Virus record (IMG/VR): IMGVR_UViG_3300048591_000147
Span: 250,957-314,956 of that record
DNA length: 64,000 nt
Reading direction: 5' to 3' (one strand)
Shown here: one piece after another, positions 1 to 64,000 of the stretch
Numbering within the stretch: the stretch's first letter is position 1
Layout: every line of letters begins with the position of its first letter
Position numbers and translations under genes: made by a program
Notes under the pieces: generated by a model
Database searches by the model: none
Seen by the model: only the letters and a program-made list of their open reading frames with translations
Told to the model about the DNA's origin: nothing

Positions 1-1
1 T

Positions 2-1024
2 AGCGTAACCGACAAAAACTATACAGACTCTAAAGCAGGATGGAAGGGCAATTTTCATCACTCTTTTGCAGCGACCGTTATTGAATTGGAAGATGATGGC
101 ACGTTCCATCTAAGACAGATAAACGCGGATGATATTGATGGATCATTTTATGACCTCAATAGATTTTACAACGGTGCTGCGGTATCAGAATCGACAATAT
201 CTGCGCTGGTCACTGGTGACGAGCATGCCATTTTCGCAGATGATAAGGTAAAGCACGCGACATACTTAGATGATAACAGTATAGTAAAAATGCTCAAACC
301 TAAGTCCATCGTAAGACATGACTCGACCGACTTCTATTCAAGATCGCATCACCACAATTCAAATTTCTTGCTACAGTATGCAAAGCATTTATATGCTAAG
401 GATGCCAATAACAAGAATACGGTTGCTAGAAATAATGTAGAAGCTGAATTACAGATAACGGCTGATTACATAGACGAAACCACTCCAGCATTTGCGCAAA
501 ACATAATTGTTAAGTCGAATCATGATGAGGCATTTGACAGATGGTTGAGCGAATGTAATCCAAAAGACGATCCTGAAAACGCCATGTTCTACTTTTACAT
601 GCGTTATAACCAATACAAATATGTAACGCCAACAGAGACTGGCTTTACTTCGATAGACCCATTTGAATTTTGGTGTTCGAATCCTGAGTCACAGACTGGA
701 TTAAAGTGCGTTGATCAAACTACGTTTCTAAATCGTGACCAAGATTATATGATCGAAGGTATCGAAGTTGGTTTCCATGGTGATGTTGGTCCAAATGGTT
801 CACGAGGAAATATAAAACAATTTAGTAAGATCGGTCCTAAAACCATCATAGCGCACTCTCATAGTTGCGGTATCTACGAAGGATGTTTCCAAGTAGGTGT
901 TAGCGCTAAATTGAACCTAGAATATAGAAAAGGTCCATCGTCATGGTTGCACACTCATTGTATAATTTATCCAAATGGATCTAGAACTTTAATTAATATA
1001 ATCAACGGGAAATGGAAGATATGA
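2..1024 (+). CDS. T5 A1-like protein (5'-truncated by window edge)
   Basis: Frame open from base 2 (SVTDKNYTDSKAGWKGNFHHSF...); motifs HGDVGPNGSRG, AHSHS, SSWLHTHCIIYPNG recalled from the T5 A1-like family. Confidence 0.6.
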   Translation, partial: SVTDKNYTDSKAGWKGNFHHSFAATVIELEDDGTFHLRQINADDIDGSFYDLNRFYNGAAVSESTISALVTGDEHAIFADDKVKHATYLDDNSIVKMLKPKSIVRHDSTDFYSRSHHHNSNFLLQYAKHLYAKDANNKNTVARNNVEAELQITADYIDETTPAFAQNIIVKSNHDEAFDRWLSECNPKDDPENAMFYFYMRYNQYKYVTPTETGFTSIDPFEFWCSNPESQTGLKCVDQTTFLNRDQDYMIEGIEVGFHGDVGPNGSRGNIKQFSKIGPKTIIAHSHSCGIYEGCFQVGVSAKLNLEYRKGPSSWLHTHCIIYPNGSRTLINIINGKWKI

Positions 1025-1683
1025 AAAATGTAAAAATGAAGGTGACACACAATACACAAATAGAAACGGTTACATGCCATGAAATGGTGTGCGATCCTAA
1101 AGCGGTGTCGGCACAAGTAAGTTTGAGTGATATAAAAAATCTGTTTCTTGGTCAAACATATGAATTAGAATATGAGTATGACGACCTAGTAACTAAATGT
1201 TATAAAGCTAAAATCGTAAAATATCAGATCGATGATGAATTCCCAAGCAGATCATTCATCAAGTTCATATACGAATCCACCGTGGTGAGTAAGAGTAAGT
1301 TTAAGGTTTTGAAAGAAACCGTATCAACGCTATTAAATGGATCTGAGTCTAGATTAATATGTTTAAATCTTGATAGACATGCGGGCCATACGTCAACGTT
1401 ATTGTGGCTCTTAAATAAAGATCCAGACGCAATTCTTTTGGTCCAAACCTTGGATCTTAAAGAACGTGCTAAACGTTTAGCACATGAACTTCAATTATAT
1501 GACGTAAGGACAAGTAATATCGTAGTGGTGAATGACAAGACCGATTTATCTTCATTATTTGAAGGTAGGAAATTTAGTAAGATACTCATAGACGATTTTT
1601 CACTGTTTACAAAAACTCGTATAGGACAAATTTTCTATAATACAAGATATGATGAATCGGTAAGATATGTCTGTTTAGGTTGA
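1012..1683 (+). CDS. hypothetical protein
   Basis: 223-aa ORF overlapping the upstream stop; no recognisable motif. Confidence 0.6.
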   Translation: MEDMKNVKMKVTHNTQIETVTCHEMVCDPKAVSAQVSLSDIKNLFLGQTYELEYEYDDLVTKCYKAKIVKYQIDDEFPSRSFIKFIYESTVVSKSKFKVLKETVSTLLNGSESRLICLNLDRHAGHTSTLLWLLNKDPDAILLVQTLDLKERAKRLAHELQLYDVRTSNIVVVNDKTDLSSLFEGRKFSKILIDDFSLFTKTRIGQIFYNTRYDESVRYVCLG

Positions 1684-1730
1684 TGACACAGCATTTCTGC
1701 GGTCATATATAATCTCAAAAGGATTAAGAT

Positions 1731-2714
1731 ATGACCGCAGAAATAGATATAGAAGATTATAAATCACAATACAATGAAAGAGAATGGGCGATAGCAAAAC
1801 CATTGTTAAGTAACGCTTATAGAAGTGTTACTGGTACGTATACAATATTAAACAACTACCCATCAGTTAAATTAGATACTGTATTAAGATTGACAAATGC
1901 CACGATTAAAAAACTATTATTCTTTACAAATATTGTCGGCATACAATCAATGCAGGGTCCAGTTGGCCTTATATATCTTATGGATTATTATTCCAAACCC
2001 AATGCCATGCAATTGAAATCAAGCGCGGTCGAGGCTAAATCACGAAAAATGAGAGCGGGCTGGTATATCGAAGCAGTACAAGATGCTAAAGCTCTTCATG
2101 GACAATCAACCGAGGCGGTATTCGAAGACGCACTCGCACAAGAAATTATCGTAGAGTATACCGATATGATCTTGGAATCACTAAGAAATGCAGCGTTTAG
2201 AACATTAGGCGCTGATATCGCACATATGTCAGTTGAAAATATAACACGTAGAATTAAATTAGAGTCTTCGTATATTCAAAACAAAGCAAGCTTTAAGAAA
2301 GGTAACTATACAATTTTGTCCAGTAAAAATTTTAAGTTACTATTTCCAGACGTTGTATTAGCTAAATCTGATATGGGAATTTTGGATAGCGGCATGACCA
2401 TCGATAATGATGATACGGATATAAAAGTTTATGTGTCGGATTTTATGGAAGATGATGTGTTAGTTGGTTTGAATGATTCTAATGGTAATACTGATGTCGG
2501 TTTTGTTTTATGTCCATATGTATTATTGCTGTGTAATATTGTATGTAAACCTGACACGATGGAGCCGTATATGTCTATTACTACTAGATATCGTATGGAA
2601 TGTACAAAAGAACGCGCAGAAAGATATTACACGGTATTTCGATTGGGTGAAAGGGTAGTGGAGCCAATAGTTGAACGATTGTTTGAAAATGATGATATGT
2701 ATAAATTGATGTAA
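1731..2714 (+). CDS. divergent gp23/gp24-like major capsid protein paralogue
   Basis: IVGIQSMQGPVGLIY (cf. gp23 VQPMxGPTGLIF), LAQEI, FVLCPYV...EPYMSITTRY (cf. YCPYV...FQPKIGFKTRY); only 327 aa. Confidence 0.6.
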   Translation: MTAEIDIEDYKSQYNEREWAIAKPLLSNAYRSVTGTYTILNNYPSVKLDTVLRLTNATIKKLLFFTNIVGIQSMQGPVGLIYLMDYYSKPNAMQLKSSAVEAKSRKMRAGWYIEAVQDAKALHGQSTEAVFEDALAQEIIVEYTDMILESLRNAAFRTLGADIAHMSVENITRRIKLESSYIQNKASFKKGNYTILSSKNFKLLFPDVVLAKSDMGILDSGMTIDNDDTDIKVYVSDFMEDDVLVGLNDSNGNTDVGFVLCPYVLLLCNIVCKPDTMEPYMSITTRYRMECTKERAERYYTVFRLGERVVEPIVERLFENDDMYKLM

Positions 2715-2759
2715 CAATGTAAGTGGAACACCATTAAAATCCCATCATATATAATTTAT

Positions 2760-3020
2760 ATGATGGGATTTTTTATGAAAAAAATAAAACAAGTTGACGA
2801 CAAATTACAAAAAGAGAAAGCAGAAAAAGAGCGAATTGAGAAGTTACAGCGAGAGCATGCCGAGAAATTACAAAAAGAATATGCAGCAAAAGTAGCAGCA
2901 CAAAAGAAATGGCTAGACTCTTTAGAATATCCGCACGAGATACATAATCCGGCGTCTTCGCAGGAAGATTTTTTTGTTAGTTACTGGAAAGAAAATAACA
3001 ACAGGATTATTGAGAGATGA
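2760..3020 (+). CDS. hypothetical protein (charged coiled coil)
   Basis: 86-aa ORF whose stop overlaps the terminase start (ATGA). Confidence 0.5.
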   Translation: MMGFFMKKIKQVDDKLQKEKAEKERIEKLQREHAEKLQKEYAAKVAAQKKWLDSLEYPHEIHNPASSQEDFFVSYWKENNNRIIER

Positions 3021-4579
3021 GTAGGAGAGTTTATGGCATTAAAAAGGCCAATGAGCCAGTTGCGTATGATGTCGATAAGGCAAGAGAACTTGCCAAGTGT
3101 GCTAGAGATCCAATATATTTCATCAAGAATTATGTAAAAACACAACACCCTATATTGGGGTTCTTACCATTTAAGCTTTATGATTATCAGGAAGAAATGA
3201 TAAGAAGTTTTATGACCAATACCAAGCTGATCGTTCGTTCTGGGCGACAAACTGGTAAGACGGTTACGGTATGTTCATACTTATTATGGTTCGCAATGTT
3301 TAATGAGCACAAGACGGTGTTATGTGTCTCTAAGGACGCGGATGCCGCTAAAGTAATTGTCAATCTTATCCAAAAAATGTATCTGGAAGTGCCAGACTTT
3401 TTAAAGTGTGGTGTCGCAGATGATGACTGGAACAAACACACTGCCAAATTCGACAATGGCTCTATGATAGTTTCATTAGCTACATCAGAAACTGCTGGTC
3501 GTGGTCGCTCAATAAGTCTGTTATATGCTGACGAAATAGCATTCGTTAGACCGGCAATCCAAGAACTATTTTGGACATCAATTCAGCCGACACTATCCAC
3601 GGGCGGATCATGTATTGTGACTTCTACCCCTAATGGTGATACAGATTTATTTTCTAAATTGTGGAGGGGCGCAGAGCTTGGAGCAAATGATTTCAAATAT
3701 ATCTATGTGCCATGGAATTCACCACCCGGTCGTGATGATGAATTCAAGCGCAAAGAAATAGCAAATATTGGCGAGCGCAAATGGCGTCAGGAGTATGAGT
3801 GTGAATTCATTACATCTGAAGGTACATTGGTCGATGATTTGATTATTAAGAATTTGAAGAAAATTGTAGAAGACAAAGTACCCGTAATGGAGATTGCTGG
3901 CGAAAAGCTATGGGTGAATATAAATCCAAGAAGATCATATATTATCGCATGTGACCCCGGTACTGGCACAGGACTGGATAATTCTGCAATTCAAGTAGTC
4001 GAATTTCCAACGATGGTCCAAGTATTAGAAAGCGCTACCAATACATTAGATTCTGCGACAGTCTATTCTAAGATTAAGAATATCGCAAGGTACATTACAT
4101 CGTTCGGTGCGGATGTATTCTTTTGCTTTGAGCAGAACGGTGTTGGTGAAGGTATTGCCGCGTTATATACGACAGATGAACAGCCAATTGAAGCCGTATT
4201 ATTAACATCACAGACTGGTAAAGACGGTAAGAAGCGATTAGGATATGTGACTGACATAAGGAACAAAGTGAAATTCTGTTTAAGACTGAAGAAAGTTATT
4301 GAGTCAGAGATTCTCAAAATAAACTCAGTAGACTTTTTGGTCGAACTTCAGCGCTTCGTTAGAGATGGGCATACATATTCAGCACAGCCGGGTGCCACGG
4401 ACGATAGAATCATGGCAATGATATTGGTTCTGAGAGCGGTAGAGCAAATGGCAGAATATGATGAGAACGCATACACGATATGCTATTCATTCCATAACGA
4501 ACAACAAGAAGACTGGAATGGCTTTCATAATAAACCGGAAGAAGAAGACGATTTATTACCATTACCAATGTTCGGGTAA
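3017..4579 (+). CDS. terL: terminase large subunit (T4 gp17-like)
   Basis: RQTGKT Walker A, LLYADEIAF Walker B, TSTPNG coupling motif, nuclease motifs ACDPGTG and DDRIMA. Confidence 0.95.
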   Translation: MSRRVYGIKKANEPVAYDVDKARELAKCARDPIYFIKNYVKTQHPILGFLPFKLYDYQEEMIRSFMTNTKLIVRSGRQTGKTVTVCSYLLWFAMFNEHKTVLCVSKDADAAKVIVNLIQKMYLEVPDFLKCGVADDDWNKHTAKFDNGSMIVSLATSETAGRGRSISLLYADEIAFVRPAIQELFWTSIQPTLSTGGSCIVTSTPNGDTDLFSKLWRGAELGANDFKYIYVPWNSPPGRDDEFKRKEIANIGERKWRQEYECEFITSEGTLVDDLIIKNLKKIVEDKVPVMEIAGEKLWVNINPRRSYIIACDPGTGTGLDNSAIQVVEFPTMVQVLESATNTLDSATVYSKIKNIARYITSFGADVFFCFEQNGVGEGIAALYTTDEQPIEAVLLTSQTGKDGKKRLGYVTDIRNKVKFCLRLKKVIESEILKINSVDFLVELQRFVRDGHTYSAQPGATDDRIMAMILVLRAVEQMAEYDENAYTICYSFHNEQQEDWNGFHNKPEEEDDLLPLPMFG

Positions 4580-4584
4580 GAATT

Positions 4585-4592
4585 GATAAATA
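4585..4592 (+). promoter_or_regulatory. T4-like late promoter core (GATAAATA)
   Basis: NATAAATA just upstream of the 4599 start; the same octamer recurs before many genes. Confidence 0.5.
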
Positions 4593-4598
4593 TATCTT

Positions 4599-5114
4599 AT
4601 GAATGAATTACAGATACAAGAATCCACAATACATCAGCTTAAGTCTACTGTTAATGTATTTTTCGATAACCAGCGAAATCAAAAGTCGCGACAGGTTACT
4701 GTTTCCGATATTAAATATATTGAAATAGTAAACAAGGCAGAACTGGAGGTTAAGGCGAAAACTAGAACAAATACAAACACATATGACACAACTATAATCT
4801 TTACTGGTGTAAAGTTCTTGGAGAAAGATGACAAGCGCTCTAAGACGCAAGTGTTCGGTTCTAATGGTATGAATTACTATATGGTCCCAATAAAGAAGAA
4901 CTTGTCTGAAGTGAGAGTATCTTGTTCTTGTTTGGATTTTTACTACATGTTCTCTGTATGGAATCATAAACAGGGATCATTAGATGGTGATGCTCCGAAG
5001 CCTTACATTAAGACAACTAACAGACCAGTTCGTAACCCTCAGAAGGTTGATGGCATGTGCAAACATATAATAAGATTATCTGATGAATGCATTCGAGTTG
5101 GAATATTGCGTTGA
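4599..5114 (+). CDS. SWIM-type zinc-finger protein
   Basis: VSCSCLDF...MCKHI (CxC...CxH). Confidence 0.6.
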   Translation: MNELQIQESTIHQLKSTVNVFFDNQRNQKSRQVTVSDIKYIEIVNKAELEVKAKTRTNTNTYDTTIIFTGVKFLEKDDKRSKTQVFGSNGMNYYMVPIKKNLSEVRVSCSCLDFYYMFSVWNHKQGSLDGDAPKPYIKTTNRPVRNPQKVDGMCKHIIRLSDECIRVGILR

Positions 5115-5165
5115 GAAAATGATAAATAGATGTATGGATGTATTAAAATACATTCTATATTGAAA

Positions 5166-5194
5166 TTGACACAGTTAAAATTTCAAGTTAATAT
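5166..5194 (+). promoter_or_regulatory. sigma70-like promoter for ssb
   Basis: TTGACA-17 nt-TAATAT. Confidence 0.55.
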
Positions 5195-5259
5195 GAAACT
5201 GTAGTAGATTGAATAGATTGATTAATAAACGTTTTTATAGACTGATAAAGGAGATTGAT

Positions 5260-6180
5260 ATGTCAAGAAAAACAATAGCTGAATTAAGAGCATACTTAAA
5301 GCAGGAAACAGAAAAAAAGACTGGCGACTTCACCCAAAATAGAGAAATATACCCATTTTGGAATATGCCTGTCGGCTCTGTCGCAAGAATACGAATTCTT
5401 CCAGACGCAAATGAAGATAATCCACGCACATTTTATGAATATAAGTATAATCATAATTTGATCATCAAAGGTAAGAAAAGAAACGTTCAGTGCCTCTCAC
5501 AGTATGGTGAGAAGTGTCCTATTTGTGAATTGAGTAGAGCGTTTTACAAGGAACAGGGTAAAGAGTCAAAGGAAGGTAAGTTCTTTTACAGAAAGAAGAG
5601 TGCATTAGTTAGCATTCTAGTATTAGACGATCCACTTCCACCCGATCCAGAAACTGGTGAAACATATAAAGGTAAGGTGACTAAGACTATTTTAGGAAAC
5701 CAGCTTTTGACTAAAATGCTTTCGTCCATAACTGACGTACTAGAACCGATGGAAAATGATCCTTGGGATTTTGATAAGGGTTATGACTTCTTCATCAAGA
5801 AAGGTCAAAGCGGTTCACACGCAACGTATGACGTCGAATCCAAGTTCGCTACTCGTAGCTCACCGATTCCGGCTGAATACAGAGAGTCGATCCAGTTAGT
5901 CGATCTTGCATCATGCTTAGCGCCAAATCCCGGTTTCGAAAAGATTGAAGCGCTGTTGAATAACCATTTGCATGGTTCTGATATCGAAGACGAAGCAGGC
6001 ATAGAAAAGGATAGCGAAGTGGAAACACCAGCACACGTTAATTCTGCGCCAGCCCAAGCAGCGGCACCAGCGGCAAAGGTTACCAAGCCAGTCGTAGATG
6101 CAGAAACACCAGCAGAACCAGCATTGTCTGAGCTAGAATTGATTGCAAACATCAAGAATAGATTTAAGAAAGCAGGTTGA
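5260..6180 (+). CDS. single-stranded DNA-binding protein (gp32-like)
   Basis: YPFW...RIRILPD, CLSQYGEKCPICE zinc site, acidic/Ala-Pro C-terminus; AAGGAG SD before ATG 5260; position before uvsX. Confidence 0.85.
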   Translation: MSRKTIAELRAYLKQETEKKTGDFTQNREIYPFWNMPVGSVARIRILPDANEDNPRTFYEYKYNHNLIIKGKKRNVQCLSQYGEKCPICELSRAFYKEQGKESKEGKFFYRKKSALVSILVLDDPLPPDPETGETYKGKVTKTILGNQLLTKMLSSITDVLEPMENDPWDFDKGYDFFIKKGQSGSHATYDVESKFATRSSPIPAEYRESIQLVDLASCLAPNPGFEKIEALLNNHLHGSDIEDEAGIEKDSEVETPAHVNSAPAQAAAPAAKVTKPVVDAETPAEPALSELELIANIKNRFKKAG

Positions 6181-6195
6181 TTAAACAGTTGGACC

Positions 6196-6234
6196 AAAGG
6201 CGCAATAGTTAATGCTTAGCTATTGCGCCTTTTT
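6196..6234 (+). terminator. intrinsic terminator
   Basis: AAAGGCGCAATAG / CTATTGCGCCTTT stem followed by a T run. Confidence 0.85.
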
Positions 6235-6251
6235 CATTAAAGGAATTTAAT

Positions 6252-7328
6252 ATGAGCGTATTTACAAAATACAAAAAAGATTTAGCAAAGGTGTCTGGCG
6301 TTTCTATGGGTGATGGTATTCCAAAATTCTGGATTAATACTGGAAGTTTCGTTTTAAACAAGATCATATCAGGAAAGTATGACAGAGGTATTCCTCAAGG
6401 AAGATTAACGCTATTAACAGGACCATCGGGGTCTGGAAAGTCCTTCGTTCTCGCGAACATAATAGCATCTGCACAAAAAAGTGATTGCTCCGTTCTAGTA
6501 GTAGATACAGAAAACGCATTAGACTTTGATTATCTGAGTGCAGTAGGCGTTGATGTTACTCAGGAAGACTTCTTAAGAATCACTGTGAATGAGGTTAATA
6601 CATGCTTAACAGCTATTAACACCATTCTCTCAGTGTACAGAGAAGCTGAGAAAAATGGTGAGCCGATGAAGAAGCTTATTATCTTTATAGATTCATTGGA
6701 CTTTCTATTTTTGACGCATGCATTAGAAGCATATGAAAAAACGGGTGAATTAAATAATGATCAGGGATTACATGCCAAGAAATTAAAGCAGTTGTTAACT
6801 ACATTGATGCAGGATATTCAAGAAATGCCAGTAGCAATTGTTGCCACAAAACAGGTGTATGTCGATCAAGATCCTAAAGCATTCCCACCATTCAAATTAA
6901 CGGAATCGCTGAAATTCCCATTCTCTCAGATAATTCTATTATCTAGATACTTTGAAAGAGATGCGAAAACTAGAAGCATTGACGGTATCAGAATGAAGGC
7001 GTTCGGATGGAAGGTTAGATTTACAAAACCATTCCAACAAGTCGAATTGACAGTGCCGTATGATACTGGGTTAGATCCATACGATGGTATCTTATCAGCG
7101 GCTGTATCATTGGGTATCATTACTAAGAATGGGTCGTGGTATCAGTATAAAGGAAAGAATTTCTACTCAAAGGATTTCAATACGATTCAGGAAGAAATCT
7201 TAGCAATATTGATCTCTAGAGAATCGGAGTCATTATGCGTTCAATTAGAAGGCGTAGAAGATTTACCAGCTTCGACACCAGACGACATAAAGAGACAGAA
7301 ATTAGAAGAAATCTCGCTAAGAGACTAA
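6252..7328 (+). CDS. uvsX: RecA/UvsX-like recombinase
   Basis: INTGSFVLNKIISG, GPSGSGKS Walker A, VDTENALD, FIDSL, KNGSWY. Confidence 0.93.
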   Translation: MSVFTKYKKDLAKVSGVSMGDGIPKFWINTGSFVLNKIISGKYDRGIPQGRLTLLTGPSGSGKSFVLANIIASAQKSDCSVLVVDTENALDFDYLSAVGVDVTQEDFLRITVNEVNTCLTAINTILSVYREAEKNGEPMKKLIIFIDSLDFLFLTHALEAYEKTGELNNDQGLHAKKLKQLLTTLMQDIQEMPVAIVATKQVYVDQDPKAFPPFKLTESLKFPFSQIILLSRYFERDAKTRSIDGIRMKAFGWKVRFTKPFQQVELTVPYDTGLDPYDGILSAAVSLGIITKNGSWYQYKGKNFYSKDFNTIQEEILAILISRESESLCVQLEGVEDLPASTPDDIKRQKLEEISLRD

Positions 7329-7346
7329 TTTTTAATCTAAATATGC

Positions 7347-7381
7347 AAGGTGAGATGGATTAAGTTCCATCTCACCTTTTT
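7347..7381 (+). terminator. intrinsic terminator
   Basis: AAGGTGAGATGGA / TCCATCTCACCTT stem followed by a T run. Confidence 0.85.
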
Positions 7382-7396
7382 CTGGGGATACATTAT

Positions 7397-8023
7397 ATGA
7401 GTGTTATACTAACGTCGTCTTTACTGTATAAAAGAGATTTTGATTATGATGAGTTTACGCAAAACGTAATTAAAATCATTGCCGACAATATGGAAGCTGC
7501 AACAAAGTTGTTCATAAAAAAGAATAGAAGCATAACAATAAAACAGATTGATTTGAAACCAGAGGTTCTACCGGGATACGCATTCATGCAATTGGGTGTT
7601 AAACCTAATCTGGGTGATGTAGTACTGATTAACAACATTGAGATGTTGGTAGATGAAAGTAATATAAACAATATCTCACAAAATGTGCATGCGGTTATTT
7701 CGTTAAAGGCTCTAGATAGTAACTCTTCGTTGATAATGTACAAGAATTTGTGTGACGTCAAAGTTATTTTAGAATCCTCTAAAGAGGATTCAGTGGCTAA
7801 GTTACTCCAGCTAGATTTAATAGAGATGAAGGAAACTCCAGAACTCGTTAATAAGGTTCATGTAGAGATATTGGAGAATCCAGAATTTATAAATTTATTG
7901 GAAGTTTTGACTAATCCACCCGAACTGGATATAATGGGTTTTGATAAATCAAAATTGACAAAGACGCAAATAGATTTGCTGAATATAAGAAAGATAATAC
8001 AACAGGACACATTAATATCATGA
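7397..8023 (+). CDS. hypothetical protein
   Basis: 208-aa ORF coupled to uvsY. Confidence 0.6.
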   Translation: MSVILTSSLLYKRDFDYDEFTQNVIKIIADNMEAATKLFIKKNRSITIKQIDLKPEVLPGYAFMQLGVKPNLGDVVLINNIEMLVDESNINNISQNVHAVISLKALDSNSSLIMYKNLCDVKVILESSKEDSVAKLLQLDLIEMKETPELVNKVHVEILENPEFINLLEVLTNPPELDIMGFDKSKLTKTQIDLLNIRKIIQQDTLIS

Positions 8024-8484
8024 GTATCTTAGACGTCTTAAATGACGACCTATCCAATATAAATCAGGTTTTATCCGCATATGGTGATCTTTTCACGGAA
8101 GCAAAAGCGGACATATCAATCAATAATAAAACCTTGCAACAAGCTAACATGGAACAGCCATCAAACTATGCCAGATTCGATCAGATAAGGGTTGAGTTAG
8201 AGATCATAATGGAACTAGCTGATCTAAAGGTTAGCCAAGTAAGAGCGCAGGCAATGCGTCAGATTATAAAGGATGACTCAAAGCATTATGGTGAGCGTAT
8301 GTTGGACAAGATGATTGATGAGAATCCATCTTACTTAAAGTATTATAAAATTTACTTAAGGTGTAAAGAGATGTATACGAAATCAAAGTCCATCGTGGAA
8401 TCAATGTCTCAGAGAGGATATTCTCTTAACAATATAACAAAGATTAAGGTAGCAGCATTGGAAGATACTGTACTGTATGATTAA
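8020..8484 (+). CDS. uvsY: UvsY-like recombination mediator
   Basis: 154-aa helical protein ending SQRGYSLNNITKIKVA, directly upstream of uvsW. Confidence 0.65.
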   Translation: MSILDVLNDDLSNINQVLSAYGDLFTEAKADISINNKTLQQANMEQPSNYARFDQIRVELEIIMELADLKVSQVRAQAMRQIIKDDSKHYGERMLDKMIDENPSYLKYYKIYLRCKEMYTKSKSIVESMSQRGYSLNNITKIKVAALEDTVLYD

Positions 8485-9985
8485 GACTGTTACCGTAACA
8501 TATTTGGATGAAGTTAGATGTTTGTTCAGTGGTATAGCGCCAGACCACATGAAAACGCTGTGGCAGGAATATGGTATATTCGCGCCTAAGTATTTCTTTA
8601 ATCCAAATTACAAACTGAAACGATGGGATGGTAAGAAGCGATTCTTTAGTGAGACTGGGATAACATTTATAACGCTATTACCAGAAATAATAGAGTTCTT
8701 ACAGCAGCAGGGATATACCAGCTTTGCTGTTAGAGATAAGCGCAAGAAATTTGAAATAGAACTAGAACATATCACCGCAGATTATTTTTCACATAAACAG
8801 ATAACCTTAGCAGACCATCAAGTTGCAGCCATTAATGCGCTGTTTGATAACTATGGTGGAGTATTGAGAGCGGGTACGGGTGCTGGTAAAACCATAATAA
8901 CCGCCGCACTGTGTGATAAATTTAATCAAAAAAATCTCAATGCCATTGTTATCGTACCAAACTATGATCTGGTGCTACAGACAGTTGCCGCGTTTCAGCG
9001 ATGTGGTGTAGATGTCGGTGAATTTTCTGGAAAGAAAAAAGACGTCGAGCATGCCAATGTCATAAGTACTTGGCAGGCATTGCAAAACAATTCCGATGTA
9101 TTGAAGTTATTCAATGTTTTGATATTGGATGAATGTCAAGGTATTGGCGGAAACGTATTACAGAAGCTTATCACAGAAGACGGCAAACACATGCCAATTC
9201 GCATTGGTATGACTGCAACGATTCCAGACGATGAATGTAATCGCTTAACCCTTAAATGTAACATAGGCGATATCGTATATGAAGTTACCGCTGGAGAGTT
9301 GATAGAAAAGGGTTGGTTGTCTGATGTCCATATTAATTGCATAACTCTTAAAGAGGATCTTACATATGAATATAAAAAATTCAAAAGAGACAATCCAGAA
9401 GCTGACATCTCATATGCTGAATATTTTGATGGATACTTTCCAGACTTCGCATCTGAAATGGGATACTGTGTCAAGAGTGAGAATAGAAACTTAAAAATAT
9501 CTGAGTTGGTCACTAATTGTATTGATAATACGGGCAACGTGCTAATAATACTTAACTCCGTCAAACACGGAAAACATTTAGAACATTTAATACCCGGATC
9601 AGTATTCGTATATGGAAGCACCAAAACGAAAGATCGCACAAGGACGTATGCTTCCTATAAGGATAATGATAACATCATTATGATTAGTACATATAAGCTG
9701 GTGCAGGCTGGACTAGATGTTCCACGAATCTATAATTTATTCCTGATAGATGCTGGAAAGAGTTTCGTCCGCACCGTTCAATCTATTGGTAGAGGATTGA
9801 GAAAGGCTGAAGACAAAGTACACATCGAAGTGTTTGATATACACTCCAATTTTAAATATTCCACAGAGCATTTGAAAGAGCGAATCAAACATTATAAAGC
9901 TGAGAAGTTTCCATATAGTAAAGTTTCCGTAAATTTACCGCCAGTAACAAGACCAATTATAGATTCCGCTATTGACTTTGATTAA
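8477..9985 (+). CDS. uvsW: UvsW-like SF2 DNA helicase
   Basis: WDGKKRFF, GTGAGKT, LILDECQ, GMTAT, QSIGRGLR. Confidence 0.9.
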   Translation: MIKTVTVTYLDEVRCLFSGIAPDHMKTLWQEYGIFAPKYFFNPNYKLKRWDGKKRFFSETGITFITLLPEIIEFLQQQGYTSFAVRDKRKKFEIELEHITADYFSHKQITLADHQVAAINALFDNYGGVLRAGTGAGKTIITAALCDKFNQKNLNAIVIVPNYDLVLQTVAAFQRCGVDVGEFSGKKKDVEHANVISTWQALQNNSDVLKLFNVLILDECQGIGGNVLQKLITEDGKHMPIRIGMTATIPDDECNRLTLKCNIGDIVYEVTAGELIEKGWLSDVHINCITLKEDLTYEYKKFKRDNPEADISYAEYFDGYFPDFASEMGYCVKSENRNLKISELVTNCIDNTGNVLIILNSVKHGKHLEHLIPGSVFVYGSTKTKDRTRTYASYKDNDNIIMISTYKLVQAGLDVPRIYNLFLIDAGKSFVRTVQSIGRGLRKAEDKVHIEVFDIHSNFKYSTEHLKERIKHYKAEKFPYSKVSVNLPPVTRPIIDSAIDFD

Positions 9986-10024
9986 TTTTTTTGATATATT
10001 GATATTAAATACGGATAACAGTAA

Positions 10025-10510
10025 ATGATAATTTCAGACGATAATTCAAAACCAATTCTTATTGACGATTTGGAAAGTCCAATACGCAGTAATTATTTTT
10101 GGACACTAAATCTAACGGATTTGGACTTCAAATTAGCAAAGATAAAAATGCTTGAATGTATTAATACTCCAGCCTTAGTGCTAGATGTTTTGGGATATGT
10201 TATAAAAGTGCCAGCAAGCTGGCACTTTCTTATCTCTTCTGAAGACACACACGCACTAGATACTGCTTTAGTCTCGGACTTAACTAAAGGTATGTTTACA
10301 GGTCTTGTAATCAATCACAAGACAATGAATGTTAACTATATACCTATAAGATGTATAGATTATTTACCATCGGTGAACATTTATACTGTCGCATTGCATA
10401 GAAATCAAATGATATGCCATGCTCTTGGGGCTAACTATTGGGTATGTTTGTCTGGTATAGACGTATACAATAAGTATTTGAAAAAATTAACAGTATGGGA
10501 TATATTATGA
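10025..10510 (+). CDS. hypothetical protein
   Basis: 161-aa ORF in operon. Confidence 0.6.
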   Translation: MIISDDNSKPILIDDLESPIRSNYFWTLNLTDLDFKLAKIKMLECINTPALVLDVLGYVIKVPASWHFLISSEDTHALDTALVSDLTKGMFTGLVINHKTMNVNYIPIRCIDYLPSVNIYTVALHRNQMICHALGANYWVCLSGIDVYNKYLKKLTVWDIL

Positions 10511-10818
10511 CAGTTTCAGAATTTAAAATTTGGTTAGAAGGTGTAATGGCATTTCAGGAAGCAAATTGGAAGCCAACCGCGAAACAATGGGATCTTATTT
10601 TTCAAAAGATAAAAGATCTACAAGATGGCGGTAGACCACAACAATTTGCCCAACAACATCCAGCACCGTATCCACAACGACCACTGTTACAAGAACATCC
10701 ACAATACGAGCAGGAAGTTGTGAGAATACCCGCGCCACAGATCCAGCCTTTGGATTACGACCCATCGTTGGTCCCTAAGATGGGTGAAGGTAAATACGTT
10801 TCTGAATTTGACGTATAA
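10507..10818 (+). CDS. hypothetical protein
   Basis: ORF with ATGA overlap to the upstream stop. Confidence 0.55.
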   Translation: MTVSEFKIWLEGVMAFQEANWKPTAKQWDLIFQKIKDLQDGGRPQQFAQQHPAPYPQRPLLQEHPQYEQEVVRIPAPQIQPLDYDPSLVPKMGEGKYVSEFDV

Positions 10819-11379
10819 ATGTATTCTGAACTGGCTAATAGGATCTTATGGTATGATGGTAAATCGTCAATGGATATTGACGATATAGTGCGTATGATAT
10901 TGAATAATGAATCTATAGCCGATGTAAATTGTTTAGAATACGACTACGAAGTTGAGATGTATAATAAATTGCCTAACTGTGATCTACAAGTCAAGTACGG
11001 TAATGAAGACATAAAGGCCGATTGGAACATACCAGACAAGTATAAAGAAATTAGTCTTCGTGAATATATCTTAGACAAGGCAGCGGCACACAACTTGAAT
11101 AAAGATCTAGAATACATTAAGAAGAGTAACGAAAGGATAGATTACGAATTACGCTTAATATCTGACATGAATTTGGTTGGACTATTTCAATGTATATTGT
11201 ACTTAATCGATGTATTCATAGAACAAGGCATCGTGTGGGGAGTTGGGCGCGGTAGCTCATGCGCTAGTTATATATTGTATCTGATGGATCTCCATTGTGT
11301 AGATTCGATTCAATACGATATACCAGCGAACGAGTTCTATAAAGAAGTTATAAATAAGGTACACAATGAAGGCGAATAA
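10819..11379 (+). CDS. dnaE: DnaE (Pol III alpha)-like fragment A (palm N-part)
   Basis: ERIDYELRLI...GVGRGSSCASYILYLMDLHCVDSIQYDIPANEFYK aligns by eye with DnaE RLxxEL...GPGRGSGAGSLVAYAL...DPLEFDLLFERF. Confidence 0.8.
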   Translation: MYSELANRILWYDGKSSMDIDDIVRMILNNESIADVNCLEYDYEVEMYNKLPNCDLQVKYGNEDIKADWNIPDKYKEISLREYILDKAAAHNLNKDLEYIKKSNERIDYELRLISDMNLVGLFQCILYLIDVFIEQGIVWGVGRGSSCASYILYLMDLHCVDSIQYDIPANEFYKEVINKVHNEGE

Positions 11380-11384
11380 GAGAT

Positions 11385-11774
11385 ATGAGTAAGAAAATTG
11401 TAAAGTCATTACGTGGTGAAGATGTGGATTTTGATATGCTGCGTATTAAGTCTGATTTAGGCGCGATACCTGAAACCGCAGACGTAAAGTTCAGAGAGAA
11501 TATTATTCAATCTAGACGTAGAAGAAAGAATTCTTCTAAGCGAAAAGTCAAAGACATGCTGGCTCAGCAACAGATTAATCAAAAGGCTGTTATGATAGGG
11601 CTAGAAAAGCAGCGCAAACAGCGTGCAGACGAAGGCGTTAAACCTGTCGATGAGTTAGCGGTTCCAGTACTTGAGCTTGACACAAGTGTGGTAGATACCG
11701 AGAGTACAGAAACAAAAGAAAACTTCAATAGAAAAATAAGGAAAAATCAATCTAATGGACCTATCAGCGATTAA
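11385..11774 (+). CDS. hypothetical basic protein
   Basis: 129-aa ORF. Confidence 0.55.
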   Translation: MSKKIVKSLRGEDVDFDMLRIKSDLGAIPETADVKFRENIIQSRRRRKNSSKRKVKDMLAQQQINQKAVMIGLEKQRKQRADEGVKPVDELAVPVLELDTSVVDTESTETKENFNRKIRKNQSNGPISD

Positions 11775-12063
11775 GAATCATATATTATTTGAGTTTAGTG
11801 ATCAAGTAATTAATAAAGCGTTTGCAAATGAAACAACTTGGGGCTTCACAGTTTTAGATAGAAATGAAGACGTTAAGTTGGCGAGATGGGCTAAGGTTTT
11901 GGCTTGTGGACCAGATGTCAATTCAGACATCAACGTAGGTGATTATATTTACATAGAGCCATTAGCATGGACTACTAAAGTAGCAATCAACAAGAAGGAT
12001 TACTGGATGACCAATGATACGAAGGTATTATTAGTATCCGATGAGTTACCCAAAGCACTTTAA
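11755..12063 (+). CDS. GroES/gp31-like co-chaperonin
   Basis: SAIKNHILFE...WAKVLACGPDV...INVGDYIY pattern and 102-aa size. Confidence 0.7.
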   Translation: MDLSAIKNHILFEFSDQVINKAFANETTWGFTVLDRNEDVKLARWAKVLACGPDVNSDINVGDYIYIEPLAWTTKVAINKKDYWMTNDTKVLLVSDELPKAL

Positions 12064-12076
12064 CATTGTTTAACAT

Positions 12077-12119
12077 AATTAGCCCCCTAGATTGATAACT
12101 CTTTCTAGGGGGCTAATTT
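12077..12119 (+). terminator. stem-loop terminator
   Basis: AATTAGCCCCCTAGA / TCTAGGGGGCTAATT inverted repeat. Confidence 0.75.
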
Positions 12120-12198
12120 ATTGTAAAGTCCGTTTATGTATTGACATATATGTCCCGGATATTGTAAAGTACTCTCCACAATGTAGAGAGATAACTGA

Positions 12199-13149
12199 AT
12201 GAGTAAGAAAATATGGTCATTGTCATATAGACCACGCAAAATAGAAGATTATGTATTTTCATCACAACATACCAAAGATATAATCGAAGGCTTCATCAAA
12301 AACAAGAGCATCCCACACCTAATGTTTTATGGTAGTCCGGGGACTGGTAAGACTACTTTGGCGTTCTTACTAAAAGAATATCTTGGGGTGGACGACTCAG
12401 ACTTTCTTTTCCTGAATGCATCGAAAGATAATTCGGTCGATGTAATAAGAACACGAGTAACAGACTTTATAACTACGTGCTGTATATCAGAGTCTGGATT
12501 CAAAATAGTGTTATTGGATGAAGGTGATGCACTGACTAAAGCCGCTCAAGACACATTGAGATCAATGATGGAGACTTATGAGGATAACGCTAGATTCATC
12601 CTCTGCTGTAATTATCCACACAAGATAACCGACCCACTAAAGTCAAGATTTCAGGGTATTGAATTCAACTCAATCGACAAAGAACAGATGTTCGTCAAGA
12701 CGGTTGAAATCCTCCAACAGGCTGGTGTCACTATAGACGAATCTACGTTAGACATTGTGGAAAAACAGCTAATAGCAGATTATCCAGATTTCCGAAAGTT
12801 GCTAAACAGCTTACAGAAGAACACCATTAACAATGTGTTGGTTGACTGTGAACAGGCGGAAGACGCATCCATGATGGATAAGATAACGCTGTTTGACATC
12901 GTTACTGCGACAAGTGCCATAGACTGGTCAAACGTTAGAGATAATGTCGTGACCAATATCAGTGACTCCGACTTCCTAGAATATTATCGATTCTTCTATG
13001 ACCATCTACACGAGTCTGACAAGTTTAAGGACGTGAATAAATGGAAAGCCGGGATAGTCATCATAGCTGATCACCTATATAAGCACTCGCTTGTGGCTGA
13101 TCAAGAAATAAATTTCACGGCAATGTTAGTACGAATTAACGGAGTATAA
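12199..13149 (+). CDS. clamp loader large subunit (gp44/RFC-like AAA+)
   Basis: YRPRKIEDYV, GSPGTGKTT, LNASKD, LLDEGDAL, SRF. Confidence 0.92.
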   Translation: MSKKIWSLSYRPRKIEDYVFSSQHTKDIIEGFIKNKSIPHLMFYGSPGTGKTTLAFLLKEYLGVDDSDFLFLNASKDNSVDVIRTRVTDFITTCCISESGFKIVLLDEGDALTKAAQDTLRSMMETYEDNARFILCCNYPHKITDPLKSRFQGIEFNSIDKEQMFVKTVEILQQAGVTIDESTLDIVEKQLIADYPDFRKLLNSLQKNTINNVLVDCEQAEDASMMDKITLFDIVTATSAIDWSNVRDNVVTNISDSDFLEYYRFFYDHLHESDKFKDVNKWKAGIVIIADHLYKHSLVADQEINFTAMLVRINGV

Positions 13150-13150
13150 G

Positions 13151-13474
13151 ATGTCAAATTTAGAAGATACATATAAAAAAGATATAGATCCAGCCAAGCT
13201 GAAAATCATACGCTCTCATATGGAGAAGGCAGATATACTGTCATGGCGTCGTAAGAAAGAAAAAATGGAAAAGATGATTGAAGAGGAAATTCAACCAATA
13301 GAAGACGACATCTTAGCTTTGATACTTAAAAAGCAACCGTATATGGATGAACTACTCGGCCTTCGTTCTACCATGGTAGAAACGTGTATCCATCCAGAAG
13401 ATCTTTTAGTGGAATATGATGACGGTACACTGTTTTGCAACTTTTGTAATAAGAGACTGAAAATTCATGGCTAA
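13151..13474 (+). CDS. hypothetical protein
   Basis: 107-aa ORF with CxH...CNFC. Confidence 0.55.
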   Translation: MSNLEDTYKKDIDPAKLKIIRSHMEKADILSWRRKKEKMEKMIEEEIQPIEDDILALILKKQPYMDELLGLRSTMVETCIHPEDLLVEYDDGTLFCNFCNKRLKIHG

Positions 13475-13907
13475 AAAAATAGACATATTCGAAGTATTGA
13501 GAAAGATAGATGCTTGCGATATTGCTTATTTTCAGAATCTGGATGAAGAGGAAATGAAATCTGTTCAACCATTAGTTATCATGCGATGGATGTCAGGGAC
13601 GAAAGATTCAACACAGATTCAAAGGATCAATGCGCTTACTAACTCATTCGTGTTCTCTTTGCAGAAAGAGAAAATGCTGTTAATAAAGTTGTTGATGGCG
13701 TCTTCCACTTCTAAGAAAACGTACAAGTGGTATGGTAAGAAGTCTTCAGTCATTCTCCCTAAATCAAACGTGGAGATTGTCATGGACTATTACACATGTT
13801 CGAAGAAAGAGGCTGTAGAAGCTGTTAAACTGCTGAGTAAGGATGATATACTAGCGCTAGCGATTGAGTTGGGTTACCAAAAAGAAGATATGACTGGTAT
13901 AAAATGA
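13467..13907 (+). CDS. possible clamp loader small subunit (gp62-like)
   Basis: Size, helical content and position after gp44; weak motif support. Confidence 0.4.
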   Translation: MAKKIDIFEVLRKIDACDIAYFQNLDEEEMKSVQPLVIMRWMSGTKDSTQIQRINALTNSFVFSLQKEKMLLIKLLMASSTSKKTYKWYGKKSSVILPKSNVEIVMDYYTCSKKEAVEAVKLLSKDDILALAIELGYQKEDMTGIK

Positions 13908-14575
13908 AGATAAAATGTGATTTTTGTGAGTACGTTTTTAAAAGCGAACAAGACGGTAAAGATCATTCTTGTAAATATTCCGAACGCTTCCAGAAAGTAA
14001 GGACGCTTACCGGGCTATTGGCCTTCGATTTGTATAAATCGTGGAGGCAAAAGAAGGGGTTCTTCACTGGTGACGAATCGACCTTTATCATGTCAAAATA
14101 TTTTACGGTATTCTTTAATCTTGGTGAATTCATGAACAAGAAGTCCATACCACTGCGCCAGCATTACTTAGACTTCTGTATAAAAGCTACCTTACTGCCC
14201 AACAATTGGTATTCAGAAACAGTCTACATGGAATACCTAATGACATTCGACAATGAGGTAGACCCAGAATTACAGTACAAGATTAGTAAGAAGACGATAA
14301 ACTCATTGGCTGATATGATTGATTGTCAGCCGAATCAGGTTTTACACTACCTGAATTTTGATGAAATTGCTAAATTGGTGTATACGAAGAATCTGTCACC
14401 ATGGTTTTTGCTCTTCAGTAAGGTATTCAATCATATCTATAAAAATAAATTAACAAACGAAGAACGTATCCTGTGTGATAGATTGATAAATCGTGATGTA
14501 TGGGTAGAGAAGTTAAGAGCCAACCGGGAAACTTCACAAACTATAATCAATTTGATAAAAGAGGATTCGTTTTAA
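13904..14575 (+). CDS. hypothetical protein with N-terminal zinc finger
   Basis: CDFC...HSC. Confidence 0.55.
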   Translation: MKIKCDFCEYVFKSEQDGKDHSCKYSERFQKVRTLTGLLAFDLYKSWRQKKGFFTGDESTFIMSKYFTVFFNLGEFMNKKSIPLRQHYLDFCIKATLLPNNWYSETVYMEYLMTFDNEVDPELQYKISKKTINSLADMIDCQPNQVLHYLNFDEIAKLVYTKNLSPWFLLFSKVFNHIYKNKLTNEERILCDRLINRDVWVEKLRANRETSQTIINLIKEDSF

Positions 14576-14628
14576 TCGTAACTGGACATAAATACATCTG
14601 ATAAATAAATAAAATTCAGGGATTTTTA

Positions 14629-16455
14629 ATGGCCAGTTGCAATGACAATACATATGTGGTTAGATTTACGGACCCAATCAGAGGCACTATATCAGTTGGT
14701 AAGAATGCACTAATCACTGATGAAGCTGACGTTGCGTTTCCGGGGAAATCTAGATTGGAGTATGGTGAAATTTTCAATGAGAATGTTTTACACATGCTCG
14801 AAAATTTCGCATGTTCAGAAGATGAAGCCAACCCCGGTAATCCAGATTTAGATGTAGCGTATGGTGCATTATTACAACTGCCAGTGTATGGCCAGTTCTG
14901 GTTAAATACAACACAAGGTAGATTATATTTTTGGGATGATACTAATTGGGTGCCATTTGGATTGTCAGATGACATCTATGGTAACGCTGGTGTTATCTTT
15001 AATGGTGAATTCATCCCAGTTCCAGTAAGCCCGGTAACAGGATTGCCTTTTGACACAGCAGAATGTATGTTCGTTGTTTCACCGTTTTACACACCAGAAG
15101 AAACAGATTATATAGAATGCACTGTAAATCGTCTAACTGGACAAGTGTCATCGCATTATAGACTGGCAAGCGGTGGTGGATTAGTAGATGCTTGTGCAAA
15201 CTATTTAGTGTTAGCTATCAGAGGTAACGTAAATCTAGGTACGGATGCTTGTAGTGTATTAGCAGTTCCAACTGCCACACCGACACCGACACCGACCATA
15301 ACACCATCTGTGACCACTACAGTAACTCCTACGATCACCCCTACGTTGACACCAACAATCACAACAACTGTGACTCCTACAGTTACTCCGACTATTACAA
15401 TATCTCCATCACCGGGGTCATCGCCAACACCAACACCAACTATTACTCCAACTGTGACGCCAACTATATCTGTGACGCCTACTCTTGGATTAACTCCAAC
15501 TGTGACGCCAACTATATCTGTGACGCCAACTATATCTGTGACGCCAACTATATCTGTGACGCCAACTATATCGGCGCCAGCAGCGTCACCACCAGCATTA
15601 GGACCATTTGGCGCCTCTGCCGGTGGCGGTCTAATATCACCAAGTTGTGGCGTATATTATCCTTCTACTAGCACACCAATCGGATCTGGTAGTTTGGTTT
15701 ATAATAGTATTTCGCATATATTAACTGGTAGAGGTTCAGGTGCTATAGCAGGTGGAGTAGGTTGCCCTACAACATCTACATATAGTGGTGGTATAACATT
15801 TACTGCGTCTGGCGGCACCCGTGTCGGTCCAACTGGGCCGTTCTACTCTTGGACATTAACAGGGGTGGCTAGTGGCTCAGCGGCGATTAATGTTACAAAA
15901 CTTGTTTACGGTGTAAACAATAATAAATGTGGTATCAATGTCAGTTCGTCTGGACCAGACGGATCATTCGGATCATGGCAAGGTACATTAACATTGGAAG
16001 CTAGATCAGCGTTGCATTTGCCGCCTACGCATACATTAGATATAGATATAGATATAGTTATTAATCACACTGGGGCTACGGCCCTGATAGTGTCTCCATC
16101 CATTACAAACACCGATTCTGCTTGTGGGCCAGCACCTGTTTCAGGTTGGAGACACAGTTTTAGTGGTTCCTTGGGCGGTACAATAACAGGCGGTATTTAT
16201 CGTGAGATAATAGCTCAATCATTAACAACCTCTCCGGGCTACACAATCAATTCTGGGTGGACTGCATCACTAATTGGTAATAATATTGTGAGCCCCGGTT
16301 TTACTGGTTATGGACCAACTAATAATTCAGGCGCGTGTGGTGACACCGGAACGATTACGATCTATGTAACGTTCTCGGTGACCGCTACTGATGGATTAGG
16401 CAACACAGCAACCAATACACGTCAAGTTCCTATAATATTGCAGAACACCCCATAA
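14629..16455 (+). CDS. virion structural (baseplate/tail-associated) protein with Pro/Thr linker
   Basis: N-domain YGEIFNENVLHMLENFA...GQFWLNT shared with the next two paralogues; long TPTxTPT tract; CATAAATA at 14587-14594. Confidence 0.7.
   Translation: MASCNDNTYVVRFTDPIRGTISVGKNALITDEADVAFPGKSRLEYGEIFNENVLHMLENFACSEDEANPGNPDLDVAYGALLQLPVYGQFWLNTTQGRLYFWDDTNWVPFGLSDDIYGNAGVIFNGEFIPVPVSPVTGLPFDTAECMFVVSPFYTPEETDYIECTVNRLTGQVSSHYRLASGGGLVDACANYLVLAIRGNVNLGTDACSVLAVPTATPTPTPTITPSVTTTVTPTITPTLTPTITTTVTPTVTPTITISPSPGSSPTPTPTITPTVTPTISVTPTLGLTPTVTPTISVTPTISVTPTISVTPTISAPAASPPALGPFGASAGGGLISPSCGVYYPSTSTPIGSGSLVYNSISHILTGRGSGAIAGGVGCPTTSTYSGGITFTASGGTRVGPTGPFYSWTLTGVASGSAAINVTKLVYGVNNNKCGINVSSSGPDGSFGSWQGTLTLEARSALHLPPTHTLDIDIDIVINHTGATALIVSPSITNTDSACGPAPVSGWRHSFSGSLGGTITGGIYREIIAQSLTTSPGYTINSGWTASLIGNNIVSPGFTGYGPTNNSGACGDTGTITIYVTFSVTATDGLGNTATNTRQVPIILQNTP
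15500..15571 (+). repeat. 18-bp perfect tandem repeat x4 (SVTPTI)
   Basis: CTGTGACGCCAACTATAT four times, plus a copy at 15452-15469. Confidence 0.95.
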
Positions 16456-16475
16456 TTGAGAATGAAGAGAATTAA

Positions 16476-17234
16476 ATGGCATATAATGTAAAATATACAA
16501 ATAATAACAAACCAGATATAGTGGTGCAAAGCGAGTCTGAATTATCAGAATCGCTAAGTGTTAATTTGTTCGGTAGAGCATTTCTAGAATATGGGGAACA
16601 ATTAAACGAGAGTTTATTAAAACTGTTGGAGAATTGCGCATGCCCAGAGTTCACTGATAACCCCGGAAGACCCGATTTGGGCAAGGGTCCACGTTTAATA
16701 AATCCGGTTGAAGGGCAATTATGGTACAATACAACGCAACAATTATTCTTTTATTGGAATGCTTTTGAATGGGTGCCGCTATCAATTCGCTCCGATGTTG
16801 CGGCGAATTGGGGTCAAATAGCTCATGGTGAAGTATTACCACGCCCTGTTAATCTTACTAATAATTATGAGTTTCCATATTCTCAATGTATCTGGATGGT
16901 TTCGCCACAAGAAATCCCAACCAGATTCAATTATTATGTGTGCACCACAGATAGTGAAGCGGTAGTAACTATGTTATATCGCACAGTTGGTGATGCAGTT
17001 CCAACACCGGGAACTGCAAACTATCTAATTATCGGTATTAAGAATAACGGTAATACTGGTATTATAGATTGTACGTATGATGTTATTACACCATTGACAC
17101 CGACCCCAACAGTTACTCCAACCCCTACTTCAACACCAGCGCCAACTCCGGGTGAAGGATTCTTCATAATGCTAGAGACTGATGTAGATATCTTATTATT
17201 AGAAACTGATGGCGGACTGTTGAAGGAAATATAA
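16476..17234 (+). CDS. virion structural protein, paralogue of 14629
   Basis: YGEQLNESLLKLLENCA...GQLWYNT; short TPTP linker. Confidence 0.7.
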   Translation: MAYNVKYTNNNKPDIVVQSESELSESLSVNLFGRAFLEYGEQLNESLLKLLENCACPEFTDNPGRPDLGKGPRLINPVEGQLWYNTTQQLFFYWNAFEWVPLSIRSDVAANWGQIAHGEVLPRPVNLTNNYEFPYSQCIWMVSPQEIPTRFNYYVCTTDSEAVVTMLYRTVGDAVPTPGTANYLIIGIKNNGNTGIIDCTYDVITPLTPTPTVTPTPTSTPAPTPGEGFFIMLETDVDILLLETDGGLLKEI

Positions 17235-17242
17235 GGATAATT

Positions 17243-17413
17243 ATGTATATAATGGTTAGGGTGACAGACAATATGATCATAGGAAGTGCAAACAATCCTA
17301 TAAATAAAAAGACTGCCATGGATAGGGGCTACTTGGTATATGAACTTAGTAGTTCGGAATATTCCGAAGATTTAATTGGCCAAATATTAGAGAGCTTTGA
17401 AGAAAAACAATGA
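17243..17413 (+). CDS. small hypothetical protein (56 aa, not in ORF track)
   Basis: AAGGA SD, MYIMVRVTDN...FEEKQ, fills the gap and overlaps the next start. Confidence 0.55.
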   Translation: MYIMVRVTDNMIIGSANNPINKKTAMDRGYLVYELSSSEYSEDLIGQILESFEEKQ

Positions 17414-18192
17414 CAGACTATAATGTGAAATTCACCAATATTGATGTACCATCTATATTGCTTGAACCTAAAGACATCAATAAAGATTATGGCGTAACGC
17501 TGTTTGGTAGAACTAGGTTACAATATGGTAGGGACATGAATGAAAATATCCTACACTTGCTTGAGCATTTTGCTTGTAGGGAGGACGCAGACAATCCCGG
17601 AAATCCAGATCTAGCATTAGCACTAGATGATGATACGACAGTGAACGATTTTCTAGGCAACCCAGTAGAAGGCCAGATATGGTTGAATTCTACTACTGAT
17701 TCACCATTTTTTTGGGATGGTAGTAGATGGGTTCCATTTGGCATGGCCGACGATTACGCCGCTAATTCCGGTAGAATCGCACATGGTGAGCAGATACCGT
17801 TACCAGTGAGCGTAACCGGATACGGATTTTCACCACAAGAATGCGTCTGGATTGTTAGTCCTTCTAATCTGCCAGCAGTTGTAGACTATTTTATTTGTAG
17901 AACAGATTCTGAAGCAATAGTAAATATGCAATATAGTCTGACTACTAGCGGAGCGCTTATTGATGGTTGCGCGAATTATTTAATTTTTGGATTAAAGCAT
18001 AATACTAATAATGGCGAATTGCCACCTGATATAACTCCAACTCCAACACCTTCAGTCACTCCAAATCCTGTTGTTACGCCTTCGGTTACACCCGGCGCAG
18101 AATTTATTATATCTGAAGACGAAGATTATTACTTCATTGTGCAGGAATATACTGCATATGATAGTCAGAACGAATACATAGTACAAGAATAA
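17410..18192 (+). CDS. virion structural protein, paralogue of 14629
   Basis: YGRDMNENILHLLEHFA...GQIWLNS; TPTPTPSVTP linker. Confidence 0.7.
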   Translation: MTDYNVKFTNIDVPSILLEPKDINKDYGVTLFGRTRLQYGRDMNENILHLLEHFACREDADNPGNPDLALALDDDTTVNDFLGNPVEGQIWLNSTTDSPFFWDGSRWVPFGMADDYAANSGRIAHGEQIPLPVSVTGYGFSPQECVWIVSPSNLPAVVDYFICRTDSEAIVNMQYSLTTSGALIDGCANYLIFGLKHNTNNGELPPDITPTPTPSVTPNPVVTPSVTPGAEFIISEDEDYYFIVQEYTAYDSQNEYIVQE

Positions 18193-18214
18193 ATAGACAT
18201 TAAAGGAATATAAA

Positions 18215-18757
18215 ATGCCAAATTTAAGAATCAGTGAATTTACCTTGAATACCACCTTAAACGGTAGTGAGATAGTTTTAGGGGTGCAATCTGGAAATAC
18301 AGTCAAAATCAGTATGGATGCAATAAAAACATTCGTCCTTGATGTAGATGCTTCCAGTATTGGTGATGTTGTAATAGCCGATGTTTTGTTAACAGATGTT
18401 AACTCGACAGTTTTGAACATAGCTGTTAATAGTTCTACGATGTATCAAATTGATGCGATGCTGTTTATAGAAAACCCAAATACTGACGGGTTAATATTTG
18501 ATATAGGTGTATATGATTTAACGACAGATATATTTAATATTGGGTATGTGGGTGGTGCTAGTTTTGGTGTCATGGAGATAGCTGTTCAGGAGGTCATTTC
18601 GGATGCTACTGGAATCCCGTTCATCAGAATGAGTGGGATAATATCAGTGACTGGAACTGGCGGTACGATGACAGTGACTGCGAGAGTAGATAATAACGTT
18701 ATAGGCACTACAAGCATTCTCAAGGGTAGCTATATCGTCGCTACAAAAATTCAATAA
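18215..18757 (+). CDS. putative virion protein
   Basis: Beta-rich 180-aa ORF in structural cluster. Confidence 0.5.
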   Translation: MPNLRISEFTLNTTLNGSEIVLGVQSGNTVKISMDAIKTFVLDVDASSIGDVVIADVLLTDVNSTVLNIAVNSSTMYQIDAMLFIENPNTDGLIFDIGVYDLTTDIFNIGYVGGASFGVMEIAVQEVISDATGIPFIRMSGIISVTGTGGTMTVTARVDNNVIGTTSILKGSYIVATKIQ

Positions 18758-18765
18758 TTTATAAC

Positions 18766-19425
18766 ATGCATATAACAAATCTAGTCGTCAAAACAACCCC
18801 ATTTAATGAAAATAAAAAATGGGGTGACGCTTTATCTCTGAAAATAAGATTATTACAAAATTCTGATTGGGTCTTATTACCAGACTCTTCTGTTTACAAT
18901 CTGGAAGAATGGGTATTGTGGCGTCAGAAAGTAAAGCAAGTATCAAGAGAATCATCAGAGTCTCCAGAACAGGCTAAGCAATTACTTACCAAGTTAATGG
19001 AGTCTACACCACAGGTTATCAAGCTGGATACTGGTAGTATAGAATCATTTAGATTTGAGCTGATAGCTAAAGTAAAATATTACTACAATCGTAAAATAGA
19101 GACGCAGTGTATCGATAGTGATCTAATTCCATTATTAGTGAATGAGCGGTATGAAGAGGCGATAGCATATAAAACAAAATCAAAAATACAGGATTTTGTT
19201 TTGATTCTTAATGAAGTGACATCAACTGGAAAAACCGTCAAAGAAGTGATATCATCCTTTAAAGACGATAAGTTACGCATGAAGTTAATAATAGCGACTA
19301 ACTACAATGCAATGGTGCGGATGATCGCCTCTATTGAAGGGGCTAATTTCGAGGAACTTACGTCCATTTATGATAGAGTACGCACATGGATATTGATATC
19401 GACATTAAACCAGTTAGTAATCTAA
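18766..19425 (+). CDS. tail fibre assembly chaperone-like protein
   Basis: LLQNSDWVLLPDS...WRQKVK resembles the tail-assembly chaperone motif. Confidence 0.5.
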   Translation: MHITNLVVKTTPFNENKKWGDALSLKIRLLQNSDWVLLPDSSVYNLEEWVLWRQKVKQVSRESSESPEQAKQLLTKLMESTPQVIKLDTGSIESFRFELIAKVKYYYNRKIETQCIDSDLIPLLVNERYEEAIAYKTKSKIQDFVLILNEVTSTGKTVKEVISSFKDDKLRMKLIIATNYNAMVRMIASIEGANFEELTSIYDRVRTWILISTLNQLVI

Positions 19426-19955
19426 CTGACAGGCTATACGGCACCAGAGCTTCAACAATAGAAAACAAAGAACTAAAGCCCCACTTAGTAGGATGGTATT
19501 TTCAAACCATTCCGGTAGATCATATCACCGGGCTGGCAGCAATACCATACAATAAAGCCGAAGAATTAGACTTCAAAAAAATAGACATATTGAACTTGAA
19601 CTTGTTGAAGTTGTTCGATTCTAGGGCAGAGTTGAAAGCCGTGCTGGACATAAAACCTAACTGGAAAATGTTAGAACATGAATCCGTAGTTACTAGATTA
19701 TTTCATATCAAAAATCATTTTGACATCGTGATACGATGTAAGCCGAAGTCGGTAGAAGACATTGCAGATATATTAGCATTGATTCGTCCGGGCAAAAAAG
19801 AACTTTTAGATAAATATTTAAAAGACAAATCGGCTGTAAGACCGTTGTTGTATGATAAACACCTAGATAGCGATCTACGTAAATCGCATGCGGTGGCATA
19901 TGCAATGAACATTGTAGTCCAGATGAATCTTATTCAACTAGGAATAGATATATGA
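19386..19955 (+). CDS. dnaE: DnaE-like fragment B (catalytic aspartates, partial fingers)
   Basis: MDIDIDI (PDxDxDF), KKIDILNL (KxDxLGL), PKSVEDIADILALIRPG, LRKSHAVAYA (FNKSHxxAY). Confidence 0.8.
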   Translation: MDIDIDIKPVSNLTDRLYGTRASTIENKELKPHLVGWYFQTIPVDHITGLAAIPYNKAEELDFKKIDILNLNLLKLFDSRAELKAVLDIKPNWKMLEHESVVTRLFHIKNHFDIVIRCKPKSVEDIADILALIRPGKKELLDKYLKDKSAVRPLLYDKHLDSDLRKSHAVAYAMNIVVQMNLIQLGIDI

Positions 19956-20266
19956 AATTTTTAAATTGGTTAATGGAGAAACAAGAGAATGATAAAGCAT
20001 TGTCGTTGTATCAGTCCCTTGCACTCTTGATAATAAACTCTAGTCCTAGTACGGAGTTAGCCACAGAACTTATCAATAAAAACTTGAAACTCATTAATGC
20101 CGTGAACTTCCTGAAAGGGACTAGATTGATTTCATATAATCCTAGTGGATATAAGTGCACCCCGCATGGAATTCAGCAGTTAAAATATAATGGGTTTGTC
20201 AACGACAATGGATCATTAACCGATAAGGGTAAAAAATTAATCAACACCAGAAGCGAATACTTATAA
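19952..20266 (+). CDS. hypothetical protein (possible winged helix)
   Basis: 104-aa ORF ending LTDKGKK. Confidence 0.5.
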   Translation: MKFLNWLMEKQENDKALSLYQSLALLIINSSPSTELATELINKNLKLINAVNFLKGTRLISYNPSGYKCTPHGIQQLKYNGFVNDNGSLTDKGKKLINTRSEYL

Positions 20267-20710
20267 TATTTGCTCGGAATTCTCTTTAATTCTACCAGAG
20301 TAGATAATTTCTATAGAGTCTGGAATATCTTTCTTTCTCTTTCTCTTTATCTTAATAGGGTTTCCCATATTGAACACAAATAATGGCCCTAATATTCTTG
20401 ACACGTAGTCAACCGGGAAACATTTTATTATAGTGCTATACTCTGTTACATTGTTTCTTGATAAGAATACAGAGAATGGGATCAGGTGTGAGTAATCTTC
20501 ATACCATCTCTTACCGTAAGACACTATCTCATTTTCATTCAGACTAGCCGGTTGACATTCATCTAATACATACGCATGAATAATATCATTAATAATATTA
20601 TCTACGATTGTTATCTGCGGCTTGTCCATATATTTAATCAATGATATGAAACGGTATCCATTGTAATTTTCTGGATATTCTTCTGGAACTAATTTTGAAT
20701 ATTTTTTCAT
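20261..20710 (-). CDS. hypothetical protein
   Basis: 149-aa ORF on minus strand, coupled to 20707-20988. Confidence 0.6.
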   Translation of the reverse strand: MKKYSKLVPEEYPENYNGYRFISLIKYMDKPQITIVDNIINDIIHAYVLDECQPASLNENEIVSYGKRWYEDYSHLIPFSVFLSRNNVTEYSTIIKCFPVDYVSRILGPLFVFNMGNPIKIKRKRKKDIPDSIEIIYSGRIKENSEQIL

Positions 20711-20988
20711 AGTAATATCAACACCTTAATCTCGTCTATGGTTGTTACAGTTATTTCTATTGTATTTAGATCTACTATTTTAATTTTATCCGGGATTATG
20801 GGCGAGTTGTTATCATCAAATACGAAACATAGCACTGCATTTGTGCTTGCATTGTGCTGTAATGTATACACGGTATTTCCAGACAATGTTATTACGCCAG
20901 ACGAGTCATTGTTGTCATTATCGAAAATGACTTTCTCACCTGTGTTCAAGTCTAGGTATTGTTGGTAGTATCTTTTTGTCATTATCAT
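20707..20988 (-). CDS. hypothetical protein
   Basis: 93-aa ORF. Confidence 0.5.
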   Translation of the reverse strand: MIMTKRYYQQYLDLNTGEKVIFDNDNNDSSGVITLSGNTVYTLQHNASTNAVLCFVFDDNNSPIIPDKIKIVDLNTIEITVTTIDEIKVLILL

Positions 20989-21036
20989 ATTTATGAAATT
21001 GGTTTTAATAAATATACAAAACAGGCAATATACTAC

Positions 21037-21687
21037 ATGGGCATCATAAAAGAATACAAACTATATAAAATGCAAGAACTCGAAAGTAATGAGTTGGAAT
21101 CAGATGAAGCTGAAGGTGAAAATCCAGACTTGGATATACTAGGCGATGATGGTATGGAAGCATCAGTCGATGATGGGATGCCAGATTTTGATATGTCAGA
21201 TCTAGATGATGACGAAGCCGCTTCTATGGGTGATGAAGAAATTGATGGTCTGGATGATAACCTAGACGGCGAGTCCGACTTAGATATGACAGATTTAGAG
21301 GGTGAAGACTCTGACGAATTATCTGATGATGAAGACATGGATATGGATGACCTAGATTTAGATGATGAAGACCTAGATTTCGATATGGAAGACGGTGAAA
21401 CTGAGGGCGATGAGAACAGCGAGGATTCAGACTTTCAGGGTGACATAAGAAGCGTTACTGGAGCGTGCCTGATATACAAGCGCGTTGCTGAAGATTCCAC
21501 GTATGAAGAGTTGTGGGTGTATAATGTGGGCAAGGACATCAACACTGAAGTAAAAATCAGAAGAGCTATCCTAGATGGTACTGACATTAAACCACAATTG
21601 GGTAGATCAGAAGATGGCCAACAAACCGTCAAGGTATGGTCATTAGGCAATGTACAGTATTTGAATATATTTGGATTACCAAATTGA
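21037..21687 (+). CDS. Asp/Glu-rich hypothetical protein
   Basis: Roughly 120-residue acidic tract; AATAAATA upstream; ATG 21037 in frame with the track ORF. Confidence 0.65.
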   Translation: MGIIKEYKLYKMQELESNELESDEAEGENPDLDILGDDGMEASVDDGMPDFDMSDLDDDEAASMGDEEIDGLDDNLDGESDLDMTDLEGEDSDELSDDEDMDMDDLDLDDEDLDFDMEDGETEGDENSEDSDFQGDIRSVTGACLIYKRVAEDSTYEELWVYNVGKDINTEVKIRRAILDGTDIKPQLGRSEDGQQTVKVWSLGNVQYLNIFGLPN

Positions 21688-21725
21688 CAATATGATTTCC
21701 ATAATGTAGGATATAATACACAACA

Positions 21726-22034
21726 ATGGAAATCATCATGCAGGAACTAAAATACAACCCAACAACAGAAGAAGTGGAAGCGGTTCCACAGAGAACCGCT
21801 ATTACTGATTTTCTAACCGATCTACAGAATCTAAAATTAGTCCAAAAGGACGCTAGTGCTTCTTCTTTGAAGAAGGACTTAGCTAAGAAAAAGTACGCAA
21901 AACTCATAGCAAAATTATCTAGAGGGATCGTTCCAGATAGGTCTAAACAATATAGAATAGCCGACCAACCGATTAGCCCAGAGCTTCAAGCTGCACTAGA
22001 TGAGGACATGAGAGAGGTAATGGGTAATGGCTGA
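21726..22034 (+). CDS. hypothetical protein
   Basis: Downstream of TTGACA-17-TAGGAT (21684-21712). Confidence 0.55.
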   Translation: MEIIMQELKYNPTTEEVEAVPQRTAITDFLTDLQNLKLVQKDASASSLKKDLAKKKYAKLIAKLSRGIVPDRSKQYRIADQPISPELQAALDEDMREVMGNG

Positions 22035-22620
22035 TATAATAACTATTTCTGCGGCTCAGGGACAAGGTAAGAGCACCTTCATACGAGATATAATGGCAAA
22101 TTCTAAACACGCCAATGACATTGATGTGTACAAAAGCAAAACGGCAAGAAGTGTACTGGCAGAAATGCAAGTACCTCTCGAAGAGATATTCAAAGACGCT
22201 GCGCTATTAAAAGACTTTCAAGGCAAAGTCCTAGAAAAACATTTCGACATATTCTCATTTCAGGTGGAATCATCTAAGAAATTTGTTCTGGTTGAAAGAG
22301 GATTTATTGATATCGCTGTATTTTCAATCATGAATTTGGGTAGACTGAATGAGTACTCCGATTGGCTTGATGATTTTGTTGGGACGTGTATAAAGAATCA
22401 ACAGTCATTTGTGAAACACGCACTCTATATACCAATGCGCATAATAGATATCAAGAAAGATGCGGTTAGACCGTTTAACATGAACTACAACTTTGCCTAC
22501 GACTCAGTACTAGCGAACTATATGGAATTTGCTGGAGTGTCAATCGGATGCATTACGCAGAAAGACAGATTAGACCGGGTCACACAATTCGACACCTTAA
22601 TGGATAAAATTCATGAATGA
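22027..22620 (+). CDS. P-loop nucleotide kinase-like protein (AAA_28/dNMP kinase type)
   Basis: AAQGQGKST, VERGFID, D.VR. Confidence 0.65.
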   Translation: MADIITISAAQGQGKSTFIRDIMANSKHANDIDVYKSKTARSVLAEMQVPLEEIFKDAALLKDFQGKVLEKHFDIFSFQVESSKKFVLVERGFIDIAVFSIMNLGRLNEYSDWLDDFVGTCIKNQQSFVKHALYIPMRIIDIKKDAVRPFNMNYNFAYDSVLANYMEFAGVSIGCITQKDRLDRVTQFDTLMDKIHE

Positions 22621-23191
22621 TATGTATGTAATTTCAATAGATACGAACGGGCTTCCGGTCAATGGCGATTTTTCCAAAGTCGATATGGTAAGCTTTTCGA
22701 TAGTGCAGGTTAATTTTCATGACATGTCTCAGGTAAGAGAGCCCTTATCGGTCTTGATTAAAGTAGACAATCTACATGGTACTGAAAAGTACCATGGATG
22801 GACGAAAGAAATTATAGACGAGATTGGAATAAGTTTGGACGATGCGATTGCAGAGTTTCTGTCATATTTACTTATTGGCCATGATAATAGTCTAACCTCA
22901 AAGCTCAATAATATACAACTTATCGGAGTGAACATATATAATTATGTATTACCGATACTAAAGAAATACCTAGATGCATATGAAGTTAATCTACCGTTTT
23001 CTAAGAATCACATCGATCTATCAGGTGCCTGTAAAATATTATTGAATACCGATTACTTTGATGACACATTAGACGTGCTGGGCTTGCAGATGAATAGAGT
23101 TAGACATTCAGGTGTAAAGATGGACGGTATGATAGCAGTTGTAAATACGTTACGAAACCTTGTCATGGACCCCTTACTACATGGAAAATAA
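22613..23191 (+). CDS. degenerate DnaQ/DEDD exonuclease-like protein
   Basis: SIDTNGL, HG, LIGVNI, HIDL, RHS..MD follow DnaQ spacing but several acidic residues are missing. Confidence 0.5.
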   Translation: MNDMYVISIDTNGLPVNGDFSKVDMVSFSIVQVNFHDMSQVREPLSVLIKVDNLHGTEKYHGWTKEIIDEIGISLDDAIAEFLSYLLIGHDNSLTSKLNNIQLIGVNIYNYVLPILKKYLDAYEVNLPFSKNHIDLSGACKILLNTDYFDDTLDVLGLQMNRVRHSGVKMDGMIAVVNTLRNLVMDPLLHGK

Positions 23192-23474
23192 ATTTATCGA
23201 ATGGTTTAAAAAAGCAAAACCATGGTTTGATTCTTTGAAAGAACAAATCGAAAGTAATCAAAAGCTTTTGAAAGAGATAAACAAAACGCTCAAAGAGCAA
23301 GAGAAGATTATAAACGATCTGATCAAAAAAGAAAAAAAAGCAGGTATCGACAGTTCTCAGAAATTCAAAAAAGTCAGACACGAATTAGATATGATAAAAA
23401 ATGACGTGGGTAATATTTCCACGGCAATAAATAGCATTAATAAAAGTAGGATAGTAACAAATGGAAGAAAATAG
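23160..23474 (+). CDS. hypothetical coiled-coil protein
   Basis: 104-aa ORF. Confidence 0.5.
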   Translation: MSWTPYYMENKFIEWFKKAKPWFDSLKEQIESNQKLLKEINKTLKEQEKIINDLIKKEKKAGIDSSQKFKKVRHELDMIKNDVGNISTAINSINKSRIVTNGRK

Positions 23475-23904
23475 TCCACAGGGGTTTTTCATGCCGACCC
23501 CAGTATCTGGAATGTCATTGTTCTTTAAATTCTTATTCAATTTCAAGACCATCAGTTTTATAGTTGTGGCAGCATTAGCGCTGACAATATACATACAGCA
23601 GAATAAGATTGATTCTTATAAGTTCCAACTTGAGAGCCAAGTAGCAAAAGCTGCATTGATTGAAAACGATTTGACATATTGTCGAGCTAATTTCCAAGAA
23701 CTCAAATTATCAGTAGAGAATGCGGCAGTAGAGAGTAAGAAGTTGAACGAAGAATTTTTTGACCTAAAGACAGAAATTGAAAGATTCAACAACATCAATA
23801 GAAACAATTCAAAGCAGATTGACGATATACGAAATAGTGCATTGGCCAATACCTGTGATGACGCTATTAAAGAATTGGTTGAAGCCATTGAAGGTGACAA
23901 ATGA
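23461..23904 (+). CDS. Rz-like inner-membrane spanin
   Basis: N-terminal TM (ISFIVVAALALTIYI) plus coiled coil, upstream of a lipoprotein. Confidence 0.65.
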   Translation: MEENSPQGFFMPTPVSGMSLFFKFLFNFKTISFIVVAALALTIYIQQNKIDSYKFQLESQVAKAALIENDLTYCRANFQELKLSVENAAVESKKLNEEFFDLKTEIERFNNINRNNSKQIDDIRNSALANTCDDAIKELVEAIEGDK

Positions 23905-24368
23905 AGAAACTAATCCTAGCGCTGGGAATATTAATGATTTCAGCGTGTGCTACGACAGAACCAAAAGAGACTATCATCTATGTCGATAAGCCAGTGCCAT
24001 TTTATATAGTACCATATCCAAGTGATATTGCGAAACCTGATTTTGAAATAGACAAGATAGACAAAAATAATTACGCACCCGGTCAAATTGCTAAAGCATA
24101 TAGAATAACAATTCAACAATATAAACAATATACTAATCTATTAGTCGAGGTTATTGATAAATATAGAGAATTGGCAGAAAAAAGTAAACAGAAGTTGACA
24201 GATTTAGAGACTTCAGTGGATGGCATGCAATCAGCAGGAAATCCAATGGTGCCTAAAGAGTCGTTTGTTGAGAGTAATCTACAACATATGTTAGAACTTT
24301 ATTCTACCGAAGAAGAGTTTAAAGAGTTAGAAAAGAAATCACAAACACAAAAGGTTGATATTGAATGA
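23901..24368 (+). CDS. Rz1-like outer-membrane lipoprotein spanin
   Basis: Signal peptide with lipobox ISAC, Pro-rich segment. Confidence 0.65.
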   Translation: MKKLILALGILMISACATTEPKETIIYVDKPVPFYIVPYPSDIAKPDFEIDKIDKNNYAPGQIAKAYRITIQQYKQYTNLLVEVIDKYRELAEKSKQKLTDLETSVDGMQSAGNPMVPKESFVESNLQHMLELYSTEEEFKELEKKSQTQKVDIE

Positions 24369-24682
24369 GGCACTTGAGAGATATTTTAAACGAGGGTAGA
24401 CCACCTAAAGCTAAGGGTATATTTGTGTCTGATGATACGAATGAACCGTATCCAAAGGACACGATGGTCTACATCCAAAAAGATATCAACAAGCGAAGTA
24501 AAGATAAGGAAATGGATTGGAACAGTCCTATTGAATTGGTTGACTCATCATTAGACGAACTAAATGTGCCGAAACCGTTAGCCTATATGAGAGAAAGGTG
24601 GAAGCAGTATCAGGAAATGATAGCGTATGCTGTTAGAAATTTGGCCGATTCTAGAGGTTTAAATGGCAAATGGAACCGTTAA
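24365..24682 (+). CDS. hypothetical protein
   Basis: 105-aa ORF. Confidence 0.55.
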   Translation: MRHLRDILNEGRPPKAKGIFVSDDTNEPYPKDTMVYIQKDINKRSKDKEMDWNSPIELVDSSLDELNVPKPLAYMRERWKQYQEMIAYAVRNLADSRGLNGKWNR

Positions 24683-24710
24683 ATCATAAATATATTAAAA
24701 GGGCGTCATA

Positions 24711-25619
24711 ATGAATAATTTACAAGAACTACAGAAGTTGGCGGGTATTGATATAACAGAATCATTACGTAGGACTTCGGAAAAAATCAAGGGGTTAGAT
24801 GGCCCGTTTAATACCAATAAGCGTAGAGGGTTGTACTTCGATCCAAAAGAAAATCGTTTCTATGATAGAAATAGCGACCATTACGTTGACTTGGTTGATG
24901 GCGAGGACGATCCACGTAAGGCACAAGTTAAAACAATAACAGATGCTAAGAATATTGACGAGGAAGTAGAAGTCAAAGAAGCTGTAGATGCGCCTAGATT
25001 CGACCACGCAGCATATAAGGCAAAGGTTCGTACTATGTCAGATGATGCATTGCGATTCACTATGAAAGATGCACATGAAGCTATTAAGGCAAATCCAGAT
25101 AGTGAGAAGGCCAAATCAGGGTATTATGCTGATGAGATTAATTATTGTTCAGATGAACTACATAGACGTAAGACGACCAACGAATCAACAACACCAGAAA
25201 AGGTAGGCTTACTATTTGATCCCAATGACTTTGTCAAGCAGATGGAGAAGACCTTTAGGGATAGTGTGGAGTCAATATCTTATCATCACACAGATGCTGA
25301 TGCTGACCGCGCAGATAAGTACAAGTTACCTAAAGATGTCAAAAAGGCATGTACTGAAAGAATAGCAGAGCTTAAAGCGGCTATTGACGTTGAAGATGAT
25401 AAAGGTTATAATGATAAGAGCATTAAAGAGCAGGCAATTGAATGTATAGAACAGATTCTTCAGAATCTTTCTTCTAATGACGCAGAAGGCTTCAAACAGT
25501 CCGTCATATATTTGGACACCTTAATGTCTATATTGGTAGATTTGATGCCTGCGCAGTTACTAAAATATTTGAGAGTAGGTAGAAATTATGGCAAAGATCC
25601 TTCCACCGAACCCGTGTGA
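24711..25619 (+). CDS. putative internal head protein
   Basis: CATAAATA upstream; LQELQKLAGI...ITES and VKEA segments suggest a processed head protein (inference). Confidence 0.45.
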   Translation: MNNLQELQKLAGIDITESLRRTSEKIKGLDGPFNTNKRRGLYFDPKENRFYDRNSDHYVDLVDGEDDPRKAQVKTITDAKNIDEEVEVKEAVDAPRFDHAAYKAKVRTMSDDALRFTMKDAHEAIKANPDSEKAKSGYYADEINYCSDELHRRKTTNESTTPEKVGLLFDPNDFVKQMEKTFRDSVESISYHHTDADADRADKYKLPKDVKKACTERIAELKAAIDVEDDKGYNDKSIKEQAIECIEQILQNLSSNDAEGFKQSVIYLDTLMSILVDLMPAQLLKYLRVGRNYGKDPSTEPV

Positions 25620-25625
25620 TCACAC

Positions 25626-25793
25626 ATGATAATATGCGTCTGTGAGGGTTTATCCTCAGACCAGATAGTAAAAATCATAAAAACCTCGTCTTCTATAGAC
25701 GAGGTTTTTTGCTCTGGGGCTGGCACATGGTGTGGTTGCTGTAGAGGCACGATCCATGCTATGATTGAGGATCACAATAAAGATTTGAGTTAA
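25626..25793 (+). CDS. bfd: BFD-like [2Fe-2S] protein (55 aa, not in ORF track)
   Basis: MIICVCEGLS...GAGTWCGCC: CxC...CxxC pattern of bacterioferritin-associated ferredoxin. Confidence 0.75.
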   Translation: MIICVCEGLSSDQIVKIIKTSSSIDEVFCSGAGTWCGCCRGTIHAMIEDHNKDLS

Positions 25794-25796
25794 ATT

Positions 25797-26417
25797 ATGA
25801 TAGAATACCCTTCGATTAGAAACACTGGAAAGTATAAAAGAATTCCAGTTATGTTGTTTGATAAAGTGGATGGGTCTAACATCCGCGCAAAGTGGACTCG
25901 TAAAGGTGGGTTCAAAACGTTTGGAACGCGAACACAGTTAGTCAATGAAGACACTCCGTTTTGGGGTGACGTGATCACGCTCTTTAATGAAAGTTTAGCT
26001 GATAAATTGAACACCTATTTTAGTAAACTGAAGGCAGATAAACTGATAGTTTTTGGAGAGTTCTATGGCCATAACTCATTTGCTGGAAGACACGTCGATG
26101 AGGCGCATAGTATTGTACCATTTGACGTATATGACGAAAAAATAAAAGCGTTTATGCCTCCAGAGAAGTTCTACAACGAATTAGGCTCTATAGTTACCAT
26201 TCCTAAAGTATGGGAGACTAATGTAGAGTTAAATGCTGAACTGATTCAAAGTGTTAGATGCGGCTACTATGGGGTATTTGAGGGTGTCATCTGTAAGGGT
26301 TTACACCGTGATGGTTCCTTCTCTGGTGGTGTACCAATGTATAAAATTAAAACAACATCTTACCTTCAGAAATTAAAAGAAACATTCAAACATGACTGGG
26401 AGCGATACGCAGAATGA
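25797..26417 (+). CDS. RNA ligase (Rnl2-like nucleotidyltransferase)
   Basis: KVDGSN (motif I), FGEFYG, FDV, EGVICK, KIK. Confidence 0.75.
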   Translation: MIEYPSIRNTGKYKRIPVMLFDKVDGSNIRAKWTRKGGFKTFGTRTQLVNEDTPFWGDVITLFNESLADKLNTYFSKLKADKLIVFGEFYGHNSFAGRHVDEAHSIVPFDVYDEKIKAFMPPEKFYNELGSIVTIPKVWETNVELNAELIQSVRCGYYGVFEGVICKGLHRDGSFSGGVPMYKIKTTSYLQKLKETFKHDWERYAE

Positions 26418-26584
26418 AAACATACGCAGAGTATACATTTAGAATATTACTGTTGGCAGTTTGGATTGCTGGAATTGTATTGGCCAAGGGTTTCTGGTCA
26501 ACATTTTTTGCAATATTTTTTGCACCATATTCATGGTATCTTGTGATGGAGAGGGTGCTGACCATGAACGGGATCATTACTTGA
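26414..26584 (+). CDS. small membrane protein (56 aa, not in ORF track)
   Basis: LLLAVWIAGIVLAKGFWSTFFAIFFAPYSWYLV; ATGA overlap with the ligase stop. Confidence 0.6.
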   Translation: MKTYAEYTFRILLLAVWIAGIVLAKGFWSTFFAIFFAPYSWYLVMERVLTMNGIIT

Positions 26585-26637
26585 CGATCACGCGAAATCG
26601 TGGGATCATATGTCATCAAATTAAAGGTTATACGAAC

Positions 26638-26892
26638 ATGACTGACGCAGAACAGATGGAAAAGGTCTTAGTGGAGATGAGTAAGGGCTGGAAAAAATTT
26701 CTAGAGTCCTTCAATTCTTTTAAAAATCAAGAAATTTCAGAGGCTGCATTTCTGCTACAAGCATCATGCATAATTATGAACAATACCTATCTCTTCACTG
26801 ATACGAGTGATGAGCCAACGGATATTATAGATCATCTTCCACCAGCACTTGAGATGGAAGTTAGTGATATGTTGGATGACGGAGCACTCTAA
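26638..26892 (+). CDS. hypothetical protein
   Basis: Start moved to ATG 26638 because the upstream part overlaps the membrane-protein gene. Confidence 0.5.
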   Translation: MTDAEQMEKVLVEMSKGWKKFLESFNSFKNQEISEAAFLLQASCIIMNNTYLFTDTSDEPTDIIDHLPPALEMEVSDMLDDGAL

Positions 26893-27530
26893 TGGCTAAT
26901 CTACCTGAAATCATTCGCAATGTTGATGGGTTATATGAAGGTGATTTAAGACATTATTTTAAAGTGGTTCTAGAGTGTGCAAAAAACCTTAAGAATCCAT
27001 ACCATAATTTCCGTCACATGTTTCATGTAACGTGGTTGTGTTATGATGCGTGTATCCATTATAACGAAGTCTTATCACCTAAACAAATGCGTAGATTGCT
27101 GATAGCCGCTATGTTCCATGACTTCGATCATGCTGGTAGAAGTGGAAATGACGATCTGAATATAGAAATCGCGATCAGAGGATTGAGAAAATACGCTCAT
27201 CCTCAAGATGCCGATGATCTTGATGAGATTGAAAAATTGATTAGAACTACACAATTTCCGCATATCATCGCGGCGGATAAATTGAGTCTTTTGGGTGCTA
27301 TCCTACGAGATGCCGACCTCAGTCAGGGCCTAAGTCCTGTGTGGGTGCAGGAAATCATCTTTGGGCTTTCGTCTGAAATGTGCGTTGATCCAATCGATGT
27401 ATTCAAGATGCAGGCTGGATTCTTTTCGAATTTGAAGTTCCTGACCGATTGGGCGCAACTCAAATTTCCAGAGTCCTTGGTGAAAGACAAGATTAAAGAA
27501 GCTCAGGATTATTTGGAGATTATCGGATGA
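26892..27530 (+). CDS. HD-domain phosphohydrolase with class I PDE-like motifs
   Basis: PYHNFRH, AAMFHDFDHAG, DADLS, QAGFF. Confidence 0.75.
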   Translation: MANLPEIIRNVDGLYEGDLRHYFKVVLECAKNLKNPYHNFRHMFHVTWLCYDACIHYNEVLSPKQMRRLLIAAMFHDFDHAGRSGNDDLNIEIAIRGLRKYAHPQDADDLDEIEKLIRTTQFPHIIAADKLSLLGAILRDADLSQGLSPVWVQEIIFGLSSEMCVDPIDVFKMQAGFFSNLKFLTDWAQLKFPESLVKDKIKEAQDYLEIIG

Positions 27531-27931
27531 ATGACGCATCAAACATGATTGGAAATTATGTAGCAGTTGTACACACTGCGAAACAATTGTTCAAATATAA
27601 GTTATATGAATGTGTGAGGATAGATCTGCTGGGGGATAAAAAGGAATCTTTGTACGTAATGCATGTGGCTCAACCAGAGTCAGATGCCTATGTATCAGTT
27701 CGCATATCGAGATATACAGGATATGTGAGTCCAGATACCAATAAGTTAGAAACAACACTGTATCCACATCTTGTGGCGCTCTTATCTCCATCTGAGATGT
27801 TAGGCGCGTATGATGAATACGGTTTCTCTAAAGAGGAAATACCATTGATACTACAGCAGTTGACTGATACCGCATCCAGACAGATAGCCAAAACAGAGAT
27901 TTTAGAAACTGAAGGCATTGTGTATATATGA
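27527..27931 (+). CDS. hypothetical protein
   Basis: 134-aa ORF coupled on both sides. Confidence 0.55.
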   Translation: MNDASNMIGNYVAVVHTAKQLFKYKLYECVRIDLLGDKKESLYVMHVAQPESDAYVSVRISRYTGYVSPDTNKLETTLYPHLVALLSPSEMLGAYDEYGFSKEEIPLILQQLTDTASRQIAKTEILETEGIVYI

Positions 27932-28350
27932 AGCACACAACTTATAACGTAATTTTGAAAGAAGCTGGCGTAAAGGATAGATTCGGAAGAATGTACCCAC
28001 TTGACGAGTTGCAGAAGCTGTGCGATCATATAAACGAGAATACACCGTTTGGCAAGATAGGCGCTGATGACGCAGGGGCGGCAGGAATAGAGTTAGAGAA
28101 AGTATCGCATTCGATAACAAACGCAATCATAAAAGATAACAAATTGATGGTAACACTGAAAGTGCTACCCACACCACAGGGTGAGATTTTGTTAGATAAA
28201 TTGAACAATTATGAAGAACGATCTGGTAATGGTGGACTTCTTGATCGTGATCATGTTATGATGAATGGTGTTGGACATGTAGATGGTGATGGTACGGTAA
28301 AAAACTATTCATTACTTTCAATAAATGTAAAAGCTGATTTAGAATCATAA
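27928..28350 (+). CDS. degenerate gp21 prohead-protease-like protein
   Basis: DRFGRMYP, IELEKVSHSI, KVLPTPQGEIL resemble gp21; GELxHP and SSRG catalytic motifs are absent. Confidence 0.5.
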   Translation: MKHTTYNVILKEAGVKDRFGRMYPLDELQKLCDHINENTPFGKIGADDAGAAGIELEKVSHSITNAIIKDNKLMVTLKVLPTPQGEILLDKLNNYEERSGNGGLLDRDHVMMNGVGHVDGDGTVKNYSLLSINVKADLES

Positions 28351-28360
28351 ATAGATGTAC

Positions 28361-28382
28361 TGACCGATAGGAGTTATCGTCA
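28361..28382 (+). promoter_or_regulatory. RBS-enclosing bulged hairpin, copy 1
   Basis: TGAC-C-GATA-GGAGT-TATC-GTCA(TG). Confidence 0.75.
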
Positions 28383-29455
28383 TGAGTAAAAATAATCAAT
28401 ACAATTACGCAGTATATATTGGAAGGTTTCAACCCTTTCACTTAGGTCACCTGAACACCATCAAGTCTGCACTGGAAATAAGTAAAAAGCTTATTGTAGT
28501 TCTCGGTTCAGCAAATTCCCCACGTACAATCAAATCACCATTCACGGTCAACGAAAGAATCGAAATGATTCAGGCATGTCTGACTGGCGAAGAGTGTGAT
28601 AAAATCACCTTCACTTCCGTAGAAGATCAGCTTTACAACAATGCTAATTGGGCTGCTTCGGTTTTAAAGACCGTTGGAGAGATCACAAATGGCGATACCT
28701 CAATCACATTACTTGGCGCGAAGAAAGATCAGAAGACAGAATCCTATATAAATTTCTTTAAGCAATGGGACTATACGGAAACAGCAATTCTGAATTCTGC
28801 TGGTGGGAAAAATATCGATGCAACAAAAGTTAGAGAATTGTATTTCTGCGGACACTTACAGTTTGTCAAATCTGCCGTGCCAGATGGAGTATATAATTTC
28901 TTAGAAAAGTTCCAAACTAAAGCAGAGTTCCACCCATTGTGCGCACAGTACGATGATGCGGTAAACTACGATAAGAAGTTTGCGTCTTTTCCAAAAGAGT
29001 ATTCATTGAATTTCGTCACCGTTGATGCGATTGTCGTTCAATCTGGGCATATTCTATTAATCAAGAGAAAGAAGAATCCGGGTAAAGACCTCTGGGCAGT
29101 GGTTGGCGGGCATGTTAATCCAGATGAAACACTGGAAGACGCTATGATCAGAGAACTTAGAGAAGAGACTGGAATTAAAGTTCCAGAAAAAGTGTTAAGA
29201 GGATCGATTGTAGATCGTAAGATATTTGATCATCCTGATCGTTCATTGCGTGGAAGGGTATTCATCAAAAACGGTAGAACTATTACTAGTTCTTATTGTA
29301 TTAAATTAGATGATAACAATGACCTCCCCCGTGTTAGTGGATTGGACGATGCCGCTGATGCACATTGGTTCACTTTCTCTGAAGTAAGAAATATGAGAAA
29401 TAAGTTGTTTGAGGATCACTACGATCAAATCTTGTACTTCCTCAATCGGTTGTAA
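28382..29455 (+). CDS. nadM: bifunctional NMN adenylyltransferase / Nudix ADP-ribose pyrophosphatase (NadM-Nudix)
   Basis: GRFQPFHLGH, VLGSA, Nudix box GGHVNPDETLEDAMIRELREETG, DDAADAHW. Confidence 0.95.
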   Translation: MSKNNQYNYAVYIGRFQPFHLGHLNTIKSALEISKKLIVVLGSANSPRTIKSPFTVNERIEMIQACLTGEECDKITFTSVEDQLYNNANWAASVLKTVGEITNGDTSITLLGAKKDQKTESYINFFKQWDYTETAILNSAGGKNIDATKVRELYFCGHLQFVKSAVPDGVYNFLEKFQTKAEFHPLCAQYDDAVNYDKKFASFPKEYSLNFVTVDAIVVQSGHILLIKRKKNPGKDLWAVVGGHVNPDETLEDAMIRELREETGIKVPEKVLRGSIVDRKIFDHPDRSLRGRVFIKNGRTITSSYCIKLDDNNDLPRVSGLDDAADAHWFTFSEVRNMRNKLFEDHYDQILYFLNRL

Positions 29456-29464
29456 AATAAAGTC

Positions 29465-29486
29465 TGACACATAGGAGTTATGGTCA
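29465..29486 (+). promoter_or_regulatory. RBS-enclosing bulged hairpin, copy 2
   Basis: TGAC-A-CATA-GGAGT-TATG-GTCA(TG). Confidence 0.75.
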
Positions 29487-29833
29487 TGAAAACATTGCAA
29501 GAAATTAAAGAAACTGTTAGTCAAATCCAATTTTCTAATTGGGAATTCATCGTAAAAGAAAAGAACGATGTGCCGTATCTACAAATACAGTTCATGGGCG
29601 CCTGTAATAACACAGGGGACGTCGAGAGACAGTATTGTAGGAAGTGGCAACTGTCTTACTACATGGTAACCTCAGAGATCGTTAGAACAGCGTACAAGGC
29701 GGTTCTAGCCGCTGTCGAGCATGAGGCTAGTGAGAACTTTTATTACAAGAGTGCTAGAATATTCGATCCGCATGTAGATGTTGAAGCGCTTGTGGAAGTT
29801 TCAAAGTCTGGTAGAATAGAAACTAGAAACTAA
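29486..29833 (+). CDS. hypothetical protein (RKWxLS...EHE...F.PH)
   Basis: SD spacing favours ATG 29486. Confidence 0.7.
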   Translation: MKTLQEIKETVSQIQFSNWEFIVKEKNDVPYLQIQFMGACNNTGDVERQYCRKWQLSYYMVTSEIVRTAYKAVLAAVEHEASENFYYKSARIFDPHVDVEALVEVSKSGRIETRN

Positions 29834-29873
29834 ACAATTAACAACAATGCACAAACTATTGTCTAGAGAACAA

Positions 29874-30398
29874 TCATTTCACGATGAGCGGATGATCATC
29901 TTCTGTACATCCACCGTGTAATGTCTTTGCTTGATGACAATTGGCGCATAACAACTGTAGGTTGTCTGGGAAATTATTTTTAAACGCCCATGGATAAATG
30001 GAGCCTTTTCTATGATTATTATTAAATAATTCTTTTCGGTGCTGTGCACCATCGTTATCTACATGATCCAACTGCAAATATTTATGATTGTTTTGCCCGC
30101 AACAGGCACACTTATTACCATAACCATTTAGGCATGCTTGTCTCAAATTTTGATAATTTTGTTTTTGTTTTTTACCGTGTTTATACAAGCATGAGGCGCA
30201 CATGGACTTTGTGTCTTCTTTAGGATTTATTAAACAATACCTACAAATACCATTGGCGATAGCTTTATTTTTGGATTTTTCTTGATATGCTAAATGTGCT
30301 TTATGACAAGTACTACATCTGGTCTTTCCGATATCCCTTTCATTACCACATCTAACACATTTCCCCAATTCTTTATATTTTTTATATAATTTATCCAT
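29874..30398 (-). mobile_element. free-standing HNH endonuclease
   Basis: LQLDHVDNDG...LLCANCHQAK plus N-terminal Cys repeats; GGGAGA SD; GATAAATA on minus strand at 30417-30424. Confidence 0.8.
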
Positions 30399-30498
30399 AA
30401 TATTTCTCCCATACATTATTTATCATGTGGTGAAAAATATTTGAAACAGTTGATATGATGTGATATGATGTATCATCATATTTAATTAGGTTCTTATT

Positions 30499-31131
30499 AT
30501 GAACAACGAATATAAAAAATATCCTCGAACTTTTCACCTACCTTGGAGTGAAGGTGCAACTAATGATGATAAAATATTAAAAAACGCTGCGCATTTCGAA
30601 CAGAAGCGAATTATAGTATCTGTCAAGTATGACGGTGAAAATTTTTCTGGATATTATGATTACATGCATGCGCGTAGTATAGATTCTAAGCATCACCCTA
30701 GTAGGGATTGGATCAAAAAGTTTTGGTCAGAGAGGCAAAAAGATCTTCCTATTGGATTTCGACTGTGCGGAGAGAATTTGTTTGCAAAGCATTCAATCGA
30801 ATATAACGATTTGGAATCGTATTTTTATGGTTTCTCCATGTGGGATGAGAGTAATACTTGTCTTTCTTGGGACGAGACTGTAGAATGGTTTCAGTTGCTC
30901 GGCGTCACCCCGGTGAAAGTTCTGTATGATGGTATCTATGATGAAAAACTTATCAAACAGTTGTTCGTGAATGACGGGACGATGGAAGGCTACGTGGTAA
31001 GACTGGCAGATGCTTTTCGCTATGAAGATTTTGCACAATCTGTAGCAAAATTCGTTCGTAAGGACCATGTAACTACGGGTACACACTGGATGCACGAAGA
31101 AATGGTGTCTAATAAACTAATGCGAGCATAA
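30499..31131 (+). CDS. RNA ligase family protein
   Basis: YPRTFHLPWS, KYDGEN, CGENLF, EGYVVR, AKFVR. Confidence 0.8.
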   Translation: MNNEYKKYPRTFHLPWSEGATNDDKILKNAAHFEQKRIIVSVKYDGENFSGYYDYMHARSIDSKHHPSRDWIKKFWSERQKDLPIGFRLCGENLFAKHSIEYNDLESYFYGFSMWDESNTCLSWDETVEWFQLLGVTPVKVLYDGIYDEKLIKQLFVNDGTMEGYVVRLADAFRYEDFAQSVAKFVRKDHVTTGTHWMHEEMVSNKLMRA

Positions 31132-31199
31132 TATTATGCTCGCATTTTTCCTAAAGATATTTAAAAGTAATATCACAACAATCCAAAAAGGTATCATTC

Positions 31200-31541
31200 A
31201 TGTCTAACAAAAAAACGAAACTAAAGCGCCCAGTATACGAATACAAGATCGAGCATTGGTGTCGGAGAAACCAACATTCGGATGCCATTATGAATGAAAG
31301 ATACCGCCTTTGTGTTAAAAGTAAGTTAGGCGCATTCAATGGTTATTTTAACCGATGGGTATTTGTGGACTCTTGGGGAGCAACTTATGAAGGGGATTCT
31401 AAAAAAGAGGGGTTCATTTTTGGTTCCTTGGCTCTTGCTGAAGATGCTTTAAGAAAGTTTGAAGACATTGAAAAGACCCGGTTCAATAGTTTAGATTACA
31501 CTGTCGTATACATGGCAAACGCCGGTACGTTGCGCATCTAA
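31200..31541 (+). CDS. hypothetical protein
   Basis: 113-aa ORF. Confidence 0.5.
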   Translation: MSNKKTKLKRPVYEYKIEHWCRRNQHSDAIMNERYRLCVKSKLGAFNGYFNRWVFVDSWGATYEGDSKKEGFIFGSLALAEDALRKFEDIEKTRFNSLDYTVVYMANAGTLRI

Positions 31542-31561
31542 AAAACGCTTTGAAGATCATG

Positions 31562-31590
31562 TTGACAACCAACCACATAAATAGTATAGT
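31562..31590 (+). promoter_or_regulatory. sigma70-like promoter with embedded late motif
   Basis: TTGACA-17-TATAGT; CATAAATA at 31576-31583. Confidence 0.7.
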
Positions 31591-31600
31591 ACAAACACAC

Positions 31601-31622
31601 TGACACATAGGAGTTATGGTCA
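31601..31622 (+). promoter_or_regulatory. RBS-enclosing bulged hairpin, copy 3
   Basis: Identical to copy 2. Confidence 0.75.
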
Positions 31623-33028
31623 TGACAAATCTAAGAAACAATCTTATCCTCAATCTCGTGGATAGTTACAAAACCAGCCACTTTGGCTTTATGGAAACTG
31701 GCACCACAGAAATCTTCTCTTACATTGAGAGTCGCGCTGGTAGCGAGTACAAAGAAACATTATTCTTCGGTCTTCAGTATTTCTTAAAGGAATATATGCA
31801 GACTCCAATCACCATGGAAATGGTGGATCAGGCAGAAAAATTCCTAACAGCACATGGCGAACCGTTCAATAGAACGGGTTGGGAATATATCGTTAACAAC
31901 CTTAAGGGTAAAATCCCACTTCAAGTCCGCGCAGTGCCAGAAGGCACCATTGTAACTGAAGGCAACGTATTAGTTACCTTTGTGAACACTGATCCCAATT
32001 GTGCGTGGGTTACCGGATATTTCGAAACAGCGTTTCTTCGCGCGGTGTGGTATCCGTCCACCGTTGCTACTCGTTCGTTTAATATTAAGCGAACCATTAG
32101 CAGTTATCTACAGCGCACCGGTTCTATTGAATCTCTACCATTCAAGATGATTGACTTTGGTGCACGAGGCGTTTCCAGCCTTGAATCAAGCATGCTAGGT
32201 GGTGCTGCGCATTTAGTTAATTTCTTAGGTACTGATAATATTTCGGGCATCATTTGTTCGATGGATTATTATTATTCCAAGGAAGTTACAGGATTTTCTA
32301 TCCCTGCGAGTGAGCACAGTGTTACAACAGCATGGGGCAAGAATCGGGAAGCAGATTTCTTTTCAAATGCCATTGACGTATATGGTGGTCCCGGAAAACT
32401 AATCTCATTGGTTGCAGACTCTTATAGTTTGGAAAACGCCATTAAAATTATTGGTACAACCTTAAAACAGAAGATTATTGATAATGGGTGCACTATCGTT
32501 GTTCGCCCTGATTCTGGTGATCCTGCCAGTATGGTGCTGGTTACTGTTAGATTGTTGGACCAGTATTTTGGCTGTAATAAGAATGCTGCTGGATATAACG
32601 TGCTGCACAACTCGGTCAGAGTTATTCAAGGTGACGGAATCACCATTGAATCCATTAAGGAAATTTTAGATCTTCTGGAAAAGAATGGATACAGTGCCGA
32701 TAACGTTACTTTCGGATGTGGTGGCTATTTGCTCCAGCAATTGAATCGTGATACACAACGATTTGCCATGAAAGCATCCTCAGTCGTAGTTGGTGGTGAT
32801 CGCAGAAATATTTGTAAGACGCCTAAGACTGATATGTCCAAGCAGTCTAAATCTGGTCGCTTGGCATATGTCAAATTTATCGGTCAAGATATTAAGCGTA
32901 CCATTACTGTCGAACAGTTTGATCCAACCATCCACGAAGATTTGATGGAAACTGTTTACAGAGATGGTGAGATTTTGAAAGTGTATACGTTTGACGAAGT
33001 TAGGGCGAATGCAACCAAGAGTTTATAA
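31622..33028 (+). CDS. nadV: nicotinamide phosphoribosyltransferase (NAMPT)
   Basis: DSYKTSH, DFGARG, ASEHS, VRPDSGDP, IQGDG, FGCGGYLLQ, RDTQRFAMK. Confidence 0.95.
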   Translation: MTNLRNNLILNLVDSYKTSHFGFMETGTTEIFSYIESRAGSEYKETLFFGLQYFLKEYMQTPITMEMVDQAEKFLTAHGEPFNRTGWEYIVNNLKGKIPLQVRAVPEGTIVTEGNVLVTFVNTDPNCAWVTGYFETAFLRAVWYPSTVATRSFNIKRTISSYLQRTGSIESLPFKMIDFGARGVSSLESSMLGGAAHLVNFLGTDNISGIICSMDYYYSKEVTGFSIPASEHSVTTAWGKNREADFFSNAIDVYGGPGKLISLVADSYSLENAIKIIGTTLKQKIIDNGCTIVVRPDSGDPASMVLVTVRLLDQYFGCNKNAAGYNVLHNSVRVIQGDGITIESIKEILDLLEKNGYSADNVTFGCGGYLLQQLNRDTQRFAMKASSVVVGGDRRNICKTPKTDMSKQSKSGRLAYVKFIGQDIKRTITVEQFDPTIHEDLMETVYRDGEILKVYTFDEVRANATKSL

Positions 33029-33293
33029 TCTATCTGACGATAGTAGACCAGACGATTGTGTGTACATTGGAAGGGGTTCCCTATATGGGAACCCCTTTTT
33101 GCGTGGTGAGCACGGTACACGAAGCGAAGTTATTAAAAAATATATTGAATACGTAGAGAGCGATCCAGTGTTAAAAGGTGAAGTCATTAAAAACCTAAAA
33201 GGAAAAAATCTAGTGTGTTTCTGCAAGCCCAAAGCATGTCACGGTGACTATCTGATACAAATTTGTAATATCATTGAAGAAATAGAATTCTAG
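33009..33293 (+). CDS. DUF4326-like protein
   Basis: YIGRGSLYGNPF...LKGKNLVCFCKPKACHGD. Confidence 0.8.
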   Translation: MQPRVYNLSDDSRPDDCVYIGRGSLYGNPFLRGEHGTRSEVIKKYIEYVESDPVLKGEVIKNLKGKNLVCFCKPKACHGDYLIQICNIIEEIEF

Positions 33294-33328
33294 GTTATAT
33301 TGTTGAACTTATCATAAATATATGATAA

Positions 33329-33553
33329 ATGGGGATTAGTGTGGTTTATTCATTATTAAACACTTTAGATACAACTAAAATCAAAAGAAAAGAAAGCTTT
33401 GTCGAGTATGTTTTACATATTGATAAGGAAGATCATTCATTTCTAGTTCAAGAATCTTTTGCGGCGGATTTTGAGAAAGCATTCACAGAAAGTGACGTGC
33501 AGTCGTTTGAGAAGTTCATGGACCTTTTTGGTTCGACCATAATCCAGAAATAA
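33329..33553 (+). CDS. hypothetical protein
   Basis: 74-aa ORF after CATAAATA (33313-33320). Confidence 0.5.
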   Translation: MGISVVYSLLNTLDTTKIKRKESFVEYVLHIDKEDHSFLVQESFAADFEKAFTESDVQSFEKFMDLFGSTIIQK

Positions 33554-33571
33554 TATAACTAGGAAAATAAA

Positions 33572-35266
33572 ATGACAATCGCAACCGATTTTGAAATACA
33601 AAATGATGGTGACATTAGATATATTGGCGCAGCCCACGGTGCATCTGGTGCTGGCTATTATACTGTATTAGAACTACACAGGTGGTTACAGTCTTTAGCG
33701 GCAGATTCAAGCGCAAGCGGCGATGATTTCATGGATATTACCAGAAATACACCATCTGATAAATCATTCGATACTATCATAACGCTTATCAATGGATATA
33801 ATATCGATGCTACCGCTGCTGAGCATCTATATGGCGGTTCCATTATTCAATCTTCTGGTGGTGAGATCTATGACGGTGTGCAGGTTATCGCAAACATTGG
33901 ATGTCACGTAGAAATTGTTCAAAACGGTGCAGTCATTGCAAGCGATTTTTGGAATTCAATTCCATTTGGTGAAACTGAAAAAGGTTTGAATGCTGACGCT
34001 GCAAACGGTATATCTCACAGATTCATAGTTAGAGTTAGAACTGGTGCCGCTGATATTGATGCTAGAAAATTATTATTCCAGACTAGAGAATGGGGGAAGA
34101 CCTTCTCAGAGTTTAAAATTAATGGTACAGGTCGTGGTGTCAACGTTGTGCCATTGACGTACTCTGATGACTTAAACAACGCTACAGCGAGCCTTACAGT
34201 GGCTGGTTGGACTACAATCACTAATGTCACCGAAGGCTACAATGGTATCGATGTTAACAACGATTCCGTACTAGAATATTATTACAGCGAATGGGATAAA
34301 GATATCTATTCAATTAACCAATTCTATGAATACATGAAATATGTTTCCAGAAGAGGTACGGCAGAGACAATTTATGGTCTAAACGGTGAATTGTTTAGAG
34401 GCATAACACACGAAATAACAACAGATACACCTACCGGCACATTTGATCCGTTTGAGCCTGTTTCTTGGTCCGGTGGTACTGGTCAGATGTTGGCTATTAA
34501 TTCACCAACAGCACCAACTAAAATGTGGATTCAACTGTTAACTGGCGTTGCTCCAACCAATAATCAAGTAATTACTGGTGGTACTAGTACCGCTACGTGT
34601 CAAGTGAATATCACTGTAGTGGAGCGCAGCTTAAGCTTTCCATTCTGCGGTGTATCAACTGGTTCAGCATTAATCGGCGCATTTGGATTTGGTGTGGAAG
34701 CTTCTGATCTAACAAACAATGACAAAGTATTCGATTTAACAAACACCTTGTATCAGGCACCAAACTATGTTACATTTACGGTTAATGGTCTTGTTATAGG
34801 TGAAGACACAGTCTTAGTAACTCCTAACGATACTGGCGCGATAGATGTCAACCAGTTTACATTAGATGGTGCCCTAACAGGTGCCGCAGTTACAAGCGTT
34901 GTAGTTAATGAAGCTATACCCACTGACACGCCAGCAACTGGTACGATACGAATCCAGAGAACTAGTGGTGGATATTCTAAACACGTATATAGCGCTTATA
35001 ATGCTGGAACAAAAACTTTCACCATCGCTTCGTATGATTTTAGCGGAGTTGGTGCAGCAGATAATGCAAATACATATTTGTCATATATTGATAAAGTAGC
35101 TACTGCCACAAGCGAAAGTTTTACGGCTGTATATGCTGGTTCAGATAGAAGTCTATATATACGAGTAAGAGATGGTGGAGTAACTCCTATTAAAACATTT
35201 GAATCAACTGGTACATTGGGTGCCGCTGGTGGCTCTGCTACAGCAGTTAGAACGTCGGATGCATAA
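33572..35266 (+). CDS. putative virion/tail-associated beta-rich protein
   Basis: 564 aa, Gly/Thr-rich, downstream of late motif. Confidence 0.6.
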   Translation: MTIATDFEIQNDGDIRYIGAAHGASGAGYYTVLELHRWLQSLAADSSASGDDFMDITRNTPSDKSFDTIITLINGYNIDATAAEHLYGGSIIQSSGGEIYDGVQVIANIGCHVEIVQNGAVIASDFWNSIPFGETEKGLNADAANGISHRFIVRVRTGAADIDARKLLFQTREWGKTFSEFKINGTGRGVNVVPLTYSDDLNNATASLTVAGWTTITNVTEGYNGIDVNNDSVLEYYYSEWDKDIYSINQFYEYMKYVSRRGTAETIYGLNGELFRGITHEITTDTPTGTFDPFEPVSWSGGTGQMLAINSPTAPTKMWIQLLTGVAPTNNQVITGGTSTATCQVNITVVERSLSFPFCGVSTGSALIGAFGFGVEASDLTNNDKVFDLTNTLYQAPNYVTFTVNGLVIGEDTVLVTPNDTGAIDVNQFTLDGALTGAAVTSVVVNEAIPTDTPATGTIRIQRTSGGYSKHVYSAYNAGTKTFTIASYDFSGVGAADNANTYLSYIDKVATATSESFTAVYAGSDRSLYIRVRDGGVTPIKTFESTGTLGAAGGSATAVRTSDA

Positions 35267-35268
35267 TT

Positions 35269-35430
35269 ATGAATCTACAAGAATTGATTGGCGAACTATT
35301 AACATTATCACAAGCATATCCACCAGAAACCATTGTTGCAATACAAACTGTGGATTTTAAACATAACATATCCGCTGTAGAGGTAGAAAGCTTACCAACT
35401 GGGGTGGAAATTACACTGAGAGTACAGTAA
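35269..35430 (+). CDS. small hypothetical protein (53 aa, not in ORF track)
   Basis: MNLQELIGEL...TLRVQ fills the gap between two large genes. Confidence 0.55.
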   Translation: MNLQELIGELLTLSQAYPPETIVAIQTVDFKHNISAVEVESLPTGVEITLRVQ

Positions 35431-35433
35431 AAA

Positions 35434-38400
35434 ATGGCAACAATTACATCAAATACATTTTTAGACGATGGTGTTGCCAGAACAGCAGGTGAAGCTATGG
35501 CTATCGGTAATGGTGCAATATTTACCATTAGAACTGATTCTCGCATCCACGCTAATGCGCCAGCTTCATTTACTGGGAGTTTAGGTAGCCCTACATTTAC
35601 CGGTATTGGTGGCGAATTTGTTATAGACGCCACTAATGTGAGATGGCTTGCCTATAATTCAGGAACCGGAGTAGTGCCCCCTATTGGCACTTCGATTGTT
35701 GGAAATACCTCTGGTGCTACTGGATATTTGTTAGGGGTATGGGCACCAGAATCTGGGACATATCCGACTACTACATGGCCCACCGTAGTACGTGCGGTAG
35801 GTGCCGCTATGCCAACTTCTGGATTTATTAAATTACGAGAAGTTAGCGGTGGACCGTATAACGCATCAGAAACTCTGACTGGTATCGGGGCATCTACAAC
35901 TGCCGCAGATGTTACTGGTTGGATTGAAGTCGCATTCGACGCGGGTACTAACTTTGTGGTTGGTCGAGTTGGTAAATTTAAGACCCGTGGTGACTGGTTT
36001 TATCTTGAAAATACACAGGACGGACAAGACATACAGGTGCCTTCATCTATTGCCGCCGGTGCCGCTCATTCATCGTATCCATTAGGAGCATGGGTGGAAA
36101 CTAGTCCGGGTACGGATGAATATGAGTTTTGGCCCTGCTTACATTCCGGGTTAATTAATATGAGTAATTTTGGTGATCTATGGGGTGAGTTCGAAGTGGA
36201 CCGAAATCCTAGAGCTAAATTTTTAACTCCTAATGGCGCAGGCACATTTGGATTCGGAGCATCCACTTATTCAGATGCTCCAACATATACGTCAGTGGCT
36301 GCTCAAGTTGGCACATACGCTGGTATTGCTATAGCTGGCACATATACATGGGCGGCAGACGTTGTAACGGTAAACACTGCTGCAACAGCACACCTTTTGG
36401 AGGACGGGCAGACGATAGGATTAGATTTCACGTCTGGAAGTGGGGTGGACGCAGCAACATTTGTGGTAAATGTTATAGACGCATTTAATTTTTCGTGTGC
36501 GTATGTTGGCTCTGGTACTGGTGGTAACGTAACAGTGCGTCCGGGAGTAACAATAACATTTACTGCGCACGGATTAAACCAAGGTGAAGATGTTTATTGT
36601 GATTTTACTTCTGGTACAGGAGTAGATGGTACATATCAGGTATATTCTGTAGGTTCTGCGAACGCTTATAGCGTGTCATACCCCCACACTGCCGCCCTGA
36701 CAGGCGGTAATGTATCATGTATTCATTCCATTGATATAACATATACATCACATGGGTTAGCACAAGGTCGTCGTATTAGCATTCGATCTCCAATTACTGG
36801 CGCAATTACTGGCGGTCACTATGTTGTTAAATCCGCACCAACAGCTAACACATTGAGAATAAACCACCCAAGTTCCACCATAATATCTGGAACTTGTAGG
36901 GTCGGAAATACACTTACCTATCAACCACCGGCAGGATGTAAGGTGAGAGTACCTAACATATTTTTACAGGAGTGTGCCACTGCTACTCGTGCAGTAAATT
37001 CACAACCCAATGGTACTGTAACATCGCGCCCCGAATTCACCACCACAACCGCTGGTGCTATTGACATTGAATATCTGTACTCTTTTTCATTACGTTCTGT
37101 TTTTGCCCAACCATATTCCGTGCGTATTCATCATTCTTGTTTACAAGAATCATTAGATATATCAGAATGTGCTACGGCAATTGACATTAACGATGTTGGT
37201 ATAGGTCATTGGTCATCACAAGACGTTAGATCATTACAACTTACTTCAAATTTTGCTGGTGGCACTATTAGTAATGTAGTAGCACCACGAGTATCTTTAG
37301 GAACAACTGACCATGCAACAGAAATAATTTACTGTAAAGACTTAGTTATAGAGAACTTAAACACGGGTATCACAGGTTATATCCGTTCTACTGGAATACC
37401 TCTTAATATTCAGACTTGTTCTAATCTTACTATAGATGGTGTTAAAGTATTTAATGGTAATATATCTATTGCTACTAGCAATGGTGTCTATATTTCAAAT
37501 ATAGATTATAATGATAGATATGCTGGTTACACTTCTATCACCACCCCACTAAATGCTGTTGTAATAGGTGCTGGATGTAATGATATTATTATTGACGGTA
37601 TGACATTTGGTTTAGGTGGCACAGTTCCAAACTGTCAACCATATACTGGGTTAGTTTCAATTACGGGTGCGTCTAATGTAAAAATTAGAAATTTAGGAAC
37701 ATCTTCTAATTATCTATCGACTGGTGAATGGGCTCCAAATTTAGTTGCTACTGGTGTTGTACACACTTCAGGGGGTAACAATTCGAATATATCTATACAA
37801 AAAGTGTTTGTAAATAAAATGAGAACCGGGTTAGTTTCCACAATTAACTCAGATAAAAATGTATTATATGAACAGATTTTATCTAGTGATCCATGCCTTC
37901 ACAGCGCTAAGGCGGCGTATATTTCGCTCGTTGCTTCTCTGGATACTGATATTAAGGGTATGACAACTGGTGGGTATCCAGTTACAGCCCAAGTTTCCGT
38001 ATACGGAACACATTGGTATGATATGTTCTTGGGAACTGCATATGGTGCTTTGATATTGGCTATGAATGAGCCAACGACAGATACATCACCATATTACACC
38101 AATAATGCTGGTATCGTGAAATTTAATTCATCCGGTGGCGTTGAAATGCGTGCTATAGGTGCAACCAGTACTTGGGAAACTCCATATTATATACAAGGGC
38201 ACACGGGATTCCAAAACGTGTCACCAGTGATGTCAGGTGGTACTATAGGTAACTATAGATTTAAATATCAGATAGATTTAAATGACGGTAATAGTTGGTC
38301 TACATTATCAGCCCAATTAACTGCCGCACAATTAGCAACCGCGTTAAACGGTGAGATTGTCGATCCTGTTGATGGCTTTAAACTTCGTATCCAAATTGAA

Positions 38401-38793
38401 ACCACTACGGGTAATGCAACAGCAATAACATTCCTAAGAATTTATACCACAACTAGTACAGCAGCACAAAATGCTATTAACTATCCCCTTGATATTGTTC
38501 CAATTACTGTTACTGTTAAAGATGTTAACACTGGTGATCCTATAGAAAATGCTAGAGTTTTCATAGAAGCTGCTGCCGGTGGTCCAGCTACATTAGGGAC
38601 TGATATATTAACCGGCTTAACGAATGCTAGTGGAATACTAACTGGTACAACAGAATATGTAGATCAACCTATATCTGGTCGTGTTAGACGTGCAAGTGTT
38701 GCGTATGGTACTCTATATAAGAGTGCAACTATAAGTTCTACAATCGAATCAGATGGATTGAATTTGACTGTTCTTATGATACCGGACGAATGA
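35434..38793 (+). CDS. large tail fibre/spike-like protein
   Basis: 1119 aa; three H(G/L)L..G.....FTSG-type repeats, beta-helix-like middle, C-terminal ITVTVKD..TG.PIENARV domain. Confidence 0.6.
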   Translation: MATITSNTFLDDGVARTAGEAMAIGNGAIFTIRTDSRIHANAPASFTGSLGSPTFTGIGGEFVIDATNVRWLAYNSGTGVVPPIGTSIVGNTSGATGYLLGVWAPESGTYPTTTWPTVVRAVGAAMPTSGFIKLREVSGGPYNASETLTGIGASTTAADVTGWIEVAFDAGTNFVVGRVGKFKTRGDWFYLENTQDGQDIQVPSSIAAGAAHSSYPLGAWVETSPGTDEYEFWPCLHSGLINMSNFGDLWGEFEVDRNPRAKFLTPNGAGTFGFGASTYSDAPTYTSVAAQVGTYAGIAIAGTYTWAADVVTVNTAATAHLLEDGQTIGLDFTSGSGVDAATFVVNVIDAFNFSCAYVGSGTGGNVTVRPGVTITFTAHGLNQGEDVYCDFTSGTGVDGTYQVYSVGSANAYSVSYPHTAALTGGNVSCIHSIDITYTSHGLAQGRRISIRSPITGAITGGHYVVKSAPTANTLRINHPSSTIISGTCRVGNTLTYQPPAGCKVRVPNIFLQECATATRAVNSQPNGTVTSRPEFTTTTAGAIDIEYLYSFSLRSVFAQPYSVRIHHSCLQESLDISECATAIDINDVGIGHWSSQDVRSLQLTSNFAGGTISNVVAPRVSLGTTDHATEIIYCKDLVIENLNTGITGYIRSTGIPLNIQTCSNLTIDGVKVFNGNISIATSNGVYISNIDYNDRYAGYTSITTPLNAVVIGAGCNDIIIDGMTFGLGGTVPNCQPYTGLVSITGASNVKIRNLGTSSNYLSTGEWAPNLVATGVVHTSGGNNSNISIQKVFVNKMRTGLVSTINSDKNVLYEQILSSDPCLHSAKAAYISLVASLDTDIKGMTTGGYPVTAQVSVYGTHWYDMFLGTAYGALILAMNEPTTDTSPYYTNNAGIVKFNSSGGVEMRAIGATSTWETPYYIQGHTGFQNVSPVMSGGTIGNYRFKYQIDLNDGNSWSTLSAQLTAAQLATALNGEIVDPVDGFKLRIQIETTTGNATAITFLRIYTTTSTAAQNAINYPLDIVPITVTVKDVNTGDPIENARVFIEAAAGGPATLGTDILTGLTNASGILTGTTEYVDQPISGRVRRASVAYGTLYKSATISSTIESDGLNLTVLMIPDE

Positions 38794-38797
38794 CCCT

Positions 38798-39574
38798 ATG
38801 GCGATTACAATTGATTGGAACACAAAAATAATTTCGGTTCCCCAATCGGATTTGACATTGATTTCTCCAAATATTTATGAATTGGATGTCGATTGGTTTA
38901 GATTGCAACTTAAATCTATTGAGGATAGTGAAGAGGGTATAGTATTCCCTAGCACTCACGAGCATGTACAGGAATCTGTATTATCGGGTGTTACATATGC
39001 TAGACAGGTTAAAATTATAAATGGGTATACAGTTACATTTGAGGATGGGCCTTATACTATCCGTTGTGTTGGTGCAAACCATAATCTTGGTGATGTTAAA
39101 AACGTGAATCAAGTATCATTGATCATCGGTAACTCTGGTGGTCTTATCGTCACTTCATCGTCTGGTGGTTCTTCTGGACCAACGGCAGCACAGATAGCAA
39201 CCGAAGTTTGGGAAAGATTATTAGCATCACACACAAACCCATTAACTATGGGTGGTATGATCAATCTACTTAATACAAGAACACAAAATATCGTTAATTA
39301 CTGTGTCGGTTTGGATCTTAAAGCTGATCTGAATTTAGGCAAGACTGATGATGTATTAGTTGACACAGCATCTTTAATCAATAGTCTACAATCGGCCATA
39401 GATTTGGTTAATGAAATCTTGAAATATAGTTCTAATAGAACTAAGATAGATCGAAATGCGAAAACACTTACCATCTATGATGATAATGGCACAACACCAT
39501 TAAGGGTTTTTGACTTGAAAGATTTCAATGGTGTTGCTTCCATATCTGAGATCGCTGAAAGAGCGCCGCGATAA
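38798..39574 (+). CDS. putative virion protein
   Basis: 258-aa ORF in the same operon. Confidence 0.55.
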   Translation: MAITIDWNTKIISVPQSDLTLISPNIYELDVDWFRLQLKSIEDSEEGIVFPSTHEHVQESVLSGVTYARQVKIINGYTVTFEDGPYTIRCVGANHNLGDVKNVNQVSLIIGNSGGLIVTSSSGGSSGPTAAQIATEVWERLLASHTNPLTMGGMINLLNTRTQNIVNYCVGLDLKADLNLGKTDDVLVDTASLINSLQSAIDLVNEILKYSSNRTKIDRNAKTLTIYDDNGTTPLRVFDLKDFNGVASISEIAERAPR

Positions 39575-39921
39575 TGGATTCATTAGGTGGCATATTAACT
39601 GGTGGACTACTCGGTAATCCCATACTAGGATATTTTAACTTAAGCCTCTTCAATATTATTGAAATTCAAGTTGAGAGAGTCATAGGACATTCGGTTGGTT
39701 ACACTGATTACGTAGAAGACGAACCGGGTAAATTAACATTTAAAATAAATATGTTTAAGAATAGTTACATTAAAACATTCACTATTTCCAATAATAAAAT
39801 AAATATAATGATGAGGCTGATTAAAACTTTTAAGAAGCTTAAGAAACGAATTCTGAACGTAACGATGAACAAACAAATCAAGATTGATAACATAAAGGTC
39901 AAAATCAATGCAAAAAATTAA
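39574..39921 (+). CDS. hypothetical protein
   Basis: 115-aa ORF, TAATG coupling. Confidence 0.5.
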   Translation: MDSLGGILTGGLLGNPILGYFNLSLFNIIEIQVERVIGHSVGYTDYVEDEPGKLTFKINMFKNSYIKTFTISNNKINIMMRLIKTFKKLKKRILNVTMNKQIKIDNIKVKINAKN

Positions 39922-40336
39922 CATAGAACAAGAATCGTCTTTCGAGCTTGAAATGGAAATTCACGGTGACGTGCCATCCGGTACGAAAAGTAATTTATTC
40001 TTTACGATAATCTCAGAAAAAATGCGACTATCGTTTGAAGGTGAGAAGCTTGACAACGGTGTGTATAAGATAGATATTCCAGTGTTGAAGAATATATTGG
40101 AAGCTGGTAAATATGAATTTGAGGTTAATGTATTAATCGATGGTAAATATTTCTCACCAATAACAGAATCAATAGAATTGATTGAAGAGATCAAGCCTGT
40201 CGTAAAGATGAAAGAGGCAGAGAAGACCAACGGCGGCATTTCTGTAAAAATAAATGAGACAACTAAAGTTGCGCCTGCGGTGAAAGATGTACCTAAGAAG
40301 GTCGTACTAGAGAGAGTTGGAACGGTAGAAAGATAA
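39908..40336 (+). CDS. hypothetical protein
   Basis: 142-aa ORF. Confidence 0.55.
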   Translation: MQKINIEQESSFELEMEIHGDVPSGTKSNLFFTIISEKMRLSFEGEKLDNGVYKIDIPVLKNILEAGKYEFEVNVLIDGKYFSPITESIELIEEIKPVVKMKEAEKTNGGISVKINETTKVAPAVKDVPKKVVLERVGTVER

Positions 40337-40357
40337 AGTTATCCAATGTTTGACTCG

Positions 40358-40395
40358 AAACCAGTGGCTATGTTATAGTAGCCACTGGTTTTTTT
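40358..40395 (+). terminator. intrinsic terminator overlapping a sigma70-like promoter
   Basis: AAACCAGTGGCTA / TAGCCACTGGTTT plus T run; TTGACT(40350)-18-TATAGT(40374). Confidence 0.8.
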
Positions 40396-40407
40396 ATTGG
40401 AGATTTT

Positions 40408-40938
40408 ATGCATAATTTTAAACAAAAAGTTCCCGGTCATTTTGAGAATGATCAGTATGTTTTCTTTTGGGCTGGTCCGTTTTCAAATTGGCACCCTTGT
40501 AAATATCGTTTTAATGATCTAGAGTTCAATTGTTCAGAGCAACAGTTTATTGCTCATAAAGCAATTCTGTTTGATGATAAAGCAGCGTTTAATGCAGTCA
40601 TGAATTCTGACGATCCAGCGGTACAAAAACGTGCTGGTAGATTGATTGAAAATTTTGATCAGACAGTCTGGGATCAAAATAAAGTCGAATTAATGCAACT
40701 AGCGGTATACCTAAAATTCAGTCAGAATGAAGATCTTAAGAAAATCCTTCTGGACACTGGAGACAAAATTTTGGTAGAAGCTAGCCCATACGATAAGATA
40801 TGGGGCATAGGAATGGGCGCTGATCATAAGGACATTTTGGATGAATCAAAGTGGAATGGCGAAAACCTATTGGGTAAGGTACTGATGGAGGTTCGTGATT
40901 TGATTAGGGAAGATATCGTTCAAGATTTGGAATCGTAA
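40408..40938 (+). CDS. NADAR (YbiA-like) family protein
   Basis: FSNWHP, FNCSEQQF, KFSQNEDLK, LVEASPYDKIWGIG, GENLLGKVLMEVR. Confidence 0.92.
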   Translation: MHNFKQKVPGHFENDQYVFFWAGPFSNWHPCKYRFNDLEFNCSEQQFIAHKAILFDDKAAFNAVMNSDDPAVQKRAGRLIENFDQTVWDQNKVELMQLAVYLKFSQNEDLKKILLDTGDKILVEASPYDKIWGIGMGADHKDILDESKWNGENLLGKVLMEVRDLIREDIVQDLES

Positions 40939-41405
40939 TGTTCGAAGATGAATGGAACAAAAGATTCTTAAGAATGGCACTGTACGTGCAGACATGGTCT
41001 AAGGACGATTCCACCAAAGTTGCGGCAATCATAGTTGACTCTAATAAGATTGTTAGAGCAACTGGTTACAATGGCATTCCAAGGTTGTTGGATGACAACA
41101 ACCGACTCAGACATGAGCGACCAGAAAAGTACAAATGGTTCAGTCATGCCGAAGAGAATTTGTTCTGCAATTGTGCTAGACTAGGTGTCTCTACAAATGA
41201 TTGTACTATTTTTATAACAGCATGCCCTTGCAACACATGTACCAGAATGATCATACAGTCTGGAATTACAAACGTAGTATTTTTAGAAAATAAAGAATTT
41301 GAAACACGATGGGCTGACGCTATCAAGACGACTAAAGAGATGTTAGAAGAAGCGTCTATTCCAATCACTAAATACGAATATGAGCAATTATATGAAAATC
41401 AATGA
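40938..41405 (+). CDS. dCMP deaminase
   Basis: SKDDSTKV, TGYNG, HAEEN, PCNTC. Confidence 0.9.
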   Translation: MFEDEWNKRFLRMALYVQTWSKDDSTKVAAIIVDSNKIVRATGYNGIPRLLDDNNRLRHERPEKYKWFSHAEENLFCNCARLGVSTNDCTIFITACPCNTCTRMIIQSGITNVVFLENKEFETRWADAIKTTKEMLEEASIPITKYEYEQLYENQ

Positions 41406-41892
41406 ATTACAAAATAAACAGCAGCCGGTCATCTATGTGTTGGTTGGCGCTCCATGCAGCGGAAAGAGCACATGGACTAAGAAATTGCTTGCAACAGACT
41501 CGTCGTTTGTAGTAATATCAACTGATGATCTATTAGACGAATACGCAGAAGCCGAAGGCTTGACTTATGGTGAAGCTTGGAATAAATACTTCGGTAGGGC
41601 TAATTCAGCAGCGAAGCAGAAGTTTGCATCTGCTGTCACTAATAAGTCAAACATGGTTTACGATCAGACGAACATGAGTGCTAAGAAACGTAGGGGCATC
41701 TTGTCAAACGTTCCTGATCACTTCAAGGTCGCAGTTGTATTCGATGTTGATACAAAAGAATTGTTTCGTAGAAACAAGGAACGTGCGGAAAAAACGGGGA
41801 AGAACATTCCAGAACATATCATTAAAAAGATGCTAGGGGATTATCATCCTGTAACTAAGGAAGAGGGCTTCAATAAAATCATAAGGGTGTAG
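41380..41892 (+). CDS. polynucleotide kinase-like P-loop protein (AAA_33)
   Basis: VGAPCSGKSTW, ISTDD, YDQTN, RNKER. Confidence 0.75.
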   Translation: MSNYMKINELQNKQQPVIYVLVGAPCSGKSTWTKKLLATDSSFVVISTDDLLDEYAEAEGLTYGEAWNKYFGRANSAAKQKFASAVTNKSNMVYDQTNMSAKKRRGILSNVPDHFKVAVVFDVDTKELFRRNKERAEKTGKNIPEHIIKKMLGDYHPVTKEEGFNKIIRV

Positions 41893-41897
41893 GTGTC

Positions 41898-42509
41898 ATG
41901 TTACAGAAAACAAATAAAGTAAAAACAGCATTACCAAAAATTCTTGCCTTGAACAAGAACGGCGAAGCATTGAAATGGATCGATTATCAGGACTGTTGCA
42001 CACATTATGCAAAGGGTAATATTTTATGGTCACTAGGTGAACATAAAGTAAACTTGCGTGGTGGTACTAACGCAAAGACTGGTTTACCAACTGTCATGGT
42101 CATGGATACCATTATTGCTATCGATAATGGCGTGTCACCATCGAAATATCGTAAGATGAATCCGGTGTTGACAAACAAGACTCTATTTGAACGTGACAGA
42201 AACCTTTGCGCGTACTGTGGTGCCGTATTCAAGAAAGCGGATTTGACTAGAGATCACGTAATACCATCTTCAAAGGGTGGTAAGGATACATGGGAAAACT
42301 GTGTAACAGCGTGCTATCACTGTAACCAATGGAAGGCTGACAGAACACCAGAGGAAGCAGAGATGAAGTTGTTATATGTTGCATACGTGCCATCTTTCAA
42401 TGAGCATTTGATTTTGCAGAATAGAAACTTATTGGCAGATCAGATGGAGTTCTTGCTTTCTGGTGTATCGCCACATTCAAGACTACGCACAGAGAATCTA
42501 TTAAATTAG
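41898..42509 (+). CDS. HNH endonuclease family protein
   Basis: RDRNLCAYCG, TRDHVIPSSKGG, WENCVTACYHCNQWK. Confidence 0.9.
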   Translation: MLQKTNKVKTALPKILALNKNGEALKWIDYQDCCTHYAKGNILWSLGEHKVNLRGGTNAKTGLPTVMVMDTIIAIDNGVSPSKYRKMNPVLTNKTLFERDRNLCAYCGAVFKKADLTRDHVIPSSKGGKDTWENCVTACYHCNQWKADRTPEEAEMKLLYVAYVPSFNEHLILQNRNLLADQMEFLLSGVSPHSRLRTENLLN

Positions 42510-42518
42510 ATTGATTAC

Positions 42519-42553
42519 AAAAATCCGCCAGAGTAACATCTGGCGGATTTTTT
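42519..42553 (+). terminator. intrinsic terminator
   Basis: AAAAATCCGCCAGA / TCTGGCGGATTTTT. Confidence 0.85.
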
Positions 42554-42601
42554 CGTACAGATTCAAATAGCGTCACTATATACCTAAAAAGGAAATAATT
42601 T

Positions 42602-42769
42602 ATGTCAGACAAAATTGTTTATCGGCTAATTGCTGGTAATAGAATCATTAAAGAATCACTTAACGAAGATGAAGTCTTTCAGGCGCAGCAGCGTTTATCA
42701 GAGGCAGAAAGGTTGACATCTCGCATCATACCAATAACCGAAAGCGGTTCGCAGTTTTTACTAGGATAA
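42602..42769 (+). CDS. small hypothetical protein (55 aa, not in ORF track)
   Basis: AAGGA SD; MSDKIVYRLI...SQFLLG. Confidence 0.55.
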   Translation: MSDKIVYRLIAGNRIIKESLNEDEVFQAQQRLSEAERLTSRIIPITESGSQFLLG

Positions 42770-42774
42770 TAATA

Positions 42775-42957
42775 ATGAGCGATGATATTTTACAAAATTT
42801 GGCACAAAAGTTTATAGAATTAAAACAGATGTTGATGGATGAATATGATATTGATTTACGGGATTATGACCCACAAGACTACGAAGATAATGATGATCTT
42901 ATAGATGTATTAGAATCTTTGTTCTTCACCAACCAGATTTTGGAACGACACGAATGA
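42775..42957 (+). CDS. small acidic hypothetical protein
   Basis: 60-aa ORF. Confidence 0.5.
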   Translation: MSDDILQNLAQKFIELKQMLMDEYDIDLRDYDPQDYEDNDDLIDVLESLFFTNQILERHE

Positions 42958-43322
42958 GATACTCGGCATTAGTACTAACACAACAAAGTAGAAACCATCT
43001 GAAATCGATATTTCCTCCGAAGTATCCTGATTTTATTGGGCACCACGTTACTTTAAAATTCGGTGTAGATCGAAAAGAATTACCAGCACCATTACCAGAC
43101 AGAGTATCTGTTGTTGGTTATGTGGACGATGGTGAAGGTCTGGAAGCATTATTAGTCGCATTAAATGGTAATACGGATAGACCAGATGGTAGCAAATACC
43201 ATATCACATGGTCGTTGGATAGATCGCTAGGCAAAAAGCCAGTGGATTCTAATGCCATTATAGGCAATGCTAAAAAGACGGTTGATGTAAAGGTTGATGT
43301 GACATCTGAGATACTAGGATAA
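42954..43322 (+). CDS. 2H phosphoesterase (CPDase-like)
   Basis: Two HxT motifs: HHVTL and YHITW. Confidence 0.65.
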   Translation: MRYSALVLTQQSRNHLKSIFPPKYPDFIGHHVTLKFGVDRKELPAPLPDRVSVVGYVDDGEGLEALLVALNGNTDRPDGSKYHITWSLDRSLGKKPVDSNAIIGNAKKTVDVKVDVTSEILG

Positions 43323-43325
43323 TGT

Positions 43326-43592
43326 ATGGACTGGATAATAAAACCCACTCTAGCATTTGAGCAGATAGAGACAATTAGAGATGATGGATCGGTTTGTTGG
43401 CAGGGTGGAGAGCATATGTGGTGGCCCGCAGCAATCAGATTCGACACGATTGACGAGTTGGTTGAATTTTTGGCAAAAGACCAAACAGAGTTTCTAGGCT
43501 TCCAATTCGAGAATGTCCACGTTTCCAAAATAGTACATAATGAAAAAATGTATGATGTTACGTTTACATTTGATCACGCTAGAATATTATAA
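43326..43592 (+). CDS. hypothetical protein
   Basis: 88-aa ORF. Confidence 0.5.
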   Translation: MDWIIKPTLAFEQIETIRDDGSVCWQGGEHMWWPAAIRFDTIDELVEFLAKDQTEFLGFQFENVHVSKIVHNEKMYDVTFTFDHARIL

Positions 43593-43609
43593 CAATAGGA
43601 TAAATAATT

Positions 43610-43876
43610 ATGATTGATTTAGGAAAGGCTATTAAAAACACAGAACGTAAGTTTGGATCGGCTGATACATACTTCTTCTCACCAGTAAAGTTATCTACTG
43701 GTGAATTAGTCTATGGTCTGTTCACTGAACACGAAGTTACAACAGCAATTAAACGTGCTGAAGGTAATTTAGAAGATATCTCAGCGATTCTCATAGAAGA
43801 CGAAATACAGGAAAGCCGATTCGGTAGATTTACCCGCTGGCTGTCTGGTTTCTTCGGATCAACTACCAGAGAGTAA
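43610..43876 (+). CDS. hypothetical protein
   Basis: 88-aa ORF after GATAAATA (43599-43606). Confidence 0.5.
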   Translation: MIDLGKAIKNTERKFGSADTYFFSPVKLSTGELVYGLFTEHEVTTAIKRAEGNLEDISAILIEDEIQESRFGRFTRWLSGFFGSTTRE

Positions 43877-44287
43877 TCTGGCGGTTCGTCTAGCTCTATT
43901 TGGTACTTGGGTAGCCCATTTACTATTTAACGCCTCTCTTGACGCTTCCTGAAATTTACCTTCATTAAGTAATTGGATGGTTTTAGAAAATTGTCTAAAA
44001 CCATTTTCACCTAGATTGAAAACCATATCAAGAATGCCCAACTGCGTATTAGCAGGAAACTTATAAAAGTTTGGGAATAACTTCACACACGATCTCGTCG
44101 CAATGTCTAAGTCTGCTTCTAACATTGCATATGCTTGGTTTCTAGTGACTATTTGCAACCCCATTTCATGCGGCAACAGTTTATGCCCAATACCAATGGT
44201 TGCGAATTGCTCTGTATCTAGATATCGGCTTAATACTAAACCTTCTTCAGCGACAAAATGGTCAACAACATGTTTTGGATATTTCAT
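43859..44287 (-). CDS. T4-type (GH24) lysozyme
   Basis: EEG...YLDT...TIGIGH catalytic E/D/T, DMVFNLG, SKWATQVPNRA. Confidence 0.92.
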   Translation of the reverse strand: MKYPKHVVDHFVAEEGLVLSRYLDTEQFATIGIGHKLLPHEMGLQIVTRNQAYAMLEADLDIATRSCVKLFPNFYKFPANTQLGILDMVFNLGENGFRQFSKTIQLLNEGKFQEASREALNSKWATQVPNRARRTARLLSGS

Positions 44288-44655
44288 TATGAGAAGTCCG
44301 GGAATATGAAAATAGGTTTTCTAACAGCGGCTGGATCTTGCTCTTCACCATCTGGTGGTAATTCACCTTCACCATCGCCTTCGATATCATCAAAATTCAA
44401 ATCTTCTTCGCCGTCTAATGCAGCGTCTGGATCAAGAGTATCAAGCCCTGCTTCGTCATCAAATTCTCCAGATTCAGCATCTATAGCCTCTTCATCAGAG
44501 AATTCATCAAAACCGTCCTCATCATCCATTCCGTCTAAGTCAGCAATAGAATTAATGTCAGCTTCTGGCTCGACGTCTTCATCATCATAATAATCATTTA
44601 AATCGTCATCAATGCCCGTGTCGATATTAAAATTGAACGAAAATTCTTTATCCAT
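44287..44655 (-). CDS. highly acidic hypothetical protein
   Basis: D/E-rich 122 aa; AAGGGA SD and CATAAATA on minus strand. Confidence 0.6.
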   Translation of the reverse strand: MDKEFSFNFNIDTGIDDDLNDYYDDEDVEPEADINSIADLDGMDDEDGFDEFSDEEAIDAESGEFDDEAGLDTLDPDAALDGEEDLNFDDIEGDGEGELPPDGEEQDPAAVRKPIFIFPDFS

Positions 44656-44713
44656 AATTTTTCCCTTTTGTATATTTATGTTGACTTACTAGTAAAATGT
44701 GGTATTATTGCAT

Positions 44714-45643
44714 TTAATATATAATCTTGTCCCATTTTCTATTTAATATCGGTAGACTATTTTGTATCGTAAAATCCAGTAATCCGCTCAAAATCATTTT
44801 AGAACCAATTCGCATTCTAGGAAATTTAATGTGAGATAACAATACTGTATTTTTTTTAACTACATTGAAGTAATCGTGTAAAAAATTATTAATATAGTTT
44901 AAATTTTCTTCCCATGCGCTGTGAGTCGTTATTGCTATGGAATATCCGCTTTTAGTTTTTTGTATACATCCGTCACCATCTATAAATCCTATTATTATAG
45001 ATAATATTTGTTCTTTTGTAAATTTATATTCTAAAAATTTTGGTGGGTTATAAGTTTTGTTATAATTTATCATAAATTTATTCATTATTTGTGGTACTAT
45101 GTTCTCATTTGCCAAACTCACTCTGCAATAAGGTGCGTTATTCTTATACCCTGTTTTCGTAACACCACTTGTTATTTTTTGAGTTTCTATGAAATTTGCA
45201 AATTTTTCTAAATGTGCGTTATCATTAGCACTAAGTGCTAATATTAAATAATTTCCACTGAAACACCCGTCAGCCAGTATGAAACCCATCCAATAAAATG
45301 CTTCTAAATCATCGTTTAATAACTTTTCAATTTTATTATCATATTCAGTTTTTCTTAATCCTAAGTTACCAGCCTTCCAATGAATGCTATCATTACTTCT
45401 ACATAGTTTTTTGCATAAAAAATTAATATCTTGTGAATCATAATTGAGTTTTAAATATTCAATCTCTTCATCTTCCCATTTTTTAGATTTAAATCCTCTT
45501 AACAGACCTAATGATACTGCTTTACCTTTAACTGTGTTATAATTTATTTGCAGCATAGATGCGAGTTCTTTAGTAGTGTATTTTGAAAAATTGTCTATTA
45601 AAAAATTAATACTAGATGTAGACCAGCAGTTGGGATTGCGCAT
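44714..45643 (-). mobile_element. free-standing LAGLIDADG endonuclease
   Basis: WMGFILADG and IIGFIDGDG motifs; N-terminal HTH-like repeats; AGGAG SD; TATAAATA at 45680-45687 (minus). Confidence 0.85.
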
Positions 45644-45714
45644 GTATATTCTCCTATGATATGATATAGCATATAACAGTATTTATATACCGTGCAGACT
45701 TTATTAGGAAAATT

Positions 45715-46410
45715 ATGAGAATAGTAGCTACTAGTGACACCCACTTTCCGGTGAAACCCGGAATGATCCCCTTCGGTGACGTTTTTTTGCATTGCGGTGA
45801 TCTTATGCAGAATGGGTATCCGTCAGAATGGCCAGATTGTTTAGACTGGTTAAATGAATTACCACATAAGGTAAAAATAATTACATTTGGAAATCATGAT
45901 TTCCATCCATTCCTATATCCCGGACCATCGTTACAAGATTTAAGAAAGATTGGAGTAACCGTATTAGGATATCCGGGCAATTCACATTATTATGCAATGA
46001 CATTACCCAATAACATGGTGGTTGCAGCTTGCCCCTATGTTAATAATTTACCAAGATGGGCATTTAATGCCAGTCGAGAGCAAGTAGTATATCATTTAGA
46101 ACAGCTAACACGACTACAGATTGTGGATATAATGATGACTCATATGCCAATATACGGAGTATTGGATACAGTGAATAATCGTCATACTGGTTCATTGGAA
46201 TATCAAAGCTTTCTCATACGCCAACAACCTCCTATAAAATATTGGTTTTGCGGACATATTCACGAAGGCTACGGACATTACATTGATGATGAGCCATATG
46301 AGAAAAAGTTTCATAATCCATTTGGTCGCACTGGTTGCAATATCTACAATGTCGCCATGTGTAATAGATTACAACAGCATGTTAATAAGCCAGTAGTTAT
46401 AGACGTTTAA
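45715..46410 (+). CDS. calcineurin-like metallophosphoesterase
   Basis: SDTH, GDL, GNHD, HMP, GHIH. Confidence 0.9.
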   Translation: MRIVATSDTHFPVKPGMIPFGDVFLHCGDLMQNGYPSEWPDCLDWLNELPHKVKIITFGNHDFHPFLYPGPSLQDLRKIGVTVLGYPGNSHYYAMTLPNNMVVAACPYVNNLPRWAFNASREQVVYHLEQLTRLQIVDIMMTHMPIYGVLDTVNNRHTGSLEYQSFLIRQQPPIKYWFCGHIHEGYGHYIDDEPYEKKFHNPFGRTGCNIYNVAMCNRLQQHVNKPVVIDV

Positions 46411-46422
46411 TAGGAATTAGTC

Positions 46423-46953
46423 ATGACATCATATTCAGCAATAGTAGCTTTAACTTTAGAAAATGGAATGGGCATGAATGGAAAGATCCCATGGAGGGTG
46501 CCAGAGGACTTTAAATACTTTAAGTCGTTCACCATGGGCAAGACCTGTGTGATGGGTAGAAAGACATATGAGGATATTCTAACATATGCAAAGGACAAAG
46601 ATAATCCATTACCCGGAAGACAATTAGTAGTACTATCAACTACTTATACTGAGATTGATGATCCGTCTTGGGGCGCAAGACCCATCGTGCCTAAAATCGT
46701 TAGAAGGATTAATGGCATGCATCAGTTGTCTGGAACGGCTGGCCCGATATGTTTTATTGGCGGCGCAGCGATATACAAAGAGGCTGCTGATAGATTCAGT
46801 AATATAATATTATCAGTTACTAGACTTCATTTTCCAACTGTAGTAGAGTGTGATACGTTCTTCGTCCCTGAAGAGTCTGGATTCAAGCGAATTCATAGAT
46901 TTTTCTTAGGTGAGACACCACACGTTATTGAAACCTACATGAATTGGAGGTAA
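46423..46953 (+). CDS. folA: dihydrofolate reductase
   Basis: GKIPW..PEDFKYFK, VMGRKTY, IGGAAIY, CDTFF. Confidence 0.93.
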   Translation: MTSYSAIVALTLENGMGMNGKIPWRVPEDFKYFKSFTMGKTCVMGRKTYEDILTYAKDKDNPLPGRQLVVLSTTYTEIDDPSWGARPIVPKIVRRINGMHQLSGTAGPICFIGGAAIYKEAADRFSNIILSVTRLHFPTVVECDTFFVPEESGFKRIHRFFLGETPHVIETYMNWR

Positions 46954-46955
46954 GT

Positions 46956-47162
46956 ATGAACGCAAAATATAGAGTCGCTTTTTACGAGCATGAAAGTGGT
47001 TGGGGTAGTAGATTGGATAGTGAAGAGTTCTTCGAAACATACGAAGAGGCTTCGAAAAGGGTTGAAGAATTCAACGCACATAATAATAAGAAACCAGTAC
47101 CAGATTGGTATATGACAGCATCAGAACCACAATTAGTAGACTTAGATAGGATTAAGAAATGA
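46956..47162 (+). CDS. hypothetical protein
   Basis: GGAGG SD before ATG 46956. Confidence 0.6.
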   Translation: MNAKYRVAFYEHESGWGSRLDSEEFFETYEEASKRVEEFNAHNNKKPVPDWYMTASEPQLVDLDRIKK

Positions 47163-47581
47163 CAGACAATAAAATTTATACAACAGAACTAAGACTTTAT
47201 AGTTTTGTAAACTATTACTTATCAGATTTGCAAAGAGGTTTGCAGACCGCACACCTAGTTGCAGAGTTGTATAAGAAGTATACAGTCGGTAAACATAAAA
47301 AAGTGTTAGTTGAATGGGCTACAGATCACAAAACAATAATCATCTTGAATGGTGGGAATTGTAGTGGATTAGCGGACGTATCTTCTAATCTTAAGTATTA
47401 CTCAGAACGATTGGAACTTCCAGTAGCGTCATTTTCAGAAGATATGCAATCATTGGGTGGCGCGTTAACAGTCACTGGTATCATAGTAGATGTAAATGCA
47501 TTAAGAACCTCACCGTTCGGATTTGCGAATACGGATATCCAAGAATTATTGACGTACCTGTCACAATTTAGATTAGCGTAA
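47159..47581 (+). CDS. possible PTH2-fold (peptidyl-tRNA hydrolase II-like) protein
   Basis: GLQTAHLV...W...KTIIIL...FSED...LTVTGI follows the Pth2 pattern AQxxH...W...KIV...D...T. Confidence 0.4.
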   Translation: MTDNKIYTTELRLYSFVNYYLSDLQRGLQTAHLVAELYKKYTVGKHKKVLVEWATDHKTIIILNGGNCSGLADVSSNLKYYSERLELPVASFSEDMQSLGGALTVTGIIVDVNALRTSPFGFANTDIQELLTYLSQFRLA

Positions 47582-47590
47582 GGATAGTAA

Positions 47591-48646
47591 ATGAGACTGG
47601 AATTACAGGAACAACTAGATTTCTCAGATGTTTTGATTTTACCAAAACGATCCACACTAAAGTCTAGGAAAGATGTTGATATTACTAGAACGTTTGCATT
47701 TAGACATACTGGTAAAACGTGGACCGGGACACCAATTATTGCATCAAATATGCTCACTGGCACGTTTGCTATGGCAAACGCGCTATCGAAATACAATATG
47801 ATGACAGCGCTGCATAAACATTATTCTATCCACGAGTTGATAAAGTTTTTTAAACACACCGATCAGTCAGTCATTAACAATGTATGGTATTCCATGGGCA
47901 TAACTGATACAGATTTTCAAAAATTTTCTGATGTATATCAGGTGTGCGACAATTCAATAGAAAAAATTCTTTGTGAAGTAGCTAATGGCTATACAGATCA
48001 GTATGTACAATCGATTAAAAAATTAAGAGATGCATACCCAGATTTAATCATAATGGCAGGTAATGTCGTTACTGGAGAAATGGCGGCAGAATTGATTCTG
48101 GCTGGGGCAGACTGCGTAAGAGCAGGAATTGGCTCGGGACAAATGTGTAAAACTCGAACCGTAGCCGGTATAGGTAGGCCACAATTGTCAACAGTAATTG
48201 ACACCGCTGATGCCGTCCATGGATTGAAAGGTTTGTTATGTAGTGACGGTGGGTGCACACAGTCAGCAGATGTTAATATAGCATTATGTGCGTCAGCGGA
48301 TTTCGTTATGCTGGGATCGATGTTGTCAGGTACTGATGAGTGCGTTGGTGATATTGTAGAAATTGATGGAAAGCAATTCAAGAAGTTCTACGGAATGTCG
48401 TCCAATAGCGCCATGGAAGCGTTTTATGGTGGCAGGGCATCGTATAGAGCGTCTGAGGGCAGAACGACTATGGTGCCTTACAGAGGTTCTGTAGAGGCTA
48501 TTGCAGAAGAGTTGTGCGGAGCAATCAGAAGTATGTGCACATATGTTGGCGCAGAGAAGTTGAAAGAAGCTACAAAACGCGCTACACTTATCAAAGTCAA
48601 TAATAGACTTAACACAACTTATGAAAAATATACGATTGGAAACTGA
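47591..48646 (+). CDS. guaC: GMP reductase
   Basis: LDFSDVLILPKRSTLKSR, AGNVVT, GIGSGQMCKTR, SDGGC, FYGMSS, YRASEG. Confidence 0.92.
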   Translation: MRLELQEQLDFSDVLILPKRSTLKSRKDVDITRTFAFRHTGKTWTGTPIIASNMLTGTFAMANALSKYNMMTALHKHYSIHELIKFFKHTDQSVINNVWYSMGITDTDFQKFSDVYQVCDNSIEKILCEVANGYTDQYVQSIKKLRDAYPDLIIMAGNVVTGEMAAELILAGADCVRAGIGSGQMCKTRTVAGIGRPQLSTVIDTADAVHGLKGLLCSDGGCTQSADVNIALCASADFVMLGSMLSGTDECVGDIVEIDGKQFKKFYGMSSNSAMEAFYGGRASYRASEGRTTMVPYRGSVEAIAEELCGAIRSMCTYVGAEKLKEATKRATLIKVNNRLNTTYEKYTIGN

Positions 48647-48932
48647 TGAAGAACTTGTAATCCCACGATTCGCATTCTTCCATGAAGAATCCCAGATGTG
48701 GTTTGGACTAGAGTTTAGAATTAATGATTATAATAGATGGTATATCAGAACATCTAGTTTTTGGAATCTGTCAACCGAAATTCAGTTGGTGATTGAGCAG
48801 GCATTATACGAAGCAGAATCAAGTTATCAACACGTATTATACAAAGGTACAATACAAACTGTGGTTATATATTGTGGTAATAATATTAATAGTAGAATAT
48901 TATTACAAATAAGAGCATTTAGGTTTCAATAA
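48621..48932 (+). CDS. hypothetical protein
   Basis: 103-aa ORF. Confidence 0.5.
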   Translation: MKNIRLETDEELVIPRFAFFHEESQMWFGLEFRINDYNRWYIRTSSFWNLSTEIQLVIEQALYEAESSYQHVLYKGTIQTVVIYCGNNINSRILLQIRAFRFQ

Positions 48933-48943
48933 AAGGATTAAAT

Positions 48944-49648
48944 ATGAAGTACGATGATTTTGGCAACAGAATGAAAAAATATGAAGCGGTAAGCCAATCG
49001 GTCTTGACCACAAGAACGCCAGTTATTATGCGTCTTGATGGCTGCGCATTCCACACATTTACTAAAGGGTTGAACAGACCGTTTGATTCAGTTTTAAGTG
49101 ATGCTATGGCAGCGACTACCGAACACTTGTGTAGTAAGATCCAAGGTGCTGTCTTTGGTTATATGCAATCAGATGAAATATCGATCTTGATTCAAGACTG
49201 GAAAAATCTGAATACTGATAATTGGTTTGGAAACAATGTCCAGAAGATGGTGAGTGTTTCCGCGAGCATTGCAACAGCATTCTTTAATAAGACTTATAAG
49301 CACCCCTCCAAGGATGCTTTGGCACTATTTGATTCAAGAGTGTTTAACATTCCCAAAGAGGAAGTCGCTAACTATTTCGTATGGCGCCAGAAAGATTGTA
49401 CTAGAAATAGTATTAACTCTTTAGGGCAGGCGCACTTTTCAGCTAAACAGTTACACGGAAAGAATGTTTCACAGGTTCAAGATATGTTGATGGAAACACA
49501 TAATGTCAACTGGAATGATATCCAAACGCGCTATAAGCGTGGGACGTGTGTTGTCAATGGCGTGATTGACTTGGAATGCCCGATCTTTACGCAGGATAGG
49601 GGTTACATCGAAAAAACATATGAATTTTCTGAAAGTGTGGTTGTATAA
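48944..49648 (+). CDS. Thg1-like tRNA(His) guanylyltransferase / 3'-5' polymerase
   Basis: RLDGCAFHTFTK, QSDEISI, FDSR, WRQKDCTRNS. Confidence 0.92.
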   Translation: MKYDDFGNRMKKYEAVSQSVLTTRTPVIMRLDGCAFHTFTKGLNRPFDSVLSDAMAATTEHLCSKIQGAVFGYMQSDEISILIQDWKNLNTDNWFGNNVQKMVSVSASIATAFFNKTYKHPSKDALALFDSRVFNIPKEEVANYFVWRQKDCTRNSINSLGQAHFSAKQLHGKNVSQVQDMLMETHNVNWNDIQTRYKRGTCVVNGVIDLECPIFTQDRGYIEKTYEFSESVVV

Positions 49649-49665
49649 CGAGAGCAGACATCAAT

Positions 49666-49917
49666 ATGGATTACGAACGAATAAAAAAACACTTCCAGTA
49701 TGTTGGATATTTACATGATTTAACTATGGTTTTAAACATGGCCAAGTTAATTTCGGAAGATCTTGAACATGTGGATTATTCACAAGATTATCGCGACAGG
49801 ATACATTTCGTACATGATGATTTAGACGCAAGAATTTCGTTATATGAAGCTGATGACGAAAATAAAGACCCTCTGCGCGAAAATTTTGTGATTCGTAATA
49901 GAGCTGGAATGACTTGA
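49666..49917 (+). CDS. hypothetical protein
   Basis: 83-aa ORF. Confidence 0.45.
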   Translation: MDYERIKKHFQYVGYLHDLTMVLNMAKLISEDLEHVDYSQDYRDRIHFVHDDLDARISLYEADDENKDPLRENFVIRNRAGMT

Positions 49918-50054
49918 TAGTAACAAGACAATGCTGTTATGAGAGAGGTAAAGAAGAGTTTTTCGATTTTGCAGATATGCGTGAAGAGTTATTTAATATA
50001 TGCAATATATTGATTGACAAGTTCCACAAACAAAAATAACAAAAGGAAGTAAAA

Positions 50055-50633
50055 ATGGATTTATATGAATTTCAAAATTTGGCTCTCCGTACAGAGAGTA
50101 TCATTGGAGATGTAGTGGTAAATAAAGAAGAGCTTCTATGTTTAATAGAAGCATATGCGATTTTAGGAGACATGCTTGACTGTTACAAAAAGAAGATTTT
50201 CTATAAGAAAGATAAGAAGTATGATGAGACATTTTTATCATCGCTACGTAAGATCCAAAATCTAACATTCAACATTAGTTATAGACATGATAATGATGTG
50301 GAATTGGTAGAACATTTGTCTGGTGAGTCTAGTAGAATCTTACACGGCATGTTAGGTATATGTACCGAGAGTGCCGAACTCGCACAAATTCTTCATAAGT
50401 TTGTAGATGATGGTGGCTTAGATACAATCAATCTAATGGAAGAGATGGCAGACGGTGCTGGAGGCACCAACTCATGGTATGGAGCAATTCTGTGTGACGT
50501 ATTAAACATCGACCCTTATGATCCCATGGACAAAGTCATTAGAAAACTAAAGGCTAGATTTCCAGATAAGTATTGCGATGAAAAGGCAGATAATAGAGAT
50601 ATTGCTGCCGAAAGAGCAGAGTTAGAATCGTGA
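50055..50633 (+). CDS. MazG-like nucleotide pyrophosphohydrolase
   Basis: YEFQ.LALRT, HGMLGICTESAE, EEMAD, KLKARFP. Confidence 0.75.
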   Translation: MDLYEFQNLALRTESIIGDVVVNKEELLCLIEAYAILGDMLDCYKKKIFYKKDKKYDETFLSSLRKIQNLTFNISYRHDNDVELVEHLSGESSRILHGMLGICTESAELAQILHKFVDDGGLDTINLMEEMADGAGGTNSWYGAILCDVLNIDPYDPMDKVIRKLKARFPDKYCDEKADNRDIAAERAELES

Positions 50634-51190
50634 GAAAGATAGCTTGTCTGGATTTGGACGACACAGTTGCGAATCTGCGCGACAGTTTAATGCATGCCCT
50701 CAATGGATATACTGGAAAGGATATCCATTGGAATGATTGGGATTGTTATGATCTGAATAAAATTTATGATCTTGACACCCCATCGGTCGTAGACTGTATC
50801 CAAAGCAATAAGCTATTACAAAATGTAGAACTCATGGACGGATCGCTGGATTTCCTGAACTTACTCAAAAGTAAAGGATATTTAATACATTTTGTAACTG
50901 CGCGAGCATGGCATGAAAAGGGCTATGAGTTGACCAAGGAATGGTTGCAGAGTAGAAATGTCCCATACGATGCATTGAATGTGACCAGCCATCAAGTGGC
51001 CAAAATAGATGCCGTCAGATGCTATTACAATAAGGTGGATTTGGCGATTGATGATTGCTATAGTCATATAGCTGATTACAAGAAAAGTGGCATAGTCACC
51101 CATGCGGTGCTATTCCACCATCCTTGGAATAGAAATCAACCATATGACAAGATCATAAATCATATCTCAGAAGCTGAATTGTACATTTAA
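50630..51190 (+). CDS. HAD 5'(3')-deoxyribonucleotidase
   Basis: LDLDDTV, FVTAR, IDD, PWN. Confidence 0.85.
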   Translation: MRKIACLDLDDTVANLRDSLMHALNGYTGKDIHWNDWDCYDLNKIYDLDTPSVVDCIQSNKLLQNVELMDGSLDFLNLLKSKGYLIHFVTARAWHEKGYELTKEWLQSRNVPYDALNVTSHQVAKIDAVRCYYNKVDLAIDDCYSHIADYKKSGIVTHAVLFHHPWNRNQPYDKIINHISEAELYI

Positions 51191-51268
51191 TAAAACACTA
51201 AATAGCTTGCATATGACAACCAGTGATGATAGTATCGTCACTGGTTGTTATTAATTTGGAGAGATACC

Positions 51269-51553
51269 GTGAAGAAAGTTAGCAAGCAAAAAGCATTAGA
51301 CCTAATCACTAAGGGTGCGCTCTTGGTTGATTTGCGTAGTCCCGTGGCGTTTCGTGATGGAACCATCAAAGGTGCCGTCAATCTACCATTTAAAAACTTC
51401 TTGAATAAACTGTTGGCTATTAAGGCTACGGAGAAGGTCATTATCTTTTCTGACAAGTACACTGATACCGACATCAGAGATGTTCTGACTTATGCCGATC
51501 AGCTAAGAAAAATCGATAATATCTTTGTATCTACTTATAGCGATCTTCTATGA
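51269..51553 (+). CDS. rhodanese-like domain protein (no active-site Cys)
   Basis: LLVDLRSPVAF..GTIKGAVNLP; GTG start with GGAG SD. Confidence 0.7.
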   Translation: MKKVSKQKALDLITKGALLVDLRSPVAFRDGTIKGAVNLPFKNFLNKLLAIKATEKVIIFSDKYTDTDIRDVLTYADQLRKIDNIFVSTYSDLL

Positions 51554-51774
51554 ATGTATTGCTATATGGTAGTGAAGTGAGGCGTGCAAATCTATTATCA
51601 CTAGATGATAGAATCGTTATAGTAGATGAGACTCGCATGCATGTGCTTTGTGATATATCCGAAAATTGTTATTACATGTTAAGAGATCGTGGTTATATTG
51701 TCGAAATCCACGAATTAAAGAATATCGATAATAACTTATATAACATCATCTCTAGGATGACTGGACTGTCATAA
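51550..51774 (+). CDS. hypothetical protein
   Basis: 74-aa ORF. Confidence 0.5.
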   Translation: MNVLLYGSEVRRANLLSLDDRIVIVDETRMHVLCDISENCYYMLRDRGYIVEIHELKNIDNNLYNIISRMTGLS

Positions 51775-51775
51775 G

Positions 51776-51804
51776 AAAAAAGGGTCGCAATAGCGACCCT
51801 TTTT
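51776..51804. terminator. bidirectional terminator
   Basis: AAAAAAGGGTCGC / GCGACCCTTTTT between convergent genes. Confidence 0.85.
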
Positions 51805-51813
51805 CGTTATACA

Positions 51814-52605
51814 TTATGCTGCTTTCAGCGAAACGACATTAGCGTCATCGTCTTCTACGGCACAAATCCACTTCTTAACAAATCCACTTCTAACAATATC
51901 ATCTCTAGTGAATATAATTTCGTCGAACACATTGGATCGTCTTGCAACATTCAGGAACTTCGGCATTCCGGTAAGTTCATTCTTCTTGTTGAATAGATCA
52001 TTCTGTGCAACGTCACCACAAGCGATAATTCTGGAGTTTTCACCTGTTCTGGTTACCACTGAATTTATTTCATGGAAATTCATATTTTGAATTTCATCAA
52101 TGAAAATAATAGCGTTGTCCCAAGTTAATCCTCTCACGAATGATGTTGGAATGAATTCAATACAGCCAAGTGACTTCATTGTATCGTATGCGTCATACTT
52201 ACCCATTAGATGATTTACTATATCTTTATATGGTAGCTCATAAACCGCCAACTTCTCTTCGATTGAGCCGGGAAGGTGCCCAATTTCACGATTTTGCACT
52301 GCGCTTCTTACGATGATTATTTTAAACACGCCATTTTGCTTATTAAGCATTTCGGCTAATGCTAGATACAATGCCACGAAGCTTTTCCCAGTTCCAGCAG
52401 AGCCGTGGGCAATGATGTTATTACCTTGGAAAAATGATTCGAACATGGTTTCTTGTATGTGATTTAACGGTTTGACTGTTTTCAAGTCGTGCGGGGAGAA
52501 ATGCTTTTTTCTTGGTCCTTCCATAGTTGCTTTAGCATTCGTGCTAATCATAGTTGATAGTTCTTCAATTTGTTTATCTTTTTTTGTGCGACTTTTTTGC
52601 GCCAT
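51814..52605 (-). CDS. phoH: PhoH-like ATPase
   Basis: GSAGTGKS, GHLPGSIEEK, RGLTW, IDEIQN, GDVAQND, DIVRS. Confidence 0.95.
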   Translation of the reverse strand: MAQKSRTKKDKQIEELSTMISTNAKATMEGPRKKHFSPHDLKTVKPLNHIQETMFESFFQGNNIIAHGSAGTGKSFVALYLALAEMLNKQNGVFKIIIVRSAVQNREIGHLPGSIEEKLAVYELPYKDIVNHLMGKYDAYDTMKSLGCIEFIPTSFVRGLTWDNAIIFIDEIQNMNFHEINSVVTRTGENSRIIACGDVAQNDLFNKKNELTGMPKFLNVARRSNVFDEIIFTRDDIVRSGFVKKWICAVEDDDANVVSLKAA

Positions 52606-52696
52606 AGTTTTGAAGCTCCTGAGTTATATAAAGATTACTGATTTCGTCACACGATATAATTTCCTCCTATAAATATTACCATGCTTAATATTATTT

Positions 52697-52933
52697 ATGG
52701 AAATCAAAATGAAAACCTATGTGTATAAAGAAAAGGAATGGCTACCAACGGGTAGACAAGCAATTAGAAGTAACAAAAGAGATAGAAACAAAGACGATTC
52801 ATTAATGGAATTGAAGCCGGTGGAGATCGTTGACAAAGACGATAATTCGTTTAACATATGGGTCAGATTCGAAGACCTGTATCATGTCAAAGACGTAGGC
52901 ACTTTAGGGGATAACAATGAAGACCAGAACTAA
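52697..52933 (+). CDS. hypothetical protein
   Basis: After TATAAATA (52668-52675). Confidence 0.55.
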   Translation: MEIKMKTYVYKEKEWLPTGRQAIRSNKRDRNKDDSLMELKPVEIVDKDDNSFNIWVRFEDLYHVKDVGTLGDNNEDQN

Positions 52934-53192
52934 AAATATTCTAAATATTTTCAAGAGTCTATCGAAGAGACTAGGAGAAGATTTGGTTTATTCCATTGCA
53001 TATGATAATGGAAAATTATTAATATGCATTTCAGTACATAAGTCAAAGCGACTTACATATGGCACTGATTCACAAACAAGAACGGTTGAAATAAATGGCA
53101 CGGCATTAGACCGTCAAATAAATGACGTATTGGCAGAAGTTGTAGATTATTTTAAAACTCACCTAAAGGAAAGGGAAAATGAAATTGAATGA
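52917..53192 (+). CDS. hypothetical protein
   Basis: 91-aa ORF. Confidence 0.5.
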   Translation: MKTRTKNILNIFKSLSKRLGEDLVYSIAYDNGKLLICISVHKSKRLTYGTDSQTRTVEINGTALDRQINDVLAEVVDYFKTHLKERENEIE

Positions 53193-53688
53193 GATCACAC
53201 AACCGGCAAATCCTCCCAAGGGAACCTTTGTTGGTGTAAAATTAGACGCAGAATCTAAGCAAAAAATTCTGGATTTAATAGGTAAGTTAAAATTGGAGGA
53301 ACCAATTCCTGAAGACAAGTTACACTCCACGCTAGTGTACTCCGACAAGAAATCTTTGGATGGGTTTAAATCTAATACTAGTTTCGGTGAGAGTGGCTTT
53401 CCAAAGGTTAAGCCGGTCAACTTTAATGTCTTTCCAAATTCACAAAACCCCGGTACTGGATGTCTGGTCATGGAGTTGGATTCGGATTACTTACATACTA
53501 GACATGATGAAATTGTTTCGAAATATGATGTTCAAGAAAAATTTCCGACGTATCGCCCACATATAACACTTTCATACAATTATGCTGGTGAACCACCAGA
53601 CAGTAAATATTTACAAGACCTTGGTGAATTGAATATTGAATCAGAGTATGATGAGCCCATAAACGATAACTTTGCTAAATCTTTATGA
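53179..53688 (+). CDS. acb1: Acb1 (T4 gp57B-like) anti-CBASS 2H phosphodiesterase
   Basis: LHSTLVYS, LVMELDSDYLHTRH, YRPHITLSYN, EYDEP match recalled T4 Acb1 segments IHSTICYS, LVLDSEYLRCRH, YTPHITLSYN, EYKEP. Confidence 0.85.
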   Translation: MKLNEITQPANPPKGTFVGVKLDAESKQKILDLIGKLKLEEPIPEDKLHSTLVYSDKKSLDGFKSNTSFGESGFPKVKPVNFNVFPNSQNPGTGCLVMELDSDYLHTRHDEIVSKYDVQEKFPTYRPHITLSYNYAGEPPDSKYLQDLGELNIESEYDEPINDNFAKSL

Positions 53689-54425
53689 AATCAATTTTTA
53701 TGTCGGACTTGCACCTTGGCAACCCTCATTGCCAAGCCGATAAGCTTTACAATTTTTTAAAGTCGTTAGAGATGGAAGATGGTAATTATTGTATAGAGAA
53801 TCTGTTCTTGGTCGGTGACATCATCGATATGACCGGGTTCAACAATAAGGTATTCTGGTCCCATCATAGAAAAGTAATAAAGAAATTTCTTAGAATGGCT
53901 GATCGTGGTGTGAAGCTCTATTATGTTATTGGTAATCACGACTACCATTTAGAAAATGAAATACTGAATAGTTATGAGGACGTACAGTCATTCAATAATA
54001 TTACATTTTGTAGAGAGTACGTCTACAATAATATTTTACTGATCCATGGTGATCAGTTTGACGGAGTAGTTAAGGCATACCCGATTCTTTATACTATTGG
54101 TGATTTTGGGTATCATTTATTGATACATATCAATCACTTACAGAATAAAGTAAGGAGATTATTCGGTATGAAGGAATGGAGCTTCTCACTCTGGGTAAAG
54201 ACTAAAGTTAAGAAGGCTATCCAGTTTATTAATCACTTTGAAGAAGCGGTGTGTAGGTACGCAAAAGAAAAAAACGTCACAACCGTTATAGCTGGTCACA
54301 TTCATAAAGCCGAAGATACGATGTTTGATGGTATCAGGTATCTTAACACTGGCACCTATGTAGAATTCTGTTCTTATGTGGTAGAGTATAAGGATGGAAC
54401 TTTGGAGCTAAAATTTTATGAGTAA
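53685..54425 (+). CDS. plcP: PlcP-like metallophosphoesterase (UDP-2,3-diacylglucosamine hydrolase superfamily)
   Basis: SDLHLG..CQA, VGDIID, GNHD, IHGDQFD, WSFSLWVKTKVKKAIQFI..FE, GHIH. Confidence 0.75.
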   Translation: MKSIFMSDLHLGNPHCQADKLYNFLKSLEMEDGNYCIENLFLVGDIIDMTGFNNKVFWSHHRKVIKKFLRMADRGVKLYYVIGNHDYHLENEILNSYEDVQSFNNITFCREYVYNNILLIHGDQFDGVVKAYPILYTIGDFGYHLLIHINHLQNKVRRLFGMKEWSFSLWVKTKVKKAIQFINHFEEAVCRYAKEKNVTTVIAGHIHKAEDTMFDGIRYLNTGTYVEFCSYVVEYKDGTLELKFYE

Positions 54426-55461
54426 CGAAAAAGTATTAATAATTTGTGAAGCTAGACCACCACAGGTCAATGGCGTTGTTACAACCTTTAGAAATGTTCA
54501 AAGAGAATTAGAAGAGATGGGGTATACAGTAGATATAATTGGTCCTGATTGGGAGCAATTTAAAACGATGTCCCTTCCCTTTTATAAAGAGATTCAGATT
54601 GTATTGAACCCTTGGAAGATAAGAAACCTTATTAACTCTGGATATTATGATTTTATTCATATCGCTACTGAAGGGCCATTGGGATATTATGCGGCCAAAT
54701 ATTGTGAAAAGAAGAAGATAAAATTCACAACGTCATATCACACCAAGATGCCAGAGTATGTGAATGCTAAGTTTCCGTTGATCCCCACAAACTTAGTATA
54801 CAGATATATGAGAAGACTGCACAAGCGCTCTAGTAACATTCTAGTTACTAGCGAATCTATGCGCAATGAATTAATTGCTAAGGGCTTCAATAATAGTTTT
54901 ATAGTATGGGCCAGAGGCGTAGATGAAACTGTTTTTAATTCTTCCACCAAACAGAAATTGGCTAAACCATACTTATTATATGTGGGTAGAGTTTCTGTAG
55001 AAAAGAACATCGATGCGTTCATGAAGTTGGACTTTCCAGACCATATTAAAGTTATAGTTGGTGATGGTCCAGATTTGGCACGATTGAAGAGTGAGAATGA
55101 ACACAGACAAGATATACTTTTTGTTGGCGTCAAGTTCGGTAAAGACCTAGCAGCGTGGTATGCCGGTGCCGATTGTTTCGTTTTCCCTTCAAAAACAGAT
55201 ACTTACGGTATTGTCATGATCGAATCACTGTGTTGTGGCACCCCCGTAGCCGGATATGATGTTACTGGGCCAGTAGATATCATTACTCGTCCAGAATTTG
55301 GAGAAGCGTATCCACATTTACAGACAGCAGTAGAAATAGTATTAGATGAATTCAAACATGACCCTGATAGAAGACAGCAATGTGAGGATTTAAGTAGACA
55401 GATGTTTACGTGGTATAATTGCGCCAGCATCTTTGCAAAATCATTGGTCGCTAAGTCATGA
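54418..55461 (+). CDS. GT4 glycosyltransferase (Agt-like)
   Basis: PQVNGVV, IHIATEGPLG, FTTSYHT, YVGRVSVEKN, FPSKTDTYGIVMIE. Confidence 0.9.
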   Translation: MSNEKVLIICEARPPQVNGVVTTFRNVQRELEEMGYTVDIIGPDWEQFKTMSLPFYKEIQIVLNPWKIRNLINSGYYDFIHIATEGPLGYYAAKYCEKKKIKFTTSYHTKMPEYVNAKFPLIPTNLVYRYMRRLHKRSSNILVTSESMRNELIAKGFNNSFIVWARGVDETVFNSSTKQKLAKPYLLYVGRVSVEKNIDAFMKLDFPDHIKVIVGDGPDLARLKSENEHRQDILFVGVKFGKDLAAWYAGADCFVFPSKTDTYGIVMIESLCCGTPVAGYDVTGPVDIITRPEFGEAYPHLQTAVEIVLDEFKHDPDRRQQCEDLSRQMFTWYNCASIFAKSLVAKS

Positions 55462-56093
55462 TCATATTACCAGTAATACATTATTCTACATTATCAGTAG
55501 CATTAGAAAATGCTGAAATAGCTTTTCAGAATGGGTGCGATGGCGTTTTCGTCATCAATATGGACTATACACCAGAAACTGATCTGGAAATTCCAGCAGT
55601 GTGCGCCCATATCAAGAAGCTGTTTCCTAATAAGAAAGTTGGTGCTAATTTCCTATATGCTGATTTCATAACAATGTTTGTAAATGCTGTTGACAGCATA
55701 GATATGATTTGGACAGACGACTTAATTCCCGAAGAGCATGATGAGGTCATCCGGCTACAGGGATTTGTCAAAGACATAGATATCTTCGAATCATTCGCGT
55801 TCAAATATAAAAAAGCCGATCCAGATTTCGTTAACACCGGAAACAATATCTTAGCTAAGGGTAGGATTCCAACTACATCAGGAAGTGGTACTGGTCATGC
55901 AGCACCATTAGAAAAACTCATTCAATTATCTGAGCTTCCCAGACTAGCATTAGCCAGTGGACTGACACCGGATAATGTATCCATGTTTAAGCCATATATT
56001 ACACATGCGCTAGTCGCTACTGGAATCTCTGATTCATTCTATACATTCGATCCAACCAAGGTTAAAGACTTCGTACAAGCCGTTAGAGGTTGA
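55458..56093 (+). CDS. BtpA/SgcQ-like TIM-barrel protein
   Basis: GCDGVFVI, VGANFL, FAFKY, TSGSGTG, LASGLTPDNV, LVATGI. Confidence 0.65.
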   Translation: MIILPVIHYSTLSVALENAEIAFQNGCDGVFVINMDYTPETDLEIPAVCAHIKKLFPNKKVGANFLYADFITMFVNAVDSIDMIWTDDLIPEEHDEVIRLQGFVKDIDIFESFAFKYKKADPDFVNTGNNILAKGRIPTTSGSGTGHAAPLEKLIQLSELPRLALASGLTPDNVSMFKPYITHALVATGISDSFYTFDPTKVKDFVQAVRG

Positions 56094-56141
56094 GTTTTAG
56101 ACGGAAGTCTGATACGATTAACAAAAATCATAGGACGTACA

Positions 56142-57257
56142 ATGGACAGAGTTACAGAGTTAGTTGAGAAGTTAAAGCACTTTGACGAAGCGTATTTCAA
56201 TGCTTCCATAACCGATGAAGTGCTTGATGACAATGAATACGATAATCTTAGGAACAAGCTAAAACTATTGGACCCATCTAACCAGTATTTTACTGGTATT
56301 GGGTCTGATGTTCGCGGTGGTAAGGTTCCCCTACCATTCCCGATGGGATCATTAAATCAAGTATATGATGATAATGACATCCTGAATTGGATAACGAAGT
56401 ATGGCATTTCGAGTGCTGTCATATCTGATAAATTGGATGGATGTTCTTGTGAGCTAATCTATAGAGATGGCCAGTTTGCACAGGCGTTCTCTAGGGGTAA
56501 TGGCGTCGAAGGCGCTGACATAACAAGAAACATTGCGCTAATCCCTAATGTGCCTAAAACTATATCTGCTGGTTATTTGTTCCCAGATGACATCGTAGTC
56601 AGAGCGGAAGTGATCATCAAGAATTTAGTATTTGATGTGAAATATTCAAAAGAATTTAAGAATAGCCGCAATATGGTGGCTGGTATTCTTAATAGAAAAC
56701 TTCCAACAGAAGACGTACTGGGTGACTTCGAAGTTATTGTTTATGAAATAATGGACGGTGTAACCAATCTTACGAAGGCCAAAGAATTGGAGCTTCTTAA
56801 GCAATATGGTTTTACCGTTGTGGAATATCAGACTCATCCAATTGACATTCTGAATGATAATGATCTGGGTAAAATGGTCTTTGATCGAAAGGCAAAGTCT
56901 GCATACCTGTTAGACGGGTTGGTAATAACTACAGACACGTATAAAAACATTTCTGCACAGTCTAACTCGTCATCGTTAAATCCAGAACATTCAGTAAAGT
57001 ATAAGAATCTTTCTAGAGATGCATACCGTGAAGTGTCGGTAGTTGACGTCCTATGGGAATTGTCAATGAATGGACTATGGAAGCCTCGCGTACAGATTGT
57101 CCCAACGGAACTAGATGGTGTCACTATAACCTACGTCACTGGACATAACGGGCGTTTTATATACGATAACAAGATAATGCCGGGGACTGTAGTTAAAATC
57201 GTCAGAGCAGGATCAGTTATACCTCAAATCGTCGGGGTGATATCCGTTCCTACGTAA
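56142..57257 (+). CDS. ligA: NAD-dependent DNA ligase, N-terminal piece (Ia, adenylation, OB)
   Basis: YF...DDNEYD, MGSL, KLDG, RGNG..G.DIT, RAEV, DGLVI, VKYK, RAGSVIP. Confidence 0.92.
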   Translation: MDRVTELVEKLKHFDEAYFNASITDEVLDDNEYDNLRNKLKLLDPSNQYFTGIGSDVRGGKVPLPFPMGSLNQVYDDNDILNWITKYGISSAVISDKLDGCSCELIYRDGQFAQAFSRGNGVEGADITRNIALIPNVPKTISAGYLFPDDIVVRAEVIIKNLVFDVKYSKEFKNSRNMVAGILNRKLPTEDVLGDFEVIVYEIMDGVTNLTKAKELELLKQYGFTVVEYQTHPIDILNDNDLGKMVFDRKAKSAYLLDGLVITTDTYKNISAQSNSSSLNPEHSVKYKNLSRDAYREVSVVDVLWELSMNGLWKPRVQIVPTELDGVTITYVTGHNGRFIYDNKIMPGTVVKIVRAGSVIPQIVGVISVPT

Positions 57258-58007
57258 AAAATCATAAATTATACTTCTCAAGGAATCAAAAGAACGATGC
57301 TTGTGATTAATTCGTAATAATGGGATGTTGTTATTGTAAGCATACATATATTTTTTGTAGTCATATTCGGCATTTTTTGTAAATTTTTCCAATGCTTCCT
57401 TGTCCGTAGTTATACCACATCTGAACATTCTCTTTGGATCAGTGTGTTGTACCCCATCATATTCTATCAATAAGTTAAAATCGTTTAGATAGAAATCGAA
57501 GCGTAGGTCACAATAATCACCAACTAAACCGTTGAATTTCTTATCAAATGTATGTTTTATTCCATAGACATTTGTTAATATATCTGATATTTTTCTCTCA
57601 GCACTTGACATTTTTTTAGAACATAGAGGACAACCTTGACCAAATAAATGTTTCCCCGGAGCTATCTTAAAATCAGCATGAATAGGACACATGACGATTA
57701 TCTTGGTGGTGGAATTTGTATATTCTACTTTATCGTAATTATATCTACCACCATGAATGAAATTGAATTGTGATTTCAATGTATTGATATCTTTTCTCTT
57801 TATGTTCCCTATTTTATCAGACTTACATTTAGCACAGCCGGATTTGTCTAAGTGTTGATTAGGAACTTGTTCAAAGTCTCCATGAATTGGACAAGTTATA
57901 GTAACTTTCGATTTTACTGTAGTATACGTGGTTTTATCATATGTATATTTGTTATTATGTATCTTATTAGCTTTTTCAATAAATTGTTCTGTTGTGACTC
58001 TTTTCAT
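57213..58007 (-). mobile_element. homing endonuclease-like ORF (zinc-ribbon repeats + PD-(D/E)xK/Vsr-like domain)
   Basis: Two H..KY.Y......CPIHG.F...P..H...GC..C repeats, RFDFYL...LIEYDG.QH; AGAGGT SD before ATG 58007; TATAAATA at 58062-58069 (minus). Confidence 0.8.
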
Positions 58008-58085
58008 GTACGGAATTACCTCTTGATTCTTTTTGTTTCCGGTGTATAATACCATTCATTGTATTTATAAGGTGTGTAGATTTTT

Positions 58086-58898
58086 ATGGATAAATTTGAA
58101 AAATATTTTAACGATTCAATGAATAAACTAATGGGCGAGGGTAATTGGTGTTGGAGTCCATCTGGTGTAGAAGTTATGATCCCAGATCATAATAACAATC
58201 CGAAGGTAAAATTTAAACAAGCCTTAGCGTTCTTTGATACCCTGAACGTTGATTTGTTGAAAGAGGCTTCCCTGAAGTCCGTGTTTGACAAGTACAATCT
58301 ATACAATCTTTCATATGATAACATCATTGTATTCTTGGTTGAGCTTCTTGAACTGGAGTGGGTCAGGGTAATTGGTTCGAATGGTAAAAAGATTTTCAAC
58401 AGCTTACATAATAAGCTACAGAAATTACCTCCTGAAGAGTTTTTAGGCGCCCTCAGATATTTTGGCGCAGGGTTCGGTGTTAGAAAATCCAAAATGCTGT
58501 TAAATCAATGTGATGGTATACATGCTGTCAAACATTTATCAGAGAACGATATTGTTAATATGGTTGGATTTGACACAACCACTGCAAAAATGATACTTTC
58601 AGGTATTGATGAAGCACTACTTTTATTAGAGCGCTTGAAGGATTACATCACATTAGTTAAGAAGGTGGCAGTGTCCGCTGATCTTTCACACCTTAATGTG
58701 GTGCTGACGGGTTTCAGAGATTCTACATTACAGAATTTTATTGAAATGAATGGCGGTAAGGTTGGTTCGGGTGTAAGCAAAAAGACAACACACCTAATCT
58801 GCTCGTCAGTGGATTCCGGCTCTTCAAAATATAAGAAGGCACAGGAACTGGGTGTTACTGTAATAACACTTGAGGATTTTAAAAATCAATACCTATAA
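58086..58898 (+). CDS. ligA: NAD-dependent DNA ligase, C-terminal piece (HhH + BRCT)
   Basis: GFGVRKSK and GFDTTTAK HhH-like turns; VVLTGFRD...NGGKVGSGVSKKTTHLI...KYKKAQELGV BRCT. Confidence 0.88.
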   Translation: MDKFEKYFNDSMNKLMGEGNWCWSPSGVEVMIPDHNNNPKVKFKQALAFFDTLNVDLLKEASLKSVFDKYNLYNLSYDNIIVFLVELLELEWVRVIGSNGKKIFNSLHNKLQKLPPEEFLGALRYFGAGFGVRKSKMLLNQCDGIHAVKHLSENDIVNMVGFDTTTAKMILSGIDEALLLLERLKDYITLVKKVAVSADLSHLNVVLTGFRDSTLQNFIEMNGGKVGSGVSKKTTHLICSSVDSGSSKYKKAQELGVTVITLEDFKNQYL

Positions 58899-58919
58899 AC
58901 AACACATCGAAAAGGAATA

Positions 58920-59159
58920 ATGAAAATGTTATATAGAAAAAGAGATAATACGGGCGCATTAAATTTGTCTACAGTTACGTCTATACGGAAATTCCAATTT
59001 CCCGAGGATACTCCAGCGCGTTATGCATTAATGTTTTATACCAATTTTAGCTCATCGACGTATGATTTTAGCTTTAATTATACTTCAGAAGCAGATCGAG
59101 ATGAAGAATATGAGGCAGTTATTAAACATATAAATTCAGATTTACCATACTCAGCATAA
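58920..59159 (+). CDS. hypothetical protein
   Basis: AAGGA SD, 79 aa. Confidence 0.55.
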   Translation: MKMLYRKRDNTGALNLSTVTSIRKFQFPEDTPARYALMFYTNFSSSTYDFSFNYTSEADRDEEYEAVIKHINSDLPYSA

Positions 59160-59169
59160 GGACAATAAT

Positions 59170-59433
59170 ATGAATTTTTCAGAAGCATTAGTAGAAATAA
59201 AAAACGGTAAGAAGGTTTCAAGAGAAGGGTGGAATGGTAAGGGGATGTTTGTATTCTTAGTACCGGGTTCTACCTTTAAAGTTAGTAGAGCACCATTACT
59301 TGGAATTTACCCAGAGGGTACTGAAATAAAGTATCATGCCCATGTTGATATGAAAACTGCGGACAATCAGGTAGTTCCATGGTTAGTTTCTCAGACTGAT
59401 TTATTGGCTGATGATTGGGGCGTTGTTGAATGA
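59170..59433 (+). CDS. tad2: Tad2-like (DUF2829) anti-Thoeris sponge protein
   Basis: FSEAL...GKKVSREGWNGKGMFVFL...KTADN...W.VSQTDLLADDW. Confidence 0.85.
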   Translation: MNFSEALVEIKNGKKVSREGWNGKGMFVFLVPGSTFKVSRAPLLGIYPEGTEIKYHAHVDMKTADNQVVPWLVSQTDLLADDWGVVE

Positions 59434-59654
59434 AAATATCTCCAGAGATGCTCGACCAATTCAAAGATGATAAAGCGGGATTGTTAAAGTTAATTAGAGA
59501 GATGGCACCTAAGAAAATTGCAGAAGAACTTTGTAGCGTCCAACCGATGGATGGCATCGATTTGATGACTGTAGCGGACGCTTTAGAAAATTATAAATGG
59601 GCTACACCACATTGTAGGCTGGGTGTTCCATATAATGAAGAAAATGATAAATAA
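59430..59654 (+). CDS. small hypothetical protein with capsid-like SVQPM motif
   Basis: IAEELCSVQPM. Confidence 0.5.
   Translation: MKISPEMLDQFKDDKAGLLKLIREMAPKKIAEELCSVQPMDGIDLMTVADALENYKWATPHCRLGVPYNEENDK
59646..59653 (+). promoter_or_regulatory. late promoter core upstream of tmRNA
   Basis: GATAAATA 7 nt before the predicted acceptor-piece 5' end. Confidence 0.55.
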
Positions 59655-59660
59655 GAATAT

Positions 59661-59724
59661 GGTTGTATGATGTGACTCGAAAAGCTTTGCGGAAGCGATC
59701 TTCGACTGGTCGCCTACTCCACCA
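59661..59724 (+). ncRNA. ssrA: tmRNA acceptor piece (permuted gene)
   Basis: T-arm GCGATC-TTCGACT-GGTCGC then CTACTCC-A-CCA; pairs with GGGGTAG at 59867 including G3:U; 5' end approximate. Confidence 0.85.
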
Positions 59725-59866
59725 AAATTACTAGTAGCCACTAAGGTAGGAAGGGTATCGTGAACCTTTATCCTAGTGACCTTGACAAGGCCAAGGTAGG
59801 GATTAGTTGCCTAACAGCTTAGAATGTGTCGGTTTGATTTCTAGGCGTGCTAATAGTAATTTTGAT
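59725..59866 (+). ncRNA. structured intervening segment of pre-tmRNA
   Basis: Closed by AAATTACTAGTAGC / GCTAATAGTAATTT (13 of 14 paired), with internal hairpins. Confidence 0.6.
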
Positions 59867-60043
59867 GGGGTAGTAAGGATTCGACGGAAAGAATAGTACA
59901 GAAGCGGACAACCGGATAGATGACTGACCTAATCAGCATAAAAACTATAAATGCAAGCAATGACGCATTTTATGATGTCGAGTACGCGCAAGCGGCATGA
60001 ACTATCACGGGGCCTAATCCGCCTTGTTACCCAATAAGATTGC
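59867..60043 (+). ncRNA. ssrA: tmRNA coding piece; tag (A)SNDAFYDVEYAQAA*
   Basis: GGGGTAGTAAGGATTCGAC 5' end; resume codon GCA at 59953 after AT-rich ATAAAT; tag ends AA-stop at 60000; 3' end approximate. Confidence 0.88.
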
Positions 60044-60070
60044 AAAACACCAGCGAAAGCTGGTGTTTTT
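60044..60070 (+). terminator. intrinsic terminator
   Basis: AAAACACCAGC-GAAA-GCTGGTGTTTTT. Confidence 0.9.
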
Positions 60071-60072
60071 GT

Positions 60073-60315
60073 TTATATGGAAAATGCTTCTACAGAATTT
60101 CGTCTAACAGAATCAATCATTTTCTTGTTTCTAAAATAGTAATGTAAATCGTCTTCAAGAATGACTTTTCTAAATATGAGCCGACGCTCTGCCTTTACCT
60201 CTTGTTCCGCCAATACCATTGGCGGAAAAACAAATTGGGTCCGCGTCGGTTTTAGCTGATAACGAATTAATTTAATATATATGTCTTTCTTTGGTTTTCT
60301 AGGTTTATTGTTCAT
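60073..60315 (-). CDS. hypothetical basic protein
   Basis: 80-aa ORF; AAGGGA SD on minus strand. Confidence 0.5.
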   Translation of the reverse strand: MNNKPRKPKKDIYIKLIRYQLKPTRTQFVFPPMVLAEQEVKAERRLIFRKVILEDDLHYYFRNKKMIDSVRRNSVEAFSI

Positions 60316-60402
60316 GTTATTTTCCTTTTAAATTATGATATACCAGTTATCGACAAAAATCAATTACTTGAGCATAAATAATGCCTGACAACGGAGATTA
60401 TT

Positions 60403-61107
60403 ATGCAGCAAAATAGAAACAGAAACAACTCTGAATTACCGGGTAACGACTTTCTCGTATTACAGCCACAAGATGCAAGCGCTATTAGATGTTTCAAGCA
60501 AGTAATACCATTAACAATATACCACTATTACATTTCTGATCCTATTGAAGATCATGCACCATTCTACGATCTATTGAATACATTGAAGACCGCAGAGGCA
60601 CATGATAGAATCATCATTTACTTAAATTGTCCGGGCGGCGCATTATACGTTGCTATCCAAATCGTTAATGCAATACAAACCTCTCAGGCTACTGTTATAA
60701 CATGTTTAGATGGCCAAGTGTGTTCAGCCGCTACACTGATCTTTTTAGTGGGTCACGAATACATAGTAAATAAACATGGTAGTTTCATGATTCACAACTA
60801 CTCCGAAGGTGTCGTTGGTAAGGGTAATGAAATAATTTCAAGAGTTAAACACGCGACTGACTGGTTTGAAAAATTAACTTATGACATATATGGTAATTTT
60901 TTAACTGCAAAGGAGATCGAAGATATATTACAGGGTAAGGATCTATGGCTAGACAGTGATGCAGTTCTAGAAAGATTGCAAAAAAATGAACAGAAAGAAG
61001 ATGCAGAGGAACAGGCAGAAGAGGAAGTCGAAGAAATTGTTCCAATAAAAGTGAAGCGACTCGCCAAACCGAAGCCACCCGCAAAGAAAATAGATAAAAA
61101 GAAGTAA
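60403..61107 (+). CDS. clpP: ClpP-like serine protease
   Basis: IYLNCPGG, VCSAAT (catalytic Ser), FMIHN (His), KDLWL; CATAAATA at 60373-60380. Confidence 0.85.
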   Translation: MQQNRNRNNSELPGNDFLVLQPQDASAIRCFKQVIPLTIYHYYISDPIEDHAPFYDLLNTLKTAEAHDRIIIYLNCPGGALYVAIQIVNAIQTSQATVITCLDGQVCSAATLIFLVGHEYIVNKHGSFMIHNYSEGVVGKGNEIISRVKHATDWFEKLTYDIYGNFLTAKEIEDILQGKDLWLDSDAVLERLQKNEQKEDAEEQAEEEVEEIVPIKVKRLAKPKPPAKKIDKKK

Positions 61108-61136
61108 TTGAACCTTCATTCATATTCGGATATAAT
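61108..61136 (+). promoter_or_regulatory. sigma70-like promoter for primase
   Basis: TTGAAC-17-TATAAT. Confidence 0.6.
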
Positions 61137-61144
61137 CGTCCGAT

Positions 61145-62134
61145 ATGAATGAAAACTTAGAAGATATCCTATACGCTAACATAAACTTTAATTCTGCGCC
61201 AAGTAAATCTTGGCGCAGAATTTTTTGTGAGGTATGTGGTGATGGTAAGAGAACCAAAGGCCCAAGAGGCGGATGGTTGATTGACGGTGACATCGCGTCT
61301 TATCACTGTTTCAATTGCGGCATTAAAGGAAGTTTAGCACCGCCATACACGATGTCAAATGACGTGGTCAAAATTCTTGAAGCGTTTCACGTGCCAGTAA
61401 ATAAAGTGAAATTATTGGGGATGAATAAATCAGCTACACCAGTTGTAAAGGTCGCAAGAGCTTATGAATCAATTCCAATACCAGACCATTTCATTGAATT
61501 GACAAAAGCTACCAACCACCCCATGTATAATATTGCTTGTAACTTCCTGATCAATGAGAAAATGATCAACATCTTTAAGTATAAGTTTTTTCTATCAACT
61601 GGTGAAAGTAGTTCAGTAGTGGAGCAGGCCAAGGCTAAGTTTCTATACAGTCGATTGATCATCCCTGCGTTCAAGTCGGACGAAATGATTTACTATCAGT
61701 CTAGGGCATTGATTAATAACAGCAAGAAATACATGAGTGTGGATAAGCCTAGAGGGTCATCCATGTATTTTATGGATCGATTATACGATAAGCAGATAAG
61801 TCGCATCTTTGTTGTAGAAGGATTCTTTGATGCGTATCACGTTAATGGTGTTGCTGTGATGGAGAACTATTTAACAAAAGAACAGATTGAGTTATTGAAT
61901 AAATGTGATAAACCGAAGATAGTTGTACCTGATAGAAATGGTGATTCAAGTAAACTTATTAACATTGCATTACAGAATGATTGGGCGATAAGTATCCCGA
62001 ACTTTGATGATGATATCAAAGATATTACCGAATGTGTGATTAGGTATGGTAGATTACATACAGCGCAGTTGATAGCAAGCTCGATATACAGTGGTGATAC
62101 GGCAAAGATTATAATTAAACTAAAGAAATTATAA
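61145..62134 (+). CDS. DNA primase (gp61/DnaG-like)
   Basis: CEVC...HCFNC zinc ribbon, RLIIP, YYQSR, VVEGFFDA Toprim, PDRNGD, KD. Confidence 0.85.
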   Translation: MNENLEDILYANINFNSAPSKSWRRIFCEVCGDGKRTKGPRGGWLIDGDIASYHCFNCGIKGSLAPPYTMSNDVVKILEAFHVPVNKVKLLGMNKSATPVVKVARAYESIPIPDHFIELTKATNHPMYNIACNFLINEKMINIFKYKFFLSTGESSSVVEQAKAKFLYSRLIIPAFKSDEMIYYQSRALINNSKKYMSVDKPRGSSMYFMDRLYDKQISRIFVVEGFFDAYHVNGVAVMENYLTKEQIELLNKCDKPKIVVPDRNGDSSKLINIALQNDWAISIPNFDDDIKDITECVIRYGRLHTAQLIASSIYSGDTAKIIIKLKKL

Positions 62135-62163
62135 ATACATCTATTATCCATAGGTAAAACGCT

Positions 62164-62340
62164 ATGCCACAACAGACAGATATTAGTTACAAACAACTAA
62201 ATAATTATTTAGTTGCTGTCGCATCTACGATAGCAAACATGCGTGAGAAGAACATGAAACCGACCAAAACATTTTTCGATGCTTTGTTTTATAATTTAAA
62301 AAATCTCATTCCTGTTGACAAGACCCAGAATCCTAGATAA
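62164..62340 (+). CDS. small hypothetical protein (58 aa, not in ORF track)
   Basis: After TATAAATA (62130-62137). Confidence 0.45.
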   Translation: MPQQTDISYKQLNNYLVAVASTIANMREKNMKPTKTFFDALFYNLKNLIPVDKTQNPR

Positions 62341-62370
62341 ACTGTCTCACCAACATATAGGTGAATACAA

Positions 62371-62577
62371 ATGAATAAATCCATTGATAACAAGAACTTG
62401 AAAATGGTTTATGAAAAGAACATGGAAAACATAGAACACTTTCTTACATTATTCGATCCACGACTAGTAATGGACCCTGATCTTAGAGTCTCTTGTATCG
62501 CCACAAGACAAAGCATCGCATTACTTAGAGAGAAGTTGGACTCCATCCCAGAGAATATATTTAACATAACAGCATGA
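62371..62577 (+). CDS. hypothetical protein
   Basis: AGGTG SD, 68 aa. Confidence 0.5.
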   Translation: MNKSIDNKNLKMVYEKNMENIEHFLTLFDPRLVMDPDLRVSCIATRQSIALLREKLDSIPENIFNITA

Positions 62578-62609
62578 TAAATACCTAAGATAAATATCTT
62601 AGGAACATA

Positions 62610-64000
62610 ATGACTTGTGAATTGCTACCCGGTTTAGTTAAGCCAATAGATGCTTTAATTAAATACTTCTTAGAGGTTAAACCATATCACACAAAACTTT
62701 TAGAAGTTATTGAGCGCTATAGGTTTAATGAATATATCACGGTAGGATTTGAAGAAAATCATACACTGAATCTAACAAAAACCAACAGGGCACTTTGCGG
62801 TCCTGTTGGTTTTGGTCTTGAATGGGATGAGGCATGTGGTTTCGACGCCACCGAGTGTTGTGATTTATTTCAATGTATCGGTGGTTATGGTCTGATATAT
62901 GACAACTCCGACCTGTTGGTAGATTTACCTGTTTCCAGTATAGATGGAGTCAGCGATTCTTTCGTCTTGGATGGTGATCAGACTGCCGACAAGAAGATAC
63001 AAATTTGGTCAATCACTAATAATAATACAATAAAATTGCAGGGTGATTACACAGCGTACTTCGACATACATAAATTATTCCTAATAGTACCATTTAATAT
63101 ATTTGACATAGTAACCATCACCACAAATAGCTTTTATGTGTCTGGCAATAAAGAGTCGGAACTAGCAGCTAGAAAAGAATTCAGAGTAACCAATAGCAGA
63201 TACAATAACGGTGTGTTTGCTATTAAGGTAGTTAGATATTTACCTGACATCAATAAGACCGAGATCATAGTAAATAATACTTTAGATCTTACGGAAGTCT
63301 CAGGTACAATAGAAGTAAAAAGCCCAAACAAAAATAATGGCGTTTATCAAATAGATTCCAATATATTTGATGGTGTGTTCACGGTATTGACCATCAATTC
63401 TTCTAATACATTAAATTATAACAACCAATCTTCAAATGGGTGCATTCAGTTAAGAACTGGATTTATGGCCCCGCGAAGAGTATGGCATTATAGCCCAGAT
63501 GATTTACAAGTCAAAGAATTCAAGATAAGCAATTCCACTTATGACAGTGTAACCGATAAAACGCACGTTGTCACTGCTGAAAAAATATACACGCCGTTGG
63601 CAGGTAATGGTGATTTAAGAATTTATGGTTACAGATTTGGCGCAGGGTTTGATGGGTTCGAAGAGTGTTCGACGCCCAAACCATATAACATACACGCGAC
63701 GATTGGCGAGGTATTACGAATAACAGTCAATACGATGGTCACGCCAACACCTACACCAACCGTGTCCGTAAGTTCTGGTGTAGCACCTGAAGCATTACTC
63801 CAACAGAATGGTGACTCTATACTTCAACAGAATGGTAATCGTATCTTATTATCTAATGCGATTACTCCAACAGTTACTCCAACAGTTACTCCAACAGTTA
63901 CTCCAACAGTTACTCCAACAGTTACTCCAACAGTTACTCCAACAGTTACTCCAACAGTTACTCCAACAGTTACTCCAACAGTTACTCCAACAGTTACTCC
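62610..64000 (+). CDS. virion structural protein, 3'-truncated by window edge
   Basis: AGGA SD, GATAAATA at 62589; MTCELLPGL...LEVKPYHTKLLE; in frame with the final (TPTV)n; absent from the track, consistent with no stop before the edge. Confidence 0.7.
   Translation, partial: MTCELLPGLVKPIDALIKYFLEVKPYHTKLLEVIERYRFNEYITVGFEENHTLNLTKTNRALCGPVGFGLEWDEACGFDATECCDLFQCIGGYGLIYDNSDLLVDLPVSSIDGVSDSFVLDGDQTADKKIQIWSITNNNTIKLQGDYTAYFDIHKLFLIVPFNIFDIVTITTNSFYVSGNKESELAARKEFRVTNSRYNNGVFAIKVVRYLPDINKTEIIVNNTLDLTEVSGTIEVKSPNKNNGVYQIDSNIFDGVFTVLTINSSNTLNYNNQSSNGCIQLRTGFMAPRRVWHYSPDDLQVKEFKISNSTYDSVTDKTHVVTAEKIYTPLAGNGDLRIYGYRFGAGFDGFEECSTPKPYNIHATIGEVLRITVNTMVTPTPTPTVSVSSGVAPEALLQQNGDSILQQNGNRILLSNAITPTVTPTVTPTVTPTVTPTVTPTVTPTVTPTVTPTVTPTVTPTVT
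63862..64000 (+). repeat. 12-bp perfect tandem repeat (TTACTCCAACAG)n, at least 11.5 units
   Basis: Directly visible; encodes (TPTV)n and continues past the window end. Confidence 0.97.

What the first reader, a model, noticed from the sequence alone, without database searches (positions are those of the whole stretch)
28361..31622. Covarying bulged hairpin over the RBS and AUG defines a putative NAD-salvage translational regulon
Three genes (nadM-Nudix, the unknown 29486 ORF and NAMPT) start at the 3' base of the same 22-nt element: a 4-bp stem TGAC/GTCA, a one-nt 5' bulge, a 4-bp stem and a GGAGT loop holding the Shine-Dalgarno. Copy 1 has GATA/TATC with a bulged C; copies 2 and 3 have CATA/TATG with a bulged A. 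That compensatory change points to selection on RNA structure. The architecture recalls the MS2 coat-protein operator. A looser version precedes DHFR (46402-46422). I know of no described phage operator coordinating NAD reconstitution genes. The regulator is unknown: a phage RNA-binding protein, the Nudix enzyme itself, a host CsrA-type protein (loop is not an ideal ANGGA) or a DNA-level NrtR-type operator.
Basis: partly seen in the sequence, partly recalled or inferred. Interest (0 to 1): 0.82.

Follow-up and report, generated by a model that had tools for sequence, protein, structure and literature searches.

The report
Start-site hairpin on NAD-salvage genes
A small RNA hairpin that folds the ribosome-binding site and start codon is real and kept by compensatory mutations on this phage's NAD-salvage genes. 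It is not a phage invention: the same kind of hairpin sits on the nadM and nadV genes of many bacteria and other phages, and I found no description of it.

Summary
Three copies of a 24-nt bulged hairpin (28361-28384, 29465-29488, 31601-31624) end on the AUG of NadM-Nudix, ORF115 and NAMPT, against 0.18 expected by chance. In related jumbo-phage contigs the element recurs only in front of NAD-cluster genes. Three stem pairs covary there (95% of cells paired, 0 of 500 shuffles reach this).

The interpretation needs widening. More distant phages (RsoM2USA, XacN1, RTH11, a cyanophage) and about two thirds of the bacterial nadV starts tested carry the same architecture with different stem sequences. 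The Shine-Dalgarno sits at the apex, the spacer forms the 3' arm, the helix ends at the AUG, and a one-base 5' bulge is usual. Bacterial nadM, just upstream, has its own version.

A bulge on one strand only, G-U pairs and fixed register with the AUG point to RNA, not a DNA operator such as NrtR's. Rfam 15 has no match and I found no paper.

The most likely function is a translational gate or operator that travels with the nadM-nadV module. Its trans-acting factor, if any, is unknown. ORF115 shows no RNA-binding fold. The claimed DHFR copy is not supported.

The parts
28361..28384 (+). Hairpin copy 1 with the AUG of nadM-Nudix: UGAC / bulged C / GAUA / loop GGAGU / UAUC / GUCA, then UG
   Evidence: 41.3 bits
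28382..29455 (+). nadM-Nudix gene: NMN adenylyltransferase fused to a NUDIX ADP-ribose pyrophosphatase domain
   Evidence: Pfam PF01467 and PF00293
29465..29488 (+). Hairpin copy 2 with the AUG of ORF115. It starts 9 nt after the nadM stop codon, and no promoter lies between
   Evidence: 50 bits
29486..29833 (+). ORF115, a conserved protein of unknown function (PHROG 1540). The predicted fold is alpha-beta-beta-beta-alpha-alpha
31562..31590 (+). Sigma-70-like promoter TTGACA-17-TATAGT, ending 10 nt before copy 3. The hairpin would lie near the 5' end of that transcript
   Evidence: 11 of 12 matches. Consensus match only; no transcript data
31601..31624 (+). Hairpin copy 3 with the AUG of NAMPT. 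It is identical to copy 2 over 26 nt
   Evidence: 48.7 bits
31622..33028 (+). NAMPT (nadV) gene, nicotinamide phosphoribosyltransferase
   Evidence: Pfam PF18127 and PF04095. Best cultured relative is Ralstonia phage RsoM2USA at 52% identity

Best explanation
The element is an RNA hairpin in the translation initiation region. It travels with the nadM-nadV (NARP2-type) NAD-salvage module.

In the mRNA, the 8-nt spacer between the Shine-Dalgarno and the AUG pairs with the bases just upstream of the Shine-Dalgarno. GGAG is held in a 5-nt loop, and the A of the AUG closes an 8-bp helix with one 5' bulge. A 30S subunit can start only after the helix opens.

All genes carrying the hairpin therefore share one restrained initiation rate and one common handle for control. 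I think the helix is a regulated operator rather than a fixed brake. In that reading a hairpin-binding factor that moves with the module stabilises it and shuts translation when NAD supply is adequate. NadM-Nudix or NAMPT itself is my first guess.

Status of each step:
- Shown: the structure exists, it is kept by compensatory change, it is specific to NAD-cluster genes, and it is shared with bacteria.
- Inferred: that it limits initiation.
- Speculative: that a factor binds it, and which one.

My sub-confidences are 0.85 for an RNA-level translational element, about 0.5 for regulation by a trans factor, and about 0.25 for that factor being NadM-Nudix or NAMPT.
For: Covariation in the window's phage group:
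- 27 distinct copies are 95.4% paired.
- Pair 8-27 reads GC 15, AU 9, UA 1, UG 1.
- Pair 9-26 reads AU 12, UA 9, GC 4, CG 2.
- Pair 12-24 reads CG 22, GC 5.
- 0 of 500 shuffles reach the observed score, and slid registers collapse to 16-49% paired.
- Model-found copies add CUUA/UAAG in the inner stem and UACU/AGUA in the outer stem.

Specificity:
- Chance matches to the same DNA patterns show no complementarity.
- All 38 model hits with E below 0.01 in 514 kb of related phage DNA lie at nadM, NAMPT, ORF115 or p215 starts.

Same architecture with unrelated stems in other phages:
- RsoM2USA: UUUGAAA-GGAGU-UUUCAAA-UG
- XacN1: ACUG-A-UAUA-GGAGU-UAUA-CAGU-AUG
- RTH11: GAC-A-UGAAG-GAA-CUUCA-GUC
- L115 and L116 also show it.

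Bacteria:
- 36 of 53 nadV starts and 19 of 51 nadM starts have the hairpin, against 5 of 97 neighbouring control starts.
- Hahella, for example, reads UGAC-C-GGA-GGAUU-UCC-GUCA-UG.

RNA rather than DNA:
- The bulge lies on the 5' side in 25 nadV hairpins and on the 3' side in 1.
- nadM hairpins hold 9 G-U pairs and 0 A-C.
- The helix is always in register with the Shine-Dalgarno and AUG, and it also occurs inside operons.

Pointers to a factor:
- Perfect 7-bp A-U stems of only about -3 kcal/mol are kept.
- ORF115 relatives outside NAD clusters lack the hairpin.
- The nadV hairpin goes with an adjacent upstream nadM: 35 of 45 against 3 of 30.
Against: - No experiment or transcript data exist. 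The only public runs holding the sequence look like DNA.
- Single hairpins do not fold better than shuffles (z about -1).
- Apart from the Shine-Dalgarno, no unpaired base is conserved. The bulge is A, C, G or U, or absent. This weakens the case for a sequence-specific binder and fits a factor-independent brake equally well.
- The link to nadM adjacency is not significant once phylogeny is taken into account (median p 0.06 to 0.22).
- I know of no report that NadM-Nudix or NAMPT binds RNA.
- About a third of bacterial nadV genes, such as those of Paraburkholderia and Pelomonas, do without the hairpin.
Confidence: 0.45

Rival explanations
1. Factor-independent tuning. The hairpin is a built-in brake and insulator. 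It holds translation of the salvage enzymes at a low, matched level and shields the ribosome-binding site from whatever sequence lies upstream after horizontal transfer. At internal copies it may also tie initiation to translation of the gene upstream. Nothing binds it.
For: - Only the pairing and the Shine-Dalgarno are conserved. Stems, loop tail and bulge base drift freely.
- The module is found in many phyla and in phages of many hosts, where a shared host factor is unlikely.
- Internal copies start 7-15 nt after the upstream stop codon.
Against: - A weak Shine-Dalgarno would give the same result at no cost, yet the helix has been kept through many compensatory changes.
- A-U-only versions of about -3 kcal/mol are, by my recollection of the de Smit and van Duin measurements, too weak to slow a ribosome much. 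They are nevertheless perfectly paired.
- Stability is not held constant across genomes: it ranges from -3 to -11 kcal/mol.
- First genes of operons and promoter-proximal copies cannot be explained by coupling.
Confidence: 0.28
2. mRNA stability or processing site. Either the hairpin protects the 5' end of the message, or its GGAG loop is the target of a sequence-specific endoribonuclease of the RegB kind, or is shielded from one.
For: - Several copies lie 5-25 nt after promoter-like -10 boxes. Examples are window 31562-31590, L006, L095 and L102.
- T4 RegB cuts GGAG/U in initiation regions. [quoted passage not shown]
Against: - Copies inside operons are not at 5' ends.
- The strict register with the AUG is not needed for stability.
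- Bacteria that carry the hairpin have no RegB, by my own knowledge.
- No RegB-like gene was looked for or seen in the 64-kb window.
Confidence: 0.1
3. DNA-level operator. The inverted repeat binds a dimeric transcription factor of the NrtR or NadR type.
For: - It is an inverted repeat in DNA, and symmetric positions would also covary.
- Some copies lie just downstream of promoter-like sites.
- NrtR does control nadM-nadV and prs-nadV operons (PMC2330246).
Against: - The NrtR motif is a 21-bp palindrome with a GT-N7-AC core before the first gene. This element is TGAC-N14-GTCA centred on the Shine-Dalgarno.
- The extra base is always on the sense 5' arm (25 against 1).
- G-U is tolerated and A-C is not in nadM hairpins.
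- No half-site sequence is shared between lineages.
- Copies occur between genes of one operon.
Confidence: 0.05
4. Recombination cassette. The identical repeats are boundaries for modular gene shuffling, as PeSL elements are in T4-type phages, and have no role in expression.
For: - Copies 2 and 3 are identical over 26 nt.
- They flank a variable insert holding an HNH endonuclease, an RNA ligase and an unknown ORF.
- Gene order between the copies differs among relatives.
Against: - PeSLs are a promoter plus a terminator stem-loop, not a ribosome-binding site (PMC2839356, PMC4122927).
- Compensatory changes keep the pairing.
- Single-copy bacterial nadV genes have the hairpin.
- It is always in register with the AUG.
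- Recombination between copies may still be a by-product.
Confidence: 0.03

Closest known systems
MS2/R17 coat-protein operator on the replicase start
   Same: A short hairpin with a single bulged purine on the 5' strand, holding the ribosome-binding site and AUG of the regulated gene. Occupancy would block initiation.
   Different: - No cognate protein is known here.
- The loop is the Shine-Dalgarno itself and varies.
- The bulge base varies or is missing in relatives.
- The element serves 3-4 genes and is shared with bacteria.
- ORF115 gave only insignificant fold hits to Q-beta coat and dsRBD chains (E 0.04-0.5, TM 0.2-0.3).
Ribosome-binding-site-sequestering hairpins of T4-type phages (genes e, soc, 49; mobE of Aeh1)
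   Same: A local helix hides the Shine-Dalgarno and AUG, so translation depends on the helix being absent or opened. The mobE case is cited in PMC3014915; the rest is from my own knowledge.
   Different: Those hairpins are gene-specific and are relieved by a second promoter inside the hairpin. Here one conserved design recurs on a metabolic module across bacteria and phages, and promoter-like sites lie outside the helix.
T4 autogenous translational operators (gp43 hairpin, RegA sites, gp32)
   Same: A phage enzyme or regulator binds RNA at or near the start site and represses translation (PMC3014915). This is the model for my preferred mechanism.
   Different: The gp43 operator has a conserved loop sequence and lies upstream of the ribosome-binding site. 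RegA sites are unstructured. No binding is shown here.
NrtR and NadR operators of NAD genes
   Same: They control the same genes (nadM-nadV, prs-nadV) and are palindromic.
   Different: They are DNA sites of 21 bp (GT-N7-AC core) or 18 bp (TGTTTA-N6-TAAACA) at promoters (PMC2330246). The present element fits neither and behaves as RNA.
CsrA/RsmA binding hairpins
   Same: GGA lies in the loop of a short hairpin overlapping the Shine-Dalgarno.
   Different: - The window copies read UAGGA, not ANGGA.
- There is no second GGA site nearby.
- The hairpin also occurs in cyanobacterial, alphaproteobacterial and Campylobacterota nadV genes. From my own knowledge CsrA is often absent from the first two groups.
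NAD+ riboswitches (nadA and pnuC motifs)
   Same: Cis-acting RNA control of NAD genes, with the Shine-Dalgarno involved in the pnuC class.
   Different: No Rfam match even at E up to 10. A 22-nt hairpin has no obvious ligand pocket, and the flanks are not conserved.

Membership tests
nadM/nadV start-site hairpin (class defined here from bacteria and phages) | Shine-Dalgarno at the apex, the spacer as the 3' arm, and the helix ending within about 3 nt of the AUG | tested here: met
   All three window copies. The same holds in 36 of 53 bacterial nadV starts against 5 of 97 controls.
nadM/nadV start-site hairpin (class defined here from bacteria and phages) | Pairing kept by compensatory change | tested here: met
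   three covarying pairs, 0 of 500 shuffles; stems are wholly replaced between lineages.
nadM/nadV start-site hairpin (class defined here from bacteria and phages) | One-base bulge on the 5' strand, 3-4 pairs from the base (nadV type) | tested here: met
   Present in the window copies. In bacterial nadV the count is 25 with a 5' bulge, 13 with no bulge (8 of these hold a 1x1 internal loop) and 1 with a 3' bulge.
nadM/nadV start-site hairpin (class defined here from bacteria and phages) | One covariance model recovers both phage and bacterial copies | tested here: not met
   Model R1, built from the phage group alone, found only 3 weak hits (15-16 bits) in 86 bacterial and cultured-phage loci. 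RNAalifold gave no consensus on a mixed MAFFT alignment because registers differ. The grouping therefore rests on architecture and gene context, not on a single model.
MS2-type coat-protein operator | Hairpin with a 5' bulged A enclosing the start codon | tested here: met
   The bulge is A in 24 of 27 copies of the phage group.
MS2-type coat-protein operator | Conserved loop and bulge bases read by a cognate protein | tested here: not met
   The loop varies beyond the Shine-Dalgarno (GGAGU, GGAGC, GGAGA, GGAUU, GAG). The bulge is A, C, G or U, or absent.
MS2-type coat-protein operator | A cognate RNA-binding repressor encoded nearby | tested here: inconclusive
   The ORF115 model has pLDDT 95, but there is no significant fold match: Foldseek E at least 0.04, VIA Z at most 5.7. 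Binding cannot be tested with these tools.
NrtR DNA operator | 21-bp palindrome with a GT-N7-AC core upstream of the first gene of the operon | tested here: not met
   The motif is as given in PMC2330246. The element is TGAC-N14-GTCA, is asymmetric, and also lies between genes.
CsrA binding site | GGA in a hairpin loop within an ANGGA context, usually with a second GGA site | tested here: inconclusive
   GGA in the loop is met. ANGGA is not met in the window (UAGGA). No second site lies within the leader. The consensus is recalled from my own knowledge.
Any Rfam 15 family, including NAD+ riboswitches | Covariance-model match | tested here: not met
   No relevant hit at E up to 10 on the window region. 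No hit at gathering score on 20 bacterial and phage loci.
PeSL mobile regulatory cassette | Early promoter joined to a terminator stem-loop, repeated at module borders | tested here: not met
   The stem-loop here holds the Shine-Dalgarno and AUG and has no U tract. Only copy 3 has a promoter-like site. The definition comes from PMC2839356 and PMC4122927.

The most novel reading that the evidence does not exclude
The hairpin is the operator of an undescribed, portable feedback loop. An enzyme of the salvage module (NadM-Nudix or NAMPT) binds the start-site hairpins of its own operon in a way that depends on NAD or ADP-ribose. Translation of the NAD-rebuilding genes would then switch on when NAD is depleted, for example by a host defence system. 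The loop would be carried intact between bacteria and phages.
Probability: 0.15. Interest if true: 0.85.

Novelty: new member of a known kind. Interest (0 to 1): 0.62.

Why it matters
NAMPT plus NMN adenylyltransferase is the NARP2 route by which phages rebuild NAD+ after defence systems destroy it (bioRxiv 10.1101/2024.02.11.579819). Nothing I found describes how these genes are controlled after transcription.

A covarying start-site hairpin shared by phage and bacterial nadM-nadV modules gives a concrete, testable control point for both settings: bacterial nicotinamide salvage and phage counter-defence. It also adds a candidate family to the catalogue of cis-regulatory RNAs.

It further shows a regulatory RNA moving together with its gene. 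Xanthomonas phage RTH11's NAMPT nests inside Xanthomonadales NAMPT and carries their type of hairpin.

Tried and rejected
- Megablast of the region against INPHARED phages gave no match. The window is IMG/VR contig 3300048591_000147, 315 kb.
- Rfam gave nothing relevant.
- Model R1 was too sequence-specific to reach bacterial copies. RNAalifold on a mixed MAFFT alignment gave no structure because the hairpins sit in different registers relative to the AUG. A single family-wide alignment was therefore not achieved.
- The covariation count within one gammaproteobacterial subgroup was modest, with one covarying pair.
- G-U against A-C counts in nadV hairpins were uninformative (1 against 4). In nadM hairpins they were clear (9 against 0).
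- Public 'RNA-Seq' wastewater runs holding the sequence look like DNA and gave no transcript ends.
- ORF115 has no Pfam family, only an unknown-function PHROG, and no significant fold match. The weak best matches are type III secretion chaperone or YbjN-like folds at Z 5.7, below the tool's own noise level.
- The DHFR 'looser copy' has no model hit, and no relatives were retrievable.
- CATAAATA as a promoter motif is not above chance in number.
- Translational coupling cannot be the general explanation: bacterial nadM-nadV gaps are about 80 nt, and first genes of operons also carry hairpins.
- The test of co-evolution between the nadV hairpin and nadM adjacency was underpowered.
Full report
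**Observation.** The three elements are in the sequence as described.
- Copy 1 (28361-28384) reads TGAC-C-GATA-GGAGT-TATC-GTCA-TG and ends on the ATG of a NadM-Nudix gene.
- Copies 2 (29465-29488) and 3 (31601-31624) read TGAC-A-CATA-GGAGT-TATG-GTCA-TG. They end on the ATG of a 115-aa unknown ORF and of NAMPT.
- Pfam confirms the two enzymes and finds nothing for ORF115.
- The pattern has 3 matches in the window against 0.18 expected.
- Each RNA folds as drawn, at -5.6 to -6.5 kcal/mol. That is no better than shuffled sequence, with z about -1. Stability alone proves nothing.
- The ATG six bases upstream, which ORF listing takes as the start of ORF115 and NAMPT, sits 2 nt after the Shine-Dalgarno. 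It is absent from the GATA/TATC copies, so 29486 and 31622 are the likely starts.

**Relatives of the phage.** The region has no close match among deposited phages. The window is part of a 315-kb IMG/VR contig.
- The exact 24-mer occurs in five other viral contigs. In each it lies in front of nadM, ORF115 or NAMPT genes whose proteins are only 35-86% identical to the window's.
- Degenerate DNA patterns brought in many more copies from viral and metagenome contigs, together with chance matches that serve as a control.
- In the chance matches the free positions are not complementary. In the NAD-gene copies they are.
- Outer stems include TGAC/GTCA, TATC/GATA, TGTC/GACA, TTGC/GCAA, AACC/GGTA, AAGC/GCTA and ATGC/GCGA. 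The inner stem is CATA/TATG or GATA/TATC.
- On 27 distinct copies, 95.4% of cells pair and three pairs covary. No shuffle of 500 reaches the observed score, and slid registers fall to 16-49% paired.
- The search patterns fixed the loop and most of the inner stem, so their invariance in this set is partly imposed.
- A covariance model built from the set then found copies outside the patterns. These have loops GGAGC and GGAGA, inner stem CUUA/UAAG and outer stem UACU/AGUA. Beyond the Shine-Dalgarno, it is the pairing that is kept.

**Specificity.** In the window the model scores the three copies at 41-50 bits and nothing else above 15 bits. The DHFR site is not among the hits at E up to 10.
- In 514 kb of related phage loci, all 38 hits with E below 0.01 lie at the start of nadM, NAMPT, ORF115 or a 215-aa unknown gene. 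That gene (p215, PHROG 1843) sits just upstream of nadM in one contig.
- ORF115 relatives found by protein search in phages without adjacent NAD genes have ordinary leaders.

**The element is not private to this phage group.** More distant phages that share the nadM-ORF115-NAMPT cluster have the same design with other sequences. One example is UUUUAUA-GGAGU-UAUAAAA-UG on nadM and UAAUUAA-GGAGU-UUAAUUA-UG on NAMPT of one contig.
- Cultured phages show it on NAMPT:

| Phage | NAMPT leader |
|---|---|
| Ralstonia phage RsoM2USA | UUUGAAA-GGAGU-UUUCAAA-UG |
| Xanthomonas phage XacN1 | ACUG-A-UAUA-GGAGU-UAUA-CAGU-AUG |
| Xanthomonas phage RTH11 | GAC-A-UGAAG-GAA-CUUCA-GUC |
| Synechococcus phage B23 | present |
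| Acidovorax phage ACP17 | present, weaker |
| KVP40-like Vibrio phage CZ01 | absent |

- Other annotated genes in those loci do not show it.
- I then fetched 80 bacterial NAMPT loci. Most have a hairpin of the same build on nadV:

| Lineage | nadV leader |
|---|---|
| Hahella | UGAC-C-GGA-GGAUU-UCC-GUCA-UG |
| Burkholderia | GGC-A-UAGAG-GAG-CUCUA-GCC-AUG |
| Xanthomonadales and Caulobacter | GACG-C-GAAG-GAG-CUUC-(C)-CGUC-AUG |
| Variovorax | GUGAAAG-GAG-CUUUCAC-AUG |

- Under one fixed criterion, 36 of 53 nadV starts and 19 of 51 starts of the upstream gene qualify, against 5 of 97 other starts in the same loci.
- The upstream gene is nadM-Nudix. Its own hairpin, ACAGCAA-GGAGN-UUGCUGU, is unbulged and varies by compensatory and G-U changes.
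- A downstream SPFH gene sometimes has one too.
- Paraburkholderia, Pelomonas and some others lack the hairpin.
- On a NAMPT tree, phage sequences are scattered among bacterial ones. RTH11 nests within Xanthomonadales and has their hairpin type.
- The window's elements share the UGAC...GUCAUG outer stem and 5' bulge with gammaproteobacterial nadV. In this phage group that nadV-type hairpin has spread to nadM, ORF115 and p215.

**RNA or DNA.** An inverted repeat read by a dimeric DNA-binding protein would also covary. Several facts point to RNA.
- The extra base lies on the sense 5' arm in 25 bacterial nadV hairpins and on the 3' arm in 1.
- nadM hairpins hold nine G-U pairs and no A-C.
- No half-site sequence is shared between lineages.
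- The centre is always the Shine-Dalgarno and the end is always the AUG.
- Copies lie inside operons. Copy 2, for example, starts 9 nt after the nadM stop.
- The NrtR operator is a 21-bp palindrome with a GT-N7-AC core before the first gene (PMC2330246) and does not fit.
- Rfam 15 has no match, and full-text searches found no description.

**Mechanism.** What follows is inference.
- The 3' arm is the whole spacer between the Shine-Dalgarno and the AUG, so a 30S subunit must open the helix to initiate. All genes that carry it get the same restrained start rate.
- Two readings remain: a fixed brake, or an operator for a factor.
- I lean to the operator for four reasons:
  - A fixed low rate could be had from a weak Shine-Dalgarno, yet the helix is kept through many compensatory changes across several phyla.
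  - A-U-only versions of about -3 kcal/mol are still perfectly paired.
  - Genes recruited into the phage module acquire the hairpin, while their relatives elsewhere lack it.
  - The nadV hairpin goes with an adjacent nadM, 35 of 45 against 3 of 30.
- That last link is only suggestive once phylogeny is allowed for, with median p 0.06-0.22.
- A factor valid across so many hosts should be universal or encoded in the module, hence NadM-Nudix or NAMPT as first candidates. Neither has a known RNA-binding activity.
- ORF115 is a poor candidate. Many hairpin-bearing phages and all the bacteria lack it next to the genes, and its confident model (pLDDT 95) has no significant fold match.
- Against any sequence-specific binder, nothing unpaired is conserved except the Shine-Dalgarno.
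- Other roles are less likely but open. The hairpin could protect a 5' end, since copy 3 lies 10 nt after a TTGACA-17-TATAGT site. Its loop could also be a target of a RegB-like nuclease that cuts GGAG/U (PMC3014915).
- The public runs that hold the sequence appear to be DNA and gave no transcript information.

**Verdict.** It is a covarying start-site hairpin that belongs to the nadM-nadV salvage module in bacteria and phages, multiplied here onto three genes. It is a new member of the known class of ribosome-binding-site hairpins. Its regulator, if any, remains to be found.

Noticed in passing
window 29874-31541: Between the identical hairpin copies 2 and 3 lie three ORFs: an HNH endonuclease on the minus strand (29874-30416), an RNA-ligase-family ORF (30499-31131, PF09414) and an unknown ORF (31200-31541). 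Relatives have nadM directly followed by NAMPT, or ORF115 followed by the RNA ligase. The stretch between the repeats is therefore variable and may have been inserted or shuffled.
   Followed up: partly
window 31119-31146: A perfect 12-bp palindrome with a 4-nt loop lies right after the RNA-ligase gene. It is terminator-like on the minus strand and probably works in both directions.
   Followed up: no
window 14587, 24685, 28346, 31576, 33313, 60373 (+ strand): CATAAATA lies 16-46 nt upstream of six plus-strand gene starts, including nadM and NAMPT. It resembles a T4-late-type promoter box, but the total count (11) is not above chance (7.4).
   Followed up: partly
window 46395-46430: The DHFR leader reads GAC-GUU-UAAU-AGGA-AUUA-GUC-AUG and folds with z about -2, enclosing the Shine-Dalgarno. 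The hairpin model does not recover it, and no relatives were found for comparison.
   Followed up: partly
window starts 6252 and 14629: Two further genes have A-U-only palindromes around their Shine-Dalgarno (for example AUUAAA-GGAA-UUUAAU). In this AT-rich genome these may be chance.
   Followed up: no
L095:240-884 (minus strand) and L095:2-205 (minus strand): A 215-aa protein of unknown function (PHROG 1843) sits just upstream of nadM in a related metagenome contig. It carries the same hairpin and is a possible fourth member of the module.
   Followed up: partly
L166:2959-3972, L167:3097-4125: In some bacteria the nadM-nadV operon is followed by an SPFH/Band 7 gene whose start has its own Shine-Dalgarno-in-loop hairpin.
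   Followed up: partly
L066, L121, L130 (ORF115 relatives): ORF115 stays next to NAMPT in distant phages whose genes have no Shine-Dalgarno and no hairpin. Its link to NAMPT is therefore older than, and independent of, the hairpin. Most other ORF115 relatives are not near NAD genes.
   Followed up: partly
L151 (Xanthomonas phage RTH11) against Xanthomonadales loci L205-L230: RTH11 NAMPT nests inside the NAMPT clade of its host order and carries that clade's hairpin type. This is a likely case of gene and leader captured together from a host.
   Followed up: partly

What the first reader, a model, noticed from the sequence alone, without database searches (positions are those of the whole stretch)
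59725..59866. 142-nt structured RNA nested in the tmRNA intervening segment
To my knowledge the excised spacer of permuted tmRNAs is usually short. Here it is closed by a 14-bp stem with one mismatch and contains further hairpins (CACTA/TAGTG with TAGGA/TCCTA, ACCTTG/CAAGGT, TTAG/CTAA, TAGAA/TTCTA). tmRNA maturation would release it as a discrete multi-branched RNA, possibly a separate ncRNA, a folding chaperone or a degenerate mobile remnant. I recognise no known ribozyme core in it.
Basis: partly seen in the sequence, partly recalled or inferred. Interest (0 to 1): 0.65.

Follow-up and report, generated by a model that had tools for sequence, protein, structure and literature searches.

The report
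Swappable spacer in phage tmRNA gene
The 142 bases are the cut-out spacer of a giant phage's two-piece tmRNA gene; only its closing stem is conserved, its interior is an insert that related phages have exchanged, and nothing shows it is a separate structured RNA.

Summary
Window 59661-60000 (+) is a circularly permuted tmRNA gene (Rfam RF04321, 83 bits, cut-off 47) in a 315-kb jumbo phage. Positions 59725-59866 are its 142-nt intervening sequence, closed by a 13-bp stem with one G/A mismatch.

The "multi-branched structured RNA" reading is not supported:
- The interior alone folds no better than shuffles (z -1.07).
- In the one homologous copy on a different tmRNA backbone (L037) it folds worse than shuffles (z +0.89), and substitutions break the proposed hairpins.
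- No Rfam family, ORF, promoter or second copy was found.

Across 18 distinct spacers of related phage tmRNAs (27-165 nt, plus two of 5 nt), the shared feature is a closing stem next to the CCA, with 3-7 free bases before G1. The interiors are unrelated.

The new point is that the spacer's history is decoupled from the gene around it:
- L037 carries the same 142-nt element at 94% identity, while its acceptor piece is 72% identical.
- The nearest backbone relative, L009 (97% in both mature pieces), has an unalignable 132-nt spacer.

Best reading: an expanded processing hairpin whose distal insert is passenger sequence spread by recombination in a region rich in homing endonucleases. A functional released RNA is not excluded.

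The parts
59661..59724 (+). tmRNA acceptor piece: 5' strand of the long-range helix, a T-arm with a 6-bp stem, the 3' strand of the acceptor stem, and an encoded CCA
   Evidence: RF04321 alignment; sequence
59725..59866 (+). Intervening sequence (IVS, spacer) of the permuted tmRNA gene, 142 nt
   Evidence: Lies between the CCA and G1 in the RF04321 alignment. The same element is in L037/L038 at 94% identity and in contigs of runs X5, X7 and X19
59725..59738 (+). 5' arm of the closing stem, directly next to the CCA
   Evidence: Minimum-energy fold. An equivalent stem occurs in 15 of 18 distinct spacers, against 5-20% of shuffles each
59739..59848 (+).
   Evidence: z -1.07 here and +0.89 in L037. 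No Rfam match. No other copy anywhere searched
59849..59862 (+). 3' arm of the closing stem
59863..59866 (+). TGAT, the short leader before G1 of the coding piece. In the precursor fold it pairs in part with the ACCA end. U at -1
   Evidence: Full-gene fold. Relatives have 3-7 unpaired bases at this place
59867..60000 (+). tmRNA coding piece up to the tag stop codon. The resume codon GCA is at 59953; the tag is ASNDAFYDVEYAQAA*
60044..60069 (+). Intrinsic terminator ending the tmRNA transcription unit

Best explanation
The 142 nt are the intervening sequence of a phage-encoded two-piece (beta-type permuted) tmRNA. The precursor is made as one transcript: there is no promoter in the spacer and a single terminator after the coding piece. 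The two ends of the spacer pair into an A/U-rich stem that stacks on the acceptor stem, giving about 23 bp of nearly continuous helix. This stem is the selected part. It holds the acceptor and coding halves in register while the tRNA-like domain folds. It also presents the junctions for host RNase P at G1 and for 3' trimming to the CCA, possibly after an RNase III or RNase E cut in the stem. The distal ~110 nt is passenger sequence inserted at the tip of what was once a short hairpin of ~30 nt, as still seen in most relatives. It is removed with the spacer and probably degraded. The module has moved between related wastewater jumbo phages by recombination or gene conversion, with end points in the short conserved junctions (TCCACCAAAA on the left, TTT..GGGG on the right). 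Only exchanges that leave the two co-adapted mature halves together survive. Shown: gene identity, boundaries, the closing stem across the family, lack of significant interior structure, and the decoupled history. Inferred: the processing enzymes, the clamp role, degradation of the excised RNA, and the recombination mechanism.
For: Gene and boundaries. Closing stem: present in 15 of 18 distinct spacers with unrelated sequences. Compensatory change in the stem: CTAC/GTAG to CCAC/GTGG between the Menderavirus-type spacers L002 and L023. Spacer lengths of 5 to 165 nt in phage tmRNAs that share the GACTGACCTAATCAGC block. Interior not above chance, and destabilised in the homologue: L037 scores -28.1 on the window's structure against -42 for the window itself. 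Unrelated interiors in other long spacers. No Rfam family, promoter or second copy. Decoupled history: spacer 134/142 identical to L037, against 49/68 for the acceptor piece, 114/136 for the coding piece and 182/231 for the upstream ORF (Fisher p = 3e-5, 0.006 and 3e-5). L009 is 97% identical in both mature pieces yet its spacer does not align. General mosaicism: a neighbour protein >= 90% identical to ours sits next to other tmRNA backbones with 58-nt and 31-nt spacers. In run X5 a ~330-nt near-identical tract (4 differences) is flanked by about 13% divergence. Homing endonucleases lie beside the tmRNA in L032/L036 and inside the ligase gene in the window.
Against: The element has kept exactly 142 nt, with no indel, in four variants, and positions 11-48 are invariant. 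Nine of the ten variable sites are transitions, against about 62% in the neighbouring ORF (p about 0.06), which is what a structured RNA would show. One pair (49:76) changes on both sides, C-G to U-A, in L037. The junction microhomology of 10-14 nt is short for ordinary homologous recombination. No experiment shows that the excised RNA is unstable. A contig from an RNA library (X19) covers the spacer, but contigs cannot tell precursor from product or from DNA.
Confidence: 0.6

Rival explanations
1. The interior is a functional non-coding RNA that rides in the tmRNA precursor and is released with defined ends by the tRNA-processing enzymes. It could act as a decoy, a sponge or an anti-defence RNA. 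The gene sits in an island of anti-defence genes.
For: The module is kept at 94-99% identity and constant length on two different tmRNA backbones. Positions 11-48 are invariant, and there is a transition bias plus one double-sided pair change. Tad2-like and Acb2/Tad1-like genes lie next door in the window and in relatives.
Against: The interior folds no better than shuffles, and worse in L037. Five of eight substitutions at paired positions break pairs on the tmRNA strand. Most close relatives manage with 27-33 nt, and L009 has an unrelated 132-nt sequence in the same place. There is no Rfam match. The high identity is equally explained by recent exchange: in X5 the mature parts are as similar as the spacer, 2/142 against 2/168.
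Confidence: 0.13
2. The element is a miniature mobile element, or the remnant of one: MITE-like or Correia-like with terminal inverted repeats, or an IS200/IS605-type palindromic element. It inserted into the spacer hairpin, and its inverted ends now act as the closing stem.
For: It has 14-nt imperfect terminal inverted repeats. Its distribution is cassette-like and sporadic among close relatives. Hairpins sit near both ends. The literature reports a repetitive element inside another permuted tmRNA's IVS (PMC11915505).
Against: It is single-copy in the 315-kb genome, and no copy occurs outside tmRNA genes in any locus, in IMG/VR, in the GTDB representative genomes, or in the plasmid or phage collections. 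There is no target-site duplication at the junctions. The phage has no Y1 transposase or TnpB. The base of the stem (AAATTA.../...TAATTT) resembles the short hairpin of relatives such as L028, so the stem is at least partly ancestral rather than imported.
Confidence: 0.15
3. The conserved structure lies on the opposite strand, as an antisense RNA or a DNA-level hairpin across the spacer.
For: The minus strand scores z -3.6 in the window and -3.7 in L037. All four variants keep the window's minus-strand fold within 3.2 kcal/mol. Four of five substitutions at paired minus-strand positions are wobble-compatible.
Against: Minus-strand interiors alone are not significant (z -1.64 and -1.59). The asymmetry follows from the window carrying U or G at seven of the eight sites where it differs from L037, so the test is not independent of base composition. 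No minus-strand promoter faces the spacer. L009's spacer folds better on the tmRNA strand, z -2.73 against -1.09.
Confidence: 0.04

Closest known systems
Intervening sequences of circularly permuted (two-piece) tmRNA genes, including phage-encoded ones (tmRNA database 2025, PMC11915505; Melnitz phage study, PMC9004378)
   Same: Gene order is acceptor piece, IVS, coding piece. The IVS is absent from the mature RNA. Phage copies are known: 79 phage sequences in the database, and 53 of 133 unique phage tmRNAs are two-piece. Long IVSs are already recorded, one holding a tRNA-Ala gene and one a repetitive element.
   Different: Here the IVS has no recognisable cargo. I found no description of a family-wide closing stem, which the Rfam models leave unpaired. 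I also found no description of an IVS that is exchanged as a cassette independently of the mature pieces.
Intervening sequences of bacterial 23S rRNA (helix 25 and helix 45 IVSs excised by RNase III; e.g. Coxiella, PMC4990558; review PMC8708148)
   Same: An extended stem-loop replaces a short hairpin in a stable RNA gene, is cut out without re-ligation to leave a functional RNA in pieces, is sporadic among close relatives, and is thought to spread laterally (for the papers; the rest from established knowledge).
   Different: The host RNA is a tmRNA that is already two-piece by design. RNase III cleavage is not shown here. The ends are set by tRNA-type processing.
Functional by-products of tRNA processing, e.g. 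the 3'ETS-leuZ sRNA sponge of E. coli
   Different: No evidence here of stability, targets or conserved structure.
Free-standing homing endonucleases of T4-like phages that drive local gene conversion, e.g. SegB in the T4 tRNA gene region (own knowledge)
   Same: A GIY-YIG homing endonuclease gene lies 4 nt upstream of the tmRNA in L032/L036, and an HNH endonuclease gene splits the ligase gene in the window. The region is a fine-scale mosaic.
   Different: No endonuclease gene sits beside the tmRNA in the window itself. No cleavage site is known.

Membership tests
Permuted (two-piece) tmRNA gene, RF04321 | Covariance-model score above the curated cut-off | tested here: met
   83 bits against 47, full model 1-213. 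The beta_tmRNA model gives 35.9 bits, below its cut-off of 84, for the window, but passes in relatives L004, L005 and Marzo
Permuted (two-piece) tmRNA gene, RF04321 | Acceptor stem formed between the 3' end of the upstream piece (with CCA) and the 5' end of the downstream piece, with G3.U70 | tested here: met
   GGGGTAG pairs with CTACTCC, followed by A-CCA; the third pair is G.U
Permuted (two-piece) tmRNA gene, RF04321 | Tag reading frame that starts at an alanine resume codon and ends in a hydrophobic ..AA stop | tested here: met
   59953-60000 reads ASNDAFYDVEYAQAA*. ARAGORN reads ASNDEFFDVEYAKAA* in L037
Permuted (two-piece) tmRNA gene, RF04321 | Precursor cleaved into two RNAs with loss of the IVS | not testable with these tools
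   Only contigs were available. An RNA-library contig spans the junctions but cannot show ends
Known structured RNA families, ribozymes and riboswitches (Rfam 15) | A match of the spacer to any of 4227 covariance models | tested here: not met
   No match inside 59725-59866 at E <= 10
Conserved structured ncRNA (generic) | Folding energy beyond shuffles, and base pairs kept through compensatory change in homologues | tested here: not met
   Interior z is -1.07 (window) and +0.89 (L037). One double-sided change, two wobble-to-Watson-Crick changes and five broken pairs. Only four variants, so power is low
MITE, Correia or IS200/605-type miniature elements | Terminal or subterminal inverted repeats | tested here: met
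   14-nt imperfect inverted ends
MITE, Correia or IS200/605-type miniature elements | Multiple copies, target-site duplication, cognate transposase | tested here: not met
   Single copy. No copies elsewhere. No duplication at the ends. No Y1 transposase or TnpB in the phage. A host-encoded transposase could not be tested
Group I intron in tmRNA | Insertion in the T-loop and a group I catalytic core | tested here: not met
   The insert lies between the CCA and G1, not in the T-loop. No Intron_gpI match
rRNA-type IVS (RNase III-excised expansion hairpin) | Long closing helix cleaved by RNase III | not testable with these tools
   A helix of about 23 bp, counting the stacked acceptor stem, is predicted. 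The cleaving enzyme is unknown, and the phage has no RNase III gene

The most novel reading that the evidence does not exclude
The 142-nt element is a self-contained RNA module that spreads horizontally between phage tmRNA genes and uses the host's tRNA-processing enzymes to be released with exact ends. It would be either a new kind of small mobile intervening sequence specific to tmRNA spacers, or a trans-acting phage RNA, possibly anti-defence, that hitch-hikes on an essential-looking RNA gene.
Probability: 0.12. Interest if true: 0.7.

Novelty: new variant of a known kind. Interest (0 to 1): 0.4.

Why it matters
Two-piece tmRNAs and their excised spacers are known, and phage copies are catalogued, so the gene itself is ordinary. 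Three points go beyond that.

1. In this phage family the spacer is not a free loop. It is a hairpin whose closing stem is kept across unrelated sequences. That makes the stem a testable determinant of how the two halves of a split RNA are matured together.

2. The spacer behaves as a cassette. The same 142-nt element sits on tmRNA backbones that are only 72-84% identical, while a 97%-identical backbone carries an unrelated 132-nt spacer. This is a clean natural example of exchange confined to the one segment that can change without separating two co-adapted RNA halves.

3. There is a practical lesson for annotation. ARAGORN misses this gene, and gene callers place short ORFs over such tmRNA genes (L029/L030).

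If the element proved to be a released functional RNA, it would be a new route for phages to express small RNAs.

Tried and rejected
- ARAGORN on the window found no tmRNA. It does find the L037 gene, so the spacer length is not the cause. I suspect the 6-bp T stem, but did not test this.
- The 21-mer at the 5' end of the coding piece hit only L003 in IMG/VR. L003 has no tmRNA by Rfam and differs right after the 21-mer, so I treated it as irrelevant.
- The search for related loci with the ClpP-like neighbour found nothing.
- The spacer as a repeat: no second copy in the genome, none by a 22-mer from the invariant part in IMG/VR or the GTDB representatives, and none by blastn in the plasmid or phage collections.
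- An internal promoter that would make the two pieces separate transcripts: none found.
- A small ORF in the spacer: the only ORF of 40 aa or more that touches it is a minus-strand one, 59583-59741, which covers just its first 17 nt.
- A CRISPR-repeat, tRNA, riboswitch or ribozyme inside the spacer: no Rfam match at E <= 10.
- An IS200/605-type origin: no Y1 transposase or TnpB.
- Phage-encoded SmpB or RNase III: none.
- Homology among long spacers of different lineages (95, 96, 104, 132, 142 and 165 nt): none.
- The antisense-strand structure is a weak lead and is kept only as a rival.
The papers by Keiler et al. 2000 and Sharkady & Williams 2004 are not held.
- The reads tool gave contigs only, so ends, strand and abundance of any RNA could not be assessed.

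Full report
**What is there**

The window is the last 64 kb of a 314,956-bp virus record with direct terminal repeats, that is, a jumbo phage. Rfam's permuted-tmRNA model RF04321 matches 59661-60000 on the + strand over its full length at 83 bits, against a cut-off of 47. It is the only family above threshold in the window.

The sequence shows every defining part:
- An acceptor piece, 59661-59724, with a T-arm and an encoded CCA.
- A coding piece starting at G 59867.
- An acceptor stem GGGGTAG/CTACTCC whose third pair is G.U.
- A tag frame at 59953-60000 reading ASNDAFYDVEYAQAA*.
- An intrinsic terminator at 60044-60069.

ARAGORN does not report the gene.

The closing stem is real. In the minimum-energy fold, 59725-59738 pairs with 59849-59862 as 9 + 4 bp around one G/A mismatch. 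In the fold of the whole gene it stacks on the acceptor stem, giving about 23 bp of almost continuous helix that takes in the ACCA end.

The internal hairpins appear in the minimum-energy fold but are not above chance. The whole spacer has z = -2.4. The interior alone, 59739-59848, has z = -1.07, with 38 of 200 dinucleotide shuffles folding as well. No Rfam model matches inside the spacer at E <= 10. No sigma-70-like promoter lies in it. The only ORF of 40 aa or more that touches it is a minus-strand one that covers just its first 17 nt.

**Relatives**

Patterns from the conserved block before the tag (GACTGACCTAATCAGC) retrieved phage permuted tmRNAs from three sources: IMG/VR, metagenomes, and the Stenotrophomonas Menderavirus group. 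The 74-aa protein encoded just upstream led to 19 further loci of the same jumbo-phage clade, and RF04321 confirmed the tmRNA in the loci scanned.

Spacer lengths are 5, 5, 27, 28, 30, 31, 33, 57, 58, 64, 71, 72, 95, 96, 104, 132, 142 and 165 nt. The window's spacer is therefore long, but it is neither unique nor the longest.

In 15 of 18 distinct spacers, the minimum-energy fold has a closing stem of 7-15 bp that starts 0-3 nt after the CCA and ends 3-7 nt before G1. Shuffles of each spacer give such a stem in 5-20% of cases. The stems differ in sequence. Between L002 and L023, one stem pair changes on both sides (CTAC/GTAG to CCAC/GTGG). The interiors of long spacers from different groups share no similarity. 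The family-wide, selected feature is the closing stem, not the interior.

**The 142-nt element as a module**

L037 and L038 are two contigs from different runs. They carry a spacer of exactly 142 nt that is 134/142 (94%) identical to the window's. Their other parts are much less similar:

| Part compared with the window | Identity |
|---|---|
| Spacer | 134/142 (94%) |
| Acceptor piece | 49/68 (72%) |
| Coding piece | 114/136 (84%) |
| Upstream ORF | 182/231 (79%) |

Fisher tests of the spacer against each of the other three give p = 3e-5, 0.006 and 3e-5.

L009 shows the converse. It is syntenic with the window at 74-81% identity in coding regions, and both mature tmRNA pieces are 97% identical. 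Its 132-nt spacer, however, does not align with the window's at all.

The blocks of similarity end within 8 nt of the CCA and within 4 nt of G1. An assembly chimera is unlikely for three reasons. The shared junction words are shorter than 31 nt. The L037 copy differs at eight sites. The arrangement recurs in independent runs.

Contigs of other wastewater and activated-sludge runs (X5, X7, X19) carry the same element with 2-4 substitutions. In X5 the near-identity covers the whole tract 59644-59974, with 4 differences in 310 nt. Flanks on both sides differ by about 13%, mostly at third codon positions. Within that tract the spacer is no better conserved than the mature parts (2/142 against 2/168). 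The high identity therefore looks like recently shared tracts rather than special constraint on the spacer.

The neighbourhood is mosaic in general. Neighbour proteins in the same 90% cluster as the window's sit beside other tmRNA backbones, with 58-nt or 31-nt spacers.

**Is the interior a conserved structure?**

Four variants (window, L037, the X5/X7 type, X19) differ at ten sites: 10, 49, 50, 52, 59, 76, 79, 105, 111 and 124. There are no indels.

On the tmRNA strand, the consensus fold has:
- one pair that changes on both sides (49:76, C-G to U-A in L037);
- two wobble-to-Watson-Crick changes;
- five substitutions that break pairs.

L037 threaded on the window's structure loses 14 kcal/mol. 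Its interior folds worse than shuffles (z +0.89). Hairpins CACTA/TAGTG and ACCTTG/CAAGGT each acquire mismatches in L037.

Nine of the ten variable sites are transitions, against about 62% in the adjacent ORF. That is suggestive but not significant. Positions 11-48 are invariant.

The complementary strand gives better scores: z -3.6 and -3.7 for the whole element, and four of five substitutions at paired positions are wobble-compatible. Three things weaken this lead:
- Its interiors alone are not significant (z -1.6).
- The asymmetry follows from which variant carries U or G at the variable sites.
- L009's spacer shows the opposite strand preference.

I keep it as a minor rival.

**Origin**

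The element is single-copy in the phage. It was absent from every other collection searched. It has no target-site duplication, and the phage has no Y1 transposase or TnpB.

The base of its stem (AAATTA.../...TAATTT, then T-rich and GAT) resembles the 30-nt hairpin of relatives such as L028. This suggests an insertion into the tip of an ancestral short hairpin.

Homing endonucleases are active nearby. A GIY-YIG gene (phrog_314, E = 1e-42) ends 4 nt before the tmRNA in L032 and L036. An HNH gene (phrog_559, E = 5e-44) on the minus strand splits the NAD-dependent ligase gene in the window. Gene conversion started by such enzymes would explain a fine-scale mosaic. So would ordinary recombination between co-infecting phages, filtered by the need to keep the two base-paired mature halves together.

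**Mechanism proposed**

Shown: one transcription unit, a stem-closed spacer, and boundaries at the CCA and G1.

Inferred from established tRNA and tmRNA processing:
- RNase P cuts at G1, where the -1 base is U.
- The 3' end is trimmed back to the CCA, after an endonucleolytic cut in or near the stem.
- The stem acts as a clamp that keeps the two halves in register until the tRNA-like domain and the long-range helix have formed.
- The interior is passenger sequence that is discarded.

The phage encodes neither SmpB nor RNase III, so host factors would be used.

**Comparison with what is known**

Permuted tmRNA genes, their IVSs and phage-encoded copies are described (PMC11915505, PMC9004378). 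That includes IVSs containing a tRNA gene or a repetitive element, so a long IVS is not new.

The closest functional analogy is the IVS of bacterial 23S rRNA. It is an expansion hairpin that is excised without re-ligation, sporadic in distribution, and laterally spread.

I did not find two things described: a conserved closing stem for tmRNA IVSs, which the Rfam models leave unpaired, and cassette-like exchange of an IVS independently of the mature pieces. Hence 'new variant of a known kind', with moderate interest.

**Limits**

- Only four variants of the element exist in the data reachable here, so covariation tests have little power.
- Raw RNA reads were not available.
- The host is unknown.
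- Two key older papers were not held.

Noticed in passing
window 56142-58898: The NAD-dependent DNA ligase is split into two ORFs: 56142-57257 (adenylation and OB domains) and 58086-58898 (BRCT). Between them lies a minus-strand HNH homing-endonuclease gene, 57213-58055 (phrog_559, E = 5e-44). Relatives L039 and L043 have an intact ligase of 623-626 aa, and L009 lacks the ~870-nt insert. No group I intron was detected by Rfam, so it is unclear whether the ligase works as two chains or is spliced.
   Followed up: partly
window 60403-61107, and the same position in L028, L029, L032, L043, L046: A ClpP-family protease gene (PF00574, E = 1e-14) lies just downstream of the phage tmRNA in the window and in every relative long enough to show it. 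Since tmRNA tags direct proteins to Clp proteases, this conserved pairing may be functional. It may instead be a prohead protease.
   Followed up: no
window 59170-59433; L028, L032, L034, L036, L037, L040, L043: The tmRNA sits in an island of anti-defence genes. The window has a Tad2-like gene (PF11195, E = 1e-26). Relatives carry Acb2/Tad1-hairpin and dATP/dGTP pyrophosphohydrolase genes, in shuffled combinations.
   Followed up: no
window 59430-59654: The conserved 74-aa ORF directly upstream of the tmRNA has a weak match, below the Pfam cut-off, to the N-terminal region of the T4 Gp23 major capsid protein (PF07068, E = 3e-4; phrog_12830 and phrog_138).
   Followed up: no
window 59661-59724; L009: ARAGORN misses this permuted tmRNA and that of L009, but finds the L037 gene, which has the same 142-nt spacer. 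The window and L009 share a T-arm with a 6-bp stem (GCGATC/GGTCGC), which may be the cause. Gene callers placed 71-73-aa ORFs just upstream of, and slightly overlapping, the tmRNA gene in L029 and L030.
   Followed up: partly
L032 2296-3075; L036 965-1744: A free-standing GIY-YIG homing-endonuclease gene (phrog_314, E = 1e-42) ends 4 nt before the tmRNA gene in two relatives. A 207-aa ORF with no family match occupies the same place in L031, L034 and L046.
   Followed up: partly
window 59725-59866, minus strand: The reverse complement of the spacer folds better relative to shuffles (z -3.6; L037 -3.7) than the tmRNA strand does, and the known substitutions are mostly wobble-compatible on that strand.
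   Followed up: partly
window 63862-63992: BLAST alignments to L004 and L010 repeat in steps of 12 nt. This indicates a 12-nt tandem periodicity inside the ORF that starts at 62610 and runs off the end of the window.
   Followed up: no
L003 1089-1109 (minus strand): An unrelated 14.5-kb viral contig carries the exact 21-nt 5' end of the coding piece (GGGGTAGTAAGGATTCGACGG). No complete tmRNA is detectable there by Rfam. It may be a tmRNA fragment or a divergent gene.
   Followed up: partly
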